The notes below the pieces were generated by a model, which saw only the letters and a program-made list of their open reading frames with translations, did not search any database and had not been told where the DNA came from. This document shows, one piece after another, positions 1 to 58,210 of a stretch of DNA of 58,210 nt (its first letter is position 1; the number at the start of each line of letters is the position of its first letter). The DNA is taken from the IMG/VR virus record IMGVR_UViG_3300007735_000763, positions 1 to 58,210 of that record. One strand, 5' to 3'. The position numbers and the translations under genes were made by a program. The DNA comes from a virus (taxonomy: Duplodnaviria; Caudoviricetes).

Positions 1-41
1 TGGGTGGTAGGCAATAACTGGCAAGTGCTTGAGGGAAAAAA

Positions 42-233
42 ATGACGACTGTTCAAGAACTGGAGGTGACCGTGACAAGTCACATCGACGTTTGTGCGGT
101 GCGCTACGAGGCCATCCACGCCCGCCTTAAACGCCTTGAGGGGCTAGTCTTGAAGGTTGGCGGCACGATCATCCTTGTGCTGCTCACCGCCCTTGGCAGC
201 ATGGCCGTAATGCTAATGGATGCAATGAAGTGA
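42..233 (+). CDS. small membrane protein, lysis-region (coiled coil plus C-terminal TM helix)
   Basis: SD-like GAGGG upstream; hydrophobic C-terminus; overlaps next ORF. Confidence 0.65.
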   Translation: MTTVQELEVTVTSHIDVCAVRYEAIHARLKRLEGLVLKVGGTIILVLLTALGSMAVMLMDAMK

Positions 234-637
234 ACGAGGACATCGAACTCCTGAAGGTGCAGATCAAGGCCGAGTTACAGCGCCTTGAGGCACAGAGCAG
301 CGCCAAAGACGTAGCGGGCAAGGCTATCGGCAAGGACGGCCTCAAGTACATCACAGCCATCGTAGTCATTGGCGTCCTCTCCAGCCTTGCGCTGGACAGC
401 GAGAAGATCGCCGCCGTGATGGGCTTGCTTGGTGCCTCGCTGACCGCCCTGATCTCCATGTTGGCGTCCATCGCTGGCACGGTGGAAAAGGAAGAAAAGC
501 CCGAGTTTGGTGTGATTAAAGACCTGATCGCCAAACTTGACAGGCTTGACCGTAAAGAGCAGCCAATGCGGGTAGACGTTGAAAACGGCCACGTTATTGT
601 GACCAAGGGCGATGATGTGGTGAGGGCCAGCAAATGA
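230..637 (+). CDS. membrane protein with two predicted TM helices
   Basis: Two hydrophobic segments; GTGA/ATGA overlaps with neighbours. Confidence 0.7.
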   Translation: MNEDIELLKVQIKAELQRLEAQSSAKDVAGKAIGKDGLKYITAIVVIGVLSSLALDSEKIAAVMGLLGASLTALISMLASIAGTVEKEEKPEFGVIKDLIAKLDRLDRKEQPMRVDVENGHVIVTKGDDVVRASK

Positions 638-1119
638 TGACGATGGTTAGCACGTTCCTGTCGTTCCTTGCGGGTGGTTTGCCGAAGATTCTGACGATCT
701 TTCAAGACCGGCAGGATAAAAAGCATGAGTTGGCTCTCGTCGCTGCTCAGAAGGAACGTGAGTTGGCGTTGGCAGAGCGTGGCTTCATTGCTCAGGCACG
801 GGTCGAAGAAATCAAGTTGGAGCAGATCCAAACGCAAACCGCTGCCGAAGAACGTCAGGCTCTCTACCAGCACGACATTGAAATTGGCAAAGGGGCATCA
901 CAGTGGATGATCAATCTCCGAGCCAGCGTGCGCCCCGTGGTGACGTACATCTTCGTGCTGGAACTCGTGGCGCTGAATGTCGCCGGGGTCTGGTATGCGT
1001 ACACCACCGGCATTCCGTTTGCGATTGCGATGGAGAACGTGTTCAGTGACGATGAGATGATGATCCTTGCCAGCATTATTGCGTTTCATTTCGGTGGTCG
1101 GGCGTTTAGCCAGAAATGA
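634..1119 (+). CDS. putative holin (3-TM, GTA-holin-like)
   Basis: N-terminal hydrophobic helix, coiled coil, LRASVRPVVTY and FHFGGR motifs; upstream of endolysin. Confidence 0.65.
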   Translation: MMTMVSTFLSFLAGGLPKILTIFQDRQDKKHELALVAAQKERELALAERGFIAQARVEEIKLEQIQTQTAAEERQALYQHDIEIGKGASQWMINLRASVRPVVTYIFVLELVALNVAGVWYAYTTGIPFAIAMENVFSDDEMMILASIIAFHFGGRAFSQK

Positions 1120-1592
1120 TCGGGGTATACGCAATCCGAAACGAGTCTGCCGGTAAGATTTATATCGGTAGCTCTTCTGATGTTAGGCATCGTTTGATAT
1201 GTCAGAAGTCTTATTTAAAAAACGGCAACCACCCCGCTACGATTCGGTCATTGCGCGGAACCAATCCAAACGTAAAGGACTTTCAGTTTTTAGTGGTGTG
1301 TGAAACCGCTGACATTAATCAAGCAAGGGAGTTAGAGGAGTTTTTACTCGCGGAAATCCCGAGCGACCGTCTTTATAACCTTGCTTTAGATGCAACAGGT
1401 GGCAGTGTAAAACGTGTAAACCGCGAACGGTACCGGGAGGGCGCCGCCAAACGTCTTGCTAATCCTAATTTCAGGAACAGGTTGAGTCAGGCTTGTAGGG
1501 GTAAGCGTCAAGTTGTGACATGCCCAAAATGCGGAGTTTCTGGTGGTGGCGGAAACATGCGTAGATATCATTTTGAGAATTGTTCAAAATGA
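1116..1592 (+). CDS. free-standing GIY-YIG homing endonuclease
   Basis: GVYAI...IYIGSS..V..R motif; C-terminal CPKC...YHFENC zinc module; lower GC than flanks. Confidence 0.85.
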   Translation: MIGVYAIRNESAGKIYIGSSSDVRHRLICQKSYLKNGNHPATIRSLRGTNPNVKDFQFLVVCETADINQARELEEFLLAEIPSDRLYNLALDATGGSVKRVNRERYREGAAKRLANPNFRNRLSQACRGKRQVVTCPKCGVSGGGGNMRRYHFENCSK

Positions 1593-2077
1593 AGGTAAGC
1601 CCTCGCTGTATTGAGATGCTCAAACACCATGAAGGTTTGCGTACGCGACCCTATCAATGTCCGGCATTGCTTTGGAGTGTCGGCGTTGGCCACGTCATTG
1701 ATCCAACACATCTAAATGTTCCATTCAATGAGCGCAAGAATCTACCGATACCGGCAGGCTGGGATCGCATCCTCAGTATGGGAGAAGTGGACGCTATTCT
1801 TGCTCAAGATCTTGGCCGGTTTGAGCGTGGGGTTCTTCGACTTTGCCCTGCTGCTTCTGGTCGTCAAGGAGTCTTCGATTCTCTCGTATCTTTTGCCTTC
1901 AACGTGGGGCTTGGAAACCTTCAGAGATCTTCTCTCCGGATGAAAACTAACCGGGGCGATCTTATGGAAGCAGCCGATGAGTTCCTGAAGTGGACCAAGG
2001 CTGCGGGCCGTGTCCTACCAGGTCTCGTCAAGCGACGCCAGGATGAGCGAGCCATGTACCTATCAGGAGTAGCCTAA
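1589..2077 (+). CDS. endolysin, GH24 lysozyme
   Basis: HEG..PY.C....WSVGVGH, FDSLVSFAFNVG, GLVKRRQDE; ATG at 1589 overlaps upstream TGA. Confidence 0.92.
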   Translation: MKVSPRCIEMLKHHEGLRTRPYQCPALLWSVGVGHVIDPTHLNVPFNERKNLPIPAGWDRILSMGEVDAILAQDLGRFERGVLRLCPAASGRQGVFDSLVSFAFNVGLGNLQRSSLRMKTNRGDLMEAADEFLKWTKAAGRVLPGLVKRRQDERAMYLSGVA

Positions 2078-2292
2078 TGCGCATTGAACAAGCATCACGG
2101 ACCACGGATCAGGGCCTGATTGAGCCCGCCCACCTCATTGAGGTAGTTTGCGCGGCCTGCGGGTATGATTTAGACGAGGGGGAGTTGGAGGCCGACACCT
2201 GTTCCGACTGCGGGCAGGTGTTGGATCTGCGGCGTCACGTGGCGATCCAGGTGACGACCGTACCGGCAAGCGTAGGAGGAACACTGCCGTGA
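2077..2292 (+). CDS. small zinc-ribbon protein
   Basis: CAAC...CSDC; TAATG coupling. Confidence 0.65.
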   Translation: MRIEQASRTTDQGLIEPAHLIEVVCAACGYDLDEGELEADTCSDCGQVLDLRRHVAIQVTTVPASVGGTLP

Positions 2293-2486
2293 AGAAAAAG
2301 CGAGCGTTGAGTGCGAGCCGCGTGAATGCGGCGGGCAACTACACCAAGCCCAGCATGCGTAAACAATTGTTTGAGTCCATCAAAGCCCGTGCGGTGCAGG
2401 GAACTAAGGCAGGGCAGTGGAGCGCGCGCAAAGCACAGCTTCTAGCTAAGAAATACAAGGAGAAGGGCGGCTCTTATCGTGACTAA
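2289..2486 (+). CDS. small basic protein, N-terminal half of a DUF5872-like family
   Basis: YTKP..RK...GQWSARKAQLLAKKYKEKGG.Y motif. Confidence 0.7.
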   Translation: MKKKRALSASRVNAAGNYTKPSMRKQLFESIKARAVQGTKAGQWSARKAQLLAKKYKEKGGSYRD

Positions 2487-2602
2487 GGTTTGCCTGCTTT
2501 GTCAGCAAGAGAAGATTGAATCGGCGTTCTAAGGATCGAATTGACTTGCTAGAAGCGGCAGTAAGATGCCTAAAGGAAAATGCAAATGGCTACAGAGACT
2601 AA
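2479..2602 (+). pseudogene. internally deleted relic of an endonuclease VII-like homing endonuclease
   Basis: VTKVCLLCQQEKIESAF* joined out of frame to KDRIDLLEAAVRCLKEN, resembling the N- and C-termini of phage EndoVII-type nucleases. Confidence 0.5.
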
Positions 2603-2867
2603 ATCAAGCTTTAGCATGGAGAAGGTCGTGGACATGTTGTTCCCGGTCTTGCTCGCGGCTGTGGGCTGGCTACTCTCGGAGATCACTTCGTTCCAGAACC
2701 GGCTGATTGCGATTGAGAGCAAAATGCCGATTTTGATTACAACTGACGGTGTGCCGACTGATAGTCCGATTAGCGCGGCTCGTAGACAGGATATGAAGGA
2801 TGACATCATGGCAGATATCCATGACCTTCAGGTTCGCGTCAAACTGATGGAAGAGCGTGGGAAGTAA
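2586..2867 (+). CDS. membrane-anchored coiled-coil protein
   Basis: AAGGA SD; one TM helix; TAATG coupling downstream. Confidence 0.7.
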   Translation: MATETKSSFSMEKVVDMLFPVLLAAVGWLLSEITSFQNRLIAIESKMPILITTDGVPTDSPISAARRQDMKDDIMADIHDLQVRVKLMEERGK

Positions 2868-3022
2868 TGGAATTGTTCGAGATATTTACTCGCGCATGGC
2901 CGGTAATTCTTGCGCTCATCACGTTGATCATCGTGCTCTCGAAGCTCGATCTACGCGTGGCCGTCTTGGAAGAGAAGATGAAAGCGGCTTGGGATTTGAT
3001 TAACAAAAAGGTAGACAAATGA
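2867..3022 (+). CDS. 51-aa membrane protein (not in ORF track)
   Basis: MELFEIFTRAWPVILALITLIIVLSKLDLRVAVLEEKMKAAWDLINKKVDK; coupled at both ends. Confidence 0.7.
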   Translation: MELFEIFTRAWPVILALITLIIVLSKLDLRVAVLEEKMKAAWDLINKKVDK

Positions 3023-3252
3023 GAGCCCCTCAACAGTCTTTACGGAACTGGACAGCCCAGAAGTGGAGGACCAAAAGTGGTAAGCCATCTAGTAAAACAG
3101 GTGAAAGATACCTTCCAGAAGCTGCGATCAAAGCTCTCAGCCCTGCTGAGTACGCTCGTACAACGGCTGCGAAGCGCCGTGGCAAAGCTAAAGGGAAGCA
3201 GTTCGTAAAACAGCCGAAGGCAATTGCCCGGAAGACCGCACAGTACAGGTGA
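3019..3252 (+). CDS. small basic protein, C-terminal half of a DUF5872-like family
   Basis: QQSL.NWT.QKWRTKSG...GERYLPEAAI..LS..EY...KQFVKQP motif. Confidence 0.7.
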   Translation: MRAPQQSLRNWTAQKWRTKSGKPSSKTGERYLPEAAIKALSPAEYARTTAAKRRGKAKGKQFVKQPKAIARKTAQYR

Positions 3253-3256
3253 CGTC

Positions 3257-3700
3257 ATGGCGAGTGTGAAGAAGGATGCGATCGGCCAGGAGATCCGCAA
3301 GTCGTACGAGCGCGGCCAGAAGGGCTGCCCGGAGGCGACGCAGGATATCCACGTCAACCTGGACAATCGCAACAATGCGATTAAGGAGTACGGCTACGGG
3401 CCGTTGAACCCGGAGTCGGAGTCGCGGGCGTTCTGGGACAAGAAGGCCGAGCTCTGGCAGACGACCGTCCGGGAGGCCAAGAAGTCCCGTTGCGGCAACT
3501 GCGCGGCGTTCATCCAGACCCCGGAGATGATCGTTTGCATTGAAAAGGGCATTCACGACTACAACGAGGAGATGGATCACGAGAACTATGCCCCGGAGGT
3601 CGTCGAGGCGGCTAACCTCGGCTATTGTGAGCTCTTCCACTTCAAGTGCGCCGGCGATCGCACGTGTGACGCGTGGCTCGTGGGCGGCCCAATCAAGTAA
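3257..3700 (+). CDS. Cys-rich phage protein, HiPIP-like cysteine spacing
   Basis: CGNCAAF...GYCELF...TCDAW; ATG 3257 after AGGTG. Confidence 0.7.
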   Translation: MASVKKDAIGQEIRKSYERGQKGCPEATQDIHVNLDNRNNAIKEYGYGPLNPESESRAFWDKKAELWQTTVREAKKSRCGNCAAFIQTPEMIVCIEKGIHDYNEEMDHENYAPEVVEAANLGYCELFHFKCAGDRTCDAWLVGGPIK

Positions 3701-3709
3701 TATGCGTCC

Positions 3710-5563
3710 ATGGCATACTTCAGACTCTTTCTCAAGCCGGGTGTAGACAAGCAAAACACCGAATACGGCGCAGAAGGCGGATGGATCGACTCCGATTACA
3801 TCCGTTTCCGGTATGGTTTGCCGGAAAAACTAGGGGGATGGACCCTTTTTAACGGGTCTGATGTCTACTTTGTCGGCCAACCGAGCGAGATTTTCACTTG
3901 GACCGACCTCGAGAGTGCCCCCTATGTAGTGATGGGCACCACCAAGAAGGTCTATATCTACTACGGCGGCTCTTGGGCCGACATTACGCCTATCCGGGCC
4001 ACCCAAGCCGGCGTCACTTTCGACACCACCAACACCTTGACGACGGTTACCGTCAACGACACGGCGCATGGCTGTCTGGTTGGCGACTTTGTGACGCTTT
4101 CCAATGTCACGGGTAACCCAGGCGGCATTACAAACGCTAGTTTGACGGGGGAGTTTGAGGTCCAGGAGGTCCTAAACGCCAATGAATACACCATTGTCTC
4201 GCCCGCTGCGGCGACCAGCACGGCCACGGCGGCAGGGTCGGCCGATGCGGCCTACCAGATCAATGTAGGCTCTGATCTTAGCTATAGCGACTTCGGTTGG
4301 GGCACCGGAACCTGGGGTCTTTTTACCTGGGGCACGCCGCGACCGGCTTCCGCAGGTCTCGCACTCAATTCTCGTGTCTGGCAGTTTGACAATTTCGGCG
4401 AAAAGTTGATTTTGCAGCTTGTGGATGGCGCGATTTACGAGTGGGATCCAAATTCCGGCATCACCACCCGCGCTACCACCATCTCTGGCGCGCCGACCAA
4501 GAGCAAGTACGCATTGGTATCTACCCCTGATAGACACCTGATCTGCTTTGGCACCGAAAGCACGATCGGAACGCCATCCTCACAAGATCCGATGTTTGTC
4601 CGCTTCTCTAACCAGGAAGACATCAACAGTTTCGTCGCTACCGCGACCAATACTGCGGGCGGCCAGCGTCTGACGGACGGAAACGAGATCGTTTCGGCGC
4701 TGCGGTCACGCGGACAGATCCTGATCTGGACCGATACGGCGTTGCACGGCATGCAATACCTCGGACCGCCGTATACGTTCGGTTTTCAGCAGCTTGGAGC
4801 CAACTGCGGCCTGATCGGGCCTCATGCGTCTGCCGATGTGAACGGCGTGGCGTATTGGATGAGCAAGGACGCGTTCTTTGTCTTTGACGGTACGGTCAAA
4901 AAGCTTCCTTGCACCGTGCAGGACTATGTATACGACGACATCAACATCGTTCAAAACGAAAAGGTGCATGTCGGCATCAACACGCAGTTCAACGAGGTCA
5001 CTTGGTGGTACTGCACGGCCGATAGCGACTACATCAATCGCTTTGTGACCTTTAACTATCTTGAGCAGGTCTGGTCCGTGGGCACTATGGCTCGGACCGC
5101 GTGGACGGATGTCGGTACGTTCGACAAGCCGCTCGCGACAAGCTACGACCCGAACGGGACCGAAGCAACACTGACCACGATCCATGGACTTACGGCGGGC
5201 CGCGCACGTCTTTACAACCAGGAAGACGGTAAGAACGGCAATGGCTCGGCGATCACGGCCTACGTCAAGTCGGGATACTTTGACCTGGGCGATGGCGATC
5301 AGATGTTGTACATGCGCCGGTTTATCCCCGACTTCAAAAACCAGGAAGGCGATCTGACAGTACATTTGCTGCTTCGGCCCTATCCGCAATCCTCTGCCGT
5401 CCCGAGCTCTTTGGATCCTTATGTGATCACTCCTACGACGGATAAAGTCGACACTCGGGCGCGTGGGCGGCAGATTAGTTTGCGGATTGAAAGCGACGCC
5501 GTAGATACCAACTGGCGCTTTGGCACGATGAGGGTGGATATCCAGCCGGATGGCTTGCGATGA
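3710..5563 (+). CDS. tail nozzle / DNA stabilisation protein (P22 gp10 / T7 gp12-like role)
   Basis: 617 aa beta-rich, propeller-like; ends MRVDIQPDGLR; precedes ejection proteins. Confidence 0.7.
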   Translation: MAYFRLFLKPGVDKQNTEYGAEGGWIDSDYIRFRYGLPEKLGGWTLFNGSDVYFVGQPSEIFTWTDLESAPYVVMGTTKKVYIYYGGSWADITPIRATQAGVTFDTTNTLTTVTVNDTAHGCLVGDFVTLSNVTGNPGGITNASLTGEFEVQEVLNANEYTIVSPAAATSTATAAGSADAAYQINVGSDLSYSDFGWGTGTWGLFTWGTPRPASAGLALNSRVWQFDNFGEKLILQLVDGAIYEWDPNSGITTRATTISGAPTKSKYALVSTPDRHLICFGTESTIGTPSSQDPMFVRFSNQEDINSFVATATNTAGGQRLTDGNEIVSALRSRGQILIWTDTALHGMQYLGPPYTFGFQQLGANCGLIGPHASADVNGVAYWMSKDAFFVFDGTVKKLPCTVQDYVYDDINIVQNEKVHVGINTQFNEVTWWYCTADSDYINRFVTFNYLEQVWSVGTMARTAWTDVGTFDKPLATSYDPNGTEATLTTIHGLTAGRARLYNQEDGKNGNGSAITAYVKSGYFDLGDGDQMLYMRRFIPDFKNQEGDLTVHLLLRPYPQSSAVPSSLDPYVITPTTDKVDTRARGRQISLRIESDAVDTNWRFGTMRVDIQPDGLR

Positions 5564-6969
5564 GCAAGATCAACAACGTCCGCCTGCCTAATGCTGCCAC
5601 AGCAGGGTATAGCGCGGAGCAGTTCAATCAGCTCATACGTTCTCTCGAACAGGTTATTTTTCAGCTTAACAACACCTATACGCCTGTTGTCACCGAAGAC
5701 AAAGATACCGCTTATGCGTGGTACGGGGACGGCGGAGGATGCATTGACATGAATGGAGTACCCGTACCAATTTCGTTTCCGCCTACAGCATTAGACGCTT
5801 TCGGACGTCAGCGCGTTAGCGAACCGTATACGCTTTTTGATAGCCAAAATCGTTACGCTGCGGACAATCAGTTTGACGTATCGACGACGGGCACGGGGAC
5901 AACGACCTTCTTGTCCAACGAAGCTGCGGTAAAAATGGAGGTCACGGCCGGTGGTGTAGGCTCCGTGATCCGTCAGTCTTACCGCTCGTTCCCTTATCAG
6001 CCTGGCAAAGGCCTCTTGGTCCTTGCGACGTTCGTCATGGATAGTAGCCAAAGCCTGAATCTCACGCAGCGTGTGGGGTATTACAACGACCAAAACGGCG
6101 TGTTCTTCCAGCGTGTAGACGGCACGTATTCGTTTGTGCTTCGTTCGTATGTCACGGGTTCGGCTTCCGATGCGCGGACCGTGAATCAGTCTTCTTGGAA
6201 CGGCGACAAGCTTGATGGCACGGGGCCGAGTGGACTGACTCTAGACCCATCCAAAGCGCAGATCCTGTGGATGGACTTTGAGTGGCTGGGCGTGGGCTCA
6301 GTTCGCTGTGGATTCATCATCAACGGCGAGTACATCACCTGTCATACCTTCAACAATGCGAACGAGATCACCAACGTCTACATGACTACGGCAATCTTGC
6401 CCGTTCGCTATGAAATCAAGACCGTCACTTCCGCCGTAGCCGCTTCGATGAAAGCGATCTGTTGCTCGGTGGTGTCGGAAGGTGGGTTTGAACAGACATC
6501 CATTGACCACGTAGCGCGTCGCACTACGATCTTAGGCACAATCGGGACGACGTTTTTGCCCCTTGTATCCATTCGCCTTGCGTCCGGGCGCACGGGCGCA
6601 GTTGTGCTCCCAAATCGTGTTCAAGTTTTGCCTACAACCAGTCAAAACTATGAAGTTGCTTTGATTAAGAACCCAACGCTGACAGGGGCTACCTGGGCTG
6701 CTACGGTCCCCTCTGACTCAAACGTAGAGTTCGATGTTGCTGCAACGGCAACAACGGGCGGTAGCATTGTCCAGACGGACTACACCACGGCGTCTGGCTC
6801 TGGAGGGGCTACGGGCTTAAATGCCTCAACAGGCTACAACTGGGATCTTCAGCTAGGCGCATCGATTGCGGGGACGAGTGACATCTACACCGTTGCGATC
6901 CGTACCGTGTCGGGTGCCACGACCGGAGATGCTGTCGGCTCCCTTTCGTTCTATGACCTGACGCAGTAG
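5560..6969 (+). CDS. virion protein: short N-terminal adaptor fused to a DAFGR.RVS beta domain
   Basis: ATGA overlap; DAFGRQRVSEPYTLFDS, YQPGK, WLGVGSVRCGF motifs. Confidence 0.7.
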   Translation: MSKINNVRLPNAATAGYSAEQFNQLIRSLEQVIFQLNNTYTPVVTEDKDTAYAWYGDGGGCIDMNGVPVPISFPPTALDAFGRQRVSEPYTLFDSQNRYAADNQFDVSTTGTGTTTFLSNEAAVKMEVTAGGVGSVIRQSYRSFPYQPGKGLLVLATFVMDSSQSLNLTQRVGYYNDQNGVFFQRVDGTYSFVLRSYVTGSASDARTVNQSSWNGDKLDGTGPSGLTLDPSKAQILWMDFEWLGVGSVRCGFIINGEYITCHTFNNANEITNVYMTTAILPVRYEIKTVTSAVAASMKAICCSVVSEGGFEQTSIDHVARRTTILGTIGTTFLPLVSIRLASGRTGAVVLPNRVQVLPTTSQNYEVALIKNPTLTGATWAATVPSDSNVEFDVAATATTGGSIVQTDYTTASGSGGATGLNASTGYNWDLQLGASIAGTSDIYTVAIRTVSGATTGDAVGSLSFYDLTQ

Positions 6970-6977
6970 AGGCGATC

Positions 6978-7304
6978 ATGGCAAACAAGTATCTCCGCAA
7001 GTATTTAATCCCAAGCGCTGCTACAGAAACTCTCCTGTACACCGTCCCCTCGGCCAATGCGACGGTCGTGCGTTCTTTGCGCGTCACGAACACCGGCACC
7101 GGCACGACGGCTATTACCGTTGCTCATACGGGCACCGGCACGACGTATTACCTGCAAAAGAACCGCTCCCTGGATGTAAACGGGACGTTTGACGTGTTTA
7201 ATGGCATCCCTTGCGTGTTAGAGGCGGGAGACGTTTTACGAGTCACCTCTAGTCTGGCGGGATCGCACTTTTACCTGTCTTACCTGGAAATAGATCGCTC
7301 CTGA
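6978..7304 (+). CDS. small virion structural protein
   Basis: GAGG SD; TLLYTVP...LEAGDVLRVT...SYLEI beta pattern. Confidence 0.75.
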   Translation: MANKYLRKYLIPSAATETLLYTVPSANATVVRSLRVTNTGTGTTAITVAHTGTGTTYYLQKNRSLDVNGTFDVFNGIPCVLEAGDVLRVTSSLAGSHFYLSYLEIDRS

Positions 7305-7308
7305 CAGG

Positions 7309-7412
7309 TGGACAACCCTTGACAACTTCCCCCATAATCCGAGCCATCTTCGCGTCCTTTCCCGGCGCGCGACCCCTTGCTGGGTCTTTGGCTCCAACTG
7401 GAAAGGACGGCT
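7309..7412 (+). promoter_or_regulatory. putative promoter (TGGACA-18-CATAAT) and structured leader with anti-SD
   Basis: Stems GAGCCA/TGGCTC, CGCGTC/GGCGCG, GACCC/GGGTC; 7353-7362 is the exact complement of 7400-7409 (SD). Confidence 0.55.
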
Positions 7413-9554
7413 ATGGAAAATGAAGGCATCATGGCCTTGCCTGAGGGGCAGGGCGCACAACCCGACGCACTCCCTCAACTGTCCAGTGCCGACACCTACG
7501 ATGCGGTGCTCACGGGCCTTGGGAACAACAGCCCAGAGCAGTCCGCTGCCGTAAAGAGTGCGGTTCGTCAGGCCATTGCCGAGCTAAACCTTTCTCCCGA
7601 AGAGCTTGATGCCGTACTCCAGGTGCTGGAGTACATGTCGCAGAACCCGCAGGAGTACGGGAAGCTCCGTCAAAGCCTAATCGACCGGGATCTGATGGAT
7701 CCCGATGACCTGCCCGAGCAGTATGACGCCGAGTTCCTGGGCACCGCCCTCATGGTGCTCAACGAGGCGAAGCTGGCTCGAGCGGAGACCGCACAGGCGG
7801 TCACGCAGATGGCCCCAGAGGTCGAGGGCCTCGGCCCACTGCCCATGGCCGAAGGCGGTCTGGCCGACATGGCCCGTGTGCTGGCTGCGCAAGGCCGTAA
7901 TGGCGACACCATGCTGGCGCATATCACGCCGGCCGAGGCGCGTTTGCTTAAAAGCCGGGGCGGTGCTGGGACATACAACCCGTATACCGGCCTGCCTGAG
8001 TTTTTCCTGAAGAAACTCTTCAAGGGCATCAAAAAAGCAGTCAAGAGTCTTCTCAAGAACCCAATCGTCCGTGTCGTTGCCACCGTAGCACTAGCCTCCT
8101 TTATGGGCCCTGCTGCGGCAAGTGTGGTAGGCACTATCGCTCCTGGCGCTGCGGCTGCTACAGCGGCTGCGGCATCCACGGCGTTGGCAAGCGTGGCTTC
8201 TTCCGCTGCGGTCAGTGCAATGGCGGGGGAGAAGATCGACCCAAAGAGCCTTTTGATCAATGCCGCGACCAGTTACTTTGGAGCAGGCGGCACGATCGGG
8301 GGCTACAACCCTGTTCAAAGCATTGCCAAGTCTGATTTCTTGAGGAACTTTGGCATTACTCCGGGCAGCAGCACGGCAACGGGTATTGCGACAGGCATCA
8401 CCAATACGGCGATCGGCAGAGCCGCCGGCATGGACACGCAACAGGCCTTGTTGATGGGCATTCAAAGCGGCGTAATGGCCGGGATGCAACAGAGCCGAAG
8501 CCTTGCGGATCTCGCTAAACAAACGCCGGATGCGCTTAAGGAGATGGGGTATTCGGATGCCCAGGTTGCAGACATCCAAAAAGGCATTGCACCGGGAGCG
8601 CCTGCCGTTGCTCAGACAAAGCCCGCTGCTACGCCTGCCGAGGTAGAAGGAGCCAAGACTGCGGCAGCTCAAACAGCGGGAGCTGGCGGCATAGAGCAGA
8701 TATCAACGGCGATGGATCTGCCAAGACTATCCAGCCTAACCCCGCCACCTGGCATGCAATATGACGTAGGAACAGGCAAGTTCGTGCCTGTGGGCACTGT
8801 AGGAACCATGGCGCCGAGCGCGGCGGCACCTGGGGGCTTTGACTACACAAAACTGACTGCTGGGCAGCGGTTTGGGGAGATCTTTTCACCTTCGCCGGGC
8901 AACGAAAGCACGATTGTTGATCGCTTGACAAACGCTTTCTTGGTCAACCCCGCCGCAAAAACCGATGTGGGTCGTTATCTCCCGGCGGGGCTGACATTAG
9001 CGGGTATTGGCGCACTAACAGGAAGCTACAAGTCACAGCCCGTAGATCAAAATCCCGCTTTTAACCGGGATTACACCGGCATGAACTACATCCGGGATAA
9101 CCCGCAGCTTTTTGGCGGCAGTTTAGGGCGCGTTGAGGGGATGCCTGCTCCATATAACCCACTTGTGCCCACGTCGCCCTATGGCCCAATGCCTATGGGA
9201 GCCCCTCCTACAGTTATTCCGCGTGGCGCGACTTTACGCCCCGCTGGCATTGTGCAGCCGTATAACATTGCGGGGCTTTACGGGGTGCCTGACCTAAATC
9301 CTCCCGTTGAACAGCCGATCTACATGAACCGGGGTGGTGACCCATCCAAATTTCCGCGTAAAACGGGACCGATCAACGGCCCTGGCACGGGCACTTCAGA
9401 TTCGATTCCCGCCATGCTGTCCGACGGGGAATTTGTATTTACGGCCAAGGCCGTTCGTAACGCCGGCGGCGGCAGTCGTCGCAAGGGCGCGAAGCGTATG
9501 TATGCCTTGATGAAAAAACTTGAAGGCGGACCAGTCATGAAGGGTGACGCATAA
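7413..9554 (+). CDS. internal virion / DNA ejection protein with hydrophobic helices
   Basis: GRNGDTMLAHI...NPYTGLPEF and GPGTGTSDSIPAMLSDGEFV motifs; Ala/Gly-rich; GGAAAGGA SD. Confidence 0.75.
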   Translation: MENEGIMALPEGQGAQPDALPQLSSADTYDAVLTGLGNNSPEQSAAVKSAVRQAIAELNLSPEELDAVLQVLEYMSQNPQEYGKLRQSLIDRDLMDPDDLPEQYDAEFLGTALMVLNEAKLARAETAQAVTQMAPEVEGLGPLPMAEGGLADMARVLAAQGRNGDTMLAHITPAEARLLKSRGGAGTYNPYTGLPEFFLKKLFKGIKKAVKSLLKNPIVRVVATVALASFMGPAAASVVGTIAPGAAAATAAAASTALASVASSAAVSAMAGEKIDPKSLLINAATSYFGAGGTIGGYNPVQSIAKSDFLRNFGITPGSSTATGIATGITNTAIGRAAGMDTQQALLMGIQSGVMAGMQQSRSLADLAKQTPDALKEMGYSDAQVADIQKGIAPGAPAVAQTKPAATPAEVEGAKTAAAQTAGAGGIEQISTAMDLPRLSSLTPPPGMQYDVGTGKFVPVGTVGTMAPSAAAPGGFDYTKLTAGQRFGEIFSPSPGNESTIVDRLTNAFLVNPAAKTDVGRYLPAGLTLAGIGALTGSYKSQPVDQNPAFNRDYTGMNYIRDNPQLFGGSLGRVEGMPAPYNPLVPTSPYGPMPMGAPPTVIPRGATLRPAGIVQPYNIAGLYGVPDLNPPVEQPIYMNRGGDPSKFPRKTGPINGPGTGTSDSIPAMLSDGEFVFTAKAVRNAGGGSRRKGAKRMYALMKKLEGGPVMKGDA

Positions 9555-11311
9555 TGGCCGATACAACCGTTCAACAACAAATTGTTCGCGAAGCCCCAGA
9601 AATCGAGGCATACAAACTCGATTTATTGCAGCAGGCTCGAGATCTGGCGTTTAACGTCAAACGCGATGCTGCGGGCAATATCATCGGTTCCACGACTCCT
9701 CTTTCCCAGCAACTTCCCGGTTACACGGTTGCAGGCTTTTCGCCCGCACAAATCGCTGCAATGCGGGCCGCCGAAACGCAGGGCGTGGGCTCGTATATGC
9801 CCTACATTTCTGCCGCTAATCAGGCAGTTGGAGCAGGGGCCCAAACGACCGCCGAGGCCGCAGACGTACTGCGTGGAGCGGATACGCGCAATCAGTTTTT
9901 TGATGCGCAGCAGGCTATGCGCAATGCCGCATTAGCAGGCAGTGGGATTGCAACTGGAGTAGGGCAGCTCGGCACGGGGCTTGGCTATCTTGACTTGGCC
10001 GCCCAACGCGCTTTGGCCTCCGATGTCTCAGGACGCTTAGGCGGAGCTTACCAAGACGTAGAGACAGGCCTTGGCGCATTAGCCACGGCCCAGAACATGG
10101 CGGCCCTTGCCTCGCAAGCAGAGATGAGGCCTGCGACGGCGGCGATTGGACAAGGACTCACGGGCCTTACCGGTGCGCAGCAGTTGGCTTTGGGCGCTGC
10201 GGGCGCGGACTTCGCCGGATCCCAAGCATTGCTTGGACAAGGCATCGGCGGCTTCCGTCCGGGCATGGAAACCGCTGCCTTTATGAACCCCTATCAACAG
10301 CAGGTGATTGATGAGGCGATGCGCCAAATCAATCGCCAGGGCCAGATCGCCCAGCAGGGGTTGTCTGCCCAGGCGGTTCGTTCGGGCGCATTCGGTGGTG
10401 AGCGAGAAGGCGTGCAACGTGCCGAGCTCGAGCGCGGGCTCATGGAGCAAAAGGCCAACACGATCGCAAGTCTCCTTAACCAGGGTTATTCGCAGGCGCA
10501 GGCCAACGCCATGGCGTCCTTTGAGCAACAGCAGCAGCGGCGCATGCAGGCAGGCCAGACTGTGGGCCAACAGGCGGCGCAACAGGCGCAGTTAGGGCAG
10601 GCGGCTGCGGGGCTTTACGGCAATCTTGCCCAGAACCAAATCGCTGCGGGGCAGGGCCTGGGACAACTTGGCGTGCAGCAGGCGCAACTGGGCCAGTCCG
10701 CTGCGAACATCTACCAGCAAGCGGCACAGAACTACGGCAACCTTGCCGCTCAGACAGGTGCACTTGCAGGCCAAGAGTCAAACATCCAACAGAACATCTC
10801 CAACCTCCTCGCTTCGCAGGCCGAACGCCGTGGGAACGTCGCGCGCACTGCTGCGGATATCTATGGAGCGCAGGCCGGGACGTTCCAGAACATCGGCCAG
10901 GGGATTGGATCGCTGGCTGGGCAGCAGTTTGGCATTGGTCAAAATATTGCGCAGGGTCTGGGTGCGTTGGGCGGTCAGTTGGGCCAACTCGGTGTACAGC
11001 AGGCCGCCTTGGGTCAGACGGCGCAGGCGCTTCAGCAGGGCGACGTCAACTTCCTCTATAACGTGGGTCAGGCGCAGCAGGCCCTCAATCAACAGGTCGA
11101 GGATGCCAAGCGCGCGACTGCATTGCAGTCCATCTATGCGCCGTACCAGCAGGTCGGGTTCCTATCGGACGTCTATCGCGGTGCGCCGTCTACCTCGATG
11201 TCTACAATGGTTGCAAGCCAGCCCACGGCAAGCCCGTTCCAGCAAGCCGTCGGCATCGGACTTGGTGCAGTTGGTACACTGGCAGGCGCAAAGAAGGCCG
11301 GACTTTTCTAA
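9554..11311 (+). CDS. internal virion / ejection (pilot-like) protein, Gln/Ala/Gly-rich
   Basis: FMNPYQQQVID...GAFGGER motif; C-terminal glycine-zipper. Confidence 0.75.
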   Translation: MADTTVQQQIVREAPEIEAYKLDLLQQARDLAFNVKRDAAGNIIGSTTPLSQQLPGYTVAGFSPAQIAAMRAAETQGVGSYMPYISAANQAVGAGAQTTAEAADVLRGADTRNQFFDAQQAMRNAALAGSGIATGVGQLGTGLGYLDLAAQRALASDVSGRLGGAYQDVETGLGALATAQNMAALASQAEMRPATAAIGQGLTGLTGAQQLALGAAGADFAGSQALLGQGIGGFRPGMETAAFMNPYQQQVIDEAMRQINRQGQIAQQGLSAQAVRSGAFGGEREGVQRAELERGLMEQKANTIASLLNQGYSQAQANAMASFEQQQQRRMQAGQTVGQQAAQQAQLGQAAAGLYGNLAQNQIAAGQGLGQLGVQQAQLGQSAANIYQQAAQNYGNLAAQTGALAGQESNIQQNISNLLASQAERRGNVARTAADIYGAQAGTFQNIGQGIGSLAGQQFGIGQNIAQGLGALGGQLGQLGVQQAALGQTAQALQQGDVNFLYNVGQAQQALNQQVEDAKRATALQSIYAPYQQVGFLSDVYRGAPSTSMSTMVASQPTASPFQQAVGIGLGAVGTLAGAKKAGLF

Positions 11312-11320
11312 GGGGTCGAC

Positions 11321-13378
11321 ATGGCAAACGCACGAGAAATGTTAGACGACGTCGACAATGTCGGCATCATGCAAGGCTTCATGGACGAGATGGAAGACGA
11401 CATGGAGGAAGAAGAGGGCGCAGACGAGGAATACTCGGCTGCGAAGATGCTCGATCGTCGCCCCGACTCGCCTGAGATCCTCATGAACAACCTTCGCGGA
11501 GACATGCGCTCAGTCGATGCCCGTCGCGAAGAGCTTGCCGATCTTGTAGGCTACGCGGCCGCGTCAGAGACCCCGGACTCTGTGCTTGCCATGCTCCAGC
11601 CTGTGCTCGCGCAGCAGGGCGGTCTTGGCGCGCTTCCACAATCAGGGCCCATGGCTCAAGGGCCACAGGCACCGATGATGCCGCCGCCTCCGGGACCCAT
11701 GGCCCCACCTCCTCCTGGCGCGCCGCCTATGCCGCCCGAGGCCATGATGCCTCCCCCTCCGCAAGACGGAGGCATCGCTGCACTTCTTGCGGCCGGTGCT
11801 CCCGGAGGCGGCCAGGCACCTCCGCAAGCGCCGATCAACATGAGAGACGGCGGGTATGTACAGCATTTTCAGCGCGGGTCAGATGAGGAAGGCGTGACCC
11901 AGTCTGAGGAAGATGATTCGCCTTCCGGGATGCAGGTCACCCCAGACATGGTGCAGCTTGCTCGTGCCGGCTATAACCGACTCTTGACGCAGCAAATTGC
12001 TCCTGAAGTCAACCTGCGCACGCGTACCGCAGAACGAGAAAAGCTCTATCGAGAACTTCTCGGCGACAACAAAGAGATGCAACAGGCGCAGCTCCTTTTG
12101 ATGCTGGGCCAGAAGGGCCTGCAACTTGCCGGCAACGTCGATGCGCAGGGCCGTCCTTTGCGCGGTTCAACATTGAGTCGTTTTGCGACCGTGGCATCCG
12201 AGGTGCCTGGCGCAGTCAGTCAGTTTATCTCTGATGTTGACAAGCGGCAGAACGCGATTCGCATGGCCGCGATTCAAGCGGCAGAAAAAGAGTCCGAACA
12301 GACGCGAGAGAGCAATCTCAGGCTCATCGAATCGCAGCGTAAGGCGTTTGGTGACATCCTTAAGAGCGCAAAAACTTCGCTGGGAGACTTTGGTAAGGGC
12401 GGTCTTGGCCCGCATTGGAACTTTGTTTTGAGGCCGGGGGTCGCTCAAGCGTTTGCGGACGGCGAACTGGACACCGACGACGCCAATCGGTTTGTCGCTT
12501 CGGCAAACGTCATTCTTGCAGACGGCCGTCCGAGGACAGAACGCTTTACCAATGATCAAGGCTATCTCGTCACTCGGCAGGTTCCGGGGTACGAAGTGCC
12601 TTGGTTGAGCCAAGCGTTGAATCAGGGGATTCCGCTATATCGCCAAGGGCCGCGTCCCGCGACAAAACCGAATACGGTTCCTATTGGCGCAGGGACCATC
12701 TCTCCTGATGCTGCGCCAGCGCCGGCTGCGGAACCTACAGGAGAGCCTACAGCAGAACCCACAGTGGCACCTACGGCAGCGCCCGCGACGGGCCCTGCCG
12801 CAACTAGCGGGATAAGTGCCGCCGAGCGTCAGTTTGCGCAGCCCACGATCTGGGCCGCTGCGCAGCAGGGTATTGGCTTTATCCCCAAGCTTAGTTCTGA
12901 GCTTGCTCGTCGGCTTCCGGTAAATATTGCTGGCGAACTGGGGCGCACCCAGCAACAGGCTGCGGAAACGATTGCTAAACTTGCTCCGCGCGTTGCAATT
13001 GCCTTGCGTGAAACGACTAAGCTTGCGGAGGGCGAGCGGCAGGATATCAACATGTACCTGAACCTCGACCCGCAATATCTTGAGAACCGTGTTGGTTACC
13101 TTAACAACTTGGTTTCTCTCGGTCAGGTGCTTTATCGCATCCGTAACGACGCATTGGACAAGGCTTCGGATCGCACTCTGTCAAACACGGTTGCTAATGA
13201 ACAGCGCATGAAGGCAAGCGAGATCCAAGCGGTAATTAACATGGTGGGCATACCGCCGGTCGTGTCGACCCGTGAGGAATACCTTAGACTACCAATCGGC
13301 GCTCAGTTCCTTGTGTTTAACCGCGAAAAGCAGGCTTGGGTGCCGGATACTCGAAAAGCGTTGCCTGACGAACAGTAA
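11321..13378 (+). CDS. internal virion / ejection protein
   Basis: Long coupled ORF; acidic N-terminus, Pro-rich linker, helical body. Confidence 0.7.
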   Translation: MANAREMLDDVDNVGIMQGFMDEMEDDMEEEEGADEEYSAAKMLDRRPDSPEILMNNLRGDMRSVDARREELADLVGYAAASETPDSVLAMLQPVLAQQGGLGALPQSGPMAQGPQAPMMPPPPGPMAPPPPGAPPMPPEAMMPPPPQDGGIAALLAAGAPGGGQAPPQAPINMRDGGYVQHFQRGSDEEGVTQSEEDDSPSGMQVTPDMVQLARAGYNRLLTQQIAPEVNLRTRTAEREKLYRELLGDNKEMQQAQLLLMLGQKGLQLAGNVDAQGRPLRGSTLSRFATVASEVPGAVSQFISDVDKRQNAIRMAAIQAAEKESEQTRESNLRLIESQRKAFGDILKSAKTSLGDFGKGGLGPHWNFVLRPGVAQAFADGELDTDDANRFVASANVILADGRPRTERFTNDQGYLVTRQVPGYEVPWLSQALNQGIPLYRQGPRPATKPNTVPIGAGTISPDAAPAPAAEPTGEPTAEPTVAPTAAPATGPAATSGISAAERQFAQPTIWAAAQQGIGFIPKLSSELARRLPVNIAGELGRTQQQAAETIAKLAPRVAIALRETTKLAEGERQDINMYLNLDPQYLENRVGYLNNLVSLGQVLYRIRNDALDKASDRTLSNTVANEQRMKASEIQAVINMVGIPPVVSTREEYLRLPIGAQFLVFNREKQAWVPDTRKALPDEQ

Positions 13379-13393
13379 GAGGTCTATTCCAAG

Positions 13394-16300
13394 ATGGAAG
13401 ACGAACCGCAGTTTACACAGGAAGACCTCCAGGCACTTTTGGCCACGCCTCCTGGCTCCCCACGACCCGATGTAACCGTAACGCGTATTGGGGATCGTGA
13501 GATCGAGCCAGTTGAGCCTTTGATCTCTCGACAGATCAAGGGAGACCCCTCGGCCATCGCCATGAAAGAGCCTGGCCAGCCAGGCGGTCGTACGGCTTCG
13601 CCGGATTCATTGAGTCAAGAAGATCTCGCGGCCTTTGGTCACGTGCCTGACTCAGCGGGGGCTAACACTGCGGATGCAGCGAAGCAGTATGCTCGAGGCA
13701 CCGCAGCGGGTCTTCTTGAGACCGGACCTGCGATCTCTGGCGCTATCTTTGGCGGACGCATGGGCGCCATGATGGCGTACGGCATGGGCCCTCTGGCGCC
13801 GTATGCGCCTGTCATTGGCGCAGGCGCTGGATTTATGGCCGGTCTTTTGACAGGAAAGCCCCTGTCAGAACTCCTGGTCGAAGCCCCGGAAAGTAAAGAT
13901 CTCGTCCCTTATTTTGAAGGCGGCAAGACTTTTGGCGATACGATTGCTTTTGCACCGGCTGCTTTCTATCTCCCGTCGGCACTGGGCACCAGAATCGGCC
14001 CTTATATCAGCAGACTCGGAGAGTTTGCTCGTAAATCCCCTAAGTCATATCTACTTGGCGAAACAACGGGCGGTTTGTCGAGTTCCGTAGGCACCATCCT
14101 GGCGGAAGAGGCTGCGCCAGGTCAGGCGGGTGTGCGCTTTGCTAGTGAACTGACCTTTGGTATTGCAAACCCCGCTCGATTTGTCCCGAACCTGACATCC
14201 TGGGGCGCAAGTAAGATTAAAACGCTTTGGGCCCTGCGCACGGCGGAGGGGCGCGAGGCTTTTGTTACCGCTGGAGCGGAGTCTGCACGAGATGAAGCTA
14301 CTCGCCGGCTGATTCAAATCCTTGAGCAGCAGGGCGAAGACATCCCTGGTCTCATCAAGGCCCTAGAAGAGCCCCTTCCGGGTGCTCCAGCCGTCAGTTA
14401 TCCCCCCGGCGGCCAACGCGGGCAGATGACTGGCCCCACCGCTGCACAAAAGACGGGCTCGGTTGCGCTTTCACAACTCGAAGCCGCGCTTGGTACGTTG
14501 GATCCTAACTTTAGCGCGGAACTGACCGAGCAAGGGCGGCAGGCGTTGCTTGCTTTCTCTCGCGTCGTAAACAAGCTCCAAGAAGCGGGGTCGCCGGAGG
14601 CGCTTCAGATCGCCGCAGAGATGCGTGAGCAGTTCTTTACCAACGCGATCAACAATCGCATGGAAAGAGCCAATGCCCGCGCGGCAGAAAGGATTGCTCG
14701 AATCAGTCGCGACACTCCGGCGGCGCGCGTACAGATCGGACAGATCGTGCGCGACGAGGTTGAACAAGCGCTCGAGAACGCCCGTGCAGCAGAGCGTTTT
14801 TATTGGGAACGCGCTGATCGTGAGGCTATGCGCCCTCAGGGAACCATTCGGGTGCAGGACCAGGCCGCTATGTCGCCTTTGGTCGACGCAGCCTATAAGC
14901 GAGAAGCCAGTCTTGTGCTTCAAAGCCTCCGCCAGGCCCGTGACATTAACGTCAACGATGTAGGCCAGGTCTCTCGCTACACGAAAGAAAAAGCCGTCTC
15001 TATTGCTGAGTTCATCCGTCGTAATGGCGGTATTACGGATATTGGTGGCGAACTCGCTGCGCGAGATATCAATAACAAGCGATTCCGTGGCCTCGTCAAA
15101 GCGCCGCGTGAGACGCAAAGTGGCGTGTTGCTACCAAAGGACCCGCGATCGGGCGAAGACGCCGTACGCGAGAAGCTCTTTGACGCGGGATATTTCCCTG
15201 GTAAGCGTAACTACAGCGACATCACCCTCGAAGAAATTGCCGATGCGTTGGAGCAGGACCTTTCCGGTAACCGTTTTTGGCAGGGCACGGTGCGCGAGAA
15301 GTTGGCGCCCGTCTTTGCAGAACGCGAAGTCATTGATGAATGGGCCTCGCAAGGCATCGATCGCAGCATGGACGTTGCGAGCATCGCGGCTCGGATGCGG
15401 TCGCTTGACGAAGCAGCGCGTAAATCCGGTACTACGACCTATGTAAACGTAGAGCGCATTGCTGGCCCTGGGGTCAAGACGATCCCGCGCCCGCGTCAGC
15501 TTATCCCCGAAAACACCGTACGCGCGTACCTCGAGCGTGTGGCCCAGATTGGCCCAGCATTAACGGATTCGATGATCCCGGCGGATGTCCGGCGCATCAT
15601 GTCTAGTCTGGGCATTGGCGATGAGGCGATCGCGCTGTATCGCCGAGGACGTGCCACGGATCAGTTTGCCAAGACGGGCAAGGTGCATTATCGGTACTTG
15701 CCCCGTCCCGAGCAGCTCTCAAAGATCAAGCCGGGCGATCTGATCAACTATCGATCAAACCTCCTTGCACTGGGCAGACAAGCGCGTGCTCGAGGCGAGG
15801 TCTCTGATGCAAGTTTTTACAGCTATCTCGCAGAGTCGATGCTGGATGACCTGTCGAAGCTCGATAACCCCGCCTATGACAAAGCGCGTGAGTTCTCGAA
15901 CGCGTTGAACGACACCTTTACCCGGACGTTTGCTAACGACTTGTTGGGCACCGCCCGCACTGGAGCAGACAGGTTCCCTGCGGAGACTTTGGTCGAGGAT
16001 GCCTTTGGTGTTGGTGCGGATCTCACCGCCCTTCGCATGAAAGAGATTGAGAACGCCGTGGGTTTCATGCGCGATCGGCTTGCTAAAGCCGCCGCTGAAG
16101 CGCCTGCGGTAATCCCTGGCGATACGCGTTTTGAAGACGAAGCCAGGATGCTTCGTGAGTTTGCGCAGGTCTCTACGAGGGGGGTTTCCTCGATCCAGGA
16201 CGCGCAGAACCGTGTACTTCGCCTACTTGCCTCTAAAACTATTCGGCAAGATCCCGCGACAAACACGCTGCGTCTCAATAACACCCAGCTGAATAAGTTT

Positions 16301-17428
16301 GTAGCGGAGAACAAACCTCTGCTAGATCAGCTCGGTATCACGGGCGATCTGACGGATGCGGTGCAGGCAGAGAATGTCCTTCGCGCGGTGCTCGAGCAGA
16401 ACAGTGTCTTGAACAAAAACGTCCGCAATCAGACGGCCTTCTCGCAGGTCTTGTCCTTTGAGAATCCGACCAATGCGATTGCGGCGGCCCTGCGTAGCAA
16501 GTTCCCCATGCGAAGCATGGCGCGGATTGCTCGTCTTGCGCAGCGCGGCGGCCCGGAGGCCATGGAAGGGCTCAAGTCATCGTTGTATGACTATGTCTTC
16601 ACCAAGGCCTCTGGCGGCACGGACGTTCTTGACCCGAAGAAGTTCAAGGACGCGTTCTTTAAGCCGTTTGCCAAGGATCAGCCAGCACTTGCCGACATCA
16701 TGCGCACTCAAGGCATCATGTCGCCACAGGAACTGACTAATGTTCGTCGTCTCGCAGACCAGATGCTTCGCATCGAAGATGCGATGGATAACAAAGTAGC
16801 GCTTCAGAACATCATCCAGGGCGCAGATGCGGTCAGCGAACTTGCGATGCGCGTGATCGGTTCCAAAATCGGTACGACGGCCTCTGGTGGTGGCCCTGGT
16901 GCGTTGATCGCGGCGTCCGCAGGCTCGAAGGCCATCCGTCAGATCTTTGACAAGATGCCGATGATGATGGTGCGCAAGACCATCCAGCGTGCTGCCCAGG
17001 ATCCGACGCTGATGGCGCAGTTGCTGCGTCGAGCGCCCTCTGAGCGCGAAAAGTTCCAGCTTGCCAAGTCCATGCATGCGTACATGCTGGCCGCTGGGTT
17101 GAACTATGCGACGTACGAAGAGCCGCCTGAAGCAAAGGTCGCGACCCAAGGACCACGGGCCTCGGATCAGTTGCAGAATATCCAGGATATCTACAACCGC
17201 CTGCGCGGACGGCCGCAGCCTCCGGCTCCGACCACAAGAGGCGCCCCAGGGCTCCCGCGTCAAGGGGCGGCTCCGCCTACAACGGGCGCCCCGGCAGGGG
17301 GCGGAGCACCGACGGCAGGAGCTCCTACGCAGAGTCGGCAGATGCTTCAGCAGCTCTTCCCATACGATGCGATCGTAGGGGCCGCAGCGCTGTCTCAGAA
17401 TCCGGCGATGCAGCCTCCGGTGGCCTAG
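13394..17428 (+). CDS. large internal virion / ejection protein (1344 aa)
   Basis: Last and largest gene of the core cluster; glycine-zipper near N-terminus; helical. Confidence 0.75.
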   Translation: MEDEPQFTQEDLQALLATPPGSPRPDVTVTRIGDREIEPVEPLISRQIKGDPSAIAMKEPGQPGGRTASPDSLSQEDLAAFGHVPDSAGANTADAAKQYARGTAAGLLETGPAISGAIFGGRMGAMMAYGMGPLAPYAPVIGAGAGFMAGLLTGKPLSELLVEAPESKDLVPYFEGGKTFGDTIAFAPAAFYLPSALGTRIGPYISRLGEFARKSPKSYLLGETTGGLSSSVGTILAEEAAPGQAGVRFASELTFGIANPARFVPNLTSWGASKIKTLWALRTAEGREAFVTAGAESARDEATRRLIQILEQQGEDIPGLIKALEEPLPGAPAVSYPPGGQRGQMTGPTAAQKTGSVALSQLEAALGTLDPNFSAELTEQGRQALLAFSRVVNKLQEAGSPEALQIAAEMREQFFTNAINNRMERANARAAERIARISRDTPAARVQIGQIVRDEVEQALENARAAERFYWERADREAMRPQGTIRVQDQAAMSPLVDAAYKREASLVLQSLRQARDINVNDVGQVSRYTKEKAVSIAEFIRRNGGITDIGGELAARDINNKRFRGLVKAPRETQSGVLLPKDPRSGEDAVREKLFDAGYFPGKRNYSDITLEEIADALEQDLSGNRFWQGTVREKLAPVFAEREVIDEWASQGIDRSMDVASIAARMRSLDEAARKSGTTTYVNVERIAGPGVKTIPRPRQLIPENTVRAYLERVAQIGPALTDSMIPADVRRIMSSLGIGDEAIALYRRGRATDQFAKTGKVHYRYLPRPEQLSKIKPGDLINYRSNLLALGRQARARGEVSDASFYSYLAESMLDDLSKLDNPAYDKAREFSNALNDTFTRTFANDLLGTARTGADRFPAETLVEDAFGVGADLTALRMKEIENAVGFMRDRLAKAAAEAPAVIPGDTRFEDEARMLREFAQVSTRGVSSIQDAQNRVLRLLASKTIRQDPATNTLRLNNTQLNKFVAENKPLLDQLGITGDLTDAVQAENVLRAVLEQNSVLNKNVRNQTAFSQVLSFENPTNAIAAALRSKFPMRSMARIARLAQRGGPEAMEGLKSSLYDYVFTKASGGTDVLDPKKFKDAFFKPFAKDQPALADIMRTQGIMSPQELTNVRRLADQMLRIEDAMDNKVALQNIIQGADAVSELAMRVIGSKIGTTASGGGPGALIAASAGSKAIRQIFDKMPMMMVRKTIQRAAQDPTLMAQLLRRAPSEREKFQLAKSMHAYMLAAGLNYATYEEPPEAKVATQGPRASDQLQNIQDIYNRLRGRPQPPAPTTRGAPGLPRQGAAPPTTGAPAGGGAPTAGAPTQSRQMLQQLFPYDAIVGAAALSQNPAMQPPVA

Positions 17429-18135
17429 CTAAAGTACTTAGCCATCTGGTCGCAGTCTTCGTCGTGGTAACACTCGACGCGCTTCAGCCATTCGTCTTTG
17501 TATCGGTCGAACTCCGAGCCCGTGGTGCTGAACTCCTGCGTGCCGCCTGATTGCAGCGCGATCAGCACGTAGCCGTGCTTGATCGAAGTGCCGTGCACGA
17601 TGTCGTGCGCGAGCGCGTAGGCAGCGAGCTGATGGAAATAATCCTGAATCCATTCGTGCTTTTTGGGCTTTAGGGACTGTTTGAAGTCGACAATGGCCGG
17701 ATTCCCACGGTAAACGCCTACCAAATCCGTCGTCCCGGCGTACTTACCAGGGTAGTGAAGCGCCACTTCGGACCCCCAGATCTCCCCGAGATTGACGAAA
17801 TACTCGTTCACCAGGCGATATCCCATCTCGTAGCCCTTGGTCATGAGCCAGTTGGTGGGTTTTGGTAGGTCACGGTACGCGATCATCCGCTCGATCACAT
17901 TGTGCATGTGCGTCCCAACGGTCGCCGCTTCGTTCTTGATCCGGTTTGCTTCCTCCTGCCCAACCCTCGCGGCCCACGCGTCAAGGGATTTCTTGTCCTT
18001 GGTCGCAGAGAGGATCGTGGTCACGCTAGGCAATGCAACGGCATTCCCATCCACGTATCGACGTCCGTCCGGGGTATCGACCCGTTCAAGCTTTTCGTAC
18101 TTGTAGAGCCGTTTGATCGGGATCAGATCAACCAT
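17425..18135 (-). CDS. PD-(D/E)XK exonuclease
   Basis: PSVTTIL, GTHMH, SE...YAGTTD...IVDFK, QLAAYA motifs. Confidence 0.88.
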   Translation of the reverse strand: MVDLIPIKRLYKYEKLERVDTPDGRRYVDGNAVALPSVTTILSATKDKKSLDAWAARVGQEEANRIKNEAATVGTHMHNVIERMIAYRDLPKPTNWLMTKGYEMGYRLVNEYFVNLGEIWGSEVALHYPGKYAGTTDLVGVYRGNPAIVDFKQSLKPKKHEWIQDYFHQLAAYALAHDIVHGTSIKHGYVLIALQSGGTQEFSTTGSEFDRYKDEWLKRVECYHDEDCDQMAKYFS

Positions 18136-19574
18136 TTGCGCACCTCCTCGCCAAGCACCTGAGTCGAGATGTCGATCTTTTCCCTCAATGCCTTGACGAT
18201 CTTTTCATCCACTGTCTTGGGTGTAATCAGGTCAATGTACGTCACGTTCTTCCGCTGGCCGATACGGTGGGCCCGATCCTCCGACTGGAGCCGCTTCTCA
18301 AGGTCGAAGCTATTGCTGTAGTACACGACCACGTTCGCTGCGGTCAGGGTCAGGCCGTAGCCGCCAGTGCTGGGATTTCCCACGAAAAAGCGCAGTTTGC
18401 TATCGGGGTTTTGGAACTCCGCAACCACCCGCTGCCGCTCGTCATCGTCCGTATCGCCAAAGTACGTCCCGACGCTCTCCATACCGTACTCGGCCTGCAA
18501 GGCCTGCTTGATCATCAAGATGTCGTGCCGGTAGGTGGCCCAGATGATCATCTTGCCGTCGGTCTCTTCGACGATTGACATGAGCTCTGCAACACGATTA
18601 CTTGGTATAGGCAGCAACGCTCCACTATCAAGCTTGACGTGCCCGCATACGATTTGATGCAGGCGCATCAATTGCGTGAGGGCATTGACCGTGGACATCA
18701 GTCCCTGGTCGAACTGCGCAAGCGCAAGGGTCTTCATTTCGTTGTAGGCCTGCTTCTGCTGATCAGTCATGTCGACCTCTCGCTTGACGTAGAGCTTGTC
18801 AGGGAGATCTAAACATTCCTCTTTCTTGACGCGGAAGCTGAAGCGATCGAGCTTTTCTTTGAGCTCATCGAGCCTCTGGTAGCCGACGATCTGCTTGAAG
18901 CTATGGCTCGCAAGACGCCGCTCGATCGTCACCGCGTAGCGCGCCTGGAAACTGTAGTAGGACGGCGAGTCAAGACACGCGTCGGACAAGAACGCACACT
19001 GCTGATACAGGTCAAGCGGTGATTTCGTCACCGGGGAGCCTGTCATGATGCGGCGATACTTCGCCATTTTGCCTGTTTTTTCAGTGTTTTTGCTGCGTTT
19101 GCTGCCTGGCGTCTTGATTGTCGTCGACTCATCGATCGCCATCATTGCGTTATGTACGAACAGGAATCTTTGAGCGAACTTCGTGCCTCGCGGCGTCGAG
19201 AAGGCCTCTATGTTCATCACGAGGATCTTCAAGTCCTCGGTGATCTCGAACAACGAATCAAGGGCCTCCTGCTCCGCCTTGCGTGGCGTTGCGGCCCACA
19301 GCGCCATACGGTAGACCACGTGCTCGGGCATGTGTTTCGGGATCTCGGTGTCTACCCAGTTGCGGTACACGCCCTTCGGTGCCACGATCAGCGCCGCATT
19401 GATGCGGCCGAGGTCATACAACATGGCGATATTGTTGATCAACATGAAGCTCTTTCCAGTGCCCATGTCTGCGAACAATGCCGCAACCTGATGATCCCAA
19501 AAGCGTTGTAGGTACGCCGCCTGGTGCACAAACGGCTTGTTTTTGAATCGATACGTCTGTAAGAATTGGCTCAT
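18123..19574 (-). CDS. SNF2-family helicase
   Basis: MGTGKS, DEST, MTGSP, GLTLT, QSEDRAHRIGQ; ATG 19574 with GAGG SD. Confidence 0.92.
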   Translation of the reverse strand: MSQFLQTYRFKNKPFVHQAAYLQRFWDHQVAALFADMGTGKSFMLINNIAMLYDLGRINAALIVAPKGVYRNWVDTEIPKHMPEHVVYRMALWAATPRKAEQEALDSLFEITEDLKILVMNIEAFSTPRGTKFAQRFLFVHNAMMAIDESTTIKTPGSKRSKNTEKTGKMAKYRRIMTGSPVTKSPLDLYQQCAFLSDACLDSPSYYSFQARYAVTIERRLASHSFKQIVGYQRLDELKEKLDRFSFRVKKEECLDLPDKLYVKREVDMTDQQKQAYNEMKTLALAQFDQGLMSTVNALTQLMRLHQIVCGHVKLDSGALLPIPSNRVAELMSIVEETDGKMIIWATYRHDILMIKQALQAEYGMESVGTYFGDTDDDERQRVVAEFQNPDSKLRFFVGNPSTGGYGLTLTAANVVVYYSNSFDLEKRLQSEDRAHRIGQRKNVTYIDLITPKTVDEKIVKALREKIDISTQVLGEEVRKWLI

Positions 19575-19598
19575 GTTCCTCTCGCTTTCTAACAGGGC

Positions 19599-19627
19599 TT
19601 GCAATCCCTGAAGCGCGAGTCTACACT
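19599..19627 (+). promoter_or_regulatory. sigma70-type promoter of the replication operon
   Basis: TTGCAA-17-TACACT in the divergent intergenic region; CAGGG/CCCTG inverted repeat brackets the -35. Confidence 0.65.
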
Positions 19628-19652
19628 GGCCCCAGGTTTTGAGAAAGGAGAA

Positions 19653-20003
19653 ATGTCAGTGCCTAAGGTGTATGTCGTTTCCGAGACGTTGCAGCACAAC
19701 ATTGCAAGTGCTCTCGATTACGGCCAGATTGAGACCATTCTGCCACCCAATGCACAGATTGCCTTTTCTGTGGCTCCGACCGTGCGTCGGGTCCAACGAA
19801 AGCTCGACAAGTTCACCGATGAGGACTTTCTGCTCCTGATCGGCGACCCGTCAGCAATAGGCATCTGCTGTGCAGTGGCAGCGTTTAAGAACAACGGTAG
19901 ATTTAAGTGCCTCAAGTGGGACAAGCGAGAACGCCGCTACATTCCCCTCGAGGTGGATCTTTTCAAGAAAGGAGAATTAGATGAGCCTTACGAGCTTATT
20001 TGA
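19653..20003 (+). CDS. hypothetical replication-module protein
   Basis: AAGGAG SD; DFLLLIGDP and LKWDK motifs. Confidence 0.75.
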   Translation: MSVPKVYVVSETLQHNIASALDYGQIETILPPNAQIAFSVAPTVRRVQRKLDKFTDEDFLLLIGDPSAIGICCAVAAFKNNGRFKCLKWDKRERRYIPLEVDLFKKGELDEPYELI

Positions 20004-20532
20004 AAAAGAAGCCGACGCTCTGCGCGTCAACGACGAGCAGATCACCGGTATCGCCGCCCTCGCGCGCCGTGCCAAGTCCCTCGAGAAAGAAATCGAGGAC
20101 CAGGAAACGGAACTCAAGGGCCTGAAAGACAAGTACCGCAAGCTGACCGAGGAGACGCTCCCGGAAGCACTTGCTGAGATGGGGATGTCCTCCTTCCGCA
20201 TGGAAGACGGCAGCTCCGTCAACATCAAGCCCTTCTATAGCGCCTCGATCAGCGAAGCACGTCGTGCCGAAGCCTTCCAATGGCTCAGGGACCACGGCTT
20301 TGACGACATCATCAAGAACACCGTCAGCGTCCGTTTCGGTCGCGGCGAGGCCGAGCTTTGCAACCGCCTTCTGGGGCTGCTCGGCAGTAGCGGATTCCGC
20401 TCTGAACAGGCGGAAAAGGTCGAGCCCTCTACTCTCAAGGCTTGGGTGAGGGAACGGGTGGAACGGGGCGAGGAGTTCCCAACAGAACTCTTCGGCGCGT
20501 ACATCGGGAAACGAGCCGAAATCAAATCTTAA
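19981..20532 (+). CDS. conserved phage replication-module protein (coiled coil, WLRDHG.DDIIK, VEPSTLKAWVRE)
   Basis: AAGGAG SD; precedes SSB-like gene. Confidence 0.8.
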   Translation: MSLTSLFEKEADALRVNDEQITGIAALARRAKSLEKEIEDQETELKGLKDKYRKLTEETLPEALAEMGMSSFRMEDGSSVNIKPFYSASISEARRAEAFQWLRDHGFDDIIKNTVSVRFGRGEAELCNRLLGLLGSSGFRSEQAEKVEPSTLKAWVRERVERGEEFPTELFGAYIGKRAEIKS

Positions 20533-20548
20533 TCAAGGACAAAGAAAC

Positions 20549-21319
20549 ATGGCTAAAACAGCATTAGCAGAGAAGACCCAGGGCACCGCCCTGGCCATCG
20601 CCACCGCCTTCGAGGAGGATGCCAGCAGCAGCTTTGCCGGCATGAACCAGGACGACTTCGCCCTGCCGTTTCTGCGCCTCCTGACCAACACCTCCCCCGA
20701 GGTGGGCGAAGTAGAAGGTGCCCTGCCGGGCATGATCTACAACAGCGTCACGGGCCAGCTCTTCGACGGCAAGAAGGGCATCACCGTTGTGCCATGCGCT
20801 TACGTGCGCCAGTACATCGAGTGGGCACCGCGTGGTAGCGGATCGGGCGCTCCGATCCATATCTACCCCGCAACGTCTGACATCCTCTCCCGCACGCACC
20901 GCGAACCGGGCGAGAACAAGGACTATCTCGATAACGGCAACTACATCGAGAACACGGCCAACCACTACGTCATGGTGATCGACGCCGACGGCACGCCGTC
21001 GCCGGCACTGATCGTGATGAAGTCCACTCAGCTCAAGAAGAGCCGCAAGTGGAACAGCATGATGCAGTCGGTGAAGATCCAAGGCAGCAACGGCCTCTTC
21101 ACGCCGCCGATGTACAGCCAGTCCTACCGGCTGACCACGGTCCCCGAGTCGAACGACAAGGGCAAGTGGTTCGGTTGGGAAGTGGAGCGCATTGGCACAC
21201 TGGAGGACCAATCGGTCTATGCCACGTGCAAGGCGTTCGCGCAGTCGGTAAGCTCGGGTGCTGTCAAGGCAAAGCCCGAGACGGATGGTGAAGGATCTTC
21301 GGGTTCTGTGCCGTTCTGA
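20549..21319 (+). CDS. putative single-stranded DNA-binding protein
   Basis: DFALPFLRLL...YIEW..R; MKSTQLKKSRKWNS; acidic tail ending VPF; context. Confidence 0.65.
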   Translation: MAKTALAEKTQGTALAIATAFEEDASSSFAGMNQDDFALPFLRLLTNTSPEVGEVEGALPGMIYNSVTGQLFDGKKGITVVPCAYVRQYIEWAPRGSGSGAPIHIYPATSDILSRTHREPGENKDYLDNGNYIENTANHYVMVIDADGTPSPALIVMKSTQLKKSRKWNSMMQSVKIQGSNGLFTPPMYSQSYRLTTVPESNDKGKWFGWEVERIGTLEDQSVYATCKAFAQSVSSGAVKAKPETDGEGSSGSVPF

Positions 21320-21328
21320 TGATTTTCC

Positions 21329-21380
21329 GGGGCCGAAAGCAGTGTTCCCCCCACTTACCTACTCACTGCGAGTAGGCCCC
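21329..21380 (+). ncRNA. candidate structured RNA element with bulged-G (GAA/AGUA) internal loop upstream of primase
   Basis: GGGGCC-GAAA-GCAGTG-N19-CACTGC-GAGTA-GGCCCC. Confidence 0.5.
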
Positions 21381-21399
21381 ACCTTTCGAGAAAGTAGAA

Positions 21400-22932
21400 A
21401 TGACCGATATCACACGGTTCAAGGCGATCTTTTCGGGCTTGGATATCGCCTACGGGACCTACAAGATTGAAGGCGAGAAAGGCAACGGCAAGCAAGCCGG
21501 TAAAGCCGTCGTCGTACGCAAGCCGCCAACGGATGACCTTTGGCAAAAACACCTCGAGGGTGCAGAGCCGTCACTCGGCATCATCCCCATTCGTGCAGAC
21601 AACTCCTGCATCTGGGGCTGCATCGACATTGACCAGTACCCGCTCGATCACGCGGGACTCGTCCAAAAGATTCGCGGGCTAAACCTCCCGCTCGTCGTCT
21701 GCCGGAGCAAGTCCGGCGGCGCGCACGTATTTCTGTTCGTCAACGAACCCATGCCCGCAGGCGAGATGCAAAAATATCTCAAGGCCTGCGCAGGACTTTT
21801 GGGCGAGGCCGGTCGCGAGATCTTTCCAAAGCAAGCGGAGATCCTTGTCGAACGCGGCGACACGGGTAACTTCCTTAACCTCCCGTACTTTGGCGGCGAC
21901 GACACCATGCGTTACGCCTTCAAAGACGACGGTAAGGCGGCAACGCTCGAGGAGTTCTATGAACTCTACGACAAGTTCGTGCAGCCAAAGACCGTGGAAG
22001 TCCCAGAAGGGCCCAAGGCTCCCGAAGCACCGATCAAGGACGGGCCGCCGTGCTTACAGGCGATCTGTGCACAGGGCGTGCCTGAGGGCACGCGGAACAA
22101 CGCGTTATTCGCCATCGGAACGTATCTCAAGCGCGCGCACCCTGCGACCTGGGACAACGCCATCGTCGAGTACAACTACAAATACGTGAGTCCGCCGCTG
22201 CCGAACAATGAAGTGCAGCTTCTGATCAAGCAGCTCAATAAAAAGGACTACAAGTACAAGTGCAAGGACGCGCCGCTCAACTCCTTCTGCAACAGCGGCC
22301 TATGCAGGACTCGCAAATACGGGATCGGGGCTCACGGGCCAGATAGCCCGCAGCTCTCCGCGCTCTCCAAGTACGCGAGCGAACCGCCCTTGTGGTTCCT
22401 GGACGTAAACGGCAAGCGCATCGAGCTTGATACAGAAAGCCTCTTCAACCAGATCGCCTTCCAAAAGGCGTGCGTCGAGAAGCTGAACGTGCTTCCCCCT
22501 GCCGTGCGTAAGCAGGACTGGGAGCAGATGCTGAATGGGCTGCTCACAGAGATGGTCGAGAGCGAACAGATCACGGTCGCGAGTGAAGATACAACCGTCA
22601 CGGGCCAGTTCAATGATCTTCTCGAGGAGTTCTGCACGCACTTGCAGCAGGCGATGGATCGGGACGAGATCCTACTCGGCCGCCCGTGGACGAATGACGA
22701 TGAGGGCAAAACATACTTCCGCATGAAGGATCTGAATGCCCATCTCGTGCGCAACAACTTCAAGGCGTTGACCTCGCCAAAGATGGCGCAGCGCGTCCGA
22801 GACATTGGCGGTGAGCCGATCAGCCTCTTTATCAAGAACCGAGCCGTGCGCTGCTGGCGCATCCCGCGCTTTGAGCGGCAGGACTCGCCCTTTGATACGC
22901 CGGAACAAAAGAAAGGTAGGAGCCCATTCTAA
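21400..22932 (+). CDS. archaeo-eukaryotic primase (AEP) with PriCT-like domain
   Basis: WGCIDID, RSKSGGAH, GNFLNLPY, PPCL...EGTRNNALF. Confidence 0.85.
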   Translation: MTDITRFKAIFSGLDIAYGTYKIEGEKGNGKQAGKAVVVRKPPTDDLWQKHLEGAEPSLGIIPIRADNSCIWGCIDIDQYPLDHAGLVQKIRGLNLPLVVCRSKSGGAHVFLFVNEPMPAGEMQKYLKACAGLLGEAGREIFPKQAEILVERGDTGNFLNLPYFGGDDTMRYAFKDDGKAATLEEFYELYDKFVQPKTVEVPEGPKAPEAPIKDGPPCLQAICAQGVPEGTRNNALFAIGTYLKRAHPATWDNAIVEYNYKYVSPPLPNNEVQLLIKQLNKKDYKYKCKDAPLNSFCNSGLCRTRKYGIGAHGPDSPQLSALSKYASEPPLWFLDVNGKRIELDTESLFNQIAFQKACVEKLNVLPPAVRKQDWEQMLNGLLTEMVESEQITVASEDTTVTGQFNDLLEEFCTHLQQAMDRDEILLGRPWTNDDEGKTYFRMKDLNAHLVRNNFKALTSPKMAQRVRDIGGEPISLFIKNRAVRCWRIPRFERQDSPFDTPEQKKGRSPF

Positions 22933-23210
22933 TGCTCAAGATCGACGGCTTTGACAATGCGTTGATTGGTATATCCACCGTCTGGCAAAAGCATGAGGGC
23001 GGTGGGGCGGAGCGCGTGGATACGCTGATCTATGACGGAGAGATCATCACGACGATCCTCATGCACCAATCAGGCATGTCTCACGAAGAGGCGCTCGAGT
23101 ACATCAGTTTCAATATCGAAGGCGCCTACGTCGGCACAGCCACCCCCATCATCGTCTGGCCCTGCGACATGGACAGGGTCAATGAAATAGCGGAGGAAGC
23201 AGGTGATTAA
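22932..23210 (+). CDS. conserved hypothetical phage protein
   Basis: DGFDNALIG...EEALEYISFNIEGAYVG..TP. Confidence 0.75.
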   Translation: MLKIDGFDNALIGISTVWQKHEGGGAERVDTLIYDGEIITTILMHQSGMSHEEALEYISFNIEGAYVGTATPIIVWPCDMDRVNEIAEEAGD

Positions 23211-23379
23211 GAACTACCACAAGTCCGTCTTTGTCGTGCTGCATATCGCCCTCGACGGTGTTTCCGTCGTTGGCGTGTATGATGATTATCGCGACGCTGA
23301 TGACAAGCGACAGGAAGAACCCGAGAAGTTCACTGTCACGATCGCCCCGTACTACCCAGCCCCGATGACCGAGCCATGA
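23203..23379 (+). CDS. 58-aa hypothetical protein (not in ORF track)
   Basis: GTG after GGAGG; fills the gap and stops in ATGA overlap with the helicase. Confidence 0.55.
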   Translation: MIKNYHKSVFVVLHIALDGVSVVGVYDDYRDADDKRQEEPEKFTVTIAPYYPAPMTEP

Positions 23380-24875
23380 GCGTCGAGAAGGTCTTCGGTC
23401 CCCCTGGCGCAGGCAAGACGACCTACCTGCTCTCCGTGGTAGAGCGGGAGCTTGCTGCGGACGTCCACGCGACACAGATCGGCTACTTCGCGTTTACCCG
23501 CAAAGCCGCGACCGAAGCCCGTGACCGGGCGATACAGAAGTTCCCGTCACTAAACCCGGACCTCGATTTCCCCTGGTTCCGCACGCTGCACTCACTCGCC
23601 TACCGCTGCCTCGGTATTGGTACGAAGGACATGATGACGCCGCAGCACTACGCAGAGTTCGCTAAAGAGGCGGGGATTGAGCTCGCCGCTGAACAGGGTG
23701 AGGAGGAGTTTGCCGTCAAGGTCGACCATCCGATTCTCAACGAGATCAACATCGCGCGGATCAAGGGCAAGGACCTGCGACAGCATTACAACGAAAGCCG
23801 CATGGCGATCGAGTGGCATCATTTCGAGTACGTTGACCGAGCCTACCGACATTACAAAGCCTCCCACGGCCTTCTTGACTTCACCGACCTCCTCGAGCGA
23901 GTGGTCGACGAACCTGAACGCTTACCGCGACTGAAATCGCTCATCATCGACGAAGCCCAGGATCTTTCCAAGCTCCAGTGGCGACTCGTCTGTGAGCTCA
24001 TCGAACGCGCAGAGAAGACCTACATCGCAGGCGACGATGACCAGGCGGTCTACACCTGGGCCGGTGCTGACGTTGATAGCTTTCTCACGCTCGAGGGCGA
24101 CATCCGCATCCTCGATCAGTCCTACCGCGTCCCCTCCAAGATCCACGCCCTCGCTGATCGCATCGTGCATCGCATCCGCAAGCGCCAACCCAAGATCTGG
24201 AAGCCGCGCACCGAAGGCGGCGTGATCACTTACTACAACGATTTCCACCACGTGAATCTCACCCAGGGCGAGTGGCTCGTGCTTGCCGCGACCAACTACA
24301 TGCTCACGGAGATGCACGAGTGGATCAAATCCCAGGGCCTACTCTTCGAGCGCCACGGACAACGGAGCATCCCCGAGTCCGTGCTCACCGCCGTCGTCGG
24401 CTGGGAGCGACTGCGCAAGGGCCAGGAGATCCCCTTCGAGATGGTTAAGGTGATCTATAAATACCTTGATACGAAATTCGTTAAACACGGGCACAAAGGG
24501 CTCAAGACGGCGGATGTACACACAATGTACACACACGCCCTGCTTGCCGAGAAACATGGGCTTTTGACCGATGCCATCTGGCACGAGGCCCTCGCCAAGA
24601 TCGGCGAGGACAAGCGCAACTACCTCATCGCCCTCCTGCGTCGCGGCGTGAAGCTCACGGGCAAAGTGCCGATCAAGCTCTCCACGATCCACGGCGCCAA
24701 AGGCGGCGAGGCCGACAATGTTTTATTGATCAGCGACCTTTCGACGAAGTTCGCCAAGGAGTACGAAGTCAACCCAGACGACATCAACCGCCTGCTTTAC
24801 GTCGGGATTACCCGCGCTAAGCAGACGCTGCACGTGATTCTCCCCCGAAATAGTCAAAAAGGTTTCCGACTGTGA
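23376..24875 (+). CDS. UvrD/Rep-like superfamily 1 helicase
   Basis: GPPGAGKT, IDEAQD, GDDDQAVY, QSYR, STIHGAKGGE, YVGITRAK. Confidence 0.93.
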   Translation: MSVEKVFGPPGAGKTTYLLSVVERELAADVHATQIGYFAFTRKAATEARDRAIQKFPSLNPDLDFPWFRTLHSLAYRCLGIGTKDMMTPQHYAEFAKEAGIELAAEQGEEEFAVKVDHPILNEINIARIKGKDLRQHYNESRMAIEWHHFEYVDRAYRHYKASHGLLDFTDLLERVVDEPERLPRLKSLIIDEAQDLSKLQWRLVCELIERAEKTYIAGDDDQAVYTWAGADVDSFLTLEGDIRILDQSYRVPSKIHALADRIVHRIRKRQPKIWKPRTEGGVITYYNDFHHVNLTQGEWLVLAATNYMLTEMHEWIKSQGLLFERHGQRSIPESVLTAVVGWERLRKGQEIPFEMVKVIYKYLDTKFVKHGHKGLKTADVHTMYTHALLAEKHGLLTDAIWHEALAKIGEDKRNYLIALLRRGVKLTGKVPIKLSTIHGAKGGEADNVLLISDLSTKFAKEYEVNPDDINRLLYVGITRAKQTLHVILPRNSQKGFRL

Positions 24876-26740
24876 GCACCGTCCCTATGTTCCCCCGCAG
24901 CGCCGAATGGGTGCCGCCCGTCAGTTTTCCAGATCTTTCCGCCGCAACAGAGATTGCGATCGACCTTGAAACATGTGACCCCCACATGGAGTCGATGGGG
25001 CCAGGATGGCCCCGGAAGGACGGCTACATCGTCGGCTACGCGGTCGCGGTAGACGGCTGGAAAGGCTACTTCCCAATCGCCCACCAGGGCGGCGGCAACC
25101 TCGATGAGCGCATCGTCAATCGTTGGATGAAGAAGATCCTCGAGCTGCCGTGCGACAAGATCATGCACAACGCCGCCTACGATCTCGGCTGGCTTCGCGC
25201 ATCAGGCTTCACGGTCAACGGCACCGTCTACGACACCATGCTCGCCGCGCCGCTGATCGATGAGAACCGCTACAGCTACGCGCTCAACTCACTCGGCTTT
25301 GATTACCTCAAAGAGGTCAAGTCCGAACAGGGCCTCAAGGACGCGGCCTCTGACTTCGGCGTGCACGCCAAGAAAGAACTCTGGAAACTCCCCGCCATGT
25401 ACGTCGGAGACTACGCCGAACAGGACGCGGCGCTCACGCTCAAGCTCTGGCATCACCTAAAGACCCTGATCCGCAAGGAAGAAGTGGAGTCCATCTTCGC
25501 GCTCGAGACCGAGCTCCTGCCGATCCTCATCGATCTCACCTACCAGGGCATCCGCTTCGATCGCGCCAAGTGCGAGCAGTTGATTGATGAGTTCAAACAG
25601 AAAGAGATCGAGCACATCAAGCAGATCAAATCCCTCTCGGGCGAGAAGGTCGACATTTGGGCTGCGGCAAGCATCGCCAAGGCGTTCGACAAGCTCTCGC
25701 TGCCGTATCCCAAGACCACGACAGGGCTCCCGAGCTTTACGAAGACCTTTCTCGATTCTCACGATCACCCGATCGCCAAGCTCATCGTCGAAGCAAGAGA
25801 ATTTAATAAGACTCATGGTACCTTTCTCGAGCCCTACCTACGCCACAGCGCCAAGGACGGGCGTATCCACCCGCACATTAACCAGATGCGTTCCGAGGAC
25901 GGGGGCACCGTCACCGGCCGCCTCTCCATGAACAACCCCAACCTCCAACAGGTCCCCGCTCGCCATGAAATCATCGGTCCCCTGGTACGCTCGCTTTTCC
26001 TGCCTGAAGAAGGCCAACTCTGGGCCGCCAACGATTTCAGCTCACAGGAGCCTCGGCTTCTCGTCCATTACGCGGCCCTACTCGCTCTACCAGGAGCGGA
26101 GCGCATGGCGGACGCATACCGCAACGATCCAAACACCGACTTCCACCAAATGGTGGCAGATATGGCGGGGATCAAACGCAAAGCCGCCAAGACCATCGGA
26201 CTCGGATTGATGTATGGGATGGGTAAGCAGAAGCTTGCCAACTCCCTTGATCTCCCGCTCGATGAAGCCTCTGAACTCATCACGGCCTTCCACGCCAACG
26301 TCCCCTTCCTCCGGGGCACGATCGACTCTGTGATGCGCCGCATCGAACACCCCGCCTCGGGCGGCTCGATTAGAACGCTTCTAGGTCGCAAGTGCCGCTT
26401 CCCGCTCTGGGAACCCGTCGAGTACGGCATCAACAAGGCCCTGCCTCGAGAGCAGGCCGTCATTGAATACGGACCACGGATCAAGCGCGCGATGACCTAC
26501 AAGGGCCTCAACAGACTCATTCAAGGCTCCGCCGCCGACCAGACCAAGGCCGCGATGGTCGCGCTGCATAAGGCGGGACACCGCCTCCTCCTGCAAGTGC
26601 ACGACGAAATCGCCATCAGTGTCGATGGGAAAGAGATCGCGGACCAAGCATCAAGGATCATGCAAGAGGCAGTTTCCTTGGAAGTGCCCTCGCGCGTGGA
26701 TGTCGAGATTGGCCCCTCCTGGGGCGAAGCAAGAGGTTAG
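24872..26740 (+). CDS. polA: family A DNA polymerase with 3'-5' exonuclease
   Basis: DLET, HNAAYD, YAEQD exo motifs; TGRLS, DFSSQEPR, KTIGLGLMYG, QVHDE. Confidence 0.95.
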   Translation: MSTVPMFPRSAEWVPPVSFPDLSAATEIAIDLETCDPHMESMGPGWPRKDGYIVGYAVAVDGWKGYFPIAHQGGGNLDERIVNRWMKKILELPCDKIMHNAAYDLGWLRASGFTVNGTVYDTMLAAPLIDENRYSYALNSLGFDYLKEVKSEQGLKDAASDFGVHAKKELWKLPAMYVGDYAEQDAALTLKLWHHLKTLIRKEEVESIFALETELLPILIDLTYQGIRFDRAKCEQLIDEFKQKEIEHIKQIKSLSGEKVDIWAAASIAKAFDKLSLPYPKTTTGLPSFTKTFLDSHDHPIAKLIVEAREFNKTHGTFLEPYLRHSAKDGRIHPHINQMRSEDGGTVTGRLSMNNPNLQQVPARHEIIGPLVRSLFLPEEGQLWAANDFSSQEPRLLVHYAALLALPGAERMADAYRNDPNTDFHQMVADMAGIKRKAAKTIGLGLMYGMGKQKLANSLDLPLDEASELITAFHANVPFLRGTIDSVMRRIEHPASGGSIRTLLGRKCRFPLWEPVEYGINKALPREQAVIEYGPRIKRAMTYKGLNRLIQGSAADQTKAAMVALHKAGHRLLLQVHDEIAISVDGKEIADQASRIMQEAVSLEVPSRVDVEIGPSWGEARG

Positions 26741-26744
26741 TCCT

Positions 26745-27143
26745 GTGCCTAAGAACAAAGAAGTTTTTATCCCTGACCCAGAGGACTTGCGGATCTGGGA
26801 GGAGTACATGAACGCCCCGCCCAGGCCAAAGCCCGTGATCCCACGGGATCAGTATCGCCGGCGCAGGAAGAGTAAACGCAAGGTCCAGCAGATCGAGCGC
26901 AACCGCGTGTCGCCCACGCTCCGGGGATTCCGTTCGATCATGGTACGAAGATCGACCTATGAAATGCTCTTTGAGATGAAGATCTTCTACAAGAAAAGTT
27001 TTACCCACATTGTCCACGAGCTTGTAAACATCGCCTACCAAAAGACGTACAAGCAGGCTGAAGTGCTTGCGCGCATCGAAGCAAATAGGATAAAAAATGA
27101 AACATCTGACCCAACTCAACCTCGACGTCGCTATAACGTATGA
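26745..27143 (+). CDS. basic hypothetical protein
   Basis: GTG after GAGG; fills gap after polymerase. Confidence 0.5.
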   Translation: MPKNKEVFIPDPEDLRIWEEYMNAPPRPKPVIPRDQYRRRRKSKRKVQQIERNRVSPTLRGFRSIMVRRSTYEMLFEMKIFYKKSFTHIVHELVNIAYQKTYKQAEVLARIEANRIKNETSDPTQPRRRYNV

Positions 27144-27333
27144 TATTCTCGAGCCGATCCAGGTGCAGGAGTACATCCTCCCGCCCATGATCGAGCTTCG
27201 AGATGCGTATGTAGAACTGGAGAAAGAAGACGGTAAAAAGGCCCGCGTGAATGTACTCAAGGTATTGAGTGAATCGCAGCGTATGCTGCTTGAAGATGAG
27301 ATCATTGAAGCTTTAACAGGAGAAAGAGAGTGA
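27097..27333 (+). CDS. hypothetical protein
   Basis: AGGA SD; coupled to next ORF. Confidence 0.65.
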   Translation: MKHLTQLNLDVAITYDILEPIQVQEYILPPMIELRDAYVELEKEDGKKARVNVLKVLSESQRMLLEDEIIEALTGERE

Positions 27334-27530
27334 ACGTATTTCCAGAACGAGTGACCGATGACCGTGGATCCGCCAAGATTGAAGGCGGGATCACGCTGCG
27401 TGATTACTTCGCAACCGCCGCAATGCAGGCGATCCTCAGTGGCCAGGGCGGCCATTACCACAACCGCTGGGAACTTGTGGGCGATGCCTACAAGGTCGCC
27501 GATGCCATGCTCGAGAGTCGCGAGAAATGA
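27330..27530 (+). CDS. conserved small phage protein (G.TLRDYFA..AMQ...AY..ADAML)
   Basis: Recognisable recurrent phage motif; overlaps. Confidence 0.75.
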   Translation: MNVFPERVTDDRGSAKIEGGITLRDYFATAAMQAILSGQGGHYHNRWELVGDAYKVADAMLESREK

Positions 27531-27715
27531 GTGTCGTCTCCAAAGTCCGCCGCTGCACCGAATGCAAACAGGTCTTCGCGTCCCCAGACGCGTTCCGCTT
27601 GCACAAGCGCGTGGATGGGAACTGCCGCTCGATCGAGGCCCTGACGGCGATCGGGTACATACAGACACCAAAAGGCTGGCTTCATACCAAAGTGCCGCCT
27701 GGGAGTAGGCGATGA
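27527..27715 (+). CDS. small zinc-binding protein
   Basis: CTEC...F....AFRLHKR...C. Confidence 0.65.
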   Translation: MSVVSKVRRCTECKQVFASPDAFRLHKRVDGNCRSIEALTAIGYIQTPKGWLHTKVPPGSRR

Positions 27716-27963
27716 CTCTTGATAATGTCTTCCAATGGTCCCAGGAGGCCGGAGTGGCTTCGGGATCCGAGCCCGTGAATATCACCGCACTCCAACGCTT
27801 CGCCGCCCTCGTTGCCGCTGCCGAGCGGGAGGCGTGTGCGAAGGTGTGTGAGGAAACACTAACGCATCACTACATAAAGAAAATGGCCGACAAAGACCAC
27901 CCGATGCTTCTTGCGGCGTGTGCCGACTGCGCCGCCGCCATCCGTGCGCGAGGTGAGGTATGA
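27712..27963 (+). CDS. small phage protein (RFAALVAAAEREACAKVC family)
   Basis: Paralogous to 28396..28698. Confidence 0.7.
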   Translation: MTLDNVFQWSQEAGVASGSEPVNITALQRFAALVAAAEREACAKVCEETLTHHYIKKMADKDHPMLLAACADCAAAIRARGEV

Positions 27964-28298
27964 CCAAAGTAGACATTGCAGACCGCGTTCGTATCCGAGC
28001 GATGAAGGCTTGCACTAGTGGTGACATGGAACTGTTTAACCTACTAGTGGAAGTGCTTAATCGGTTTGAATCGACTAACCGTTTCTATGGCACACCTTTA
28101 ACAGCACTTGGCTTGACCGTGCGTACGCATAACATTTTGGAACGAGACGGCGTGTACAGCGTCGAACAGTTGAAGGAGGTATCAAAAATAGATCTTTTGA
28201 GGATGCCGAGAATGGGCAAGAAAGGTTTACGCGAAGTTGAAGATGCCTTGCAGTGTTGGAACAACGCAAACCAATCTGAACAGGAGCAACCGCGATGA
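27960..28298 (+). CDS. RNA polymerase alpha-CTD-like protein
   Basis: PLTALGLTVRTHNILERDGVYSVEQL...DLLRMPRMGKKGLREVEDAL matches the alphaCTD pattern. Confidence 0.8.
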   Translation: MTKVDIADRVRIRAMKACTSGDMELFNLLVEVLNRFESTNRFYGTPLTALGLTVRTHNILERDGVYSVEQLKEVSKIDLLRMPRMGKKGLREVEDALQCWNNANQSEQEQPR

Positions 28299-28399
28299 CC
28301 CGCGACGACATTGATTTTCACGCGTTGATGATTGCTGCAACGTTAATGTTAGTTGTGGCTGTAGTCTCGTTTCTTGCCGCATTGCTGGTGATGCCATGA
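28295..28399 (+). CDS. 34-aa single-TM peptide (not in ORF track)
   Basis: AGGAG SD; MTRDDIDFHALMIAATLMLVVAVVSFLAALLVMP; ATGA coupling both ends. Confidence 0.55.
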   Translation: MTRDDIDFHALMIAATLMLVVAVVSFLAALLVMP

Positions 28400-28698
28400 C
28401 CCGCGACGACATTATCCGCATGGCGCGAGAAGCAAACTGCACAACGCCGGGACAAGTACTTCAATTCACGATAGAAGAACTTAAACGCTTCGCCGCCTTT
28501 GTTGCCGCCGCCGAGCGAGAAAAACTTACGCAGGCCGCAATGTCAGCAGCGGAGATAGCCATTGATAAGGCTATTGAGTTGGAGCGAGAGGCGTGTGCGA
28601 AGGTGTGTGAATCAGAAGCCGCAAAACTTAGTCAATCACGCGATGCACTTGCAATTGGAATCTGCGCCGCCGCGATTCGGGCGAGGGGTGAGACATGA
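28396..28698 (+). CDS. small phage protein, paralog of 27712..27963
   Basis: RFAAFVAAAERE, EREACAKVCE, CAAAIRARGE. Confidence 0.7.
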   Translation: MTRDDIIRMAREANCTTPGQVLQFTIEELKRFAAFVAAAEREKLTQAAMSAAEIAIDKAIELEREACAKVCESEAAKLSQSRDALAIGICAAAIRARGET

Positions 28699-28916
28699 AG
28701 ACCATTATCCACGTGAACCAACACGCCATCCGCAAGAACATCAAAGCCGATAAGCGCGAGCCGGTGCTCACGGTCAAAACCTATAAGTCCAACACCTACG
28801 CCCATGAGGTCGCGCTACACGGGCCGTCCAAGGTCGTCTATTCGCCCGATAAGCCGCTCTCCTGCGGCGCCAGGGTTTGGATTGAGACCGAAGATAAAGT
28901 GGAGATCATCCGATGA
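28695..28916 (+). CDS. conserved hypothetical phage protein
   Basis: IHVNQH.I..N...KPLSCGARVWIET motif. Confidence 0.75.
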   Translation: MKTIIHVNQHAIRKNIKADKREPVLTVKTYKSNTYAHEVALHGPSKVVYSPDKPLSCGARVWIETEDKVEIIR

Positions 28917-29239
28917 GCCGCAAAGCTGTACTCGAGCGCACGCTCGGCAAGAAAGCCGCCAAGAAATTCTTGCCGGCACCCAAGAAACAAGTCGCTACTC
29001 CCGTCACTCTGGAAGTGGACTGCGACCTCGTTGAACAGGTCGTCGTCCAGGAACTCATCGGCCTTCACACTTCGCTCTCGCGCGACCTTAAGGATCGCAA
29101 AGGGGGCAAGAAGATCGCCGTCTTTGATCGCGACAAAAATATCGACATCGCAACTCTCAACGGCCACCTCTTCGCCGTGGAGACCGTGCTCAAGTACTAC
29201 ACGACGCCTGCGCAGCTCAAGGAATACGGTTTCAAGTAA
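28913..29239 (+). CDS. hypothetical protein
   Basis: GGAG SD; ATGA overlap. Confidence 0.65.
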   Translation: MSRKAVLERTLGKKAAKKFLPAPKKQVATPVTLEVDCDLVEQVVVQELIGLHTSLSRDLKDRKGGKKIAVFDRDKNIDIATLNGHLFAVETVLKYYTTPAQLKEYGFK

Positions 29240-29266
29240 TGCTCCGGGCCGCTAGAATCGCGGCCC

Positions 29267-29692
29267 ATGAAGGTCGTCTGTGAAAAGGTCGACCCTTCAA
29301 ACCCGGAAGTCGAAGAGACTCTCATCGAGCTGCAACGGGCTTGTCTGCCGCACGATGCTTTGTACTTCCCGGAAGAGGGGGTTTGGTGGATCGCGTACCA
29401 CCGGCGTACACCGGTCGCGTTCGCTTGTCTTGTCCCATCCCAGCAGATCGCCGATGCCGTCTATCTCAGCCGATCCGGGGTCACCCCGCTCGCTCGAGGC
29501 GGCGGCATCCAACGTCGCCTTATCCGCGTACGCCTCATCTGGGCTAAACGGCAGGGCTACAACTGGGCGGTGTCAGACACCACGGATAACGAACCAAGCG
29601 CCAATAACCTCATCGCGTGTGGCTTCAAGCTCTACACGCCGCCTCTCCCCTATTCTTTTGCACGAGCCCTGTATTGGAAAAGAAAACTCTAA
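29267..29692 (+). CDS. GNAT-family acetyltransferase
   Basis: V.P.ARGGGIQRRLI (motif A) and N.PSANNLIACGF (motif B). Confidence 0.85.
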   Translation: MKVVCEKVDPSNPEVEETLIELQRACLPHDALYFPEEGVWWIAYHRRTPVAFACLVPSQQIADAVYLSRSGVTPLARGGGIQRRLIRVRLIWAKRQGYNWAVSDTTDNEPSANNLIACGFKLYTPPLPYSFARALYWKRKL

Positions 29693-30079
29693 ATGCCGTT
29701 CAAGGACGCCAAGGTCCGCAAAGAACGGCAGCGAGAGTATTCGCGGCGCTGGTATCTCTCTAACCAGACCAAGGCCCGCGCGGCCATCAGCCGCCGCAAG
29801 AGACAAGAGAAAGAACGCTGGGAGACCTACCGCGCGCAACACGCCTGCGCCCACTGTGGCTTCTCGCACCCTGCGGTAATCGACTTTCACCATGTCATTC
29901 GCACCAACAAACAATCCGTCAATGACCTCGCCACTCGCCAGGGCAACGTCTCCGCCGCGATCCGCGAGGCGTCAGAGAAATGCATCCCCCTCTGCTCGAA
30001 CTGCCACCGGATATTGCATTGGCGGGAACGGGAGCGTATAAAGCTCGAGAGAAAGAAGAAAGTCAGGAGAAAAAAATGA
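29693..30079 (+). CDS. HNH endonuclease-like protein
   Basis: CAHCG...IDFHH...KC.PLCSNCHRILH. Confidence 0.8.
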   Translation: MPFKDAKVRKERQREYSRRWYLSNQTKARAAISRRKRQEKERWETYRAQHACAHCGFSHPAVIDFHHVIRTNKQSVNDLATRQGNVSAAIREASEKCIPLCSNCHRILHWRERERIKLERKKKVRRKK

Positions 30080-30225
30080 CCGGAAGTTGGCTACTGTTGA
30101 TTTTGTTGATTGGACTTGGTATAAGTTTGTACTTCTGCTACCGGCGAAAGCCCCAGGACCCCGGATGGCGTAACGTGCCGCCCCCGAACTGGAGATGTCG
30201 CCGAGGCGGAAAAGATTATTTGTAA
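30076..30225 (+). CDS. small membrane protein
   Basis: AGGAG SD; N-terminal TM helix. Confidence 0.55.
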   Translation: MTGSWLLLILLIGLGISLYFCYRRKPQDPGWRNVPPPNWRCRRGGKDYL

Positions 30226-30243
30226 CCTAGAAAGGAGATTGAT

Positions 30244-30462
30244 ATGGATAGTTTTGAGAAAGGCCTTTTGGCCATTGCTGCTGTCATTCTGGCGCTGTTT
30301 CTGATGGTGTTTGTGCTAAATGCCTACGACGGGCACCTCCGCGCCCAGGTGCTTAAAAATGCCGAGGACCCGCTCTACGCGGCCTGCGCCTACGACTCCG
30401 CTAAGGATCGTGTCCCCTCCTCGTGCTTCGCCCTCCTCACCCAGAACAAGGAATTGCCCTAA
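30244..30462 (+). CDS. small membrane protein
   Basis: AAGGAG SD; N-terminal TM helix. Confidence 0.65.
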   Translation: MDSFEKGLLAIAAVILALFLMVFVLNAYDGHLRAQVLKNAEDPLYAACAYDSAKDRVPSSCFALLTQNKELP

Positions 30463-30947
30463 TGAAAAAGTTCAAAAAGCCCCAAGCCCAAAAGGCCTAC
30501 CAACACTTCCTCGATAACCCAGGCGCCAAGCCCATGAAGGTTGCCAAACGCTTCAAGCTCTCCGCCCCCTACGCCTACAAGCTCCGGGACAAAGCCGCCG
30601 GCAACAACCCCGCCAAGAAGATCCAACGGCCGGCACCGGTCAAGACCGTCTCGATCGAGGAGATCTTCGCCCCCGCGTCACTCGAAACGACCCTCGGCTC
30701 ACGGGGCAAGGTCTACGGCTCGTTCCGCGACAACGCCTGTCTCGCCCAGGCCCTCAAACGGTCGATGGCGGATCACGCCCAGGATCTCGGCAAGACCTTC
30801 GCCGATGACCAATGGGAAGCCCTGGAGATGATCTCCACCAAGATCTCCCGGATCGTGACAGGAGATGCCGATAACATCGACCAATGGCACGACATCGCCG
30901 GCTACGCGACGCTCATCGCCGATCGGCTCCGAGGACTCGTCAGATGA
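30462..30947 (+). CDS. DUF6378-like protein with basic N-terminal extension
   Basis: TL..RG..YG.F...EALEMI..KISRI..GD....D.WHDIAGYATL. Confidence 0.75.
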   Translation: MKKFKKPQAQKAYQHFLDNPGAKPMKVAKRFKLSAPYAYKLRDKAAGNNPAKKIQRPAPVKTVSIEEIFAPASLETTLGSRGKVYGSFRDNACLAQALKRSMADHAQDLGKTFADDQWEALEMISTKISRIVTGDADNIDQWHDIAGYATLIADRLRGLVR

Positions 30948-31183
30948 TGCGCCCGGCCATCAACTCCACGGACGATCCCCCTGTGCCGATCACAGACGTC
31001 CTCCTGCGCGAATACGTCTACGCCCTGCGTAGACGTATCGAGGTGGGGCAGGACCTCCTAGAGTCCCTCGTGGAGGATATACGGCGGCTTAAACAGGAAC
31101 GGGACGGTCTACAGAACCAACTCGAACGGGTGCTCGTCGATTTGCATTGGTACGAATCCAAGCGCAAGATGGACCCCGCATGA
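30944..31183 (+). CDS. coiled-coil hypothetical protein
   Basis: GAGG SD; ATGA coupling. Confidence 0.6.
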   Translation: MMRPAINSTDDPPVPITDVLLREYVYALRRRIEVGQDLLESLVEDIRRLKQERDGLQNQLERVLVDLHWYESKRKMDPA

Positions 31184-31422
31184 GCCAGTTCTCCATGATG
31201 AACATCTCGACCCTCAAGGACGAACCCCTCGTCCAGATGATCGTCGTCACGATCAACGGGACCCGCTACGCCCTCGTCGGGCCCGTGGTCCACGTGCCAG
31301 GACTCATCGAGAACGAACTCGATGTCTCCGAGATCGAGTTCGGCGAGATCATGACCGCCTGCGCCGCAGCCCGGATGCTCGAGGGCGACTTCCAAGAGCT
31401 GATGGGGGTCGATGTTCAATAG
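31180..31422 (+). CDS. hypothetical protein
   Basis: ATGA coupling; last gene before terminator. Confidence 0.6.
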   Translation: MSQFSMMNISTLKDEPLVQMIVVTINGTRYALVGPVVHVPGLIENELDVSEIEFGEIMTACAAARMLEGDFQELMGVDVQ

Positions 31423-31477
31423 GCTTGCGTGGCCTCTCCCTAGGAATCGCTAGTACCTCTACGATCACGTGCCACGG

Positions 31478-31509
31478 ACCCCACCGGTGATGAGCCGGTG
31501 GGGTTTTTT
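31478..31509 (+). terminator. Rho-independent terminator
   Basis: ACCCCACCGG-loop-CCGGTGGGGT followed by T run. Confidence 0.85.
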
Positions 31510-31612
31510 ATTGCGGTGGGGAGGCGGCGGGGATGGGGGTGGAGGGGTCGAGGACCATGGATCAAGGGCCAAAGTGACCGCATCGTGGCCAAAAGGGGCG
31601 TTTTGGGCGGTC

Positions 31613-31824
31613 TATATAGATCTTTTTAGGGTCTAATGATTTTTTTATGAAAATTTTAAAATTTGGTGTATTAGACGTAATAGGAGTAATAAGTTAATAG
31701 AAACAATAAGTTATGTACTGTACAGTACCATTACAGTACTTCAGTAGTGAAATTGATATAAAAATCGCGCGAGAACTTTTTTTTTGAAAAAAAAAAAACA
31801 TTAGACCCTAAAAAAGTCTATATA
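31613..31824. other. putative replication origin: AT-rich core flanked by 26-bp inverted repeats
   Basis: Arms 31613-31638 and 31799-31824 (24/26 match); near-central palindrome GTACTGTACAGTAC 31715-31728; apparent GC-skew switch. Confidence 0.65.
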
Positions 31825-31879
31825 AAACGCCAAAAACGACTCCTTGGCAGGAGTAGTTGCCCTGTTGTAGAGTGGCAGC

Positions 31880-32095
31880 ATGTTGCACGTTGAATCCACC
31901 GTCCCCCTGCCAGACGACCGTCCCCGGTTGAAGTACCCCTTTGACGATATGCAGGTGGGGGATAGCTTCCTGATTACCGAGGCAGGCATGGTCAAGAACG
32001 CCCGTTCGGCGGCCTGGATGTACTCCAAGCGTCATGGGATGAAATTCTCCTGTCGGAAGGTGGACGGCGGCTGGCGCGTCTGGAGGACGGCGTGA
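31880..32095 (+). CDS. small putative DNA-binding protein
   Basis: KYPFDDMQVGDSF...G.RVWR motif; TTGGCA-18-TAGAGT just upstream. Confidence 0.75.
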   Translation: MLHVESTVPLPDDRPRLKYPFDDMQVGDSFLITEAGMVKNARSAAWMYSKRHGMKFSCRKVDGGWRVWRTA

Positions 32096-32787
32096 GCGGC
32101 AAGAAGGAAGACGCCTTCATGGCCAAGGTCGGCCGTGGGATTCCCAAGACGACCCTCGACAAGATCAACCAGCCCGTCCCAGCAAGGAGCGGGAACGGCA
32201 CTAAGTCCAAGAGGCGTGACCAACCGTTGACGACGCAAGAGTGGAAGTTCGTCAACGAGTTCGTCGCTGGGGACGGCCATGTCACCGCCAAGGAGGCAGC
32301 CCTGCGGGCGGGCTACCCTGAGAAGAAGATCAAGTACTACGCCGAAACGCTGACCAACCCAGACATGAATCCGCATATCGTGGCGGAGATCCAGAAGCTG
32401 CGGGCGGAGTTCGCCGAAAAGTACGGCACAACCTACGAGCGGCACATGAGGGACTTGCAGCTCATCCGCGACCAGGCCCTGGCTGCGGGAGCCTACGGCG
32501 CCGCCGTCCAGGCTGAGTACCGTCGAGGGCAGGCCCTGGGAACGATCTACATCGACCGCAAGGAGATCCGCCACGGCACGATCGACTCCATGAGCAAGGA
32601 GGAGGTCATGCGCAAGCTCGAGGAGATTAAGAAACTGTACGGTGCGGGAGGCGGCCCGATCATTGACATAACACCGCGACAGGTCGAGGAAAGCCTGACG
32701 GAGGAAAAAGATGCCAGCGAAGCCCGAGACGAACCTGTACAACAGGCTGAAGGACAACCTATCAGGCTGCCTTATTACCCGGATTGA
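32092..32787 (+). CDS. terS: terminase small subunit
   Basis: LT.QEWKFVNEFV...EAALRAGY HTH; AAVQAE..RGQALG..YIDRKEI. Confidence 0.75.
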   Translation: MSGKKEDAFMAKVGRGIPKTTLDKINQPVPARSGNGTKSKRRDQPLTTQEWKFVNEFVAGDGHVTAKEAALRAGYPEKKIKYYAETLTNPDMNPHIVAEIQKLRAEFAEKYGTTYERHMRDLQLIRDQALAAGAYGAAVQAEYRRGQALGTIYIDRKEIRHGTIDSMSKEEVMRKLEEIKKLYGAGGGPIIDITPRQVEESLTEEKDASEARDEPVQQAEGQPIRLPYYPD

Positions 32788-33127
32788 GTCGCGGGTAAAC
32801 CTCGGCATCCCAGACTGCTTCTTGGCGTTCCGTAACGGCGAGTTCATCCCACTTGAGCTGAAGGTCGTCAAGCACGGACGCAAGGTGCGTCTGTCCCCGC
32901 ATCAGGTCGCGTATCACTTGCGGCACGCACAGAACGGCAACCGCACTTTTATTTTGGTTGAATACAAACCGCCGCGAACGATCAAGGAAGATCCACGTCT
33001 GATGCTCTTTCGTGGTTCGCAGGCGATGGAGCTCTTGCAGTCGGGCATCGACACAACCCCGGTCATCTCCTGGCACGCCCAGGCGGTGATGTGGCGAATT
33101 TTAGAAATGGAGCTTGAACAGGCGTAG
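32711..33127 (+). CDS. Holliday junction resolvase / VRR-NUC-like nuclease
   Basis: E...RIE....GIPD...LELK....LSPHQ. Confidence 0.8.
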   Translation: MPAKPETNLYNRLKDNLSGCLITRIESRVNLGIPDCFLAFRNGEFIPLELKVVKHGRKVRLSPHQVAYHLRHAQNGNRTFILVEYKPPRTIKEDPRLMLFRGSQAMELLQSGIDTTPVISWHAQAVMWRILEMELEQA

Positions 33128-33183
33128 CGGACTGGGATAGAGTCGATCGGCTACGCCAATTTAAACCTAGAAAGGAGACTGAC

Positions 33184-33438
33184 GTGAAAGTTACATTTGT
33201 GGTTTACAACCATACAAACAATTCGATAAGTCTGGTAAAGAGTCAGGTCAAGGGCAATAAACCTACTGACGCAGAATGGGAACGCGCCGCACAGAGTGCA
33301 AAGGATGCGATCGCAGAGAAAGAGGATAAGAAACTCTCTGCCTGGGTAGGTAAGCTTTATCGCGGAACGTACTCGATCTCAACCGTGTTCAAAGGATGGG
33401 TGGACTTTGAGGATCGCGCCCCTGTTGACTTGGGGTAG
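33184..33438 (+). CDS. hypothetical early protein
   Basis: AAGGAG SD; TTGAAC-18-TAGAGT upstream (33114-33143). Confidence 0.65.
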   Translation: MKVTFVVYNHTNNSISLVKSQVKGNKPTDAEWERAAQSAKDAIAEKEDKKLSAWVGKLYRGTYSISTVFKGWVDFEDRAPVDLG

Positions 33439-33442
33439 CAGC

Positions 33443-33646
33443 ATGAACATCAAACTAATGAAGTTGCCGCCTCGCAAAAAGCTTTGGGGGTGGGACTACA
33501 ACAAGAACCGTGAACTACAGATGACGGGGAAGGAATGGCACGAATATGCCCGCCGCCCTGAATTGAAGACTGAAAGGGGCGGCGACTCCGCTTTCGGCGG
33601 AGGGGTCGAGGTATGGCTCGATGGAAAAAACGTGAATCGACGTTGA
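33443..33646 (+). CDS. hypothetical protein
   Basis: ATG 4 nt after previous stop; GGGG SD-like. Confidence 0.55.
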   Translation: MNIKLMKLPPRKKLWGWDYNKNRELQMTGKEWHEYARRPELKTERGGDSAFGGGVEVWLDGKNVNRR

Positions 33647-33753
33647 TCCCGCCGCCGCACCCGCCAAAACCGCCCGATGAGGTCAAGCAGTTTAGGAAAA
33701 CGATCTGGCGGTTGTTGTGGTTCGTGATCGTTCATCAAATATTCGGGAGGTGA
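33613..33753 (+). CDS. 46-aa protein with C-terminal hydrophobic helix (not in ORF track)
   Basis: GAGG SD; MARWKKRESTLIPPPHPPKPPDEVKQFRKTIWRLLWFVIVHQIFGR. Confidence 0.4.
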   Translation: MARWKKRESTLIPPPHPPKPPDEVKQFRKTIWRLLWFVIVHQIFGR

Positions 33754-33832
33754 CTTGTCTTTTACTTTGTTTAGGTTCAGTATCCGATTCACCGGGGCAT
33801 AATGCCTCTTTTCGAGAAAGGAGAAAGTTAAA

Positions 33833-34930
33833 ATGACTACCTTGAGTCAAGCCTCACAACAATGGGCAAGCCGCCCGCCAGAGGAACGATTCACTAGCCT
33901 TCCCGCCATGCGGGAAGCCCTCGAAGTCCTGCGCGCGAACTCTCGCGCGACGGTTGTCTCGTCTCGTCAGTTGTCTGCGGTGCCGACCGACGACAATCGC
34001 GGGCTGCTGATCGAGGGGCCGACTGGTCACGCCACGACGCCGACTAACTGGTCGTTTGGGCAGCTCGCGAATCTCTCGGGGGCTCCTGCTCATTACCTGC
34101 GAACACTCCCGGCGCCCCTGGCTGCGGATTGTTTGAACTATGGGCTAAAGGTCGAGCGCGATGCGACCGATACGGGCGTTCTGCTTACTCGGCGCGGGGG
34201 CGACGTCATCGAGTTACGCGCTGCAACGGGGCCGCGCTACGGGCGAATTTGGAATGACGAAGTAGTGCGCGCGCTCGAGGATCGTTTCGGCGATGGTGTC
34301 TCGGGAGACTTTCGGGTCCCTGGTATCTTTGGACAGTCGCTCGACCAGGTGACGATCGGGAACACGACGTTATTTGCAGGCGATCGCGATATGTTCGTTT
34401 TCCTCGCCGACGAAAAGAATCGTATCGAGCTGCCGAATCGGCGCGACGGGAAAACAGGCGAGCTCGCTCGCGGGTTCTTCGTCACTAATTCGGAGACGGG
34501 AGCAGGCGCGCTCAAAATTAAGACGTTCCTGTTCGACTATGTTTGCGCGAATCGGATCGTCTGGGGCGCGCATGAGCTCGGGGAGATTTCGATTCGACAT
34601 ACGGCATCCGCTCCCGATCGGTTCCTCGAGGAAGCCGTGCCCGCGCTGCTTGACTACTCGCAGGCTTCCGCCTCGACGGTCTCGAATGTCTTGAAGCGAG
34701 CGCAGGAAGCGAAGCTCTCGAAGGTCGACCAGTTTCTCGCGTCGCGTTTCGGGCCGCGCGTCGCGGATCGGATCAAGGTCGTACATCAGCAGGAAGAAAA
34801 CCGACCGATCGAGACGGTCTGGGATGCCGTGACAGGCGCGACTGCTTACGCGCGCTCGATCCCGTGGACGGATTCGCGGGTCGAGTTCGAAGAGCTCGCA
34901 GGGGATATGCTCGAAGCTGCGGCGGCTTAA
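33833..34930 (+). CDS. DUF932-like protein
   Basis: RGFFVTNSETGAGAL....F..VC.NR...IRH; TVWDAVTGAT motif. Confidence 0.75.
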   Translation: MTTLSQASQQWASRPPEERFTSLPAMREALEVLRANSRATVVSSRQLSAVPTDDNRGLLIEGPTGHATTPTNWSFGQLANLSGAPAHYLRTLPAPLAADCLNYGLKVERDATDTGVLLTRRGGDVIELRAATGPRYGRIWNDEVVRALEDRFGDGVSGDFRVPGIFGQSLDQVTIGNTTLFAGDRDMFVFLADEKNRIELPNRRDGKTGELARGFFVTNSETGAGALKIKTFLFDYVCANRIVWGAHELGEISIRHTASAPDRFLEEAVPALLDYSQASASTVSNVLKRAQEAKLSKVDQFLASRFGPRVADRIKVVHQQEENRPIETVWDAVTGATAYARSIPWTDSRVEFEELAGDMLEAAAA

Positions 34931-34949
34931 CCTGTCCAGGTGCTAATCG

Positions 34950-34985
34950 AAAAGGCCAGGGGCGATCCCTGGCTTTTTCTTTTTT
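34950..34985 (+). terminator. Rho-independent terminator
   Basis: AAAAGGCCAGGG-GCGAT-CCCTGGCTTTTT plus T run. Confidence 0.8.
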
Positions 34986-34993
34986 GCAGGGAG

Positions 34994-35021
34994 TTGCAGC
35001 GGGTCGCGGTTCTGTTAGTAT
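34994..35021 (+). promoter_or_regulatory. sigma70-type promoter with extended -10
   Basis: TTGCAG-16-TAGTAT with TG upstream of -10. Confidence 0.5.
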
Positions 35022-35070
35022 CGGCGGCGGGGCATCCCGCCCCGTAGAAAGTTAGAAAGAGGGAAACACA

Positions 35071-36522
35071 ATGTCGAATATTTTCGAGTTGCCATTCCTG
35101 GCGAGATCGGTAGCTGATTTGCAGCGCGCGGATCGTCTCGCGAATCGGATCGTCGATTGTCTCGCGTCTCTCCAGGATGCGGACGACGATCGCGGTTATC
35201 TCCAGGCCGTTCGATTCTTTGGTCGTATGGTTCGAGCGTCGCTCGATCCCGAGCGCAGCGAGACCTCGCGCCCTTCCGACCTGGCGTTCGTCCAGGACGT
35301 GCTCGAGCGCGCGACCACTCGCGGGTTTTATGCTCCTGCGTTCGCCTACTCGTTTTCGCGAAAGTTGGCATTGGGCCAGGTTGTACGTCGGGTAAACGTC
35401 CAGGATCTAGTCGAGAGTCATTTCGAGAGTGCCGAGGGATCGGATCGGAACGCGATCATCGAGTTATGCGGCGAGCACCACTCGATCATGTTCTGCAATC
35501 ATTGCGACGAGCTGTTCGCCGACCAGGATCTTCAGCGGCGATACGGCGGCGGGTGGGTCTGCTCGAGCTGCCGTGAGGACGTCTTCCAATTCTCCGAGCG
35601 TTATGACGCCTGGGTGCATGATGACTGTGTTCGGGCGGCGCTCGATGAGGACGGAGATCGATGCATCATCGACGAGGACGATTCCGAGTTTCATTTCGAC
35701 GAGGAGCTCGACCAGTATGTGCATGATGATTACGAGCCGCCCTCGAGGTCAGTAATTCGGAACTACCATTCCTCGAAGCCGTTCTTTTCTGTCCGTCGCG
35801 ATACCTGGGTCGAGCAGCATCGGCGCGCCCTGGGAGTGGAGCTCGAGGTCGAGGGGTACTCCATCGATCCCGTCATCGCTGCGCGCGCGATCCACGATCA
35901 CGTCAACGGCGGCGAGTTCGGTCGTAATCTGTTCTTCGAGCGCGACGGCAGTTTGTCCAACGGGTTCGAGTTGATCTCGCAGCCTATGAGCGTGCCGGCG
36001 TTGCGCGAGACGTTCCAGTTCTTGCGTCAGCCTTCCCTGGTTCGAGGTCTCCGCAGTCATCGCACGACGACGTGCGGCCTCCATGTTCACGTCACCAGGG
36101 CGGGGCTCTCGAACCTCACGATCGCCAGGGCGGTGACGTTCGTAAACGATTCGGGGAATGATGCCTTCATCCAGGCATTGGCTCGACGTTACAACACGGG
36201 TTTCTGCAACATCCGAGATAAGGAGCTCGAGACCGCTCACCTGCCAGGGGATCGATACGAGGCGATCAATCTCACGGGGAGCGAGACGATCGAGTTCCGA
36301 ATCTTTCGCGGTTCGCTCAAGTATGAGGCCGTGATTGCTGCGATCGAGTTTTGTCATGCCCTGCTTGACTACTGCGCGCGACCGGAGACGGCGGCGGGGG
36401 GCTTGAATGCTCAAGCGTTTATTCGTTGGTGCGCGAACCATTTGGCCGACGAGACGGCGATCCTGCGGTCGTATGTGAACGATCGCATGGCAGGCCTGTT
36501 CCAACATTCTGAAGCGGCCTAA
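35071..36522 (+). CDS. putative amidoligase (COOH-NH2 ligase) with zinc-finger N-terminal region
   Basis: GVELEVE, DGSL..GFELISQP, CGLHVHV, RYEAIN, TIEFRIF. Confidence 0.88.
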   Translation: MSNIFELPFLARSVADLQRADRLANRIVDCLASLQDADDDRGYLQAVRFFGRMVRASLDPERSETSRPSDLAFVQDVLERATTRGFYAPAFAYSFSRKLALGQVVRRVNVQDLVESHFESAEGSDRNAIIELCGEHHSIMFCNHCDELFADQDLQRRYGGGWVCSSCREDVFQFSERYDAWVHDDCVRAALDEDGDRCIIDEDDSEFHFDEELDQYVHDDYEPPSRSVIRNYHSSKPFFSVRRDTWVEQHRRALGVELEVEGYSIDPVIAARAIHDHVNGGEFGRNLFFERDGSLSNGFELISQPMSVPALRETFQFLRQPSLVRGLRSHRTTTCGLHVHVTRAGLSNLTIARAVTFVNDSGNDAFIQALARRYNTGFCNIRDKELETAHLPGDRYEAINLTGSETIEFRIFRGSLKYEAVIAAIEFCHALLDYCARPETAAGGLNAQAFIRWCANHLADETAILRSYVNDRMAGLFQHSEAA

Positions 36523-36543
36523 CAGGGCCAGGGAGTTCTGACT

Positions 36544-37506
36544 ATGTGTCTATTAGTTCATCAGCCCTCGAGCACGTCATTCTCGAATGATTTTCTCGCG
36601 GATGTTTACTCGAGCAATCGCGACGGCATCGGCGCGATGTATGCCCTGGGCGGTCAGCTGCACGTCGTCAAGGCGTTGCCGAAGAATGCCGACGAGTTCA
36701 TCGAGTTCTATCGGCAGCACGTCGAGGGGCGCGAGTCGATCTGGCACGCGCGGATGCAGACTCACGGCGACATCGATCTCGAGAATTGTCATCCGTACCA
36801 GGTGACGGCTCGAGTTGCCCTGGCTCATAACGGGATTCTGTCGACGGGTAACTCCTGGGACAAGGCGCGCTCGGACACTTGGCATTTCATCCGAAATATT
36901 GTTCGACCAGCTGTCGCGAGCGACGAGGCGATCGTGCTCGATCCTTCCTGGCAGTCGTTCCTGGGCGACCTGATTGGCGCCTCGAATAAGTTCGGCATGA
37001 TGACGGCCGACGGCCAGGCGGTGATCATCAATCGCTCGAGCGGCGTCCAATACTCGGGCGCCTGGTTGTCGAACACTTACGCCTGGAGCGCGCACAAGTT
37101 CGGCGTCGGATCGGTTGCGACCAGGTACACGGGCGCGCGCATCTGGTCGGGTTATGACTGGGATGATTACGCGCTCGAGCCTGTGATCGCGAAAGGCTCG
37201 AAGTCGTCCAGGGGCTCGAAGTCCCTGGGCGGGGATTCCCTGGCGAGGATCACCAGGGCGGCGCGCAATTCCTACATTCGCGGGACGTTGGCTCAATGGG
37301 TCGAGGACGCACCAGGGAAGGCGGCGATCCTGGTCAATGCCATCGAGGACGATCCGACGGGCGAATGCGGCGAGCTCGCCTGGGACGACCCAGAGCTCGT
37401 CGTCGATGCCCTGGCTAAATGGTTCGAGCTCGAGGGGTTAGAGCCTGGGCATGCGGCGAGTCGTGTCGAGGATGATCCCTGGGCGCGCTACGGGTTCCAG
37501 GACTAG
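36544..37506 (+). CDS. class II (Ntn) glutamine amidotransferase
   Basis: N-terminal MC, N.DG.G, H.R..THG, NCHPY, HNG, SDT. Confidence 0.88.
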   Translation: MCLLVHQPSSTSFSNDFLADVYSSNRDGIGAMYALGGQLHVVKALPKNADEFIEFYRQHVEGRESIWHARMQTHGDIDLENCHPYQVTARVALAHNGILSTGNSWDKARSDTWHFIRNIVRPAVASDEAIVLDPSWQSFLGDLIGASNKFGMMTADGQAVIINRSSGVQYSGAWLSNTYAWSAHKFGVGSVATRYTGARIWSGYDWDDYALEPVIAKGSKSSRGSKSLGGDSLARITRAARNSYIRGTLAQWVEDAPGKAAILVNAIEDDPTGECGELAWDDPELVVDALAKWFELEGLEPGHAASRVEDDPWARYGFQD

Positions 37507-37534
37507 TCCTCGAGCAGGTCATCCAGGCGACCAG

Positions 37535-37563
37535 GAAAGGGCCCTTCGGGGCCCTTTCTTTTT
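37535..37563 (+). terminator. Rho-independent terminator
   Basis: GAAAGGGCCC-TTCG-GGGCCCTTTC then T run. Confidence 0.85.
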
Positions 37564-37564
37564 G

Positions 37565-38120
37565 CCTGGTGAGGGCTCGCCTGGGGCGCCCTGGGCGGTC
37601 TCGCTCGAGGGGCAGTTGTCCAGGTGGTATCCGATCGCTCGAGCTCGGGCGATCGCTCGAGGTTCCCTGGTCGATCGTCTTTCCTGGGTTGTCCAGGTTG
37701 CTCGAGTTCGGGCGCTGCCTGGCTCGAGGGCCTCGATCGATCTCCCTGGATACGTTGCTCGATGTATGTGATCCGCGATCCTCGATCCTGGTCTCTTGCG
37801 TCGTGAGCTCCAGGCGCGCGCGTGCCTTGTTTCGTAGGTCGAGCGCGGTGTCGAATGGGCATTTCTTTGATCCGTGATCCTCGATCCTGGTCGCGTTGTT
37901 CGTGATCCAGGCGGCGCGATCTGCTCGCCTGGATCGGCGATCGGCTGGTCGTGTATGTCATTCCGTCGGCGTGTATGTCATTCCGCTGGCGATCGGATCG
38001 GCTCGAGGTCGGCGATCGGCGGCGATCGGATCGGTGCGACCAGTCGGATCGGCTCGGCGATCGGCTCGGCGATCGGTCTGGATCGGCTCGGCGATCGGCT
38101 CGAGGGTCGCGGATCGCGGG
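37565..38120. repeat. non-coding low-complexity array of GATC/CGATCG, CCWGG and CTCGAG; probable genome-end region
   Basis: About 25 GATC, 14 CCWGG and 7 CTCGAG by manual count; tandem GATCGGCTCGGC units; 25-bp and 16-bp direct repeats. Confidence 0.8.
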
Positions 38121-38349
38121 CCTCGGTGGGGATTTCTTTGGTAATTCTTTGACGTACACCGGAGAATTCTTTGAGGGCGGCGGGCCAAAAAAATGGCCGG
38201 TTGTGTAAAGGCAAGGGCTAATGCCCGATTTCACACATTGGATTTCTGGCCAAAGAGAACCGGCCCAGGGGGAAGGAAAAAGTGCCCCCTTTGATTAACT
38301 TGTCAACTCGTGTAAAAATTTGTGCAAATTTCTACGCAACGGACTTCTG

Positions 38350-39813
38350 ATGAGCGCAGTTCCCCAAGACGTGGAGGCCGAACGGCTACGGCTGGAATAC
38401 CGGCTAATGCTTCTGGAAACCCAGGACAAGGCCCGGACCAACTTCATCGACTTTGTGCGGTACGTTTGGCCCGAGGCGATCCTGGGCGATCACCATCGGC
38501 GCATGGGGGCGGCCTTCGATCGGATCGCCAAGGGCAATCTGAAGCGGCTAATCATCAACATGCCGCCCCGTCATACAAAGTCCGAGTTTGCGTCCTACCT
38601 GTTGCCGGCCTTCCTGATGGGGCGCAAACCCCGTTTGCAGACGATCGAAGCGACGCACACAGCGGAACTGGCCGTTAAATTCGGCCGTAAAGTCCGCGAC
38701 CTGATGATGTCGGACCGTTATCGGGAGCTCTTTCCCCAGGTAGACCTGAAGCAGGACAGCAAGGCCGCCGGCCGGTGGGACACGAACCATGGCGGTAGCT
38801 ACTTCGCTGTCGGTGTGGGCGGTGCGGTCACCGGACGCGGTGCCGATTTGCTGATCATCGACGATCCGCATTCGGAGCAGGATGCGTATTCGGACCTTGC
38901 CTTGGACAACGCATGGGATTGGTATCAGGGCGGTCCGCGAACCCGTCTCCAGCCAGGAGGAGCCATTGTCATCGTCATGACCCGTTGGGGCACCAAAGAC
39001 CTGACGGCGCGCCTGCTTAAGGCGCAATCCAGTCACAACGCGGATAAGTGGGAGGTCATCGAGTTCCCGGCAATCCTGCCATCAGGCAATCCGCTTTGGC
39101 CGGAGTTCTGGTCCCTTGACGAACTAGAGGGGGTCAAGTCTTCGCTGTCGGTGCAGAAGTGGAACGCGATGTATCAGCAGCAGCCGACGAACGATGAGGG
39201 TGCAATCCTCAAGCGTGAGTGGTGGAAAGTCTGGCCTGAACCGCAGCCCCCGATCGTGAACTACATCATCCAAAGCTACGACACGGCGTATAGCAAAAAG
39301 GAAACTGCCGACTATAGCGTGATCACGACCTGGGGCGTGTTTTATCCTGGCGAAGACAGTGGGCCGAACATCATCCTGCTTGATGTCCTGCGTGGTCGGT
39401 GGGACTTTCCTGAACTAAAGCGAATTGCGAAGGAAGAGTACAACCGCTGGAACCCTGACAATGTGCTGATCGAGGCCAAGGCCACGGGCGTGACGTTGCA
39501 ACAAGAACTTCGTCGCGTCGGCATCCCCGTCACCATGTACACCCCTGGCGGACGCCGATCGGGCACCGATAAGGTCAGTCGCGCGAACGCGGTCGCCCCT
39601 GTGTTCGAGGCGGGGATGGTCTGGGCCCCGGACACCGATTGGGCGGAAGAGCTGATCGAGGAGTGCGCAGCGTTCCCGAACGGCGACAACGACGACATGG
39701 TGGACTCGACGACGCAGGCCATCATGCGTTTCCGTCAGGGCAACTTCATCAACCTTCAAACGGATTACAAGGAGATGCCGTCGGGAAGATCGCTTGCCCC
39801 TGAATACTATTGA
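38350..39813 (+). CDS. terL: terminase large subunit
   Basis: NMPPRHTKS Walker A, LLIIDDP Walker B, MTRW, SYDTA, DDMVDS nuclease motifs. Confidence 0.95.
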   Translation: MSAVPQDVEAERLRLEYRLMLLETQDKARTNFIDFVRYVWPEAILGDHHRRMGAAFDRIAKGNLKRLIINMPPRHTKSEFASYLLPAFLMGRKPRLQTIEATHTAELAVKFGRKVRDLMMSDRYRELFPQVDLKQDSKAAGRWDTNHGGSYFAVGVGGAVTGRGADLLIIDDPHSEQDAYSDLALDNAWDWYQGGPRTRLQPGGAIVIVMTRWGTKDLTARLLKAQSSHNADKWEVIEFPAILPSGNPLWPEFWSLDELEGVKSSLSVQKWNAMYQQQPTNDEGAILKREWWKVWPEPQPPIVNYIIQSYDTAYSKKETADYSVITTWGVFYPGEDSGPNIILLDVLRGRWDFPELKRIAKEEYNRWNPDNVLIEAKATGVTLQQELRRVGIPVTMYTPGGRRSGTDKVSRANAVAPVFEAGMVWAPDTDWAEELIEECAAFPNGDNDDMVDSTTQAIMRFRQGNFINLQTDYKEMPSGRSLAPEYY

Positions 39814-39823
39814 CGCCTAGAAT
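39794..39823 (+). promoter_or_regulatory. possible promoter for the cargo-gene cluster
   Basis: TTGCCC-18-TAGAAT. Confidence 0.4.
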
Positions 39824-39853
39824 GCAAGGGCATGCATCCGTAGGGGATCTCGA

Positions 39854-42445
39854 ATGGCAAGACGGGGCGACGAATTTGACGGAATGGACTCCGCGCAGGA
39901 GTTCACGGACGACACGTCTGCGGCGGATATGCTCTCGCAGTATTTTGGCAGAGTGCCTGAAGATACGCCCGCCGCTCCAGAAAACACGACTGCGCTTGAG
40001 CAATTGCAAGCGCTTGTGCAGATGGAGGAGCAGCGTCGTGCGGCCGAGGCGCAAGCGACACGGCCCATGGACCAGCCACAGCCTGCTGTCGACACCACGA
40101 TGCCCACAGGCGAATCAGTGCCTGTTGCGCCACAACCTGCTGCATCAAACCTTCCCCCTGGCGTCACCCAAGCAGATCTGGATGCGATTGCAGCAAGCTT
40201 TCGTGATGCGGGCTATGGTCCGAACAATAATATTTTAGGTCAGGGAATCAACCTCTCGGGGGTTGGTCTTGGCGGTAGCTACATGCCTGGCGGTCCGGCG
40301 CAGACGCCGACGCCCACGATCAATTTTACGGGCGATCCGAACCAGCCGTACTTTGACATGCGCACGCCGACAGGCGGCGTAGATCCCAAGTATTTTGTGC
40401 CGGGGCTTACGAGTCCTTCTGTCAACACCGTGGGCCCAACGGACCGTGGCGTTCCTCAGCGCCGGGAAAACGAATGCCCGCCGGGGCTGGAGTACAGTTA
40501 CGAGCTTGGCCGTTGCGTGCGCCCGGAGACTATCGAGCCACCGCCACCTCCACCCCCACCGCCTCCCCCCCCTCCTCCACCCCCGCCGCCACCGCCTCCT
40601 CCCCCGCCGATCAAGTGCGATCCGGGGTATATCTACAATCCTGAGACGCGGCAGTGCGAGAAGGAGATTGTTACTCCTCCGCCTCCTCCGAAGGATTGCC
40701 CGCCAGGACTTGTGAGAGACCCGGCGTCTGGGCTGTGCGTGCCACCGCCTCCTCCCCCGCCGCCTCCGCCTCCCCCGCCGCCTCCGCCACCACCTGGTGA
40801 CGACTGTCTACCGGGCAATCGGCGTGATCCGGTGACGGGCAAGTGCATGCCTATTTGTGGGCCTGGATCCGTATACGATCCGGCGACGGGCAAGTGCGTG
40901 CCTATAACTCCACCGCCCCCGCCTCCACCCCCGCCACCGCCTCCCACGGAGTGCCAGCCGGGATATGAACGCAACGCAGCAGGGCAGTGTGTGCCGATCC
41001 GTCTTGACCCCTGTCAGCCGGGCTATGTACGCAGCACGGTAACGGGTAAGTGTGAGCCAATCACCATAACGCCCCCGCCTCCGCCGCCCCCACCGCCCCC
41101 CGGACCGACACAGCCGCCTACCCCGCCTCCGGGCGTAATCCAGCCGTTCGATCCGTCGGCCGCGATGCTTGCGGCGTACAGGAGGATGTTCGGCACGGGA
41201 GCCGTGAACCTTGGGCGGTCGGACGCGACTGGTGGTGGCACGCCCACGTCCCCGTTGGTCAGCACCACAGGGGTTGGAGCGCCCACTCCGGGCACTGGGA
41301 CTGCGAGGTCTCCTGTTCCGTTGCCGGGGTTCCAGAACGTGACGTTCACGCCTGGCCAGCCGCAATTCTTTGGGAATGTCCCAGGAGCCATGCTCCCCGG
41401 CACGTTGCCCTCAAACTACAACCCGATTAGCAATTACAAGGGACCGTTAGCCACGGACGTTTTGGCGCAGAACCCGAACCTGAGTCCGACGATTCTCGGC
41501 GGCTTGCAGGGGCTGGGGTATTACACGGATCGTTTGGGCAATCGGATCTTTGCGCCGGGCGGGGCCTTTGCAAATCCTGTCAGGGCCTTTGCCGATGGCG
41601 GTGAGGCGGACAAAGACGAAGCATCGGCAACGTCCGCACAAGCCGAACTTCGTGCGCTGCTTGACGCCATGCCTGCTGAGACGGAGACGGAGGTGTCGGT
41701 CTCCCCGACCTCTCGCTCTGTTCGTAAGACAAAGAAAAAGGCTGTGGACACGGGCAAGGCCAAGGGCATCTCCATGAGCCTTGAAGAGTCGATGGCGAGC
41801 ATTGAGCCGCCAAGCCGCGCCTCGGCCCGTGATCAGTTAGCCGCGCTCATGCGACGCAATCGCGGTCTTGTGGCGAAGACGTTCAGTACGCCGACGCTCG
41901 ATCGTGCAAGCCTCGCGGCTCGCGGACCACTGACCACGAAGCGATTCCAGGATGGCGGTGAGGTGGACGACAGCACCCCGTTGCAGCGTCGTATCTACAT
42001 GGAATCCGTCAGCGATCCTGCCAAGCGCACTGCGCCGATCACTGAGAAAAGCATGTCGGCCAAGGAGCTGGATAAACTTCGGACGTTGATTGAGATCGCC
42101 GAAGCCAATCCTTCTCTTAGCGAAAAGACAGGCAAGCCCTTGCCTGGCGTTGTCGACTACGCGCATCAGCGGATGTTGATGGAGAAGGTAGACCCGATGG
42201 GCAGCCTTCCGATCTCCATGCGCGATTCGGATTACAACGCGTTGGAGTCGGGCAATCTGCGTAACACGCTCGGGCAGTTTACGTTTGAGCGATTGCCGGA
42301 TGGATCGTTGGTCGTGAAGGACACGTACGATTACACCGGAGACGTAGGCGCCAGGTTTAATCCGTTGATTCAATACGCGAATAAGGTCGGTGTGAATCGT
42401 CCAGTCAGGATCGCACTGCCGCCCAAGAGCACGAAGAAGAGGTAG
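39854..42445 (+). CDS. polyproline / Cys-repeat protein, putative virion cargo
   Basis: Seven CxPG-x8/9-C repeats with poly-Pro tracts; FADGG and FQDGG motifs precede a globular C-terminus. Confidence 0.8.
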   Translation: MARRGDEFDGMDSAQEFTDDTSAADMLSQYFGRVPEDTPAAPENTTALEQLQALVQMEEQRRAAEAQATRPMDQPQPAVDTTMPTGESVPVAPQPAASNLPPGVTQADLDAIAASFRDAGYGPNNNILGQGINLSGVGLGGSYMPGGPAQTPTPTINFTGDPNQPYFDMRTPTGGVDPKYFVPGLTSPSVNTVGPTDRGVPQRRENECPPGLEYSYELGRCVRPETIEPPPPPPPPPPPPPPPPPPPPPPPPIKCDPGYIYNPETRQCEKEIVTPPPPPKDCPPGLVRDPASGLCVPPPPPPPPPPPPPPPPPPGDDCLPGNRRDPVTGKCMPICGPGSVYDPATGKCVPITPPPPPPPPPPPPTECQPGYERNAAGQCVPIRLDPCQPGYVRSTVTGKCEPITITPPPPPPPPPPGPTQPPTPPPGVIQPFDPSAAMLAAYRRMFGTGAVNLGRSDATGGGTPTSPLVSTTGVGAPTPGTGTARSPVPLPGFQNVTFTPGQPQFFGNVPGAMLPGTLPSNYNPISNYKGPLATDVLAQNPNLSPTILGGLQGLGYYTDRLGNRIFAPGGAFANPVRAFADGGEADKDEASATSAQAELRALLDAMPAETETEVSVSPTSRSVRKTKKKAVDTGKAKGISMSLEESMASIEPPSRASARDQLAALMRRNRGLVAKTFSTPTLDRASLAARGPLTTKRFQDGGEVDDSTPLQRRIYMESVSDPAKRTAPITEKSMSAKELDKLRTLIEIAEANPSLSEKTGKPLPGVVDYAHQRMLMEKVDPMGSLPISMRDSDYNALESGNLRNTLGQFTFERLPDGSLVVKDTYDYTGDVGARFNPLIQYANKVGVNRPVRIALPPKSTKKR

Positions 42446-42447
42446 TC

Positions 42448-44511
42448 ATGGCCTCGAAGGAAGAACTGCGCAAGCTGATGCTTGCGATGAACCCTGACGC
42501 GGAGCAGATCGAGGAAGCGGCGGCCGCTGCACCCCGTGTTCCGGGCGCGGCCAAGGCACTTGGTAAGGGCTTTTACGAGGCCAATGTGGAGCCTTTGTTA
42601 TCGCCAAGAGAAACCGCGATGGCGATCTTTGGGGCGGGCCAGGAGTTTGTGCGCGACCCGAAGGAGTTCTCGAAGAGCGTAGCAAGGTCGGAGATGGAGC
42701 GGCTGAAGGCCGCAGGCGAGACGCCTGAGGCGGGGGCCGAGTACTACGGCGGGATGTTGAGTCCGTTCAGTCTATTCCGTCGGTTGCCCAAGACTGAAGT
42801 TGTACGGCCCAAGGGCCAGGGCGTTGTGCTTGATTACCCGGACGCCCCGTTGGTAGCCATGGGGGACAAGAACACCACGTTGGATGAGCGTTATGGCAGC
42901 ACTCGTTATCCAAAGGGGTTTGTCAATCGAACCATTGAAGACGGAAAAGCTAGGGTAACTGCTTTAGTAGAACGCGAAGCGTTGGATGCTGATAAGACCA
43001 CAGCGATTAACAATTTCCTTGACACCAAAGTACGTAATTACTTTGTCAATCAATTTGGCACCAAAGACGACCCCATCTTCAAGGCTATCAAAGAGGGGCG
43101 CTTATCGAGCGTTAGACTCAAAGAGCCTGGCGGCATACGCGAGTATCTCCCTGTGGCAGCGAGGGAGGGAAAGACGCGCGTCAATCCTGAAACAAAAGAG
43201 TCGGTCTTTTATCCAACTAGCAGCGCACAGGCTGCACTTGAGGATATCAACAAGATCTACGACGAGCTGACCAACATGCGTGGGACGGTCATTGCTAACA
43301 GAACGGTTGGCAAGCCCGAGAACGAGTTTGCGCTTCTTGACCAAGAGCGCCCGAAAGCGCAGCAGTTGCTTGACGAAACCACACAAGCGCTTCTTGACGA
43401 ACGAAATGCGGCGTATGAGATCAACCCTTCCGTAGGCATACTAGGGTACAAAGATCCGGCATTTGCCAGTAAGGCCAAGCCAAGCAGGAAGCTATTGAAT
43501 GTCTTGCCTGAGCGCGGACGTCAAAGACGTACTGTTGCTGCGGAAGATCTGGACGCGTTGATGTTGGCACAAGACCCAAACATGCCGAAGTCCATAAAGA
43601 CAGCCATTGAAAAAGGGCAGCCCATCTATGACATGAATCCCAGGGGCGCCCTTGGCGACATCCTGAACACGGAGGTGTTAGTCAACTACTTGGCTACGCT
43701 TCCTACGCGCGAGATCAAGAACCTACGATATGAAGACGCCGTTCGTGGGGCCGTGAAACTAGATGAACTCACAACGGAACGTAATGCAGTTATCGCGCGC
43801 GTGCGCGAGGGCAAGCCTGTTGACAAGAAGGTTTTCCTAGAAGGCGTAAGCCAGCCGATCATTAGCTACGGCAAAGAAAGCGCCTTTCCTGGATTCACTT
43901 GGCGTCAGATAACCGATCCCGAAGCAACTACCCTTGAGGGCGCGTATATCGGGCATTCCGTGGGCGGATACGCTAAAGAAGGCGGGTACGGCCCCGAACG
44001 ATATAAGGCGTTTTTGTCCGGCAAAAACAAAGTCTATTCGCTAAGAGATGCCGAAGGCCGACCCGTTACAACGATAGAGACCATGGAAGTTCCAGAGCGT
44101 GGAACGATTGTGACGCAGGTCAAAGGCGCAGGTAGCAAGACTGGGAACTCTGGCGACAAGACTCCCTACGATCCGTTGCTGGTAGATTTCTTCAACAAAA
44201 TAAACGCTGCGGCAATCACTGAGTCAGACACTTATCTGCCTCCCTTATCGCGAGAGTACAAGCAGCAAAGAGGCAATCCTGTTCCCAGCAGACTTTCGGC
44301 CAGGGTTGGCGCGCCGCAGCCCATTGGACGTCCTGCGCCAGCAGAGCCGCCTGTACCCCAACAGGTCCCGCCTGCTCCGGCACAACAAGGCATTGGCCAA
44401 CTACCGCAGGCTCCGCAAAATCCCCCTCGCCAAGCGTTCCGTAACATGGACGATGCGACCTTCTTGCGGTTCCTAAGAAGACTGCGCGGAATGCCAGAAG
44501 GCGAAGAGTAA
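42448..44511 (+). CDS. putative cargo protein: shared N-terminal leader plus PcfJ-like domain
   Basis: EGAYIGHSVGGY...VYSLRDAEGRPVTTIE...QVKG; N-terminus paralogous to next gene. Confidence 0.7.
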   Translation: MASKEELRKLMLAMNPDAEQIEEAAAAAPRVPGAAKALGKGFYEANVEPLLSPRETAMAIFGAGQEFVRDPKEFSKSVARSEMERLKAAGETPEAGAEYYGGMLSPFSLFRRLPKTEVVRPKGQGVVLDYPDAPLVAMGDKNTTLDERYGSTRYPKGFVNRTIEDGKARVTALVEREALDADKTTAINNFLDTKVRNYFVNQFGTKDDPIFKAIKEGRLSSVRLKEPGGIREYLPVAAREGKTRVNPETKESVFYPTSSAQAALEDINKIYDELTNMRGTVIANRTVGKPENEFALLDQERPKAQQLLDETTQALLDERNAAYEINPSVGILGYKDPAFASKAKPSRKLLNVLPERGRQRRTVAAEDLDALMLAQDPNMPKSIKTAIEKGQPIYDMNPRGALGDILNTEVLVNYLATLPTREIKNLRYEDAVRGAVKLDELTTERNAVIARVREGKPVDKKVFLEGVSQPIISYGKESAFPGFTWRQITDPEATTLEGAYIGHSVGGYAKEGGYGPERYKAFLSGKNKVYSLRDAEGRPVTTIETMEVPERGTIVTQVKGAGSKTGNSGDKTPYDPLLVDFFNKINAAAITESDTYLPPLSREYKQQRGNPVPSRLSARVGAPQPIGRPAPAEPPVPQQVPPAPAQQGIGQLPQAPQNPPRQAFRNMDDATFLRFLRRLRGMPEGEE

Positions 44512-45465
44512 ATGGCCGCCTCTCGAGAAGATCTTCGCAAGCTGATCTTGGCCATGAACCCCGATGCGCAAAACATCGAGGAAGCCGCAGCAGCCGCGCC
44601 CCGCGTGCCTAAGATGGCCAAGGCGTTTGGGCGAGGGTTCTACGAGGCCAACGTCGCCCCATTACTGTCTCCATACGAGACGGCGACGGCGATCTTTGGC
44701 ACAGGCAAAGAGATGGCCCGTGCGCCGGTAGAGACGACCAAGAGCATGGCGCGATCGGAGCTTGAGCGATTGCAGCAAGCCGAGCGCAGTCCAGAGGCTG
44801 CCGCCGAGTATGCGGGCGGAATGTTCAGTCCGTTTAGCATGCTCCGTCGTGCGCCAACCATGCGTGAGATCACCGCCTATCAGGGCTCGCCGGCGAAGTT
44901 TGAGCCGACCCCAGACAACCCGCTTGGCGAGTTTGACATCACCAAAGCGGGCAGTGGCGTGGGCCAGCAAAACAGAGGCCCCGGCACCTACATCGCTGAG
45001 AACCCAAAGGTTGCAAACCGATATCGTATTGCCCCCGGCAGCACAGATCCCAAGAAGGGATTTATGTACACGGTCGATCTGCCTGATCCGATGATTGAGA
45101 AGATGATTGACCTTGATGCGCCGATCATGAATCAGCCAAAGATCCGTGAGACGCTTTTGAAGATCGCGGACGACGACGTGCTGCCGCCAGAGAGCGCACA
45201 GTATCTGCGATACATGCTGACGAGCCAGGACAAAGCATTGCAAAAGTACCCGCTTACGGGTCTCGGTTTGGTTTCTGTGCCGCGTGAGTTTGGCGGCATC
45301 TTCAAAGACGTTACCGAAGCCAATGCGGTTCTTCAGCGTTATGGCATTCCAGGCTCGAAGTGGAAGGACGACATCTCGCGTGGCCCGGACAAAGGCACGC
45401 GTAACTTCGTGGTATTCCCTGGGGAAGAGAAAAAGGTCAAGATCCTGAAGCGCGAAGGCAGGTAG
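44512..45465 (+). CDS. putative cargo protein: shared N-terminal leader plus ADP-ribosyltransferase-like (ART-PolyVal-type) domain
   Basis: AYQGSP..F...FD....GSG.G.Q..GPGTYIAENPKVA..Y...GTRNFVVF. Confidence 0.65.
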   Translation: MAASREDLRKLILAMNPDAQNIEEAAAAAPRVPKMAKAFGRGFYEANVAPLLSPYETATAIFGTGKEMARAPVETTKSMARSELERLQQAERSPEAAAEYAGGMFSPFSMLRRAPTMREITAYQGSPAKFEPTPDNPLGEFDITKAGSGVGQQNRGPGTYIAENPKVANRYRIAPGSTDPKKGFMYTVDLPDPMIEKMIDLDAPIMNQPKIRETLLKIADDDVLPPESAQYLRYMLTSQDKALQKYPLTGLGLVSVPREFGGIFKDVTEANAVLQRYGIPGSKWKDDISRGPDKGTRNFVVFPGEEKKVKILKREGR

Positions 45466-45497
45466 CCTTTCATCACGAAACGTATTAGGATTACAAC

Positions 45498-47816
45498 ATG
45501 CCAATTGACAAAGCTATCAACCAGGCCCCGGACGCCGGCATTCTGGTCATCGCAGAGGAATCTGCCCCAATGCCGGACGTGGAGATTGTCCTGGACGCTG
45601 ACGGTAGTGCGGTCATAGAGATTGGCGAGCAGGAAGCGAAGGAAGTCGACTTCTACGCGAACCTTGCGGAGGTCATTGAGCCGGAGGCGTTGTCCAGGAT
45701 TGCTCTGGACGTGTCCGCGATGTTCGAGGCGGACAAGGGTTCGCGTTCGGATTGGGAGCAGATGTATGCCAAGGGGCTGGATCTGCTGGGCTTGCGCATG
45801 GAAGAGCGCACCAAACCCTTCCGTGGAGCGGCTGGCGCGGCCCATCCGATGCTCCAAGAGGCGATCATCCAGTTCCAGGCGCAGGCTTTTCGTGAGTTGA
45901 TGCCCGCAGGCGGCCCTGTTCGCACGCAGATCCTGGGCAAGGAGACCGTGGACAAGTTCCAGCAGGCCTCGCGCGTGCAGGATTTCATGAATTATCAGAT
46001 CACGACGGTGATGGAAGAGTACACACCGGAGTTCGATCAGCTCCTGTACTACACCGGATATGGCGGATCGACGTTCAAGAAGGTCTATTACGACGCTTCG
46101 CTCGGTCGGATGGTCTCCAAACTGTGTTTGGCGGACGATGTTTACATCCCGTACAACGGTTCGAGCGTCGTTTCGCAGTGTCCGAGGCTCACTCACCGCA
46201 TTGCGATGGACTCCAACGAGTTCAGAAAGCGTGTGGTGGCCGGCGAATACCTCGATGTACCGGTTGATTTGGAGCCAACGCCCGCAGATCCGAGCCAAAT
46301 CCAGGCTGCGATCGACAAAGTAGTCGGAATCCAGCCCACGGACTCGGCGGGCGAGGTGTTTTTGCTCGAAATGTTGGTCGATTTAGACATTCCGGGCTTT
46401 GAAGACAAGGACGACAGCGGCAATCCGACCAAAATTAAGCTGCCGTACGTGGTGACGCTGGCTGAAGACACGTTAAAAGTCATTGGCGTGCGTCGAAACT
46501 GGAAGGAAGACGACAAACTCAAGCGTCGGCGCAACTATTACGTGCACTACGTGCTCGTCGAAGGCCCTGGCGCGTACGGTCTGGGCTTTGTGCACCTGAT
46601 CGGTGGTCTTTCCAAGGCCGCGACGACGGCTTTGCGGCAGTTGATTGACGCGGGAACGCTTGCCAACCTGCCTGCGGGCTTCAAGGCACGCGGCGCGCGG
46701 ATCGCGGACGATTCTGACCCGATCCAACCTGGCGAGTGGCGCGACATCGAGGTAGGCGGCGCGGAGATTTCTTCGTCCTTGCTGCCGTTGCCGTACAAAG
46801 AGCCGAGTCAGGTGCTCTTTGCGCTGCTTGGATTCCTCGTAGACGCCGGCAAGCGGCTCTCGAGCACCGCTGACATGCAGGTCGGCGACGGAAATCAGTA
46901 CGCACAGGTCGGCACGACGCTTGCGCTCCTCGAGCGTGGCTCGATGGTGATGTCGGCGATCCATAAGCGACTGCACTACGCACAGTCGCTGGAGTTTCGG
47001 CTGCTGGCCGAGGGCTTTGGCGAGTATCTGCCGGATGAGTACCCGTACGAAGTGCCGGGTGCGAGCCGAAAGATCAAACGGGTCGACTTCAACAACATGG
47101 TGGCGGTGCTGCCAGTTGCCGATCCCAACATTTTCAGCAGCGCGCAGCGTATTCAGCTTGCCCAGATGCAGTTGCAGATGGCGCAGAGCGCCCCGCAGAT
47201 GCACAACATCTACGAGGCGTACTACCGCGTGTACTCTGCGCTCAACGTGCGCGACATTGACGGCATTCTCTTGCCGCAACACACGCAGATGCCGAAGGAT
47301 CCGGCGAGTGAGAACGCATCCGTACTTAACAGCATGCAGCTCAAGGCCTTTGCCGGCCAGCAGCACGATGCGCATATCGCTACGCACTTGATGATGGGGC
47401 TTTCGCCGATCCTCCAGGGCAACCCGATGGCGGCAATGGTGCTTCAGCAGCACATTCTTGATCACGTGCGTTTGAAGGCCGAGGAAGACGTCGAAGCGGA
47501 TCTCTTCAAACTGTACGGTACGGATCCCGATCGCATGGTCTCGCAGATCCAAAAGGAAGGCATGGTTGCGATCAAGGTCGCGCAGTACATGCAAGAGGTT
47601 CGCAGCCTACAGGATCAACTCTCGGGTGCGGGAGCCGGGGCAGAAGACCCGTTGGTCGCGCTTAAGGAGAAGGAAATCGAGCAGCGCGCGCAGGCGGAGC
47701 AGGCGAAGATCCAGCTTAACCAGCAGAAGTTGCAGCTTGAGCAGCAGAAGCTCCAGCAGTCGACGCAGATTGATCAACAACGCCTGCGATTGCAGGCCGC
47801 TAGAGGAGGACGTTGA
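45498..47816 (+). CDS. portal protein
   Basis: 772 aa; HPML.EA..QFQAQA, GSTFKKVYYD, LRQLIDAGTLANLP, VGTTLAL; C-terminal coiled coil. Confidence 0.9.
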   Translation: MPIDKAINQAPDAGILVIAEESAPMPDVEIVLDADGSAVIEIGEQEAKEVDFYANLAEVIEPEALSRIALDVSAMFEADKGSRSDWEQMYAKGLDLLGLRMEERTKPFRGAAGAAHPMLQEAIIQFQAQAFRELMPAGGPVRTQILGKETVDKFQQASRVQDFMNYQITTVMEEYTPEFDQLLYYTGYGGSTFKKVYYDASLGRMVSKLCLADDVYIPYNGSSVVSQCPRLTHRIAMDSNEFRKRVVAGEYLDVPVDLEPTPADPSQIQAAIDKVVGIQPTDSAGEVFLLEMLVDLDIPGFEDKDDSGNPTKIKLPYVVTLAEDTLKVIGVRRNWKEDDKLKRRRNYYVHYVLVEGPGAYGLGFVHLIGGLSKAATTALRQLIDAGTLANLPAGFKARGARIADDSDPIQPGEWRDIEVGGAEISSSLLPLPYKEPSQVLFALLGFLVDAGKRLSSTADMQVGDGNQYAQVGTTLALLERGSMVMSAIHKRLHYAQSLEFRLLAEGFGEYLPDEYPYEVPGASRKIKRVDFNNMVAVLPVADPNIFSSAQRIQLAQMQLQMAQSAPQMHNIYEAYYRVYSALNVRDIDGILLPQHTQMPKDPASENASVLNSMQLKAFAGQQHDAHIATHLMMGLSPILQGNPMAAMVLQQHILDHVRLKAEEDVEADLFKLYGTDPDRMVSQIQKEGMVAIKVAQYMQEVRSLQDQLSGAGAGAEDPLVALKEKEIEQRAQAEQAKIQLNQQKLQLEQQKLQQSTQIDQQRLRLQAARGGR

Positions 47817-47817
47817 G

Positions 47818-48066
47818 ATGCCTTTGAAACGTGGATCGAGTCAGAAGACGATCAGCTCAAACATTGGTGAGATGGTCCGTTCCTTCAAGAAGAAGGGCAA
47901 GATCGGCACCAGCAAGCCGTCGAGTGTTGGCGCCGCAGCCAAGCAGGCCGCAGCCATTGCGTACTCTAAGGCCGGCAAGTCGCGCAACATGGGTAAGGGC
48001 GGCGTGATGGGCGCTGTCAAGACCGTCAAGAAGAAGGATGGCAACCGCCCCGTCAAGATTTATTGA
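47818..48066 (+). CDS. small basic virion-module protein
   Basis: MPLKRGSSQKTISSNI...KQAAAIAYSKAG; GAGGAGG SD. Confidence 0.75.
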   Translation: MPLKRGSSQKTISSNIGEMVRSFKKKGKIGTSKPSSVGAAAKQAAAIAYSKAGKSRNMGKGGVMGAVKTVKKKDGNRPVKIY

Positions 48067-48123
48067 TTAGATCCCGCGCTTCAGGGAGGGCGCTGACCTC
48101 TCTGCTTTTCATGGAAACTTACC

Positions 48124-48315
48124 ATGCTTGATTTTGCAGAATCTGTTCTGAAAGAAATCAGAAAGCTTCGCCAAAGCTCGGAGGAGATGGTCCTCCATGG
48201 CGCTATCCAGGACATGGAGCGGTATCGCTTCGTCATGGGTCGTCTTGAGGCATTAAAGCTGGTTGAGGAATCCGTGAAGGAGCTTTTGAAGCGGCGCACG
48301 GAAGACCAGTTTTAA
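48124..48315 (+). CDS. small conserved head-module protein
   Basis: G...DMERYRFVMGRLEAL motif before GroES. Confidence 0.75.
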   Translation: MLDFAESVLKEIRKLRQSSEEMVLHGAIQDMERYRFVMGRLEALKLVEESVKELLKRRTEDQF

Positions 48316-48329
48316 CCACCAGGAGACTT

Positions 48330-48797
48330 ATGAACGTAGAAGCTAAAAAGCTGACTGCTTTGGAAGAAAAGTGGCAGCAGGAGATCGCCGCAAAAGTGCC
48401 GTCGCTTGAAGACGCGTACACCACAGAGGGTCTAAAGCCCGAGAACCTTGACGCTTCCGTCGTCGACCGCATTCCCACACCGACCGGCTGGCGCATCGCC
48501 ATCCTGCCGTACCGTGGGGCTGAGAAGACCAAAGGCGGCATCGCTCTGGCCGAGGAAACGCAGCGCAAGCAGCAGTTGACGACTGTGTGCGGCTACGTGC
48601 TCAAGGTAGGTCCGGTGGCGTATGCCGATGAGGGTAAGTTCCCGACCGGCCCGTGGTGCAAGCAGGGTGATTGGATCATCTTTGGTCGTTATGCCGGCGC
48701 GCGGATTCCGATCGATGGCGGAGAGATCCGGTTGATTAACGACGATGAGGTCTTGGGGATCGTGAACGATCCTGAAGACGTCCTCCACATGTGGTAA
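48330..48797 (+). CDS. groES: co-chaperonin GroES (Cpn10)
   Basis: PTGWRIAI, EKTKGGIAL, VLKVGP, GDWIIFGRYAG, INDDEVLGIV. Confidence 0.9.
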   Translation: MNVEAKKLTALEEKWQQEIAAKVPSLEDAYTTEGLKPENLDASVVDRIPTPTGWRIAILPYRGAEKTKGGIALAEETQRKQQLTTVCGYVLKVGPVAYADEGKFPTGPWCKQGDWIIFGRYAGARIPIDGGEIRLINDDEVLGIVNDPEDVLHMW

Positions 48798-48808
48798 GGA
48801 GAGAACAG

Positions 48809-49726
48809 ATGGTGCAGGAACAATTGGAATATAACGTCGGCGAGGACGAAACCCCCGCCACAGTCAGTTTGAGCGAGGACGGCAAAGCAGAGGTCGTCCC
48901 CGAGACCGCCCCTAAAGCAGAGGCTGCTCCGGCTCAAGAGAAAGAACTGGATCAGTACAGCGATAACGTCAAAAAGCGTATCGACAAGCTAACGGCCCGG
49001 CTGCGGGAGACGCAGCGCCGTGAGCAGGCGGCGCTGGAGTACGCCAAACAGGTTCAGGCGCGTGCGCAGGAGCTTGAGCAGCAGTACATCCGCACGGACG
49101 AAGGCCGGCTGACCGAGGCCAAGGGCCGTGTTGAGACACAGGTCGTCGCGCTCAAGCAGATCATCCGCAAAGCCCGTGAAGAGGGCGACGTGGATACGGA
49201 GACCGAGGCCCAGCAGCGCCTGACCGCGCTCACGCTCGAACAGAACCAGATCGATCAGGCCTCCGGGCAGCGAGCCGCGTGGCTTGCCCAGCAACAGGCG
49301 GCACAAGAAGCCGCAGCTCAACAGGCGGCGCAGGCTGCCGCCCAGCAGCCTCGTCAGGTTGATCCACGGGTCGAGGAGTGGGCTGAGAGAAACAAGTGGT
49401 ACGGACGGGATAATGTGATGACCCATGCTGCGTGGGGCATTCACCGCCAGTTGCTCCAGGTTGAGGGATTTGACCCCAACTCGGACGAGTACTATCATGA
49501 ACTTGACAAACGTATCCGAGAGGCTTTTCCGCAGAAGTTTGCGGAAGAGAGTTCGGGTACGCAGGGCAGGGCAACAAGAACCGTGCAGACGGTTGCCCCG
49601 GCTTCACGATCCTCTGGGATCAACACCACTGCACGCCGCACTGTCAAATTGACCCCTAGTCAAGTGGCAATTGCAAAAAAGCTGGGCGTTCCCCTTGAGG
49701 AATACGCCAAGTACGTGAAGGAGTAA
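48809..49726 (+). CDS. capsid scaffolding protein
   Basis: Acidic coiled coil; C-terminal VKLT.SQVAIAKKLGVPLEEYAK; upstream of capsid. Confidence 0.75.
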   Translation: MVQEQLEYNVGEDETPATVSLSEDGKAEVVPETAPKAEAAPAQEKELDQYSDNVKKRIDKLTARLRETQRREQAALEYAKQVQARAQELEQQYIRTDEGRLTEAKGRVETQVVALKQIIRKAREEGDVDTETEAQQRLTALTLEQNQIDQASGQRAAWLAQQQAAQEAAAQQAAQAAAQQPRQVDPRVEEWAERNKWYGRDNVMTHAAWGIHRQLLQVEGFDPNSDEYYHELDKRIREAFPQKFAEESSGTQGRATRTVQTVAPASRSSGINTTARRTVKLTPSQVAIAKKLGVPLEEYAKYVKE

Positions 49727-49731
49727 GGACT

Positions 49732-50217
49732 ATGTCGGACGTTAAAATGACTGTTACCCGCGCTTCTCGTGAGACCGAAACTCGCGCGAAGACCGCGCGA
49801 CGCCGACCATGGGCACCGCCTTCACGCTTGGATGCGCCCCCGGCACCTCCGGGTTACAAGCACCGTTGGATTCGGGCTTCGGCAGGAGGGGTAGAAGACC
49901 GCTCGAACATTGCAGGCCGTCTCCGTGAGGGGTACGAGTTTGTACGAGCGGACGAATATCCTGACTTCCCGACCCCATCGGTAGACGATGGTCGACACGC
50001 TGGCGTAATCAGCGTGGGAGGCCTCCTCTTGGCTCGTATCCCCGAAGAAACTGTCGAGGAACGCAACGCGTATTACCTGAATAAGGCGAGCGACCAAATG
50101 CAGGCTGCGGACAACGAGCTGATGAAGAGCAATGCTCACTCGAGCATGGTGATCGAACGCCCGTCCCGCCGGTCTCGTGTTTCATTCGGCGGTTCCAAAA
50201 CTGGAACCAGTGAATAA
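49732..50217 (+). CDS. conserved head-module protein
   Basis: W.PPS.LDAP...GYKHRWIR...REGYEFV...GGLLLARIP. Confidence 0.75.
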   Translation: MSDVKMTVTRASRETETRAKTARRRPWAPPSRLDAPPAPPGYKHRWIRASAGGVEDRSNIAGRLREGYEFVRADEYPDFPTPSVDDGRHAGVISVGGLLLARIPEETVEERNAYYLNKASDQMQAADNELMKSNAHSSMVIERPSRRSRVSFGGSKTGTSE

Positions 50218-50237
50218 CTTTTTAGAGGATTTATCAA

Positions 50238-50816
50238 ATGGCAAATGTAGACAAAGCCTTTGGTTTCCGTCCTCTCGGCAATTTGTCTGCGACTGGAGCT
50301 CAGAAGCAGTACGGTTACGAGATTGCGGATAACCAGTCAGGTGCGATCTACCAGGGCGACCTGGTGACGATCGTGAACGGCTATGTTGTTAAGTTCCTCC
50401 CGGCTACGCACGCTGCGGCGCTGGGGGTCTTCAACGGTTGCTTTTACATCGACCCGACGTCGGGCAAGCCGACCTGGAAGAACTACTATCCCGGTAGCGT
50501 CAACATCACCGAAGGCAAGATTACTGCCGACGTGATTGACGATCCGAGCCAGTTGTTCATCGTCCAGGCCGATGGTGTCGTTTCTCAGGCCAACATTGGC
50601 AAGAACGCGGACGTCATTGGAACTGGCGGCAGCACCACCACGGGTGTGTCTACGATGGAGCTGAACACGGCGACCATCGCGGATACGGCGGCACTCAACC
50701 TCAAGATCGTTGGCCTGTGGAATGTCCCTGGCAATGAACTCGGGGAGTTTGCCGTGCTTGTTGTGAAGATCAACGAGCACCTGTACGGCAGCACCGGCGT
50801 TAAGGCCGTAACCTGA
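50238..50816 (+). CDS. minor capsid / decoration protein
   Basis: MANVD.AFGFRP start; beta-rich; immediately before MCP. Confidence 0.7.
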   Translation: MANVDKAFGFRPLGNLSATGAQKQYGYEIADNQSGAIYQGDLVTIVNGYVVKFLPATHAAALGVFNGCFYIDPTSGKPTWKNYYPGSVNITEGKITADVIDDPSQLFIVQADGVVSQANIGKNADVIGTGGSTTTGVSTMELNTATIADTAALNLKIVGLWNVPGNELGEFAVLVVKINEHLYGSTGVKAVT

Positions 50817-50833
50817 TTATAGGGGCATAAAAA

Positions 50834-51742
50834 ATGGCTATTTCACGTGCACAACTTGTTAAGGAGCTGGAGCCGGGCTTGAACGCCCTGTTCGGCCTCG
50901 AGTACAAGAACTACGAAAACGAGCACGCCGAGATTTACTCGGTGGAGACCTCGGATCGTGCGTTCGAGGAAGAGGTGATGGAGTCCGGCTTTGCCGAGGC
51001 TCCGGTGAAGACGGAAGGCGCTGGCGTTGCATACGACCAGGCTCAGGAAGTCTACACTGCTCGCTACACCCACGAGACGATCGCTCTCGCGTTCTCGCTC
51101 ACCGAAGAAGCCGTTGAGGACAACCTCTACGACCGTCTCTCGGCGCGTTACACGAGGGCGCTTGCTCGTTCCATGGCTCAGACGAAGCAGATCAAGGCGG
51201 CCAGCGTGCTTAACGGCGCGTTCACGACCTCCCTTGGTGGCGACGGCAAGCCGCTTTGCGCAGATGACCACCCGACTTTGACGGGTCCAAATCTGGCGAA
51301 CGAGCTGGCCACCGCAGCGGATCTGAGCGAGACCTCCCTCGAGCAGGCTCTGATCGACATCGCCAAGTTCACCGATGAGCGTGGCCTGAAGATCGCTGTT
51401 CAGGGCTTGAAGCTCGTCATCCCGAAGGAACTCATGTTTACGGCTGATCGTATCCTCAAGTCGACGCTTCGTACGGCGACGGCGGATAACGACATCAACG
51501 CTGTCAAGAACATGGGCATGGTGCCGCAGGGCTACACCGTGAACCACTTCCTGACCGACCCGGACGCTTGGTTTATCAAGACCGACGCTCCGAACGGCAT
51601 GAAGATGTTCCAGCGTGTATCCATCAAGACTGGTTTCGAGGGCGACTTCGACACCGGCAACGTGCGGTACAAGGCTCGCGAGCGCTACAGCTTCGGCTTC
51701 AGCGACCCGCGTGGCATCTTCGGATCGCCCGGCGCTGCTTAA
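50834..51742 (+). CDS. major capsid protein
   Basis: MAISRAQLVKELEPGLNALFG...GDFDTGNVRYKARERYSFG.SDPRG; strong codon bias; terminator follows. Confidence 0.92.
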   Translation: MAISRAQLVKELEPGLNALFGLEYKNYENEHAEIYSVETSDRAFEEEVMESGFAEAPVKTEGAGVAYDQAQEVYTARYTHETIALAFSLTEEAVEDNLYDRLSARYTRALARSMAQTKQIKAASVLNGAFTTSLGGDGKPLCADDHPTLTGPNLANELATAADLSETSLEQALIDIAKFTDERGLKIAVQGLKLVIPKELMFTADRILKSTLRTATADNDINAVKNMGMVPQGYTVNHFLTDPDAWFIKTDAPNGMKMFQRVSIKTGFEGDFDTGNVRYKARERYSFGFSDPRGIFGSPGAA

Positions 51743-51755
51743 TCAGCAGACAAGC

Positions 51756-51783
51756 AAGGGGGCCGCAAGGCCCCCTTTCTTTT
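51756..51783 (+). terminator. Rho-independent terminator
   Basis: AAGGGGGCC-GCAA-GGCCCCCTT then T-rich tail. Confidence 0.85.
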
Positions 51784-51823
51784 GCCTATAGACTGGCATA
51801 GAGTTCGTCCACGGGGGTTGTTC

Positions 51824-52414
51824 GTGCCATACGCGCAAGACGTCATTGGGATATACAAGATCGTCAACAAGGCGACGAATGCCTGTTATGTTGGGCAATC
51901 CCAGTGCGTTAAAAAGCGCATAAAAGAACATTTCCGGCTACTGCGTTGGAATAAGCATCCAAACGTCAAGCTCCAGAATGCTTACAACAAGTACGGTGCC
52001 CAGAATTTCGTTTGGGAACTTGAGGTGGTGTGCGAGGACACAGAGGACTTGGACAAGCTCGAAGAGGCTTTTCTGTCCAAGCAGGCGTGGTTTGACGAGC
52101 CCACCATCTACAACATTGCCGATTTTGCCAAGGCCCCGATGCGCAATCGCCAGCATTCCGAAGAGGTGCGTGAGCGGATTCGCATCGGCCGTCGAGCCTC
52201 GACGTTTGATTACCGCTCAGAGGGCTACAAGAAACGCTTGTCTGAGGCACACCAAGAGCGGTGGTTTTCTGATCCTGAGTTCATTGCAAAACTCAAGTAC
52301 ATAGTTGACAATCCAGACATGACGTATGCCGAGCGCGCGCGTGTTCTGGGCAAGGACATCTCGTCCACTCGTAGACTTGCGCTCAAATATCAGCATTTAA
52401 AAGGAGTTTTATAA
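51824..52414 (+). CDS. free-standing GIY-YIG homing endonuclease
   Basis: GIYKIVN....YVGQS....R...H..L....H.N..LQ.AYNKYG; NUMOD3-like HSEEVRERI; start uncertain. Confidence 0.85.
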   Translation: MPYAQDVIGIYKIVNKATNACYVGQSQCVKKRIKEHFRLLRWNKHPNVKLQNAYNKYGAQNFVWELEVVCEDTEDLDKLEEAFLSKQAWFDEPTIYNIADFAKAPMRNRQHSEEVRERIRIGRRASTFDYRSEGYKKRLSEAHQERWFSDPEFIAKLKYIVDNPDMTYAERARVLGKDISSTRRLALKYQHLKGVL

Positions 52415-52415
52415 C

Positions 52416-52748
52416 ATGGCCGCTACGCATTTTTCCGGGCCGGTAGTATCTGATAACGGGTTTGTTGTTGGCTCTGGTGCCACCGTTTCTAAACTGCTTA
52501 GTGCTTCCGCTAGTCTGGACTTTGGCTCTATTTCTGCTGGGGCCCAGGCGGATCTGACGATCACTGTCACGGGGGCCACCACAGGCAACGAAGTTATTAT
52601 GGCTCTTCCGGCTGCTCCGGCTGCGGGCATCGTCTTTAACGCGTTTGTTTCTGCTGCGAATACGGTTACCGTTCGCGCAAGCAACATCTCAGGCTCTCCT
52701 GTGAACCCGTCGCCTGCTACATACGGTGTTGTTGTTCTGTCCGCCTAA
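52416..52748 (+). CDS. virion structural protein (head fibre/decoration-like)
   Basis: THFSGPVVS.NGF start; AAGGAG SD. Confidence 0.7.
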   Translation: MAATHFSGPVVSDNGFVVGSGATVSKLLSASASLDFGSISAGAQADLTITVTGATTGNEVIMALPAAPAAGIVFNAFVSAANTVTVRASNISGSPVNPSPATYGVVVLSA

Positions 52749-52763
52749 AGTCAGGAGGCTCTT

Positions 52764-53066
52764 ATGAGCTTTGCAAGTGACGTCAAGGCCAAAACCGTGG
52801 TCGCCACAGGCGACATGGTCAATGGCCGCACCCGTATCCAAGGCATTTACTACACCTGCACTGGAACGGCGGCTTTAATCACCCTAAAAACGGGCGGGTC
52901 TGGTGGAACGACGGTGATGGAAGTGCGGACGCCTCCGGCTGCCGGCGCATACGACATCATCATCCCGGACGATGGCATCTTGGCGACCGACGGCGTGCAT
53001 GCCACGTTGTCTTCTGCCGAGGTTCTCAGCGTCACCGTGTTGTACGTGGGCGGAGCACCGGCCTAA
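52764..53066 (+). CDS. small virion structural protein
   Basis: AGGAGG SD; IPDDGIL...G.H motif. Confidence 0.7.
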   Translation: MSFASDVKAKTVVATGDMVNGRTRIQGIYYTCTGTAALITLKTGGSGGTTVMEVRTPPAAGAYDIIIPDDGILATDGVHATLSSAEVLSVTVLYVGGAPA

Positions 53067-53392
53067 TGAGACGCGGTCCGATGGGCATTGCCCTTCGGGG
53101 AGGCGGAGCGGTCCGCAAGGGCATGGGTATCGCTACCTCTGTCAAAAGCGGCAACTTCCGTCCAACCAAACAGGGTGCTGGCATGACCAAAAAGGGCGTG
53201 GCGGCATACCGTCGCGCCAATCCTGGCAGCAAGCTCCAAACCGCCGTTACTGAGTCTAGTCCCGGTCCCGCGCGCGCGAAGCGACGAAAGTCGTTTTGCG
53301 CGCGTTCGGCTGGGCAGATGAAGATGTACCCCGAAGCGGCTAGAGATCCCAACAGTCGCATACGTCAAGCACGCAGAAGGTGGAAGTGTTAG
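53066..53392 (+). CDS. small basic protein
   Basis: RRKSFCAR...DPNSRIRQARRRWKC. Confidence 0.75.
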   Translation: MRRGPMGIALRGGGAVRKGMGIATSVKSGNFRPTKQGAGMTKKGVAAYRRANPGSKLQTAVTESSPGPARAKRRKSFCARSAGQMKMYPEAARDPNSRIRQARRRWKC

Positions 53393-53395
53393 TTC

Positions 53396-53644
53396 ATGGA
53401 AATCATGATTTGGAACATTGTGCTGTCTGCGATCGTGGCAGTAATGGGGTTTATGTTGAAGGGCAAGTTTGACGAATTGGCTCGTTTGAGCATTTTGTTG
53501 AACAGAACCCGTGAAGAGGTTGCGAGGGAACACATTACTCGCAAGGAAGTTGACGATAGGATCGAAAAGTTCGTCGCACATGTCGACCAACGGTTCAATC
53601 GTCTCGAACTGAAACTTGATGAGCTGCGAGGCTCGAGGAACTGA
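53396..53644 (+). CDS. membrane-anchored coiled-coil protein
   Basis: N-terminal TM; LLNRTREEVAR. Confidence 0.7.
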   Translation: MEIMIWNIVLSAIVAVMGFMLKGKFDELARLSILLNRTREEVAREHITRKEVDDRIEKFVAHVDQRFNRLELKLDELRGSRN

Positions 53645-53646
53645 CA

Positions 53647-53811
53647 ATGGCTGGCAAGATGAAAATGGTCATGAAGAAGGGCAAACGAGTCCCTGCCTTT
53701 GCCGCTGATGGCATGGGTAAGATGAAGAAGGGCGGTATGGCCGACAAGAGCGGCCGTGCCATGAAGAAGGGCGGCAAAGACGCGCGCGGTCGCGCGATGC
53801 GAGGGTACTAA
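53647..53811 (+). CDS. 54-aa Met/Lys/Gly-rich peptide (not in ORF track)
   Basis: GAGGA SD; two MKKGG motifs; fills gap exactly. Confidence 0.7.
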   Translation: MAGKMKMVMKKGKRVPAFAADGMGKMKKGGMADKSGRAMKKGGKDARGRAMRGY

Positions 53812-53812
53812 C

Positions 53813-54070
53813 ATGGCAGGTCGTGGAATGGGCGCAGCCGTCCGTGGTGGCGGCGCCGTGGGCAGTGGTCCGCGAAACAAGATGGTCTCTGAGCCGAGCA
53901 TGAAGACTGGCAAAGTCGTCATGGCGTCGAAGGGCGGTGCTATTAACCAGCACAAAGAAATGGCCATGGGCATGATGGGCGGCGGCATGATGAGCCGTGG
54001 CTACAAAAAGGGCGGCATGGCCAAGAAAAAGGTCAAGAAGATGCGCTACGGCGGATCGTCTTGCGGCTAA
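53813..54070 (+). CDS. Met/Lys/Gly-rich basic peptide
   Basis: Several xxxGG motifs; GAGGG SD. Confidence 0.7.
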   Translation: MAGRGMGAAVRGGGAVGSGPRNKMVSEPSMKTGKVVMASKGGAINQHKEMAMGMMGGGMMSRGYKKGGMAKKKVKKMRYGGSSCG

Positions 54071-54073
54071 TAA

Positions 54074-54739
54074 ATGGCTACTTCGGGCACAACCGACTTC
54101 AACCTTTCCATCGATGACATCATCGAGGAGGCGTTTGAGCGTTGCGGCATGCGGCCGACGGCGGGCTATCAGCTCTCGTCGGCCCGCCGTTCGCTCAATC
54201 TCGTCTTTTTGGACTGGGCGAACCGTGGATTAAATCTTTGGACCATTGAGCAAGCGACGTATACGCTGACTCAGGGCACCAAAGAGATCACGCTTGCCAC
54301 GGATACGGTCAACGTGCTCGAGGCAATCATTCGCCAAAACAGCCAGGGCGTTAATTCTGATGTCTACATCGAGCGAATCAGCCGAGAAGACTACCTCAAC
54401 GTCCCGGATAAGACCTCAGAGGCGCGACCGGCGCAGTTCTACGTCGAGCGCACCAACACGCCAAAGGTCTACTTCTATCCGGCTGCGGATCAGACGTATA
54501 CGTTCGTCTACTATCGCATCCGCCGGATCCAGGACGCTGGCATCTACACCAACACCACGGACGTAAACTTCCGTTTCTTGCCGTGTCTGGTGTCTGGTCT
54601 GGCCTTTCAGCTCTCGCTCAAGTACGCGCCCGAGCGCGCGCAGGCCCTGAAGGCACTCTACGAAGAGGACTTCAACCGCGCGGCCTCGGAGGATCGGGAC
54701 ACTGCCAGCGTGCAGTTTGTGCCTGATATGGGGGTTTGA
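54074..54739 (+). CDS. head-tail adaptor / tail tubular protein A-like
   Basis: EEAFERCG...ARRSLN....WANRGLNLWT...RP.QFY...LYEEDF.RA. Confidence 0.75.
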   Translation: MATSGTTDFNLSIDDIIEEAFERCGMRPTAGYQLSSARRSLNLVFLDWANRGLNLWTIEQATYTLTQGTKEITLATDTVNVLEAIIRQNSQGVNSDVYIERISREDYLNVPDKTSEARPAQFYVERTNTPKVYFYPAADQTYTFVYYRIRRIQDAGIYTNTTDVNFRFLPCLVSGLAFQLSLKYAPERAQALKALYEEDFNRAASEDRDTASVQFVPDMGV

Positions 54740-54740
54740 C

Positions 54741-55091
54741 ATGGCATACGCCACTGGCAAGTTCTCCTACGGTCTTTGCGACTTCTGTGGGCAGCGATAT
54801 CCCTACAATGTCCTGCGCAAACAGTGGCAGGGCTACATGGTGTGCCCGGACGACTATGAGCCAAAGGAACCGCAACTGGAGCCGCTCCGTTATCGCGGCG
54901 ATGCTATCGCGCTGCGTGACCCGCGTCCCGATCGTATCGAGCCGGTCTCCGTGTTCGTCGGTGCGCCTGGGTTTACGGCGTTCCAAAGCTTTGGTACAGC
55001 GCGCAACACGAACGATATGCGCCCGTACATCGTCGGCCAGGCGTTGATTGCGCAGGGTGTTGTTGGTGGAGTCACGGTAAGCACGTCATGA
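54741..55091 (+). CDS. conserved Cys-containing virion-module protein
   Basis: CDFCGQRY...W.G..VC...EPK.PQL...PRPD. Confidence 0.75.
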   Translation: MAYATGKFSYGLCDFCGQRYPYNVLRKQWQGYMVCPDDYEPKEPQLEPLRYRGDAIALRDPRPDRIEPVSVFVGAPGFTAFQSFGTARNTNDMRPYIVGQALIAQGVVGGVTVSTS

Positions 55092-55744
55092 CATACGACG
55101 AACTGGTCACCAATATTCGTAACTACACCGAAGTGAACTCCAATGTGTTCACTAACTCGGTGATCAATACGTTTATCACCATGGCGGAGAATCAAATCCT
55201 TCGCGAGATCGATCTTGACGTGTTCAAGCTCGAGGTGAGCGGCAATATGACGAGCGGCAACAAGTTTTTGACCGCTCCGAGCGATATTTTGACCCATCGG
55301 TACATGATGATCACGTCTGGGAATGATCAAATCTTCCTAGACTTCCGTGACACGTCGTTTATGAAGGAATACTGGCCGAACGGGGCCTCAACGAGCGTGC
55401 CAAAGTATTATTCGGTGTGGGATCAGAACACGTTCTACATCGCACCGACTCCGAATGCGAACTTTACGGTCGAATTGGGCTATATCTACCGTCCGGCGCA
55501 GCTTTCTTCGACCAATACGACGACTTGGATCAGCAATAACGCCCCGGAAGCCCTGCTTTATGCCTGTTTGATCCAGGCCTATAGCTACACCAAGGGCCCG
55601 GACAACATGCTTCAGTACTTTACGAACTCGTACAAGCAAGCGATCCAGGGCCTCGGCATCGAGCAGCAGGGACGCCGCCGCCGCGACGAGTACCGCGATG
55701 GTATGATCCGCCTGCCGCTCAAATCGGAGTCACCTGGCCCATGA
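55088..55744 (+). CDS. head-tail connector / adaptor protein
   Basis: MTY.EL...I..Y.E...FI..AE...PKYY...APTP...LLYACL. Confidence 0.75.
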   Translation: MTYDELVTNIRNYTEVNSNVFTNSVINTFITMAENQILREIDLDVFKLEVSGNMTSGNKFLTAPSDILTHRYMMITSGNDQIFLDFRDTSFMKEYWPNGASTSVPKYYSVWDQNTFYIAPTPNANFTVELGYIYRPAQLSSTNTTTWISNNAPEALLYACLIQAYSYTKGPDNMLQYFTNSYKQAIQGLGIEQQGRRRRDEYRDGMIRLPLKSESPGP

Positions 55745-56028
55745 TTACTGTTGAAATGCCTGTTATAACGGGCGGAGTTTCGGTCGCCACGACCCAAAAT
55801 CGAGGTTGGGGCATCGAGGAACTCGCCCAACGGGCGTCGGACAAGATTATTTTCGTCGGGGATCAGTCGCATCCGGCTGTCCAGGCGCAGGCGCGGGCCT
55901 TTAAGGACCGTGTTACCCACGTGGTCGCCTTCTATTTGAGGGAGGCGGTCGAGCAAGACCGTGCCACGATTGCCAATCGGCTTCGTGAAGCGGGGCATCC
56001 AGAGCTGGTTCACTTGTTAGGAGAGTAG
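55741..56028 (+). CDS. conserved hypothetical protein
   Basis: TT.NRG...EELA...QARAFK; GGAG SD. Confidence 0.7.
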   Translation: MITVEMPVITGGVSVATTQNRGWGIEELAQRASDKIIFVGDQSHPAVQAQARAFKDRVTHVVAFYLREAVEQDRATIANRLREAGHPELVHLLGE

Positions 56029-56030
56029 AA

Positions 56031-56468
56031 ATGGCATTTTCAGGCAATTACATGTGCACCAGCTTCAAGGTGGAGCTGATGAAGGCGGTGCACAACTTCA
56101 CAACGGGCACCGGAAACACCTTCAAGCTTGCCTTGTACGACAACAGCGCGTCCTTTACGGCCGCGACCACGGCGTATACGGCGACCAACGAGGTGGCAAA
56201 CTCCGGCACGTACTCCGCTGGCGGCGGTACGCTTACAAATGTGACCCCGACGAGCTCGGGCACGACGGCGTTTACGGACTTTGCGGACCTTTCGTTCACC
56301 AGCGCGACGATCACTGCCTACGGGGCGTTGATTTACAACGATACGGCGGCGGGCGATCCGTCGGTTTGTATCCTCGACTTTGGTGGCGCGAAGACTTCGA
56401 CCAGCGGCACGTTCACGATCATCTTCCCGACGGCTGATTCGACTAGCGCAATCATCCGCATCGCGTAA
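56031..56468 (+). CDS. tail-associated structural protein
   Basis: TSFK.EL...FKLALY...Y.AGG.TL...GALIYN...LDFG. Confidence 0.75.
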   Translation: MAFSGNYMCTSFKVELMKAVHNFTTGTGNTFKLALYDNSASFTAATTAYTATNEVANSGTYSAGGGTLTNVTPTSSGTTAFTDFADLSFTSATITAYGALIYNDTAAGDPSVCILDFGGAKTSTSGTFTIIFPTADSTSAIIRIA

Positions 56469-56480
56469 TTTGAGTCGGAA

Positions 56481-57386
56481 GTGGCCGATGCAGTCGTTGC
56501 TTTCCAAGGGTGGAATGCTTCTGGCGTAGGCTGGGGCGAAGACCCTTGGGGTGAGAGCCTCGCGGCACTGCCTACGGGGACGGGCGCGGTTGGCTCGGTC
56601 ACTATTACCGCTAACGCAAGCGTTAGCGTTACGGGCGTTTCGGCCACTGGGGCGGTTGGCACTGTCACGGCCGCCGCCGGGGCCGATGTCTCCGTCACAG
56701 GCCTGGCAGCAACGGGTTCCGTTGGATCGGTTCAGATCACAGGCGATGCCAACGTCAGTCTGACAGGCGTTTCGGCCACGGGTGCCGTCGGCACCGTTAC
56801 GATCAGCGGCGAGGCAAACGTCCCGGTCACCGGGCTCCAGGCCACGGCCTCCGTGGGTTCGGTCACCGTTACCGCTGGGGCCAGCGTCAACGTCACGGGC
56901 GTCCAGGCCACAGGTGCGATCGGCACGGCAGCCGTCACGGGCACGGCAAACGTCACGCTTACAGGTGTTGAAGGCACCGGCGAAGTCGGATCGGTTGACG
57001 TCAATGCCGGCACGGACGTCAACGTCACGGGGGTCGCGGCTACCGGAGCCGTAGGCTCGGTACAGATCACAGGAACGGCCAGCGTTTTGTTGACCGGGGT
57101 CAGCGCAAGTGCGCTCCTTGGCAATGTTACGGTGGTCACGGAACAGAACGTCAATGTCACAGGCGTTTCTGCAACCGGCCAAGTCGGCTCGGTCACTACA
57201 ACTTCAGATGCAAATGTCACACTCACGGGCGTCTTTGCTACGGGCCAGGTAGGATCTGTGTTGGTTTGGGGCGTGATTAATGACAATCAGACGCCCAACT
57301 GGCAGAATGTCGATGACTCGCAGACACAAAATTGGGTCATAGTCAACGACGGCAACACGGTGATTTGGACGCAGGTGGTTACCTAA
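56481..57386 (+). CDS. repeat-rich tail fibre/spike protein
   Basis: About 11 tandem ~21-aa V.VTGV.ATG.VG.V repeats; GWG..PWG N-terminus. Confidence 0.75.
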   Translation: MADAVVAFQGWNASGVGWGEDPWGESLAALPTGTGAVGSVTITANASVSVTGVSATGAVGTVTAAAGADVSVTGLAATGSVGSVQITGDANVSLTGVSATGAVGTVTISGEANVPVTGLQATASVGSVTVTAGASVNVTGVQATGAIGTAAVTGTANVTLTGVEGTGEVGSVDVNAGTDVNVTGVAATGAVGSVQITGTASVLLTGVSASALLGNVTVVTEQNVNVTGVSATGQVGSVTTTSDANVTLTGVFATGQVGSVLVWGVINDNQTPNWQNVDDSQTQNWVIVNDGNTVIWTQVVT

Positions 57387-57398
57387 AGGAAGAATGTC

Positions 57399-58210
57399 AT
57401 GGCTAGTACTTATTCCACTAACCTGAAGATCGAGTTGCAGGCAACCGGTGAAAACTCCGGCACTTGGGGCACGATCACCAACACCAACCTCGGCACCGCG
57501 CTCGAGCAGGCGATCGTCGGCTACGGCAACCCGAGTTACGCCTCGGACGTTAACCTGACTCTGACCTACACGGACACCAACGCCGCCCAAGCGGCGCGCG
57601 CCCTGGTCCTAAACGTCACCTCCGCAGTCAGCCTCACGGCCACGCGCGAGCTGGTCGTCCCGACGATCCAGAAGCAGTACATCGTCCAGAACAACACGAC
57701 CGGATCTCAAAGCATCACGGTCAAGACCTCCGCCGGCACGGGCATCACGGTGCCAAACGGCCGCAAGGCGCATCTCTATGTCGACGGCACGAACGTCATC
57801 TACATGGATGATTACGTCGACATCAACGGTGGTGCGATCGACGGCACGCCGATCGGCGCGAACAGTGCGTCGACGGGTGCGTTCACCACAGTTACTGCCT
57901 CTGGAAACATCACCAGCGGCGGCATCCTGCAAGCCCTTGGCACGGTGCAATCATCCTCTGGCGCAGACTTGTCGCTGAACGCTAACGGCGCAAACCGCGA
58001 TGTGTTTTTGAAGGTCAACGGCACGACGCTGATGACCGTGCAGGGGTCTACGACCAACGTCGGCATCGGCACGACGAGTCCGGCAAGAAAACTTACGATA
58101 AGCGGATCAGGCGTATTTGCCGCAACAACGGGTTCGTCAATTCGCTTGGATAATTCAAGCACAGGCAGATTTGCAATCGTAGACCTTGACAACTCTCAAA
58201 ACATCGCGCT
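57399..58210 (+). CDS. tail fibre protein, truncated by window edge (not in ORF track)
   Basis: AAGGA SD; MASTYSTNLKIELQATGENSGTWGTITNTN; GNVGIGT-like motif near the end; no stop seen. Confidence 0.8.
   Translation, partial: MASTYSTNLKIELQATGENSGTWGTITNTNLGTALEQAIVGYGNPSYASDVNLTLTYTDTNAAQAARALVLNVTSAVSLTATRELVVPTIQKQYIVQNNTTGSQSITVKTSAGTGITVPNGRKAHLYVDGTNVIYMDDYVDINGGAIDGTPIGANSASTGAFTTVTASGNITSGGILQALGTVQSSSGADLSLNANGANRDVFLKVNGTTLMTVQGSTTNVGIGTTSPARKLTISGSGVFAATTGSSIRLDNSSTGRFAIVDLDNSQNIA

Follow-up and report, generated by a model that had tools for sequence, protein, structure and literature searches.

Why should two adjacent phage genes, situated between those for the large terminase and the portal, begin with the same protein segment and end in different ones? 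The question is raised by the window analysed here, a 58,210 nt stretch of viral DNA from an uncultured aquatic phage akin to the HTVC023P type (~58 kb), whose portal is 75% identical to that of phage DSL-LC04 and 47% identical to that of pelagiphage HTVC023P. The position given to the pair by the initial annotation is borne out by its flanking genes, the large terminase (TerL, 38320..39813; PHROG 38, E 1e-114; Pfam Terminase_6C and Terminase_6N) and the portal (45498..47816; PHROG 1216, E 2.5e-35), which form the left and right borders of a variable interval in which all genes lie on the + strand. The interval contains P863 (39854..42445; 863 aa), ORF A (42448-44511; 687 aa) and ORF B (44512-45465; 317 aa). 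P863 ends in TAG 2 nt upstream of the ATG of A, and the TAA of A is followed directly by the ATG of B with the frame unchanged. With gaps of 0–2 nt across P863, A and B there is no ORF between A and B, in agreement with the earlier remark that immunity genes are lacking there. A fusion of A and B by stop read-through, as the main form, was rejected because the TAA is directly followed by an ATG; it is also disfavoured by independent contigs with separate A-type (P0121–P0127) and B-type (P0001–P0010) calls.

P863 appears to be the first piece of a split polyvalent protein. Besides polyproline spacers and Cys-rich CBM_14-like mini-domains (Pfam CBM_14, E 1.3e-8), it has a conserved C-terminal domain (residues 700–863) and, at residue 580, a FADGGE motif. 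Segments of P863 reappear within giant interval ORFs of relatives, and its C-terminal domain is fused immediately upstream of the A/B module described below in P0158 and P0189.

The likeness of A and B is confined to a module at their N-termini, ~116 aa in A (42448..42795) and ~117 aa in B (44512..44862). BLASTP aligns the N-termini with 86 identities in 136 positions (E 3e-48), the module itself is 70% identical in amino acids over 117 columns, and the similarity stops near residue 116, beyond which the proteins diverge, as had been noticed at first inspection. Over the 116 shared codons the DNA is 67% identical, with pS 0.725 (saturated), pN 0.21 and dN/dS ~0.1. With saturation at synonymous sites and so low a dN/dS, the module is an old duplicate kept by purifying selection, neither a chance resemblance nor a recent repeat; a search of the phage's own genome finds these two copies only. 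The module matches no Pfam family at E <0.1, LPD families included, and no PHROG family, so that no already characterised domain is found in it, as expected of the non-MuF leader that the initial annotation had postulated, and it has no detectable relative of known function. An ESM Atlas search returns unnamed viral clusters only (score 0.90); the nearest named cluster, a P22 gp16 domain (0.83), was rated at chance level and set aside. AF2 models, read with DSSP, predict helices but no confident fold in either copy, pLDDT being <50 at residues 1–79 and 92–116 of A and at residues 1–118 of B. A complex prediction for the portal (26-row alignment) with module residues 1–118 gave no answer (score 0.00), and no conclusion is based on it.

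Behind its module, A has a confidently folded alpha/beta middle region (residues ~117–386; 42796..43605; AF2 pLDDT mostly >80), a PcfJ-homologous domain (residues 387–614; 43606..44289) and a proline/glutamine-rich, disordered tail (44290..44511; pLDDT <50 at residues 613–660). The middle region is kept in 61 relatives, some of them proteins of 800–1185 aa with SLT or DUF6973 in which it belongs to the C-terminal part, and A-type modules also terminate proteins bearing SLT or phage lysozyme domains. A PcfJ-like end with HSV in place of HCV had been proposed for A. Although A stays below the PF14284 gathering cut-off of 25 bits, with no match at E ≤0.1, and just one of the 61 A-family members matches this family (at 1.4e-4), hhalign aligns the A family over residues 387–614 of A, thus excluding the module, with the PcfJ-positive DSL-LC04 protein (probability 99.4%, E 4.5e-21), which itself scores 36.5 bits against the same cut-off. 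The alignment with P0185 (PcfJ, 31.8 bits) reaches a probability of 99.8%. On this profile-level homology the C-terminal domain of A is identified as a PcfJ homologue despite missing the Pfam threshold. It reads GHSVGGY at residues 502–508, HSVGGY replacing the HCVGGY seen in P0185 and DSL-LC04; H503, S504, V505, G506 and G507 are invariant in the 61 relatives, so that Ser stands for Cys throughout. Residues 468–623 resemble the GNAT fold (Z 6–7.7). The A family profile finds only helical-bundle noise among PDB sequences, and tblastn with A against 50,697 phage records gives no match at 1e-3.

The remainder of B (44863..45465) had been read as ART-like, with YQG where YHG is usual, and its structural matches agree with this. 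Residues 114–317 match chain B of 9K3A best (Z 10.6, rmsd 4.3, 162 aligned; VIA-align), followed by the diphtheria-toxin homologue 7rb4 (Z 8.4), diphtheria toxin (Z ~8) and tankyrase (Z ~7.4), and Foldseek gives E 3.3e-3 with probability 0.99. On these modelled comparisons the core of B has an ADP-ribosyltransferase fold, as distant kin of ART-PolyVal. The ART-PolyVal active site comprises H (strand 1), Y (strand 2) and D (strand 5) according to the main text of PMC5512222. B carries Y123-Q124-G125, Gln124 replacing the strand-1 His; among 118 family members position 124 is His in 89 and Gln in 29, and Tyr160 is kept in all 118. For the strand-5 acid, a local HMM alignment with true ART-PolyVal was weak and covered only the first 34 residues. 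Because the strand-1 His is missing and this acid is not placed, it is doubtful that B serves as an enzymatic cargo. No Pfam family matches B at E ≤0.1, and the PF18760 gathering cut-off of 31.2 bits is not reached, while PF18760 is matched at E ≤0.01 by 38 of the 118 family members, in two cases owing to an additional true domain. The B family profile has no match among PDB sequences at E ≤1, tblastn of B against the same 50,697 phage records finds only MetMV and phiGT1, both weakly (in Sulfitobacter phage phiGT1, gp5 lies directly after the portal), and a literature search for ART-PolyVal by name found nothing on phages.

What follows the module in other proteins is seen from a tabulation of C-terminal tails. 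Among 205 proteins (203 fetched, plus A and B of the window) 71 carry the module, 70 of them with a tail of at least 60 aa, and these 70 tails fall into at least seven unrelated classes, although seven is a lower bound and the class proportions are meaningless because A and B themselves served as queries for retrieving the proteins. The tails are exchangeable, as the idea of one leader with different C-termini had implied: they include true PcfJ (P0185, 31.8 bits against a GA of 25), true ART-PolyVal (P0018 and P0020), LPD23 with a zincin-like domain (P0188) and several uncharacterised classes. The term leader suits A and B but not the fused forms P0128, P0186, P0158, P0189 and P0197, in which the module is internal. 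The notion of interchangeable effectors likewise needs qualification, since the tails do vary but in the B family (>1,200 proteins) the module and the ART-like core are conserved together, and the variable parts are further C-terminal add-ons. This joint conservation suggests that the module could be the N-domain of B, acquired by A through recombination. The window-type module is rare: at E ≤1e-3 a set of 1.84 billion yields 18 representatives, of which two (P0196 and P0198) are judged spurious, being long proteins of tandem repeats, and broad conservation is limited to its second half, about residues 54–116. L001 and L002 have portals 90% identical to that of the window, but they lack A, and the first ~85 residues of their B-type protein are different.

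A wider view of the locus comes from a census of the 33 loci, out of 83 (80 portal loci, L001, L002 and the window), that have TerL and portal on one fragment. Across these 33 the interval is hypervariable, ranging from 871 to 6132 bp, and in 24 of them it is a single ORF of 264–2016 aa. A Pfam scan of 40 of the 44 interval ORFs (A and B of the window were scanned separately, and the L067 ORFs of 83 and 85 aa were omitted) finds Zeta_toxin, ART-PolyVal, LPD23, DUF6973 and CBM_14 in the relatives. In single ORFs of up to 2016 aa the relatives carry Zeta_toxin, ART-PolyVal, LPD23 and DUF6973, in line with the polyvalent pattern of at least two unrelated effector-type domains in one polypeptide encoded beside portal–terminase genes, and as each window ORF has one recognisable effector-like domain the window represents a split polyvalent form. 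The gene pair first noticed is real, but it belongs to a larger hypervariable locus that includes P863 and is mostly one giant ORF in relatives. The pattern is one of gene fission: the module HMM matches 6 of 10 downstream interval ORFs against 0 of 33 first ORFs, and the A-type module is a separate ORF with the shared segment in four loci and the C-terminus of a giant ORF, lacking that segment, in six. The 24 single giant ORFs are all without the module, which rules it out as a general incorporation signal for the locus. The setting within a head module comes back in unrelated lineages: in L003 and L008 a B-type gene stands between TerL and portal, both of which are of different families. A keyword search of one paper on HTVC023P-type genomics (PMC9599517) gave no mention of such a locus.

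We propose that the TerL–portal interval encodes a hypervariable set of polyvalent proteins, of a kind presumed to enter the head and to reach the host together with the DNA. In most relatives this set would be one giant mosaic protein, and in the window three ORFs with coupled translation (P863, A and B). The ~116-aa helical module opening A and B would be a portable, non-MuF incorporation adaptor, allowing cargo detached from the giant protein still to join an internal, pre-ejectosome-like assembly of the virion; behind it would stand exchangeable enzyme-like domains, in A a PcfJ homologue with Ser for Cys, in B an ART-PolyVal-like fold with Gln for His. We estimate the probability of this reading as a whole, a non-MuF incorporation adaptor for split, virion-delivered cargo, at about one half. 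Packaging of A and B is suggested by the genomic position, the match to the gp27 fold discussed below and the association with SLT and lysozyme domains, and a docking partner, ejection and enzymatic activity are likewise putative. A more specific form of this proposal is tentative: the module may be a previously undescribed docking domain, an analogue of MuF and of the T4 capsid targeting sequence, with a recurrent A-x-G-G/S-(P-x-x-G)-E motif marking maturation cleavage sites and giving fused and split forms one mature N-terminus (EELRKLMLAMNPDA...). With such a docking domain, HTVC023P-type relatives could divide a giant ejection/polyvalent protein among several genes, each coding for a cargo unit that is freely exchanged.

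Alternatively, the module might be a working part of the ejection machinery, either a channel helix or a DNA or membrane binder after ejection, with the enzyme-like tails as add-ons to a structural protein. We consider this rather unlikely. Long predicted helices without a globular fold would suit such a part, as would the conservation of the second half of the module across a family of >1,200 proteins, and the layout of cyanophage A4 gp29 (an N-terminal 92-residue barrel part in 380 aa, as described in the main text of PMC12002296) resembles that of the 380–420-aa B-type proteins. However, no sequence similarity to gp29 is detected by hhalign (E 0.98), and the close relatives L022, L025, L027 and HTVC023P have no module-bearing gene; the HTVC023P interval is one gene of 201 aa, and L022 retains merely a 56-aa remnant whose start resembles the module. 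The cargo is dispensable in this lineage, and as these relatives do without any module-bearing gene, the module is not an essential structural part there.

The module could also have no addressing role, being an inter-domain segment of an ancestral giant protein that lies at the break points and was spread by ordinary recombination. Its internal position in the five fused forms, the mosaic, recombining nature of the locus and the existence of deletion variants such as P0018 are all consistent with this, but a dN/dS of ~0.1 in both copies and the company of at least seven tail classes argue against it. Nor is the module a general linker of giant proteins, since none of the 24 single giant ORFs contains it, and we regard this explanation as quite unlikely. 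A MuF-like polymorphic toxin system, in which lethal toxins with cognate immunity serve bacterial or prophage competition, seems highly improbable, for although ART-fold and Zeta-toxin domains are present in the locus family, Pfam finds no Phage_Mu_F domain, gaps of 0–2 nt leave no space for immunity genes, the genome encodes a replication module (DNA polymerase, primase, helicases), and the catalytic His and Cys are substituted in the two window proteins.

Should the module prove to be an incorporation adaptor, as we propose, injected effectors of uncultured phages could be catalogued by its sequence, there would be a natural example of giant polyvalent proteins broken into exchangeable units, and podophage capsids might be loaded with foreign proteins by using it as a tag. 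HTVC023P-type relatives are common in aquatic viromes, with at least 594 portal relatives in IMG/VR.

Several known systems resemble this arrangement in part. The MuF (SPP1 gp7/Mu gp30) fusions and MuF polymorphic toxins likewise have a head-module segment followed by exchangeable effector domains, whereas the window pair has no MuF domain by Pfam, lies upstream rather than downstream of the portal and is without immunity genes. In T4, a capsid targeting sequence of ~10 residues, removed by the prohead protease, is the shared N-terminal element on Alt and the internal proteins packed in the head. The window module is similarly a shared N-terminal element on different proteins, but it is ~116 aa long, and no prohead protease was recognised in a PHROGs scan of 25 window ORFs that covered the head region, TerL through capsid gene. 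T4 Alt is itself an ADP-ribosyltransferase (main text of PMC5512222).

The cyanophage A4 pre-ejectosome (gp26–gp29; PDB 9K3A/9K2V) sits within the capsid on the portal, as described in the main text of PMC12002296. By length and residue numbering, chain B of 9K3A is the ejection protein gp27 (1717 aa), and the best structural match of the B core (Z 10.6) spans its residues 1418–1604, which points to a probable ART-fold domain within a solved pre-ejectosome; the term 'ADP-ribosyl' is absent from the main text of the structure paper (PMC12002296). The N-terminal 92 residues of gp29 (380 aa) build a barrel of ten helices interleaved with that of the portal, the remainder being unresolved in the structure (main text of PMC12002296), an arrangement in which a helical N-terminal part is docked to the portal ahead of a larger body. 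In contrast to the window genes, those for gp26–gp29 lie downstream of the tail-tube genes and not between TerL and portal, and the B family has no significant sequence similarity to gp27 (hhalign E 0.19) or gp29 (E 0.98). The link between B and gp27 is one of modelled fold only.

The DSL-LC04 'PcfJ-like protein' (PF14284) occupies the same slot, between TerL and portal, and is homologous to residues 387–614 of A. It is, however, a single 825-aa ORF whose alignment with A is confined to the PcfJ part, and A differs from PF14284 in its sub-threshold score and in the Ser that replaces the motif Cys across its family.

The closest parallel is with the phage polyvalent proteins of Iyer et al. (2017, J Bacteriol, PMC5512222), in whose main text proteins encoded beside portal–terminase genes, with unrelated effector-like domains (ART, GNAT, ParB-like, zincin, LPD), are predicted to be packed and injected. 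The relatives of the window locus are single giants of this kind with ART-PolyVal, Zeta_toxin and LPD23, and B-type proteins with GNAT resemble the ART plus GNAT proteins listed there, for example BAR32501. A keyword search of that paper gives no 116-aa adaptor of this sort. The window differs in being split into three ORFs, the two downstream ones bearing the unannotated 116-aa module.

The proteins A (42448–44511; 687 aa) and B (44512–45465; 317 aa), encoded in tandem between TerL and portal, had been described in the initial annotation as having a common N-terminus followed by abrupt divergence, and this is what we observe. The N-termini align with 86/136 identities (E 3e-48; 70% identity over 117 columns), the resemblance is confined to the first ~116 residues, and beyond these the two proteins are unrelated. 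The 116 shared codons have 67% nucleotide identity, with saturated synonymous sites (pS 0.725), pN 0.21 and dN/dS ~0.1; both copies of this module are old, and each is maintained by selection. A search of the window genome finds just these two copies, and comparison with Pfam and PHROG families gives no match for either protein. The module consists of predicted helices with pLDDT <50 in both models, as one expects where a segment acquires its fold only as part of an assembly.

The window, 58,210 bp long, is one virus record of IMG/VR, is estimated to be ~95% complete and has a replication module (DNA polymerase, primase, helicases). Portal identities of 75% to phage DSL-LC04, 47% to pelagiphage HTVC023P and 42% to roseophage CRP-901 show the phage to be a relative of HTVC023P-type podophages. 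The head module includes TerL (38320–39813), portal (45498–47816) and the major capsid protein (50834–51742). A is preceded by P863 (39854–42445; 863 aa), and the three ORFs are tightly packed: the TAG stop of P863 lies 2 nt 5' of the ATG of A, and the ATG of B directly abuts the TAA stop of A in the same frame. P863 has long pure polyproline runs between small Cys-containing units (CPPG...C..P), and these units match CBM_14, the chitin-binding Peritrophin-A domain (E 1.3e-8). At residue 580 it has the motif FADGGE; its C-terminal domain is conserved and, in some relatives, precedes the module in a fused protein. A 483-aa ORF with an amidoligase-like region (35071–36522; PHROGs 16683 and 2443) is situated 5' of TerL. 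Just 3' of the portal gene is a GroES-like co-chaperonin gene (48330–48797; PHROG 3188, E 1.9e-17), which DSL-LC04 and HTVC023P also have annotated at this position, and directly 3' of the capsid gene is a homing-endonuclease-like ORF (51782–52414; PHROGs 314 and 7168, E ~1e-23), where DSL-LC04 has a cement-protein gene.

The models are confident over residues 120–610 of A and from residue 120 on in B. The A-family profile aligns over A 387–614 to an 825-aa 'PcfJ-like protein' of DSL-LC04 (hhalign 99.4%, E 4.5e-21), which occupies the same slot as A and scores 36.5 bits with Pfam PcfJ (threshold 25). A has HSVGGY where the PcfJ motif is HCVGGY, with the Ser unchanged across 61 relatives, so that the PcfJ-like domain with HSV for HCV proposed earlier holds; residues 468–623 have a GNAT-fold likeness of only Z 6–7.7. 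The B region from residue 120 has an ADP-ribosyltransferase (ART) fold, and its best structural match is residues 1418–1604 of chain B in 9K3A, the cyanophage A4 pre-ejectosome (Z 10.6, rmsd 4.3, 162 aligned), followed by a homologue of diphtheria toxin (Z 8.4), diphtheria toxin itself (~8) and tankyrase (~7.4). The B family has at least 1,239 proteins. Among 118 aligned members, 38 match Pfam ART-PolyVal at E <= 0.01, Tyr160 is invariant, and 89 have His and 29 have Gln at the strand-1 position; B has Gln, in agreement with the earlier proposal of an ART-like domain with YQG for YHG. An H-Y-D active site is described for the ART-PolyVal-type family by Iyer et al. 2017 (PMC5512222). The strand-5 acid of B was sought and could not be placed; with this and the strand-1 Gln, inactivity or an altered function is a possibility for B. 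The first ~34 core residues (120–153; YHGTPxxFEPTxxNPLGEF...) are very conserved and reappear ahead of otherwise different ART domains (L011–L013, P0018, P0020; L011 E 5.9e-20), as if at a recombination junction.

With A residues 1–116 as query, 24 proteins of 377–1203 aa are matched, and a two-sequence module profile finds 18 at E <= 1e-3 among 1.84 billion representatives, two of which (P0196 and P0198, long tandem-repeat proteins) look spurious. The tails behind the module comprise the B core, by itself or followed by a true ART-PolyVal domain (P0003, P0007; E 1e-19), true ART-PolyVal domains that follow the module directly (P0018, P0020), the A-type C-terminal part, a true PcfJ module (P0185; 31.8 bits), LPD23 with a zincin-like domain (P0188), and tails without a Pfam match (the P0187 group with P0194, P0199, P0200, P0201 and P0203), that of P0201 having a ParB-like look by eye. 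In more distant B-type proteins just the second half of the module (~54–116) is kept along with the ART core, and GNAT or other domains are added at the C-terminus. Leader homologs had been predicted to differ in their C-termini, and the tails of 70 module-bearing proteins indeed cluster into 7 unrelated classes rather than one, a number that is a minimum and comes from biased sampling. The module is portable.

A portal scan of IMG/VR gives at least 594 relatives, from which 80 loci were kept; 33 loci, window included, have both TerL and portal. The interval between these genes ranges from 871 to 6132 bp and holds one ORF (264–2016 aa) in 24 loci, two in 7 and three in 2. These ORFs are mosaics in which P863 segments and the whole A-type C-terminal part reappear, with domains (40 ORFs scanned) that include DUF6973 (8), CBM_14 (4), Zeta_toxin (2), ART-PolyVal (2), DUF4214 (2), LPD23 (1) and others. 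Polyvalent proteins of this architecture were named, and predicted to be packed in the capsid, by Iyer et al. 2017 (PMC5512222). A module HMM built from the B family matches 6/44 interval ORFs (window A and B, a B-type ORF of L001, and A-type ORFs of L019, L020 and L021), all of them downstream ORFs, and 0/33 of the first ORFs. Where the A-type part is a separate gene (4 loci) the module is present, whereas an A-type part that ends a giant ORF (L028, L031, L037, L039, L052, L070) is without it. This is our main argument for the module supplying something required by a piece that has become detached. The cargo can be dispensed with: A is missing from L001 and L002, whose portals are 90% identical to that of the window, and HTVC023P has just one gene, of 201 aa, in the interval. 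In L022 a 56-aa ORF (L022:5049–5219) between the P863-like gene and portal carries the pre-sequence given below and the first ~20 module residues, then stops, as though the cargo genes had been deleted and had left a scar.

Two related motifs occur in these proteins. A-x-G-G-[ED] (typically F-A-x-G-G-E, mostly F/M-A-x-G-G-E) is present 42 times among the interval ORFs of L001, L019–L097 and the window, against 4.9 +/- 2.3 expected from shuffles (maximum 11 in 200), an approximately eight-fold enrichment, and could serve for processing or docking. In 11 fetched proteins the module lies >25 residues from the start (P0006, P0123, P0128, P0131, P0156–P0158, P0186, P0189, P0197, P0199), and G-S/G-P-x-x-G-E is found upstream of it in all 11, ten by regular expression and P0006 by eye in a form shorter by one residue. 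The motif ends ~5–10 residues before the first conserved module residues in 9/11, and lies ~40–55 residues upstream in P0131 and P0158. Several of the 11 begin with the short pre-sequence MARTKITDLKVRPRYRAAGSPKGGE. We speculate that G-S/G-P-x-x-G-E is a maturation cleavage site, in which case fused and split forms would yield an identical mature N-terminus; a PHROG scan of 25 window ORFs gave no recognisable prohead protease.

In the A4 virion four ejection proteins are stacked on the portal within the capsid, and of gp29 (380 aa) only an N-terminal 92-residue helix contributes, ten copies intercalating with the portal barrel (PMC12002296). This helical segment is a parallel for the helical module of A and B, and we therefore favour for the module a role as an incorporation adaptor, to which we give a probability of about 0.5; that A and B are packaged, what they dock to, that they are ejected and that they are catalytic is in each case inferred. 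The same gp29 parallel could be taken further, the module being itself a working ejectosome helix, which we consider unlikely. Still more doubtful is a linker kept by selection with no addressing role. A toxin–immunity system is highly improbable for genes packed as closely as A and B. The incorporation adaptor remains our preferred reading.

A4 offers a second likeness, as its gp27 (1717 aa), which is chain B of 9K3A going by residue numbering, holds the domain matched by the B core (~1418–1604). In gp27 of Anabaena phage A-4L (L098) this ART-fold domain has LYHGT...GSGTYF; the paper that describes the structure (PMC12002296) nowhere uses 'ADP-ribosyl' in its main text. B-core relatives also lie just 3' of portal in Sulfitobacter phage phiGT1 and within a giant protein of Methanosarcina virus MetMV. 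L003 and L008 have a B-type gene between TerL and portal, though their TerL and portal PHROG families differ from those of the window, and a true ART-PolyVal protein (40.5 bits) is encoded 5' of TerL. These two ART-type proteins, which flank TerL in L003 (L003:1226–2080 and L003:4019–5200), have a common 22-aa N-terminal motif (RIAAALEYLG..R; 14/22 identities, E 1e-4, hhalign probability 82%), paralleling the common N-terminus of A and B in a lineage unrelated to the window. The concept of polyvalent or effector proteins in head modules, with MuF or portal fusions as carriers, is known; on a limited literature search, the specific adaptor is new and unannotated, and the same applies to the split architecture, to the way it correlates with gene fission and to its occurrence in an abundant group of aquatic phages.
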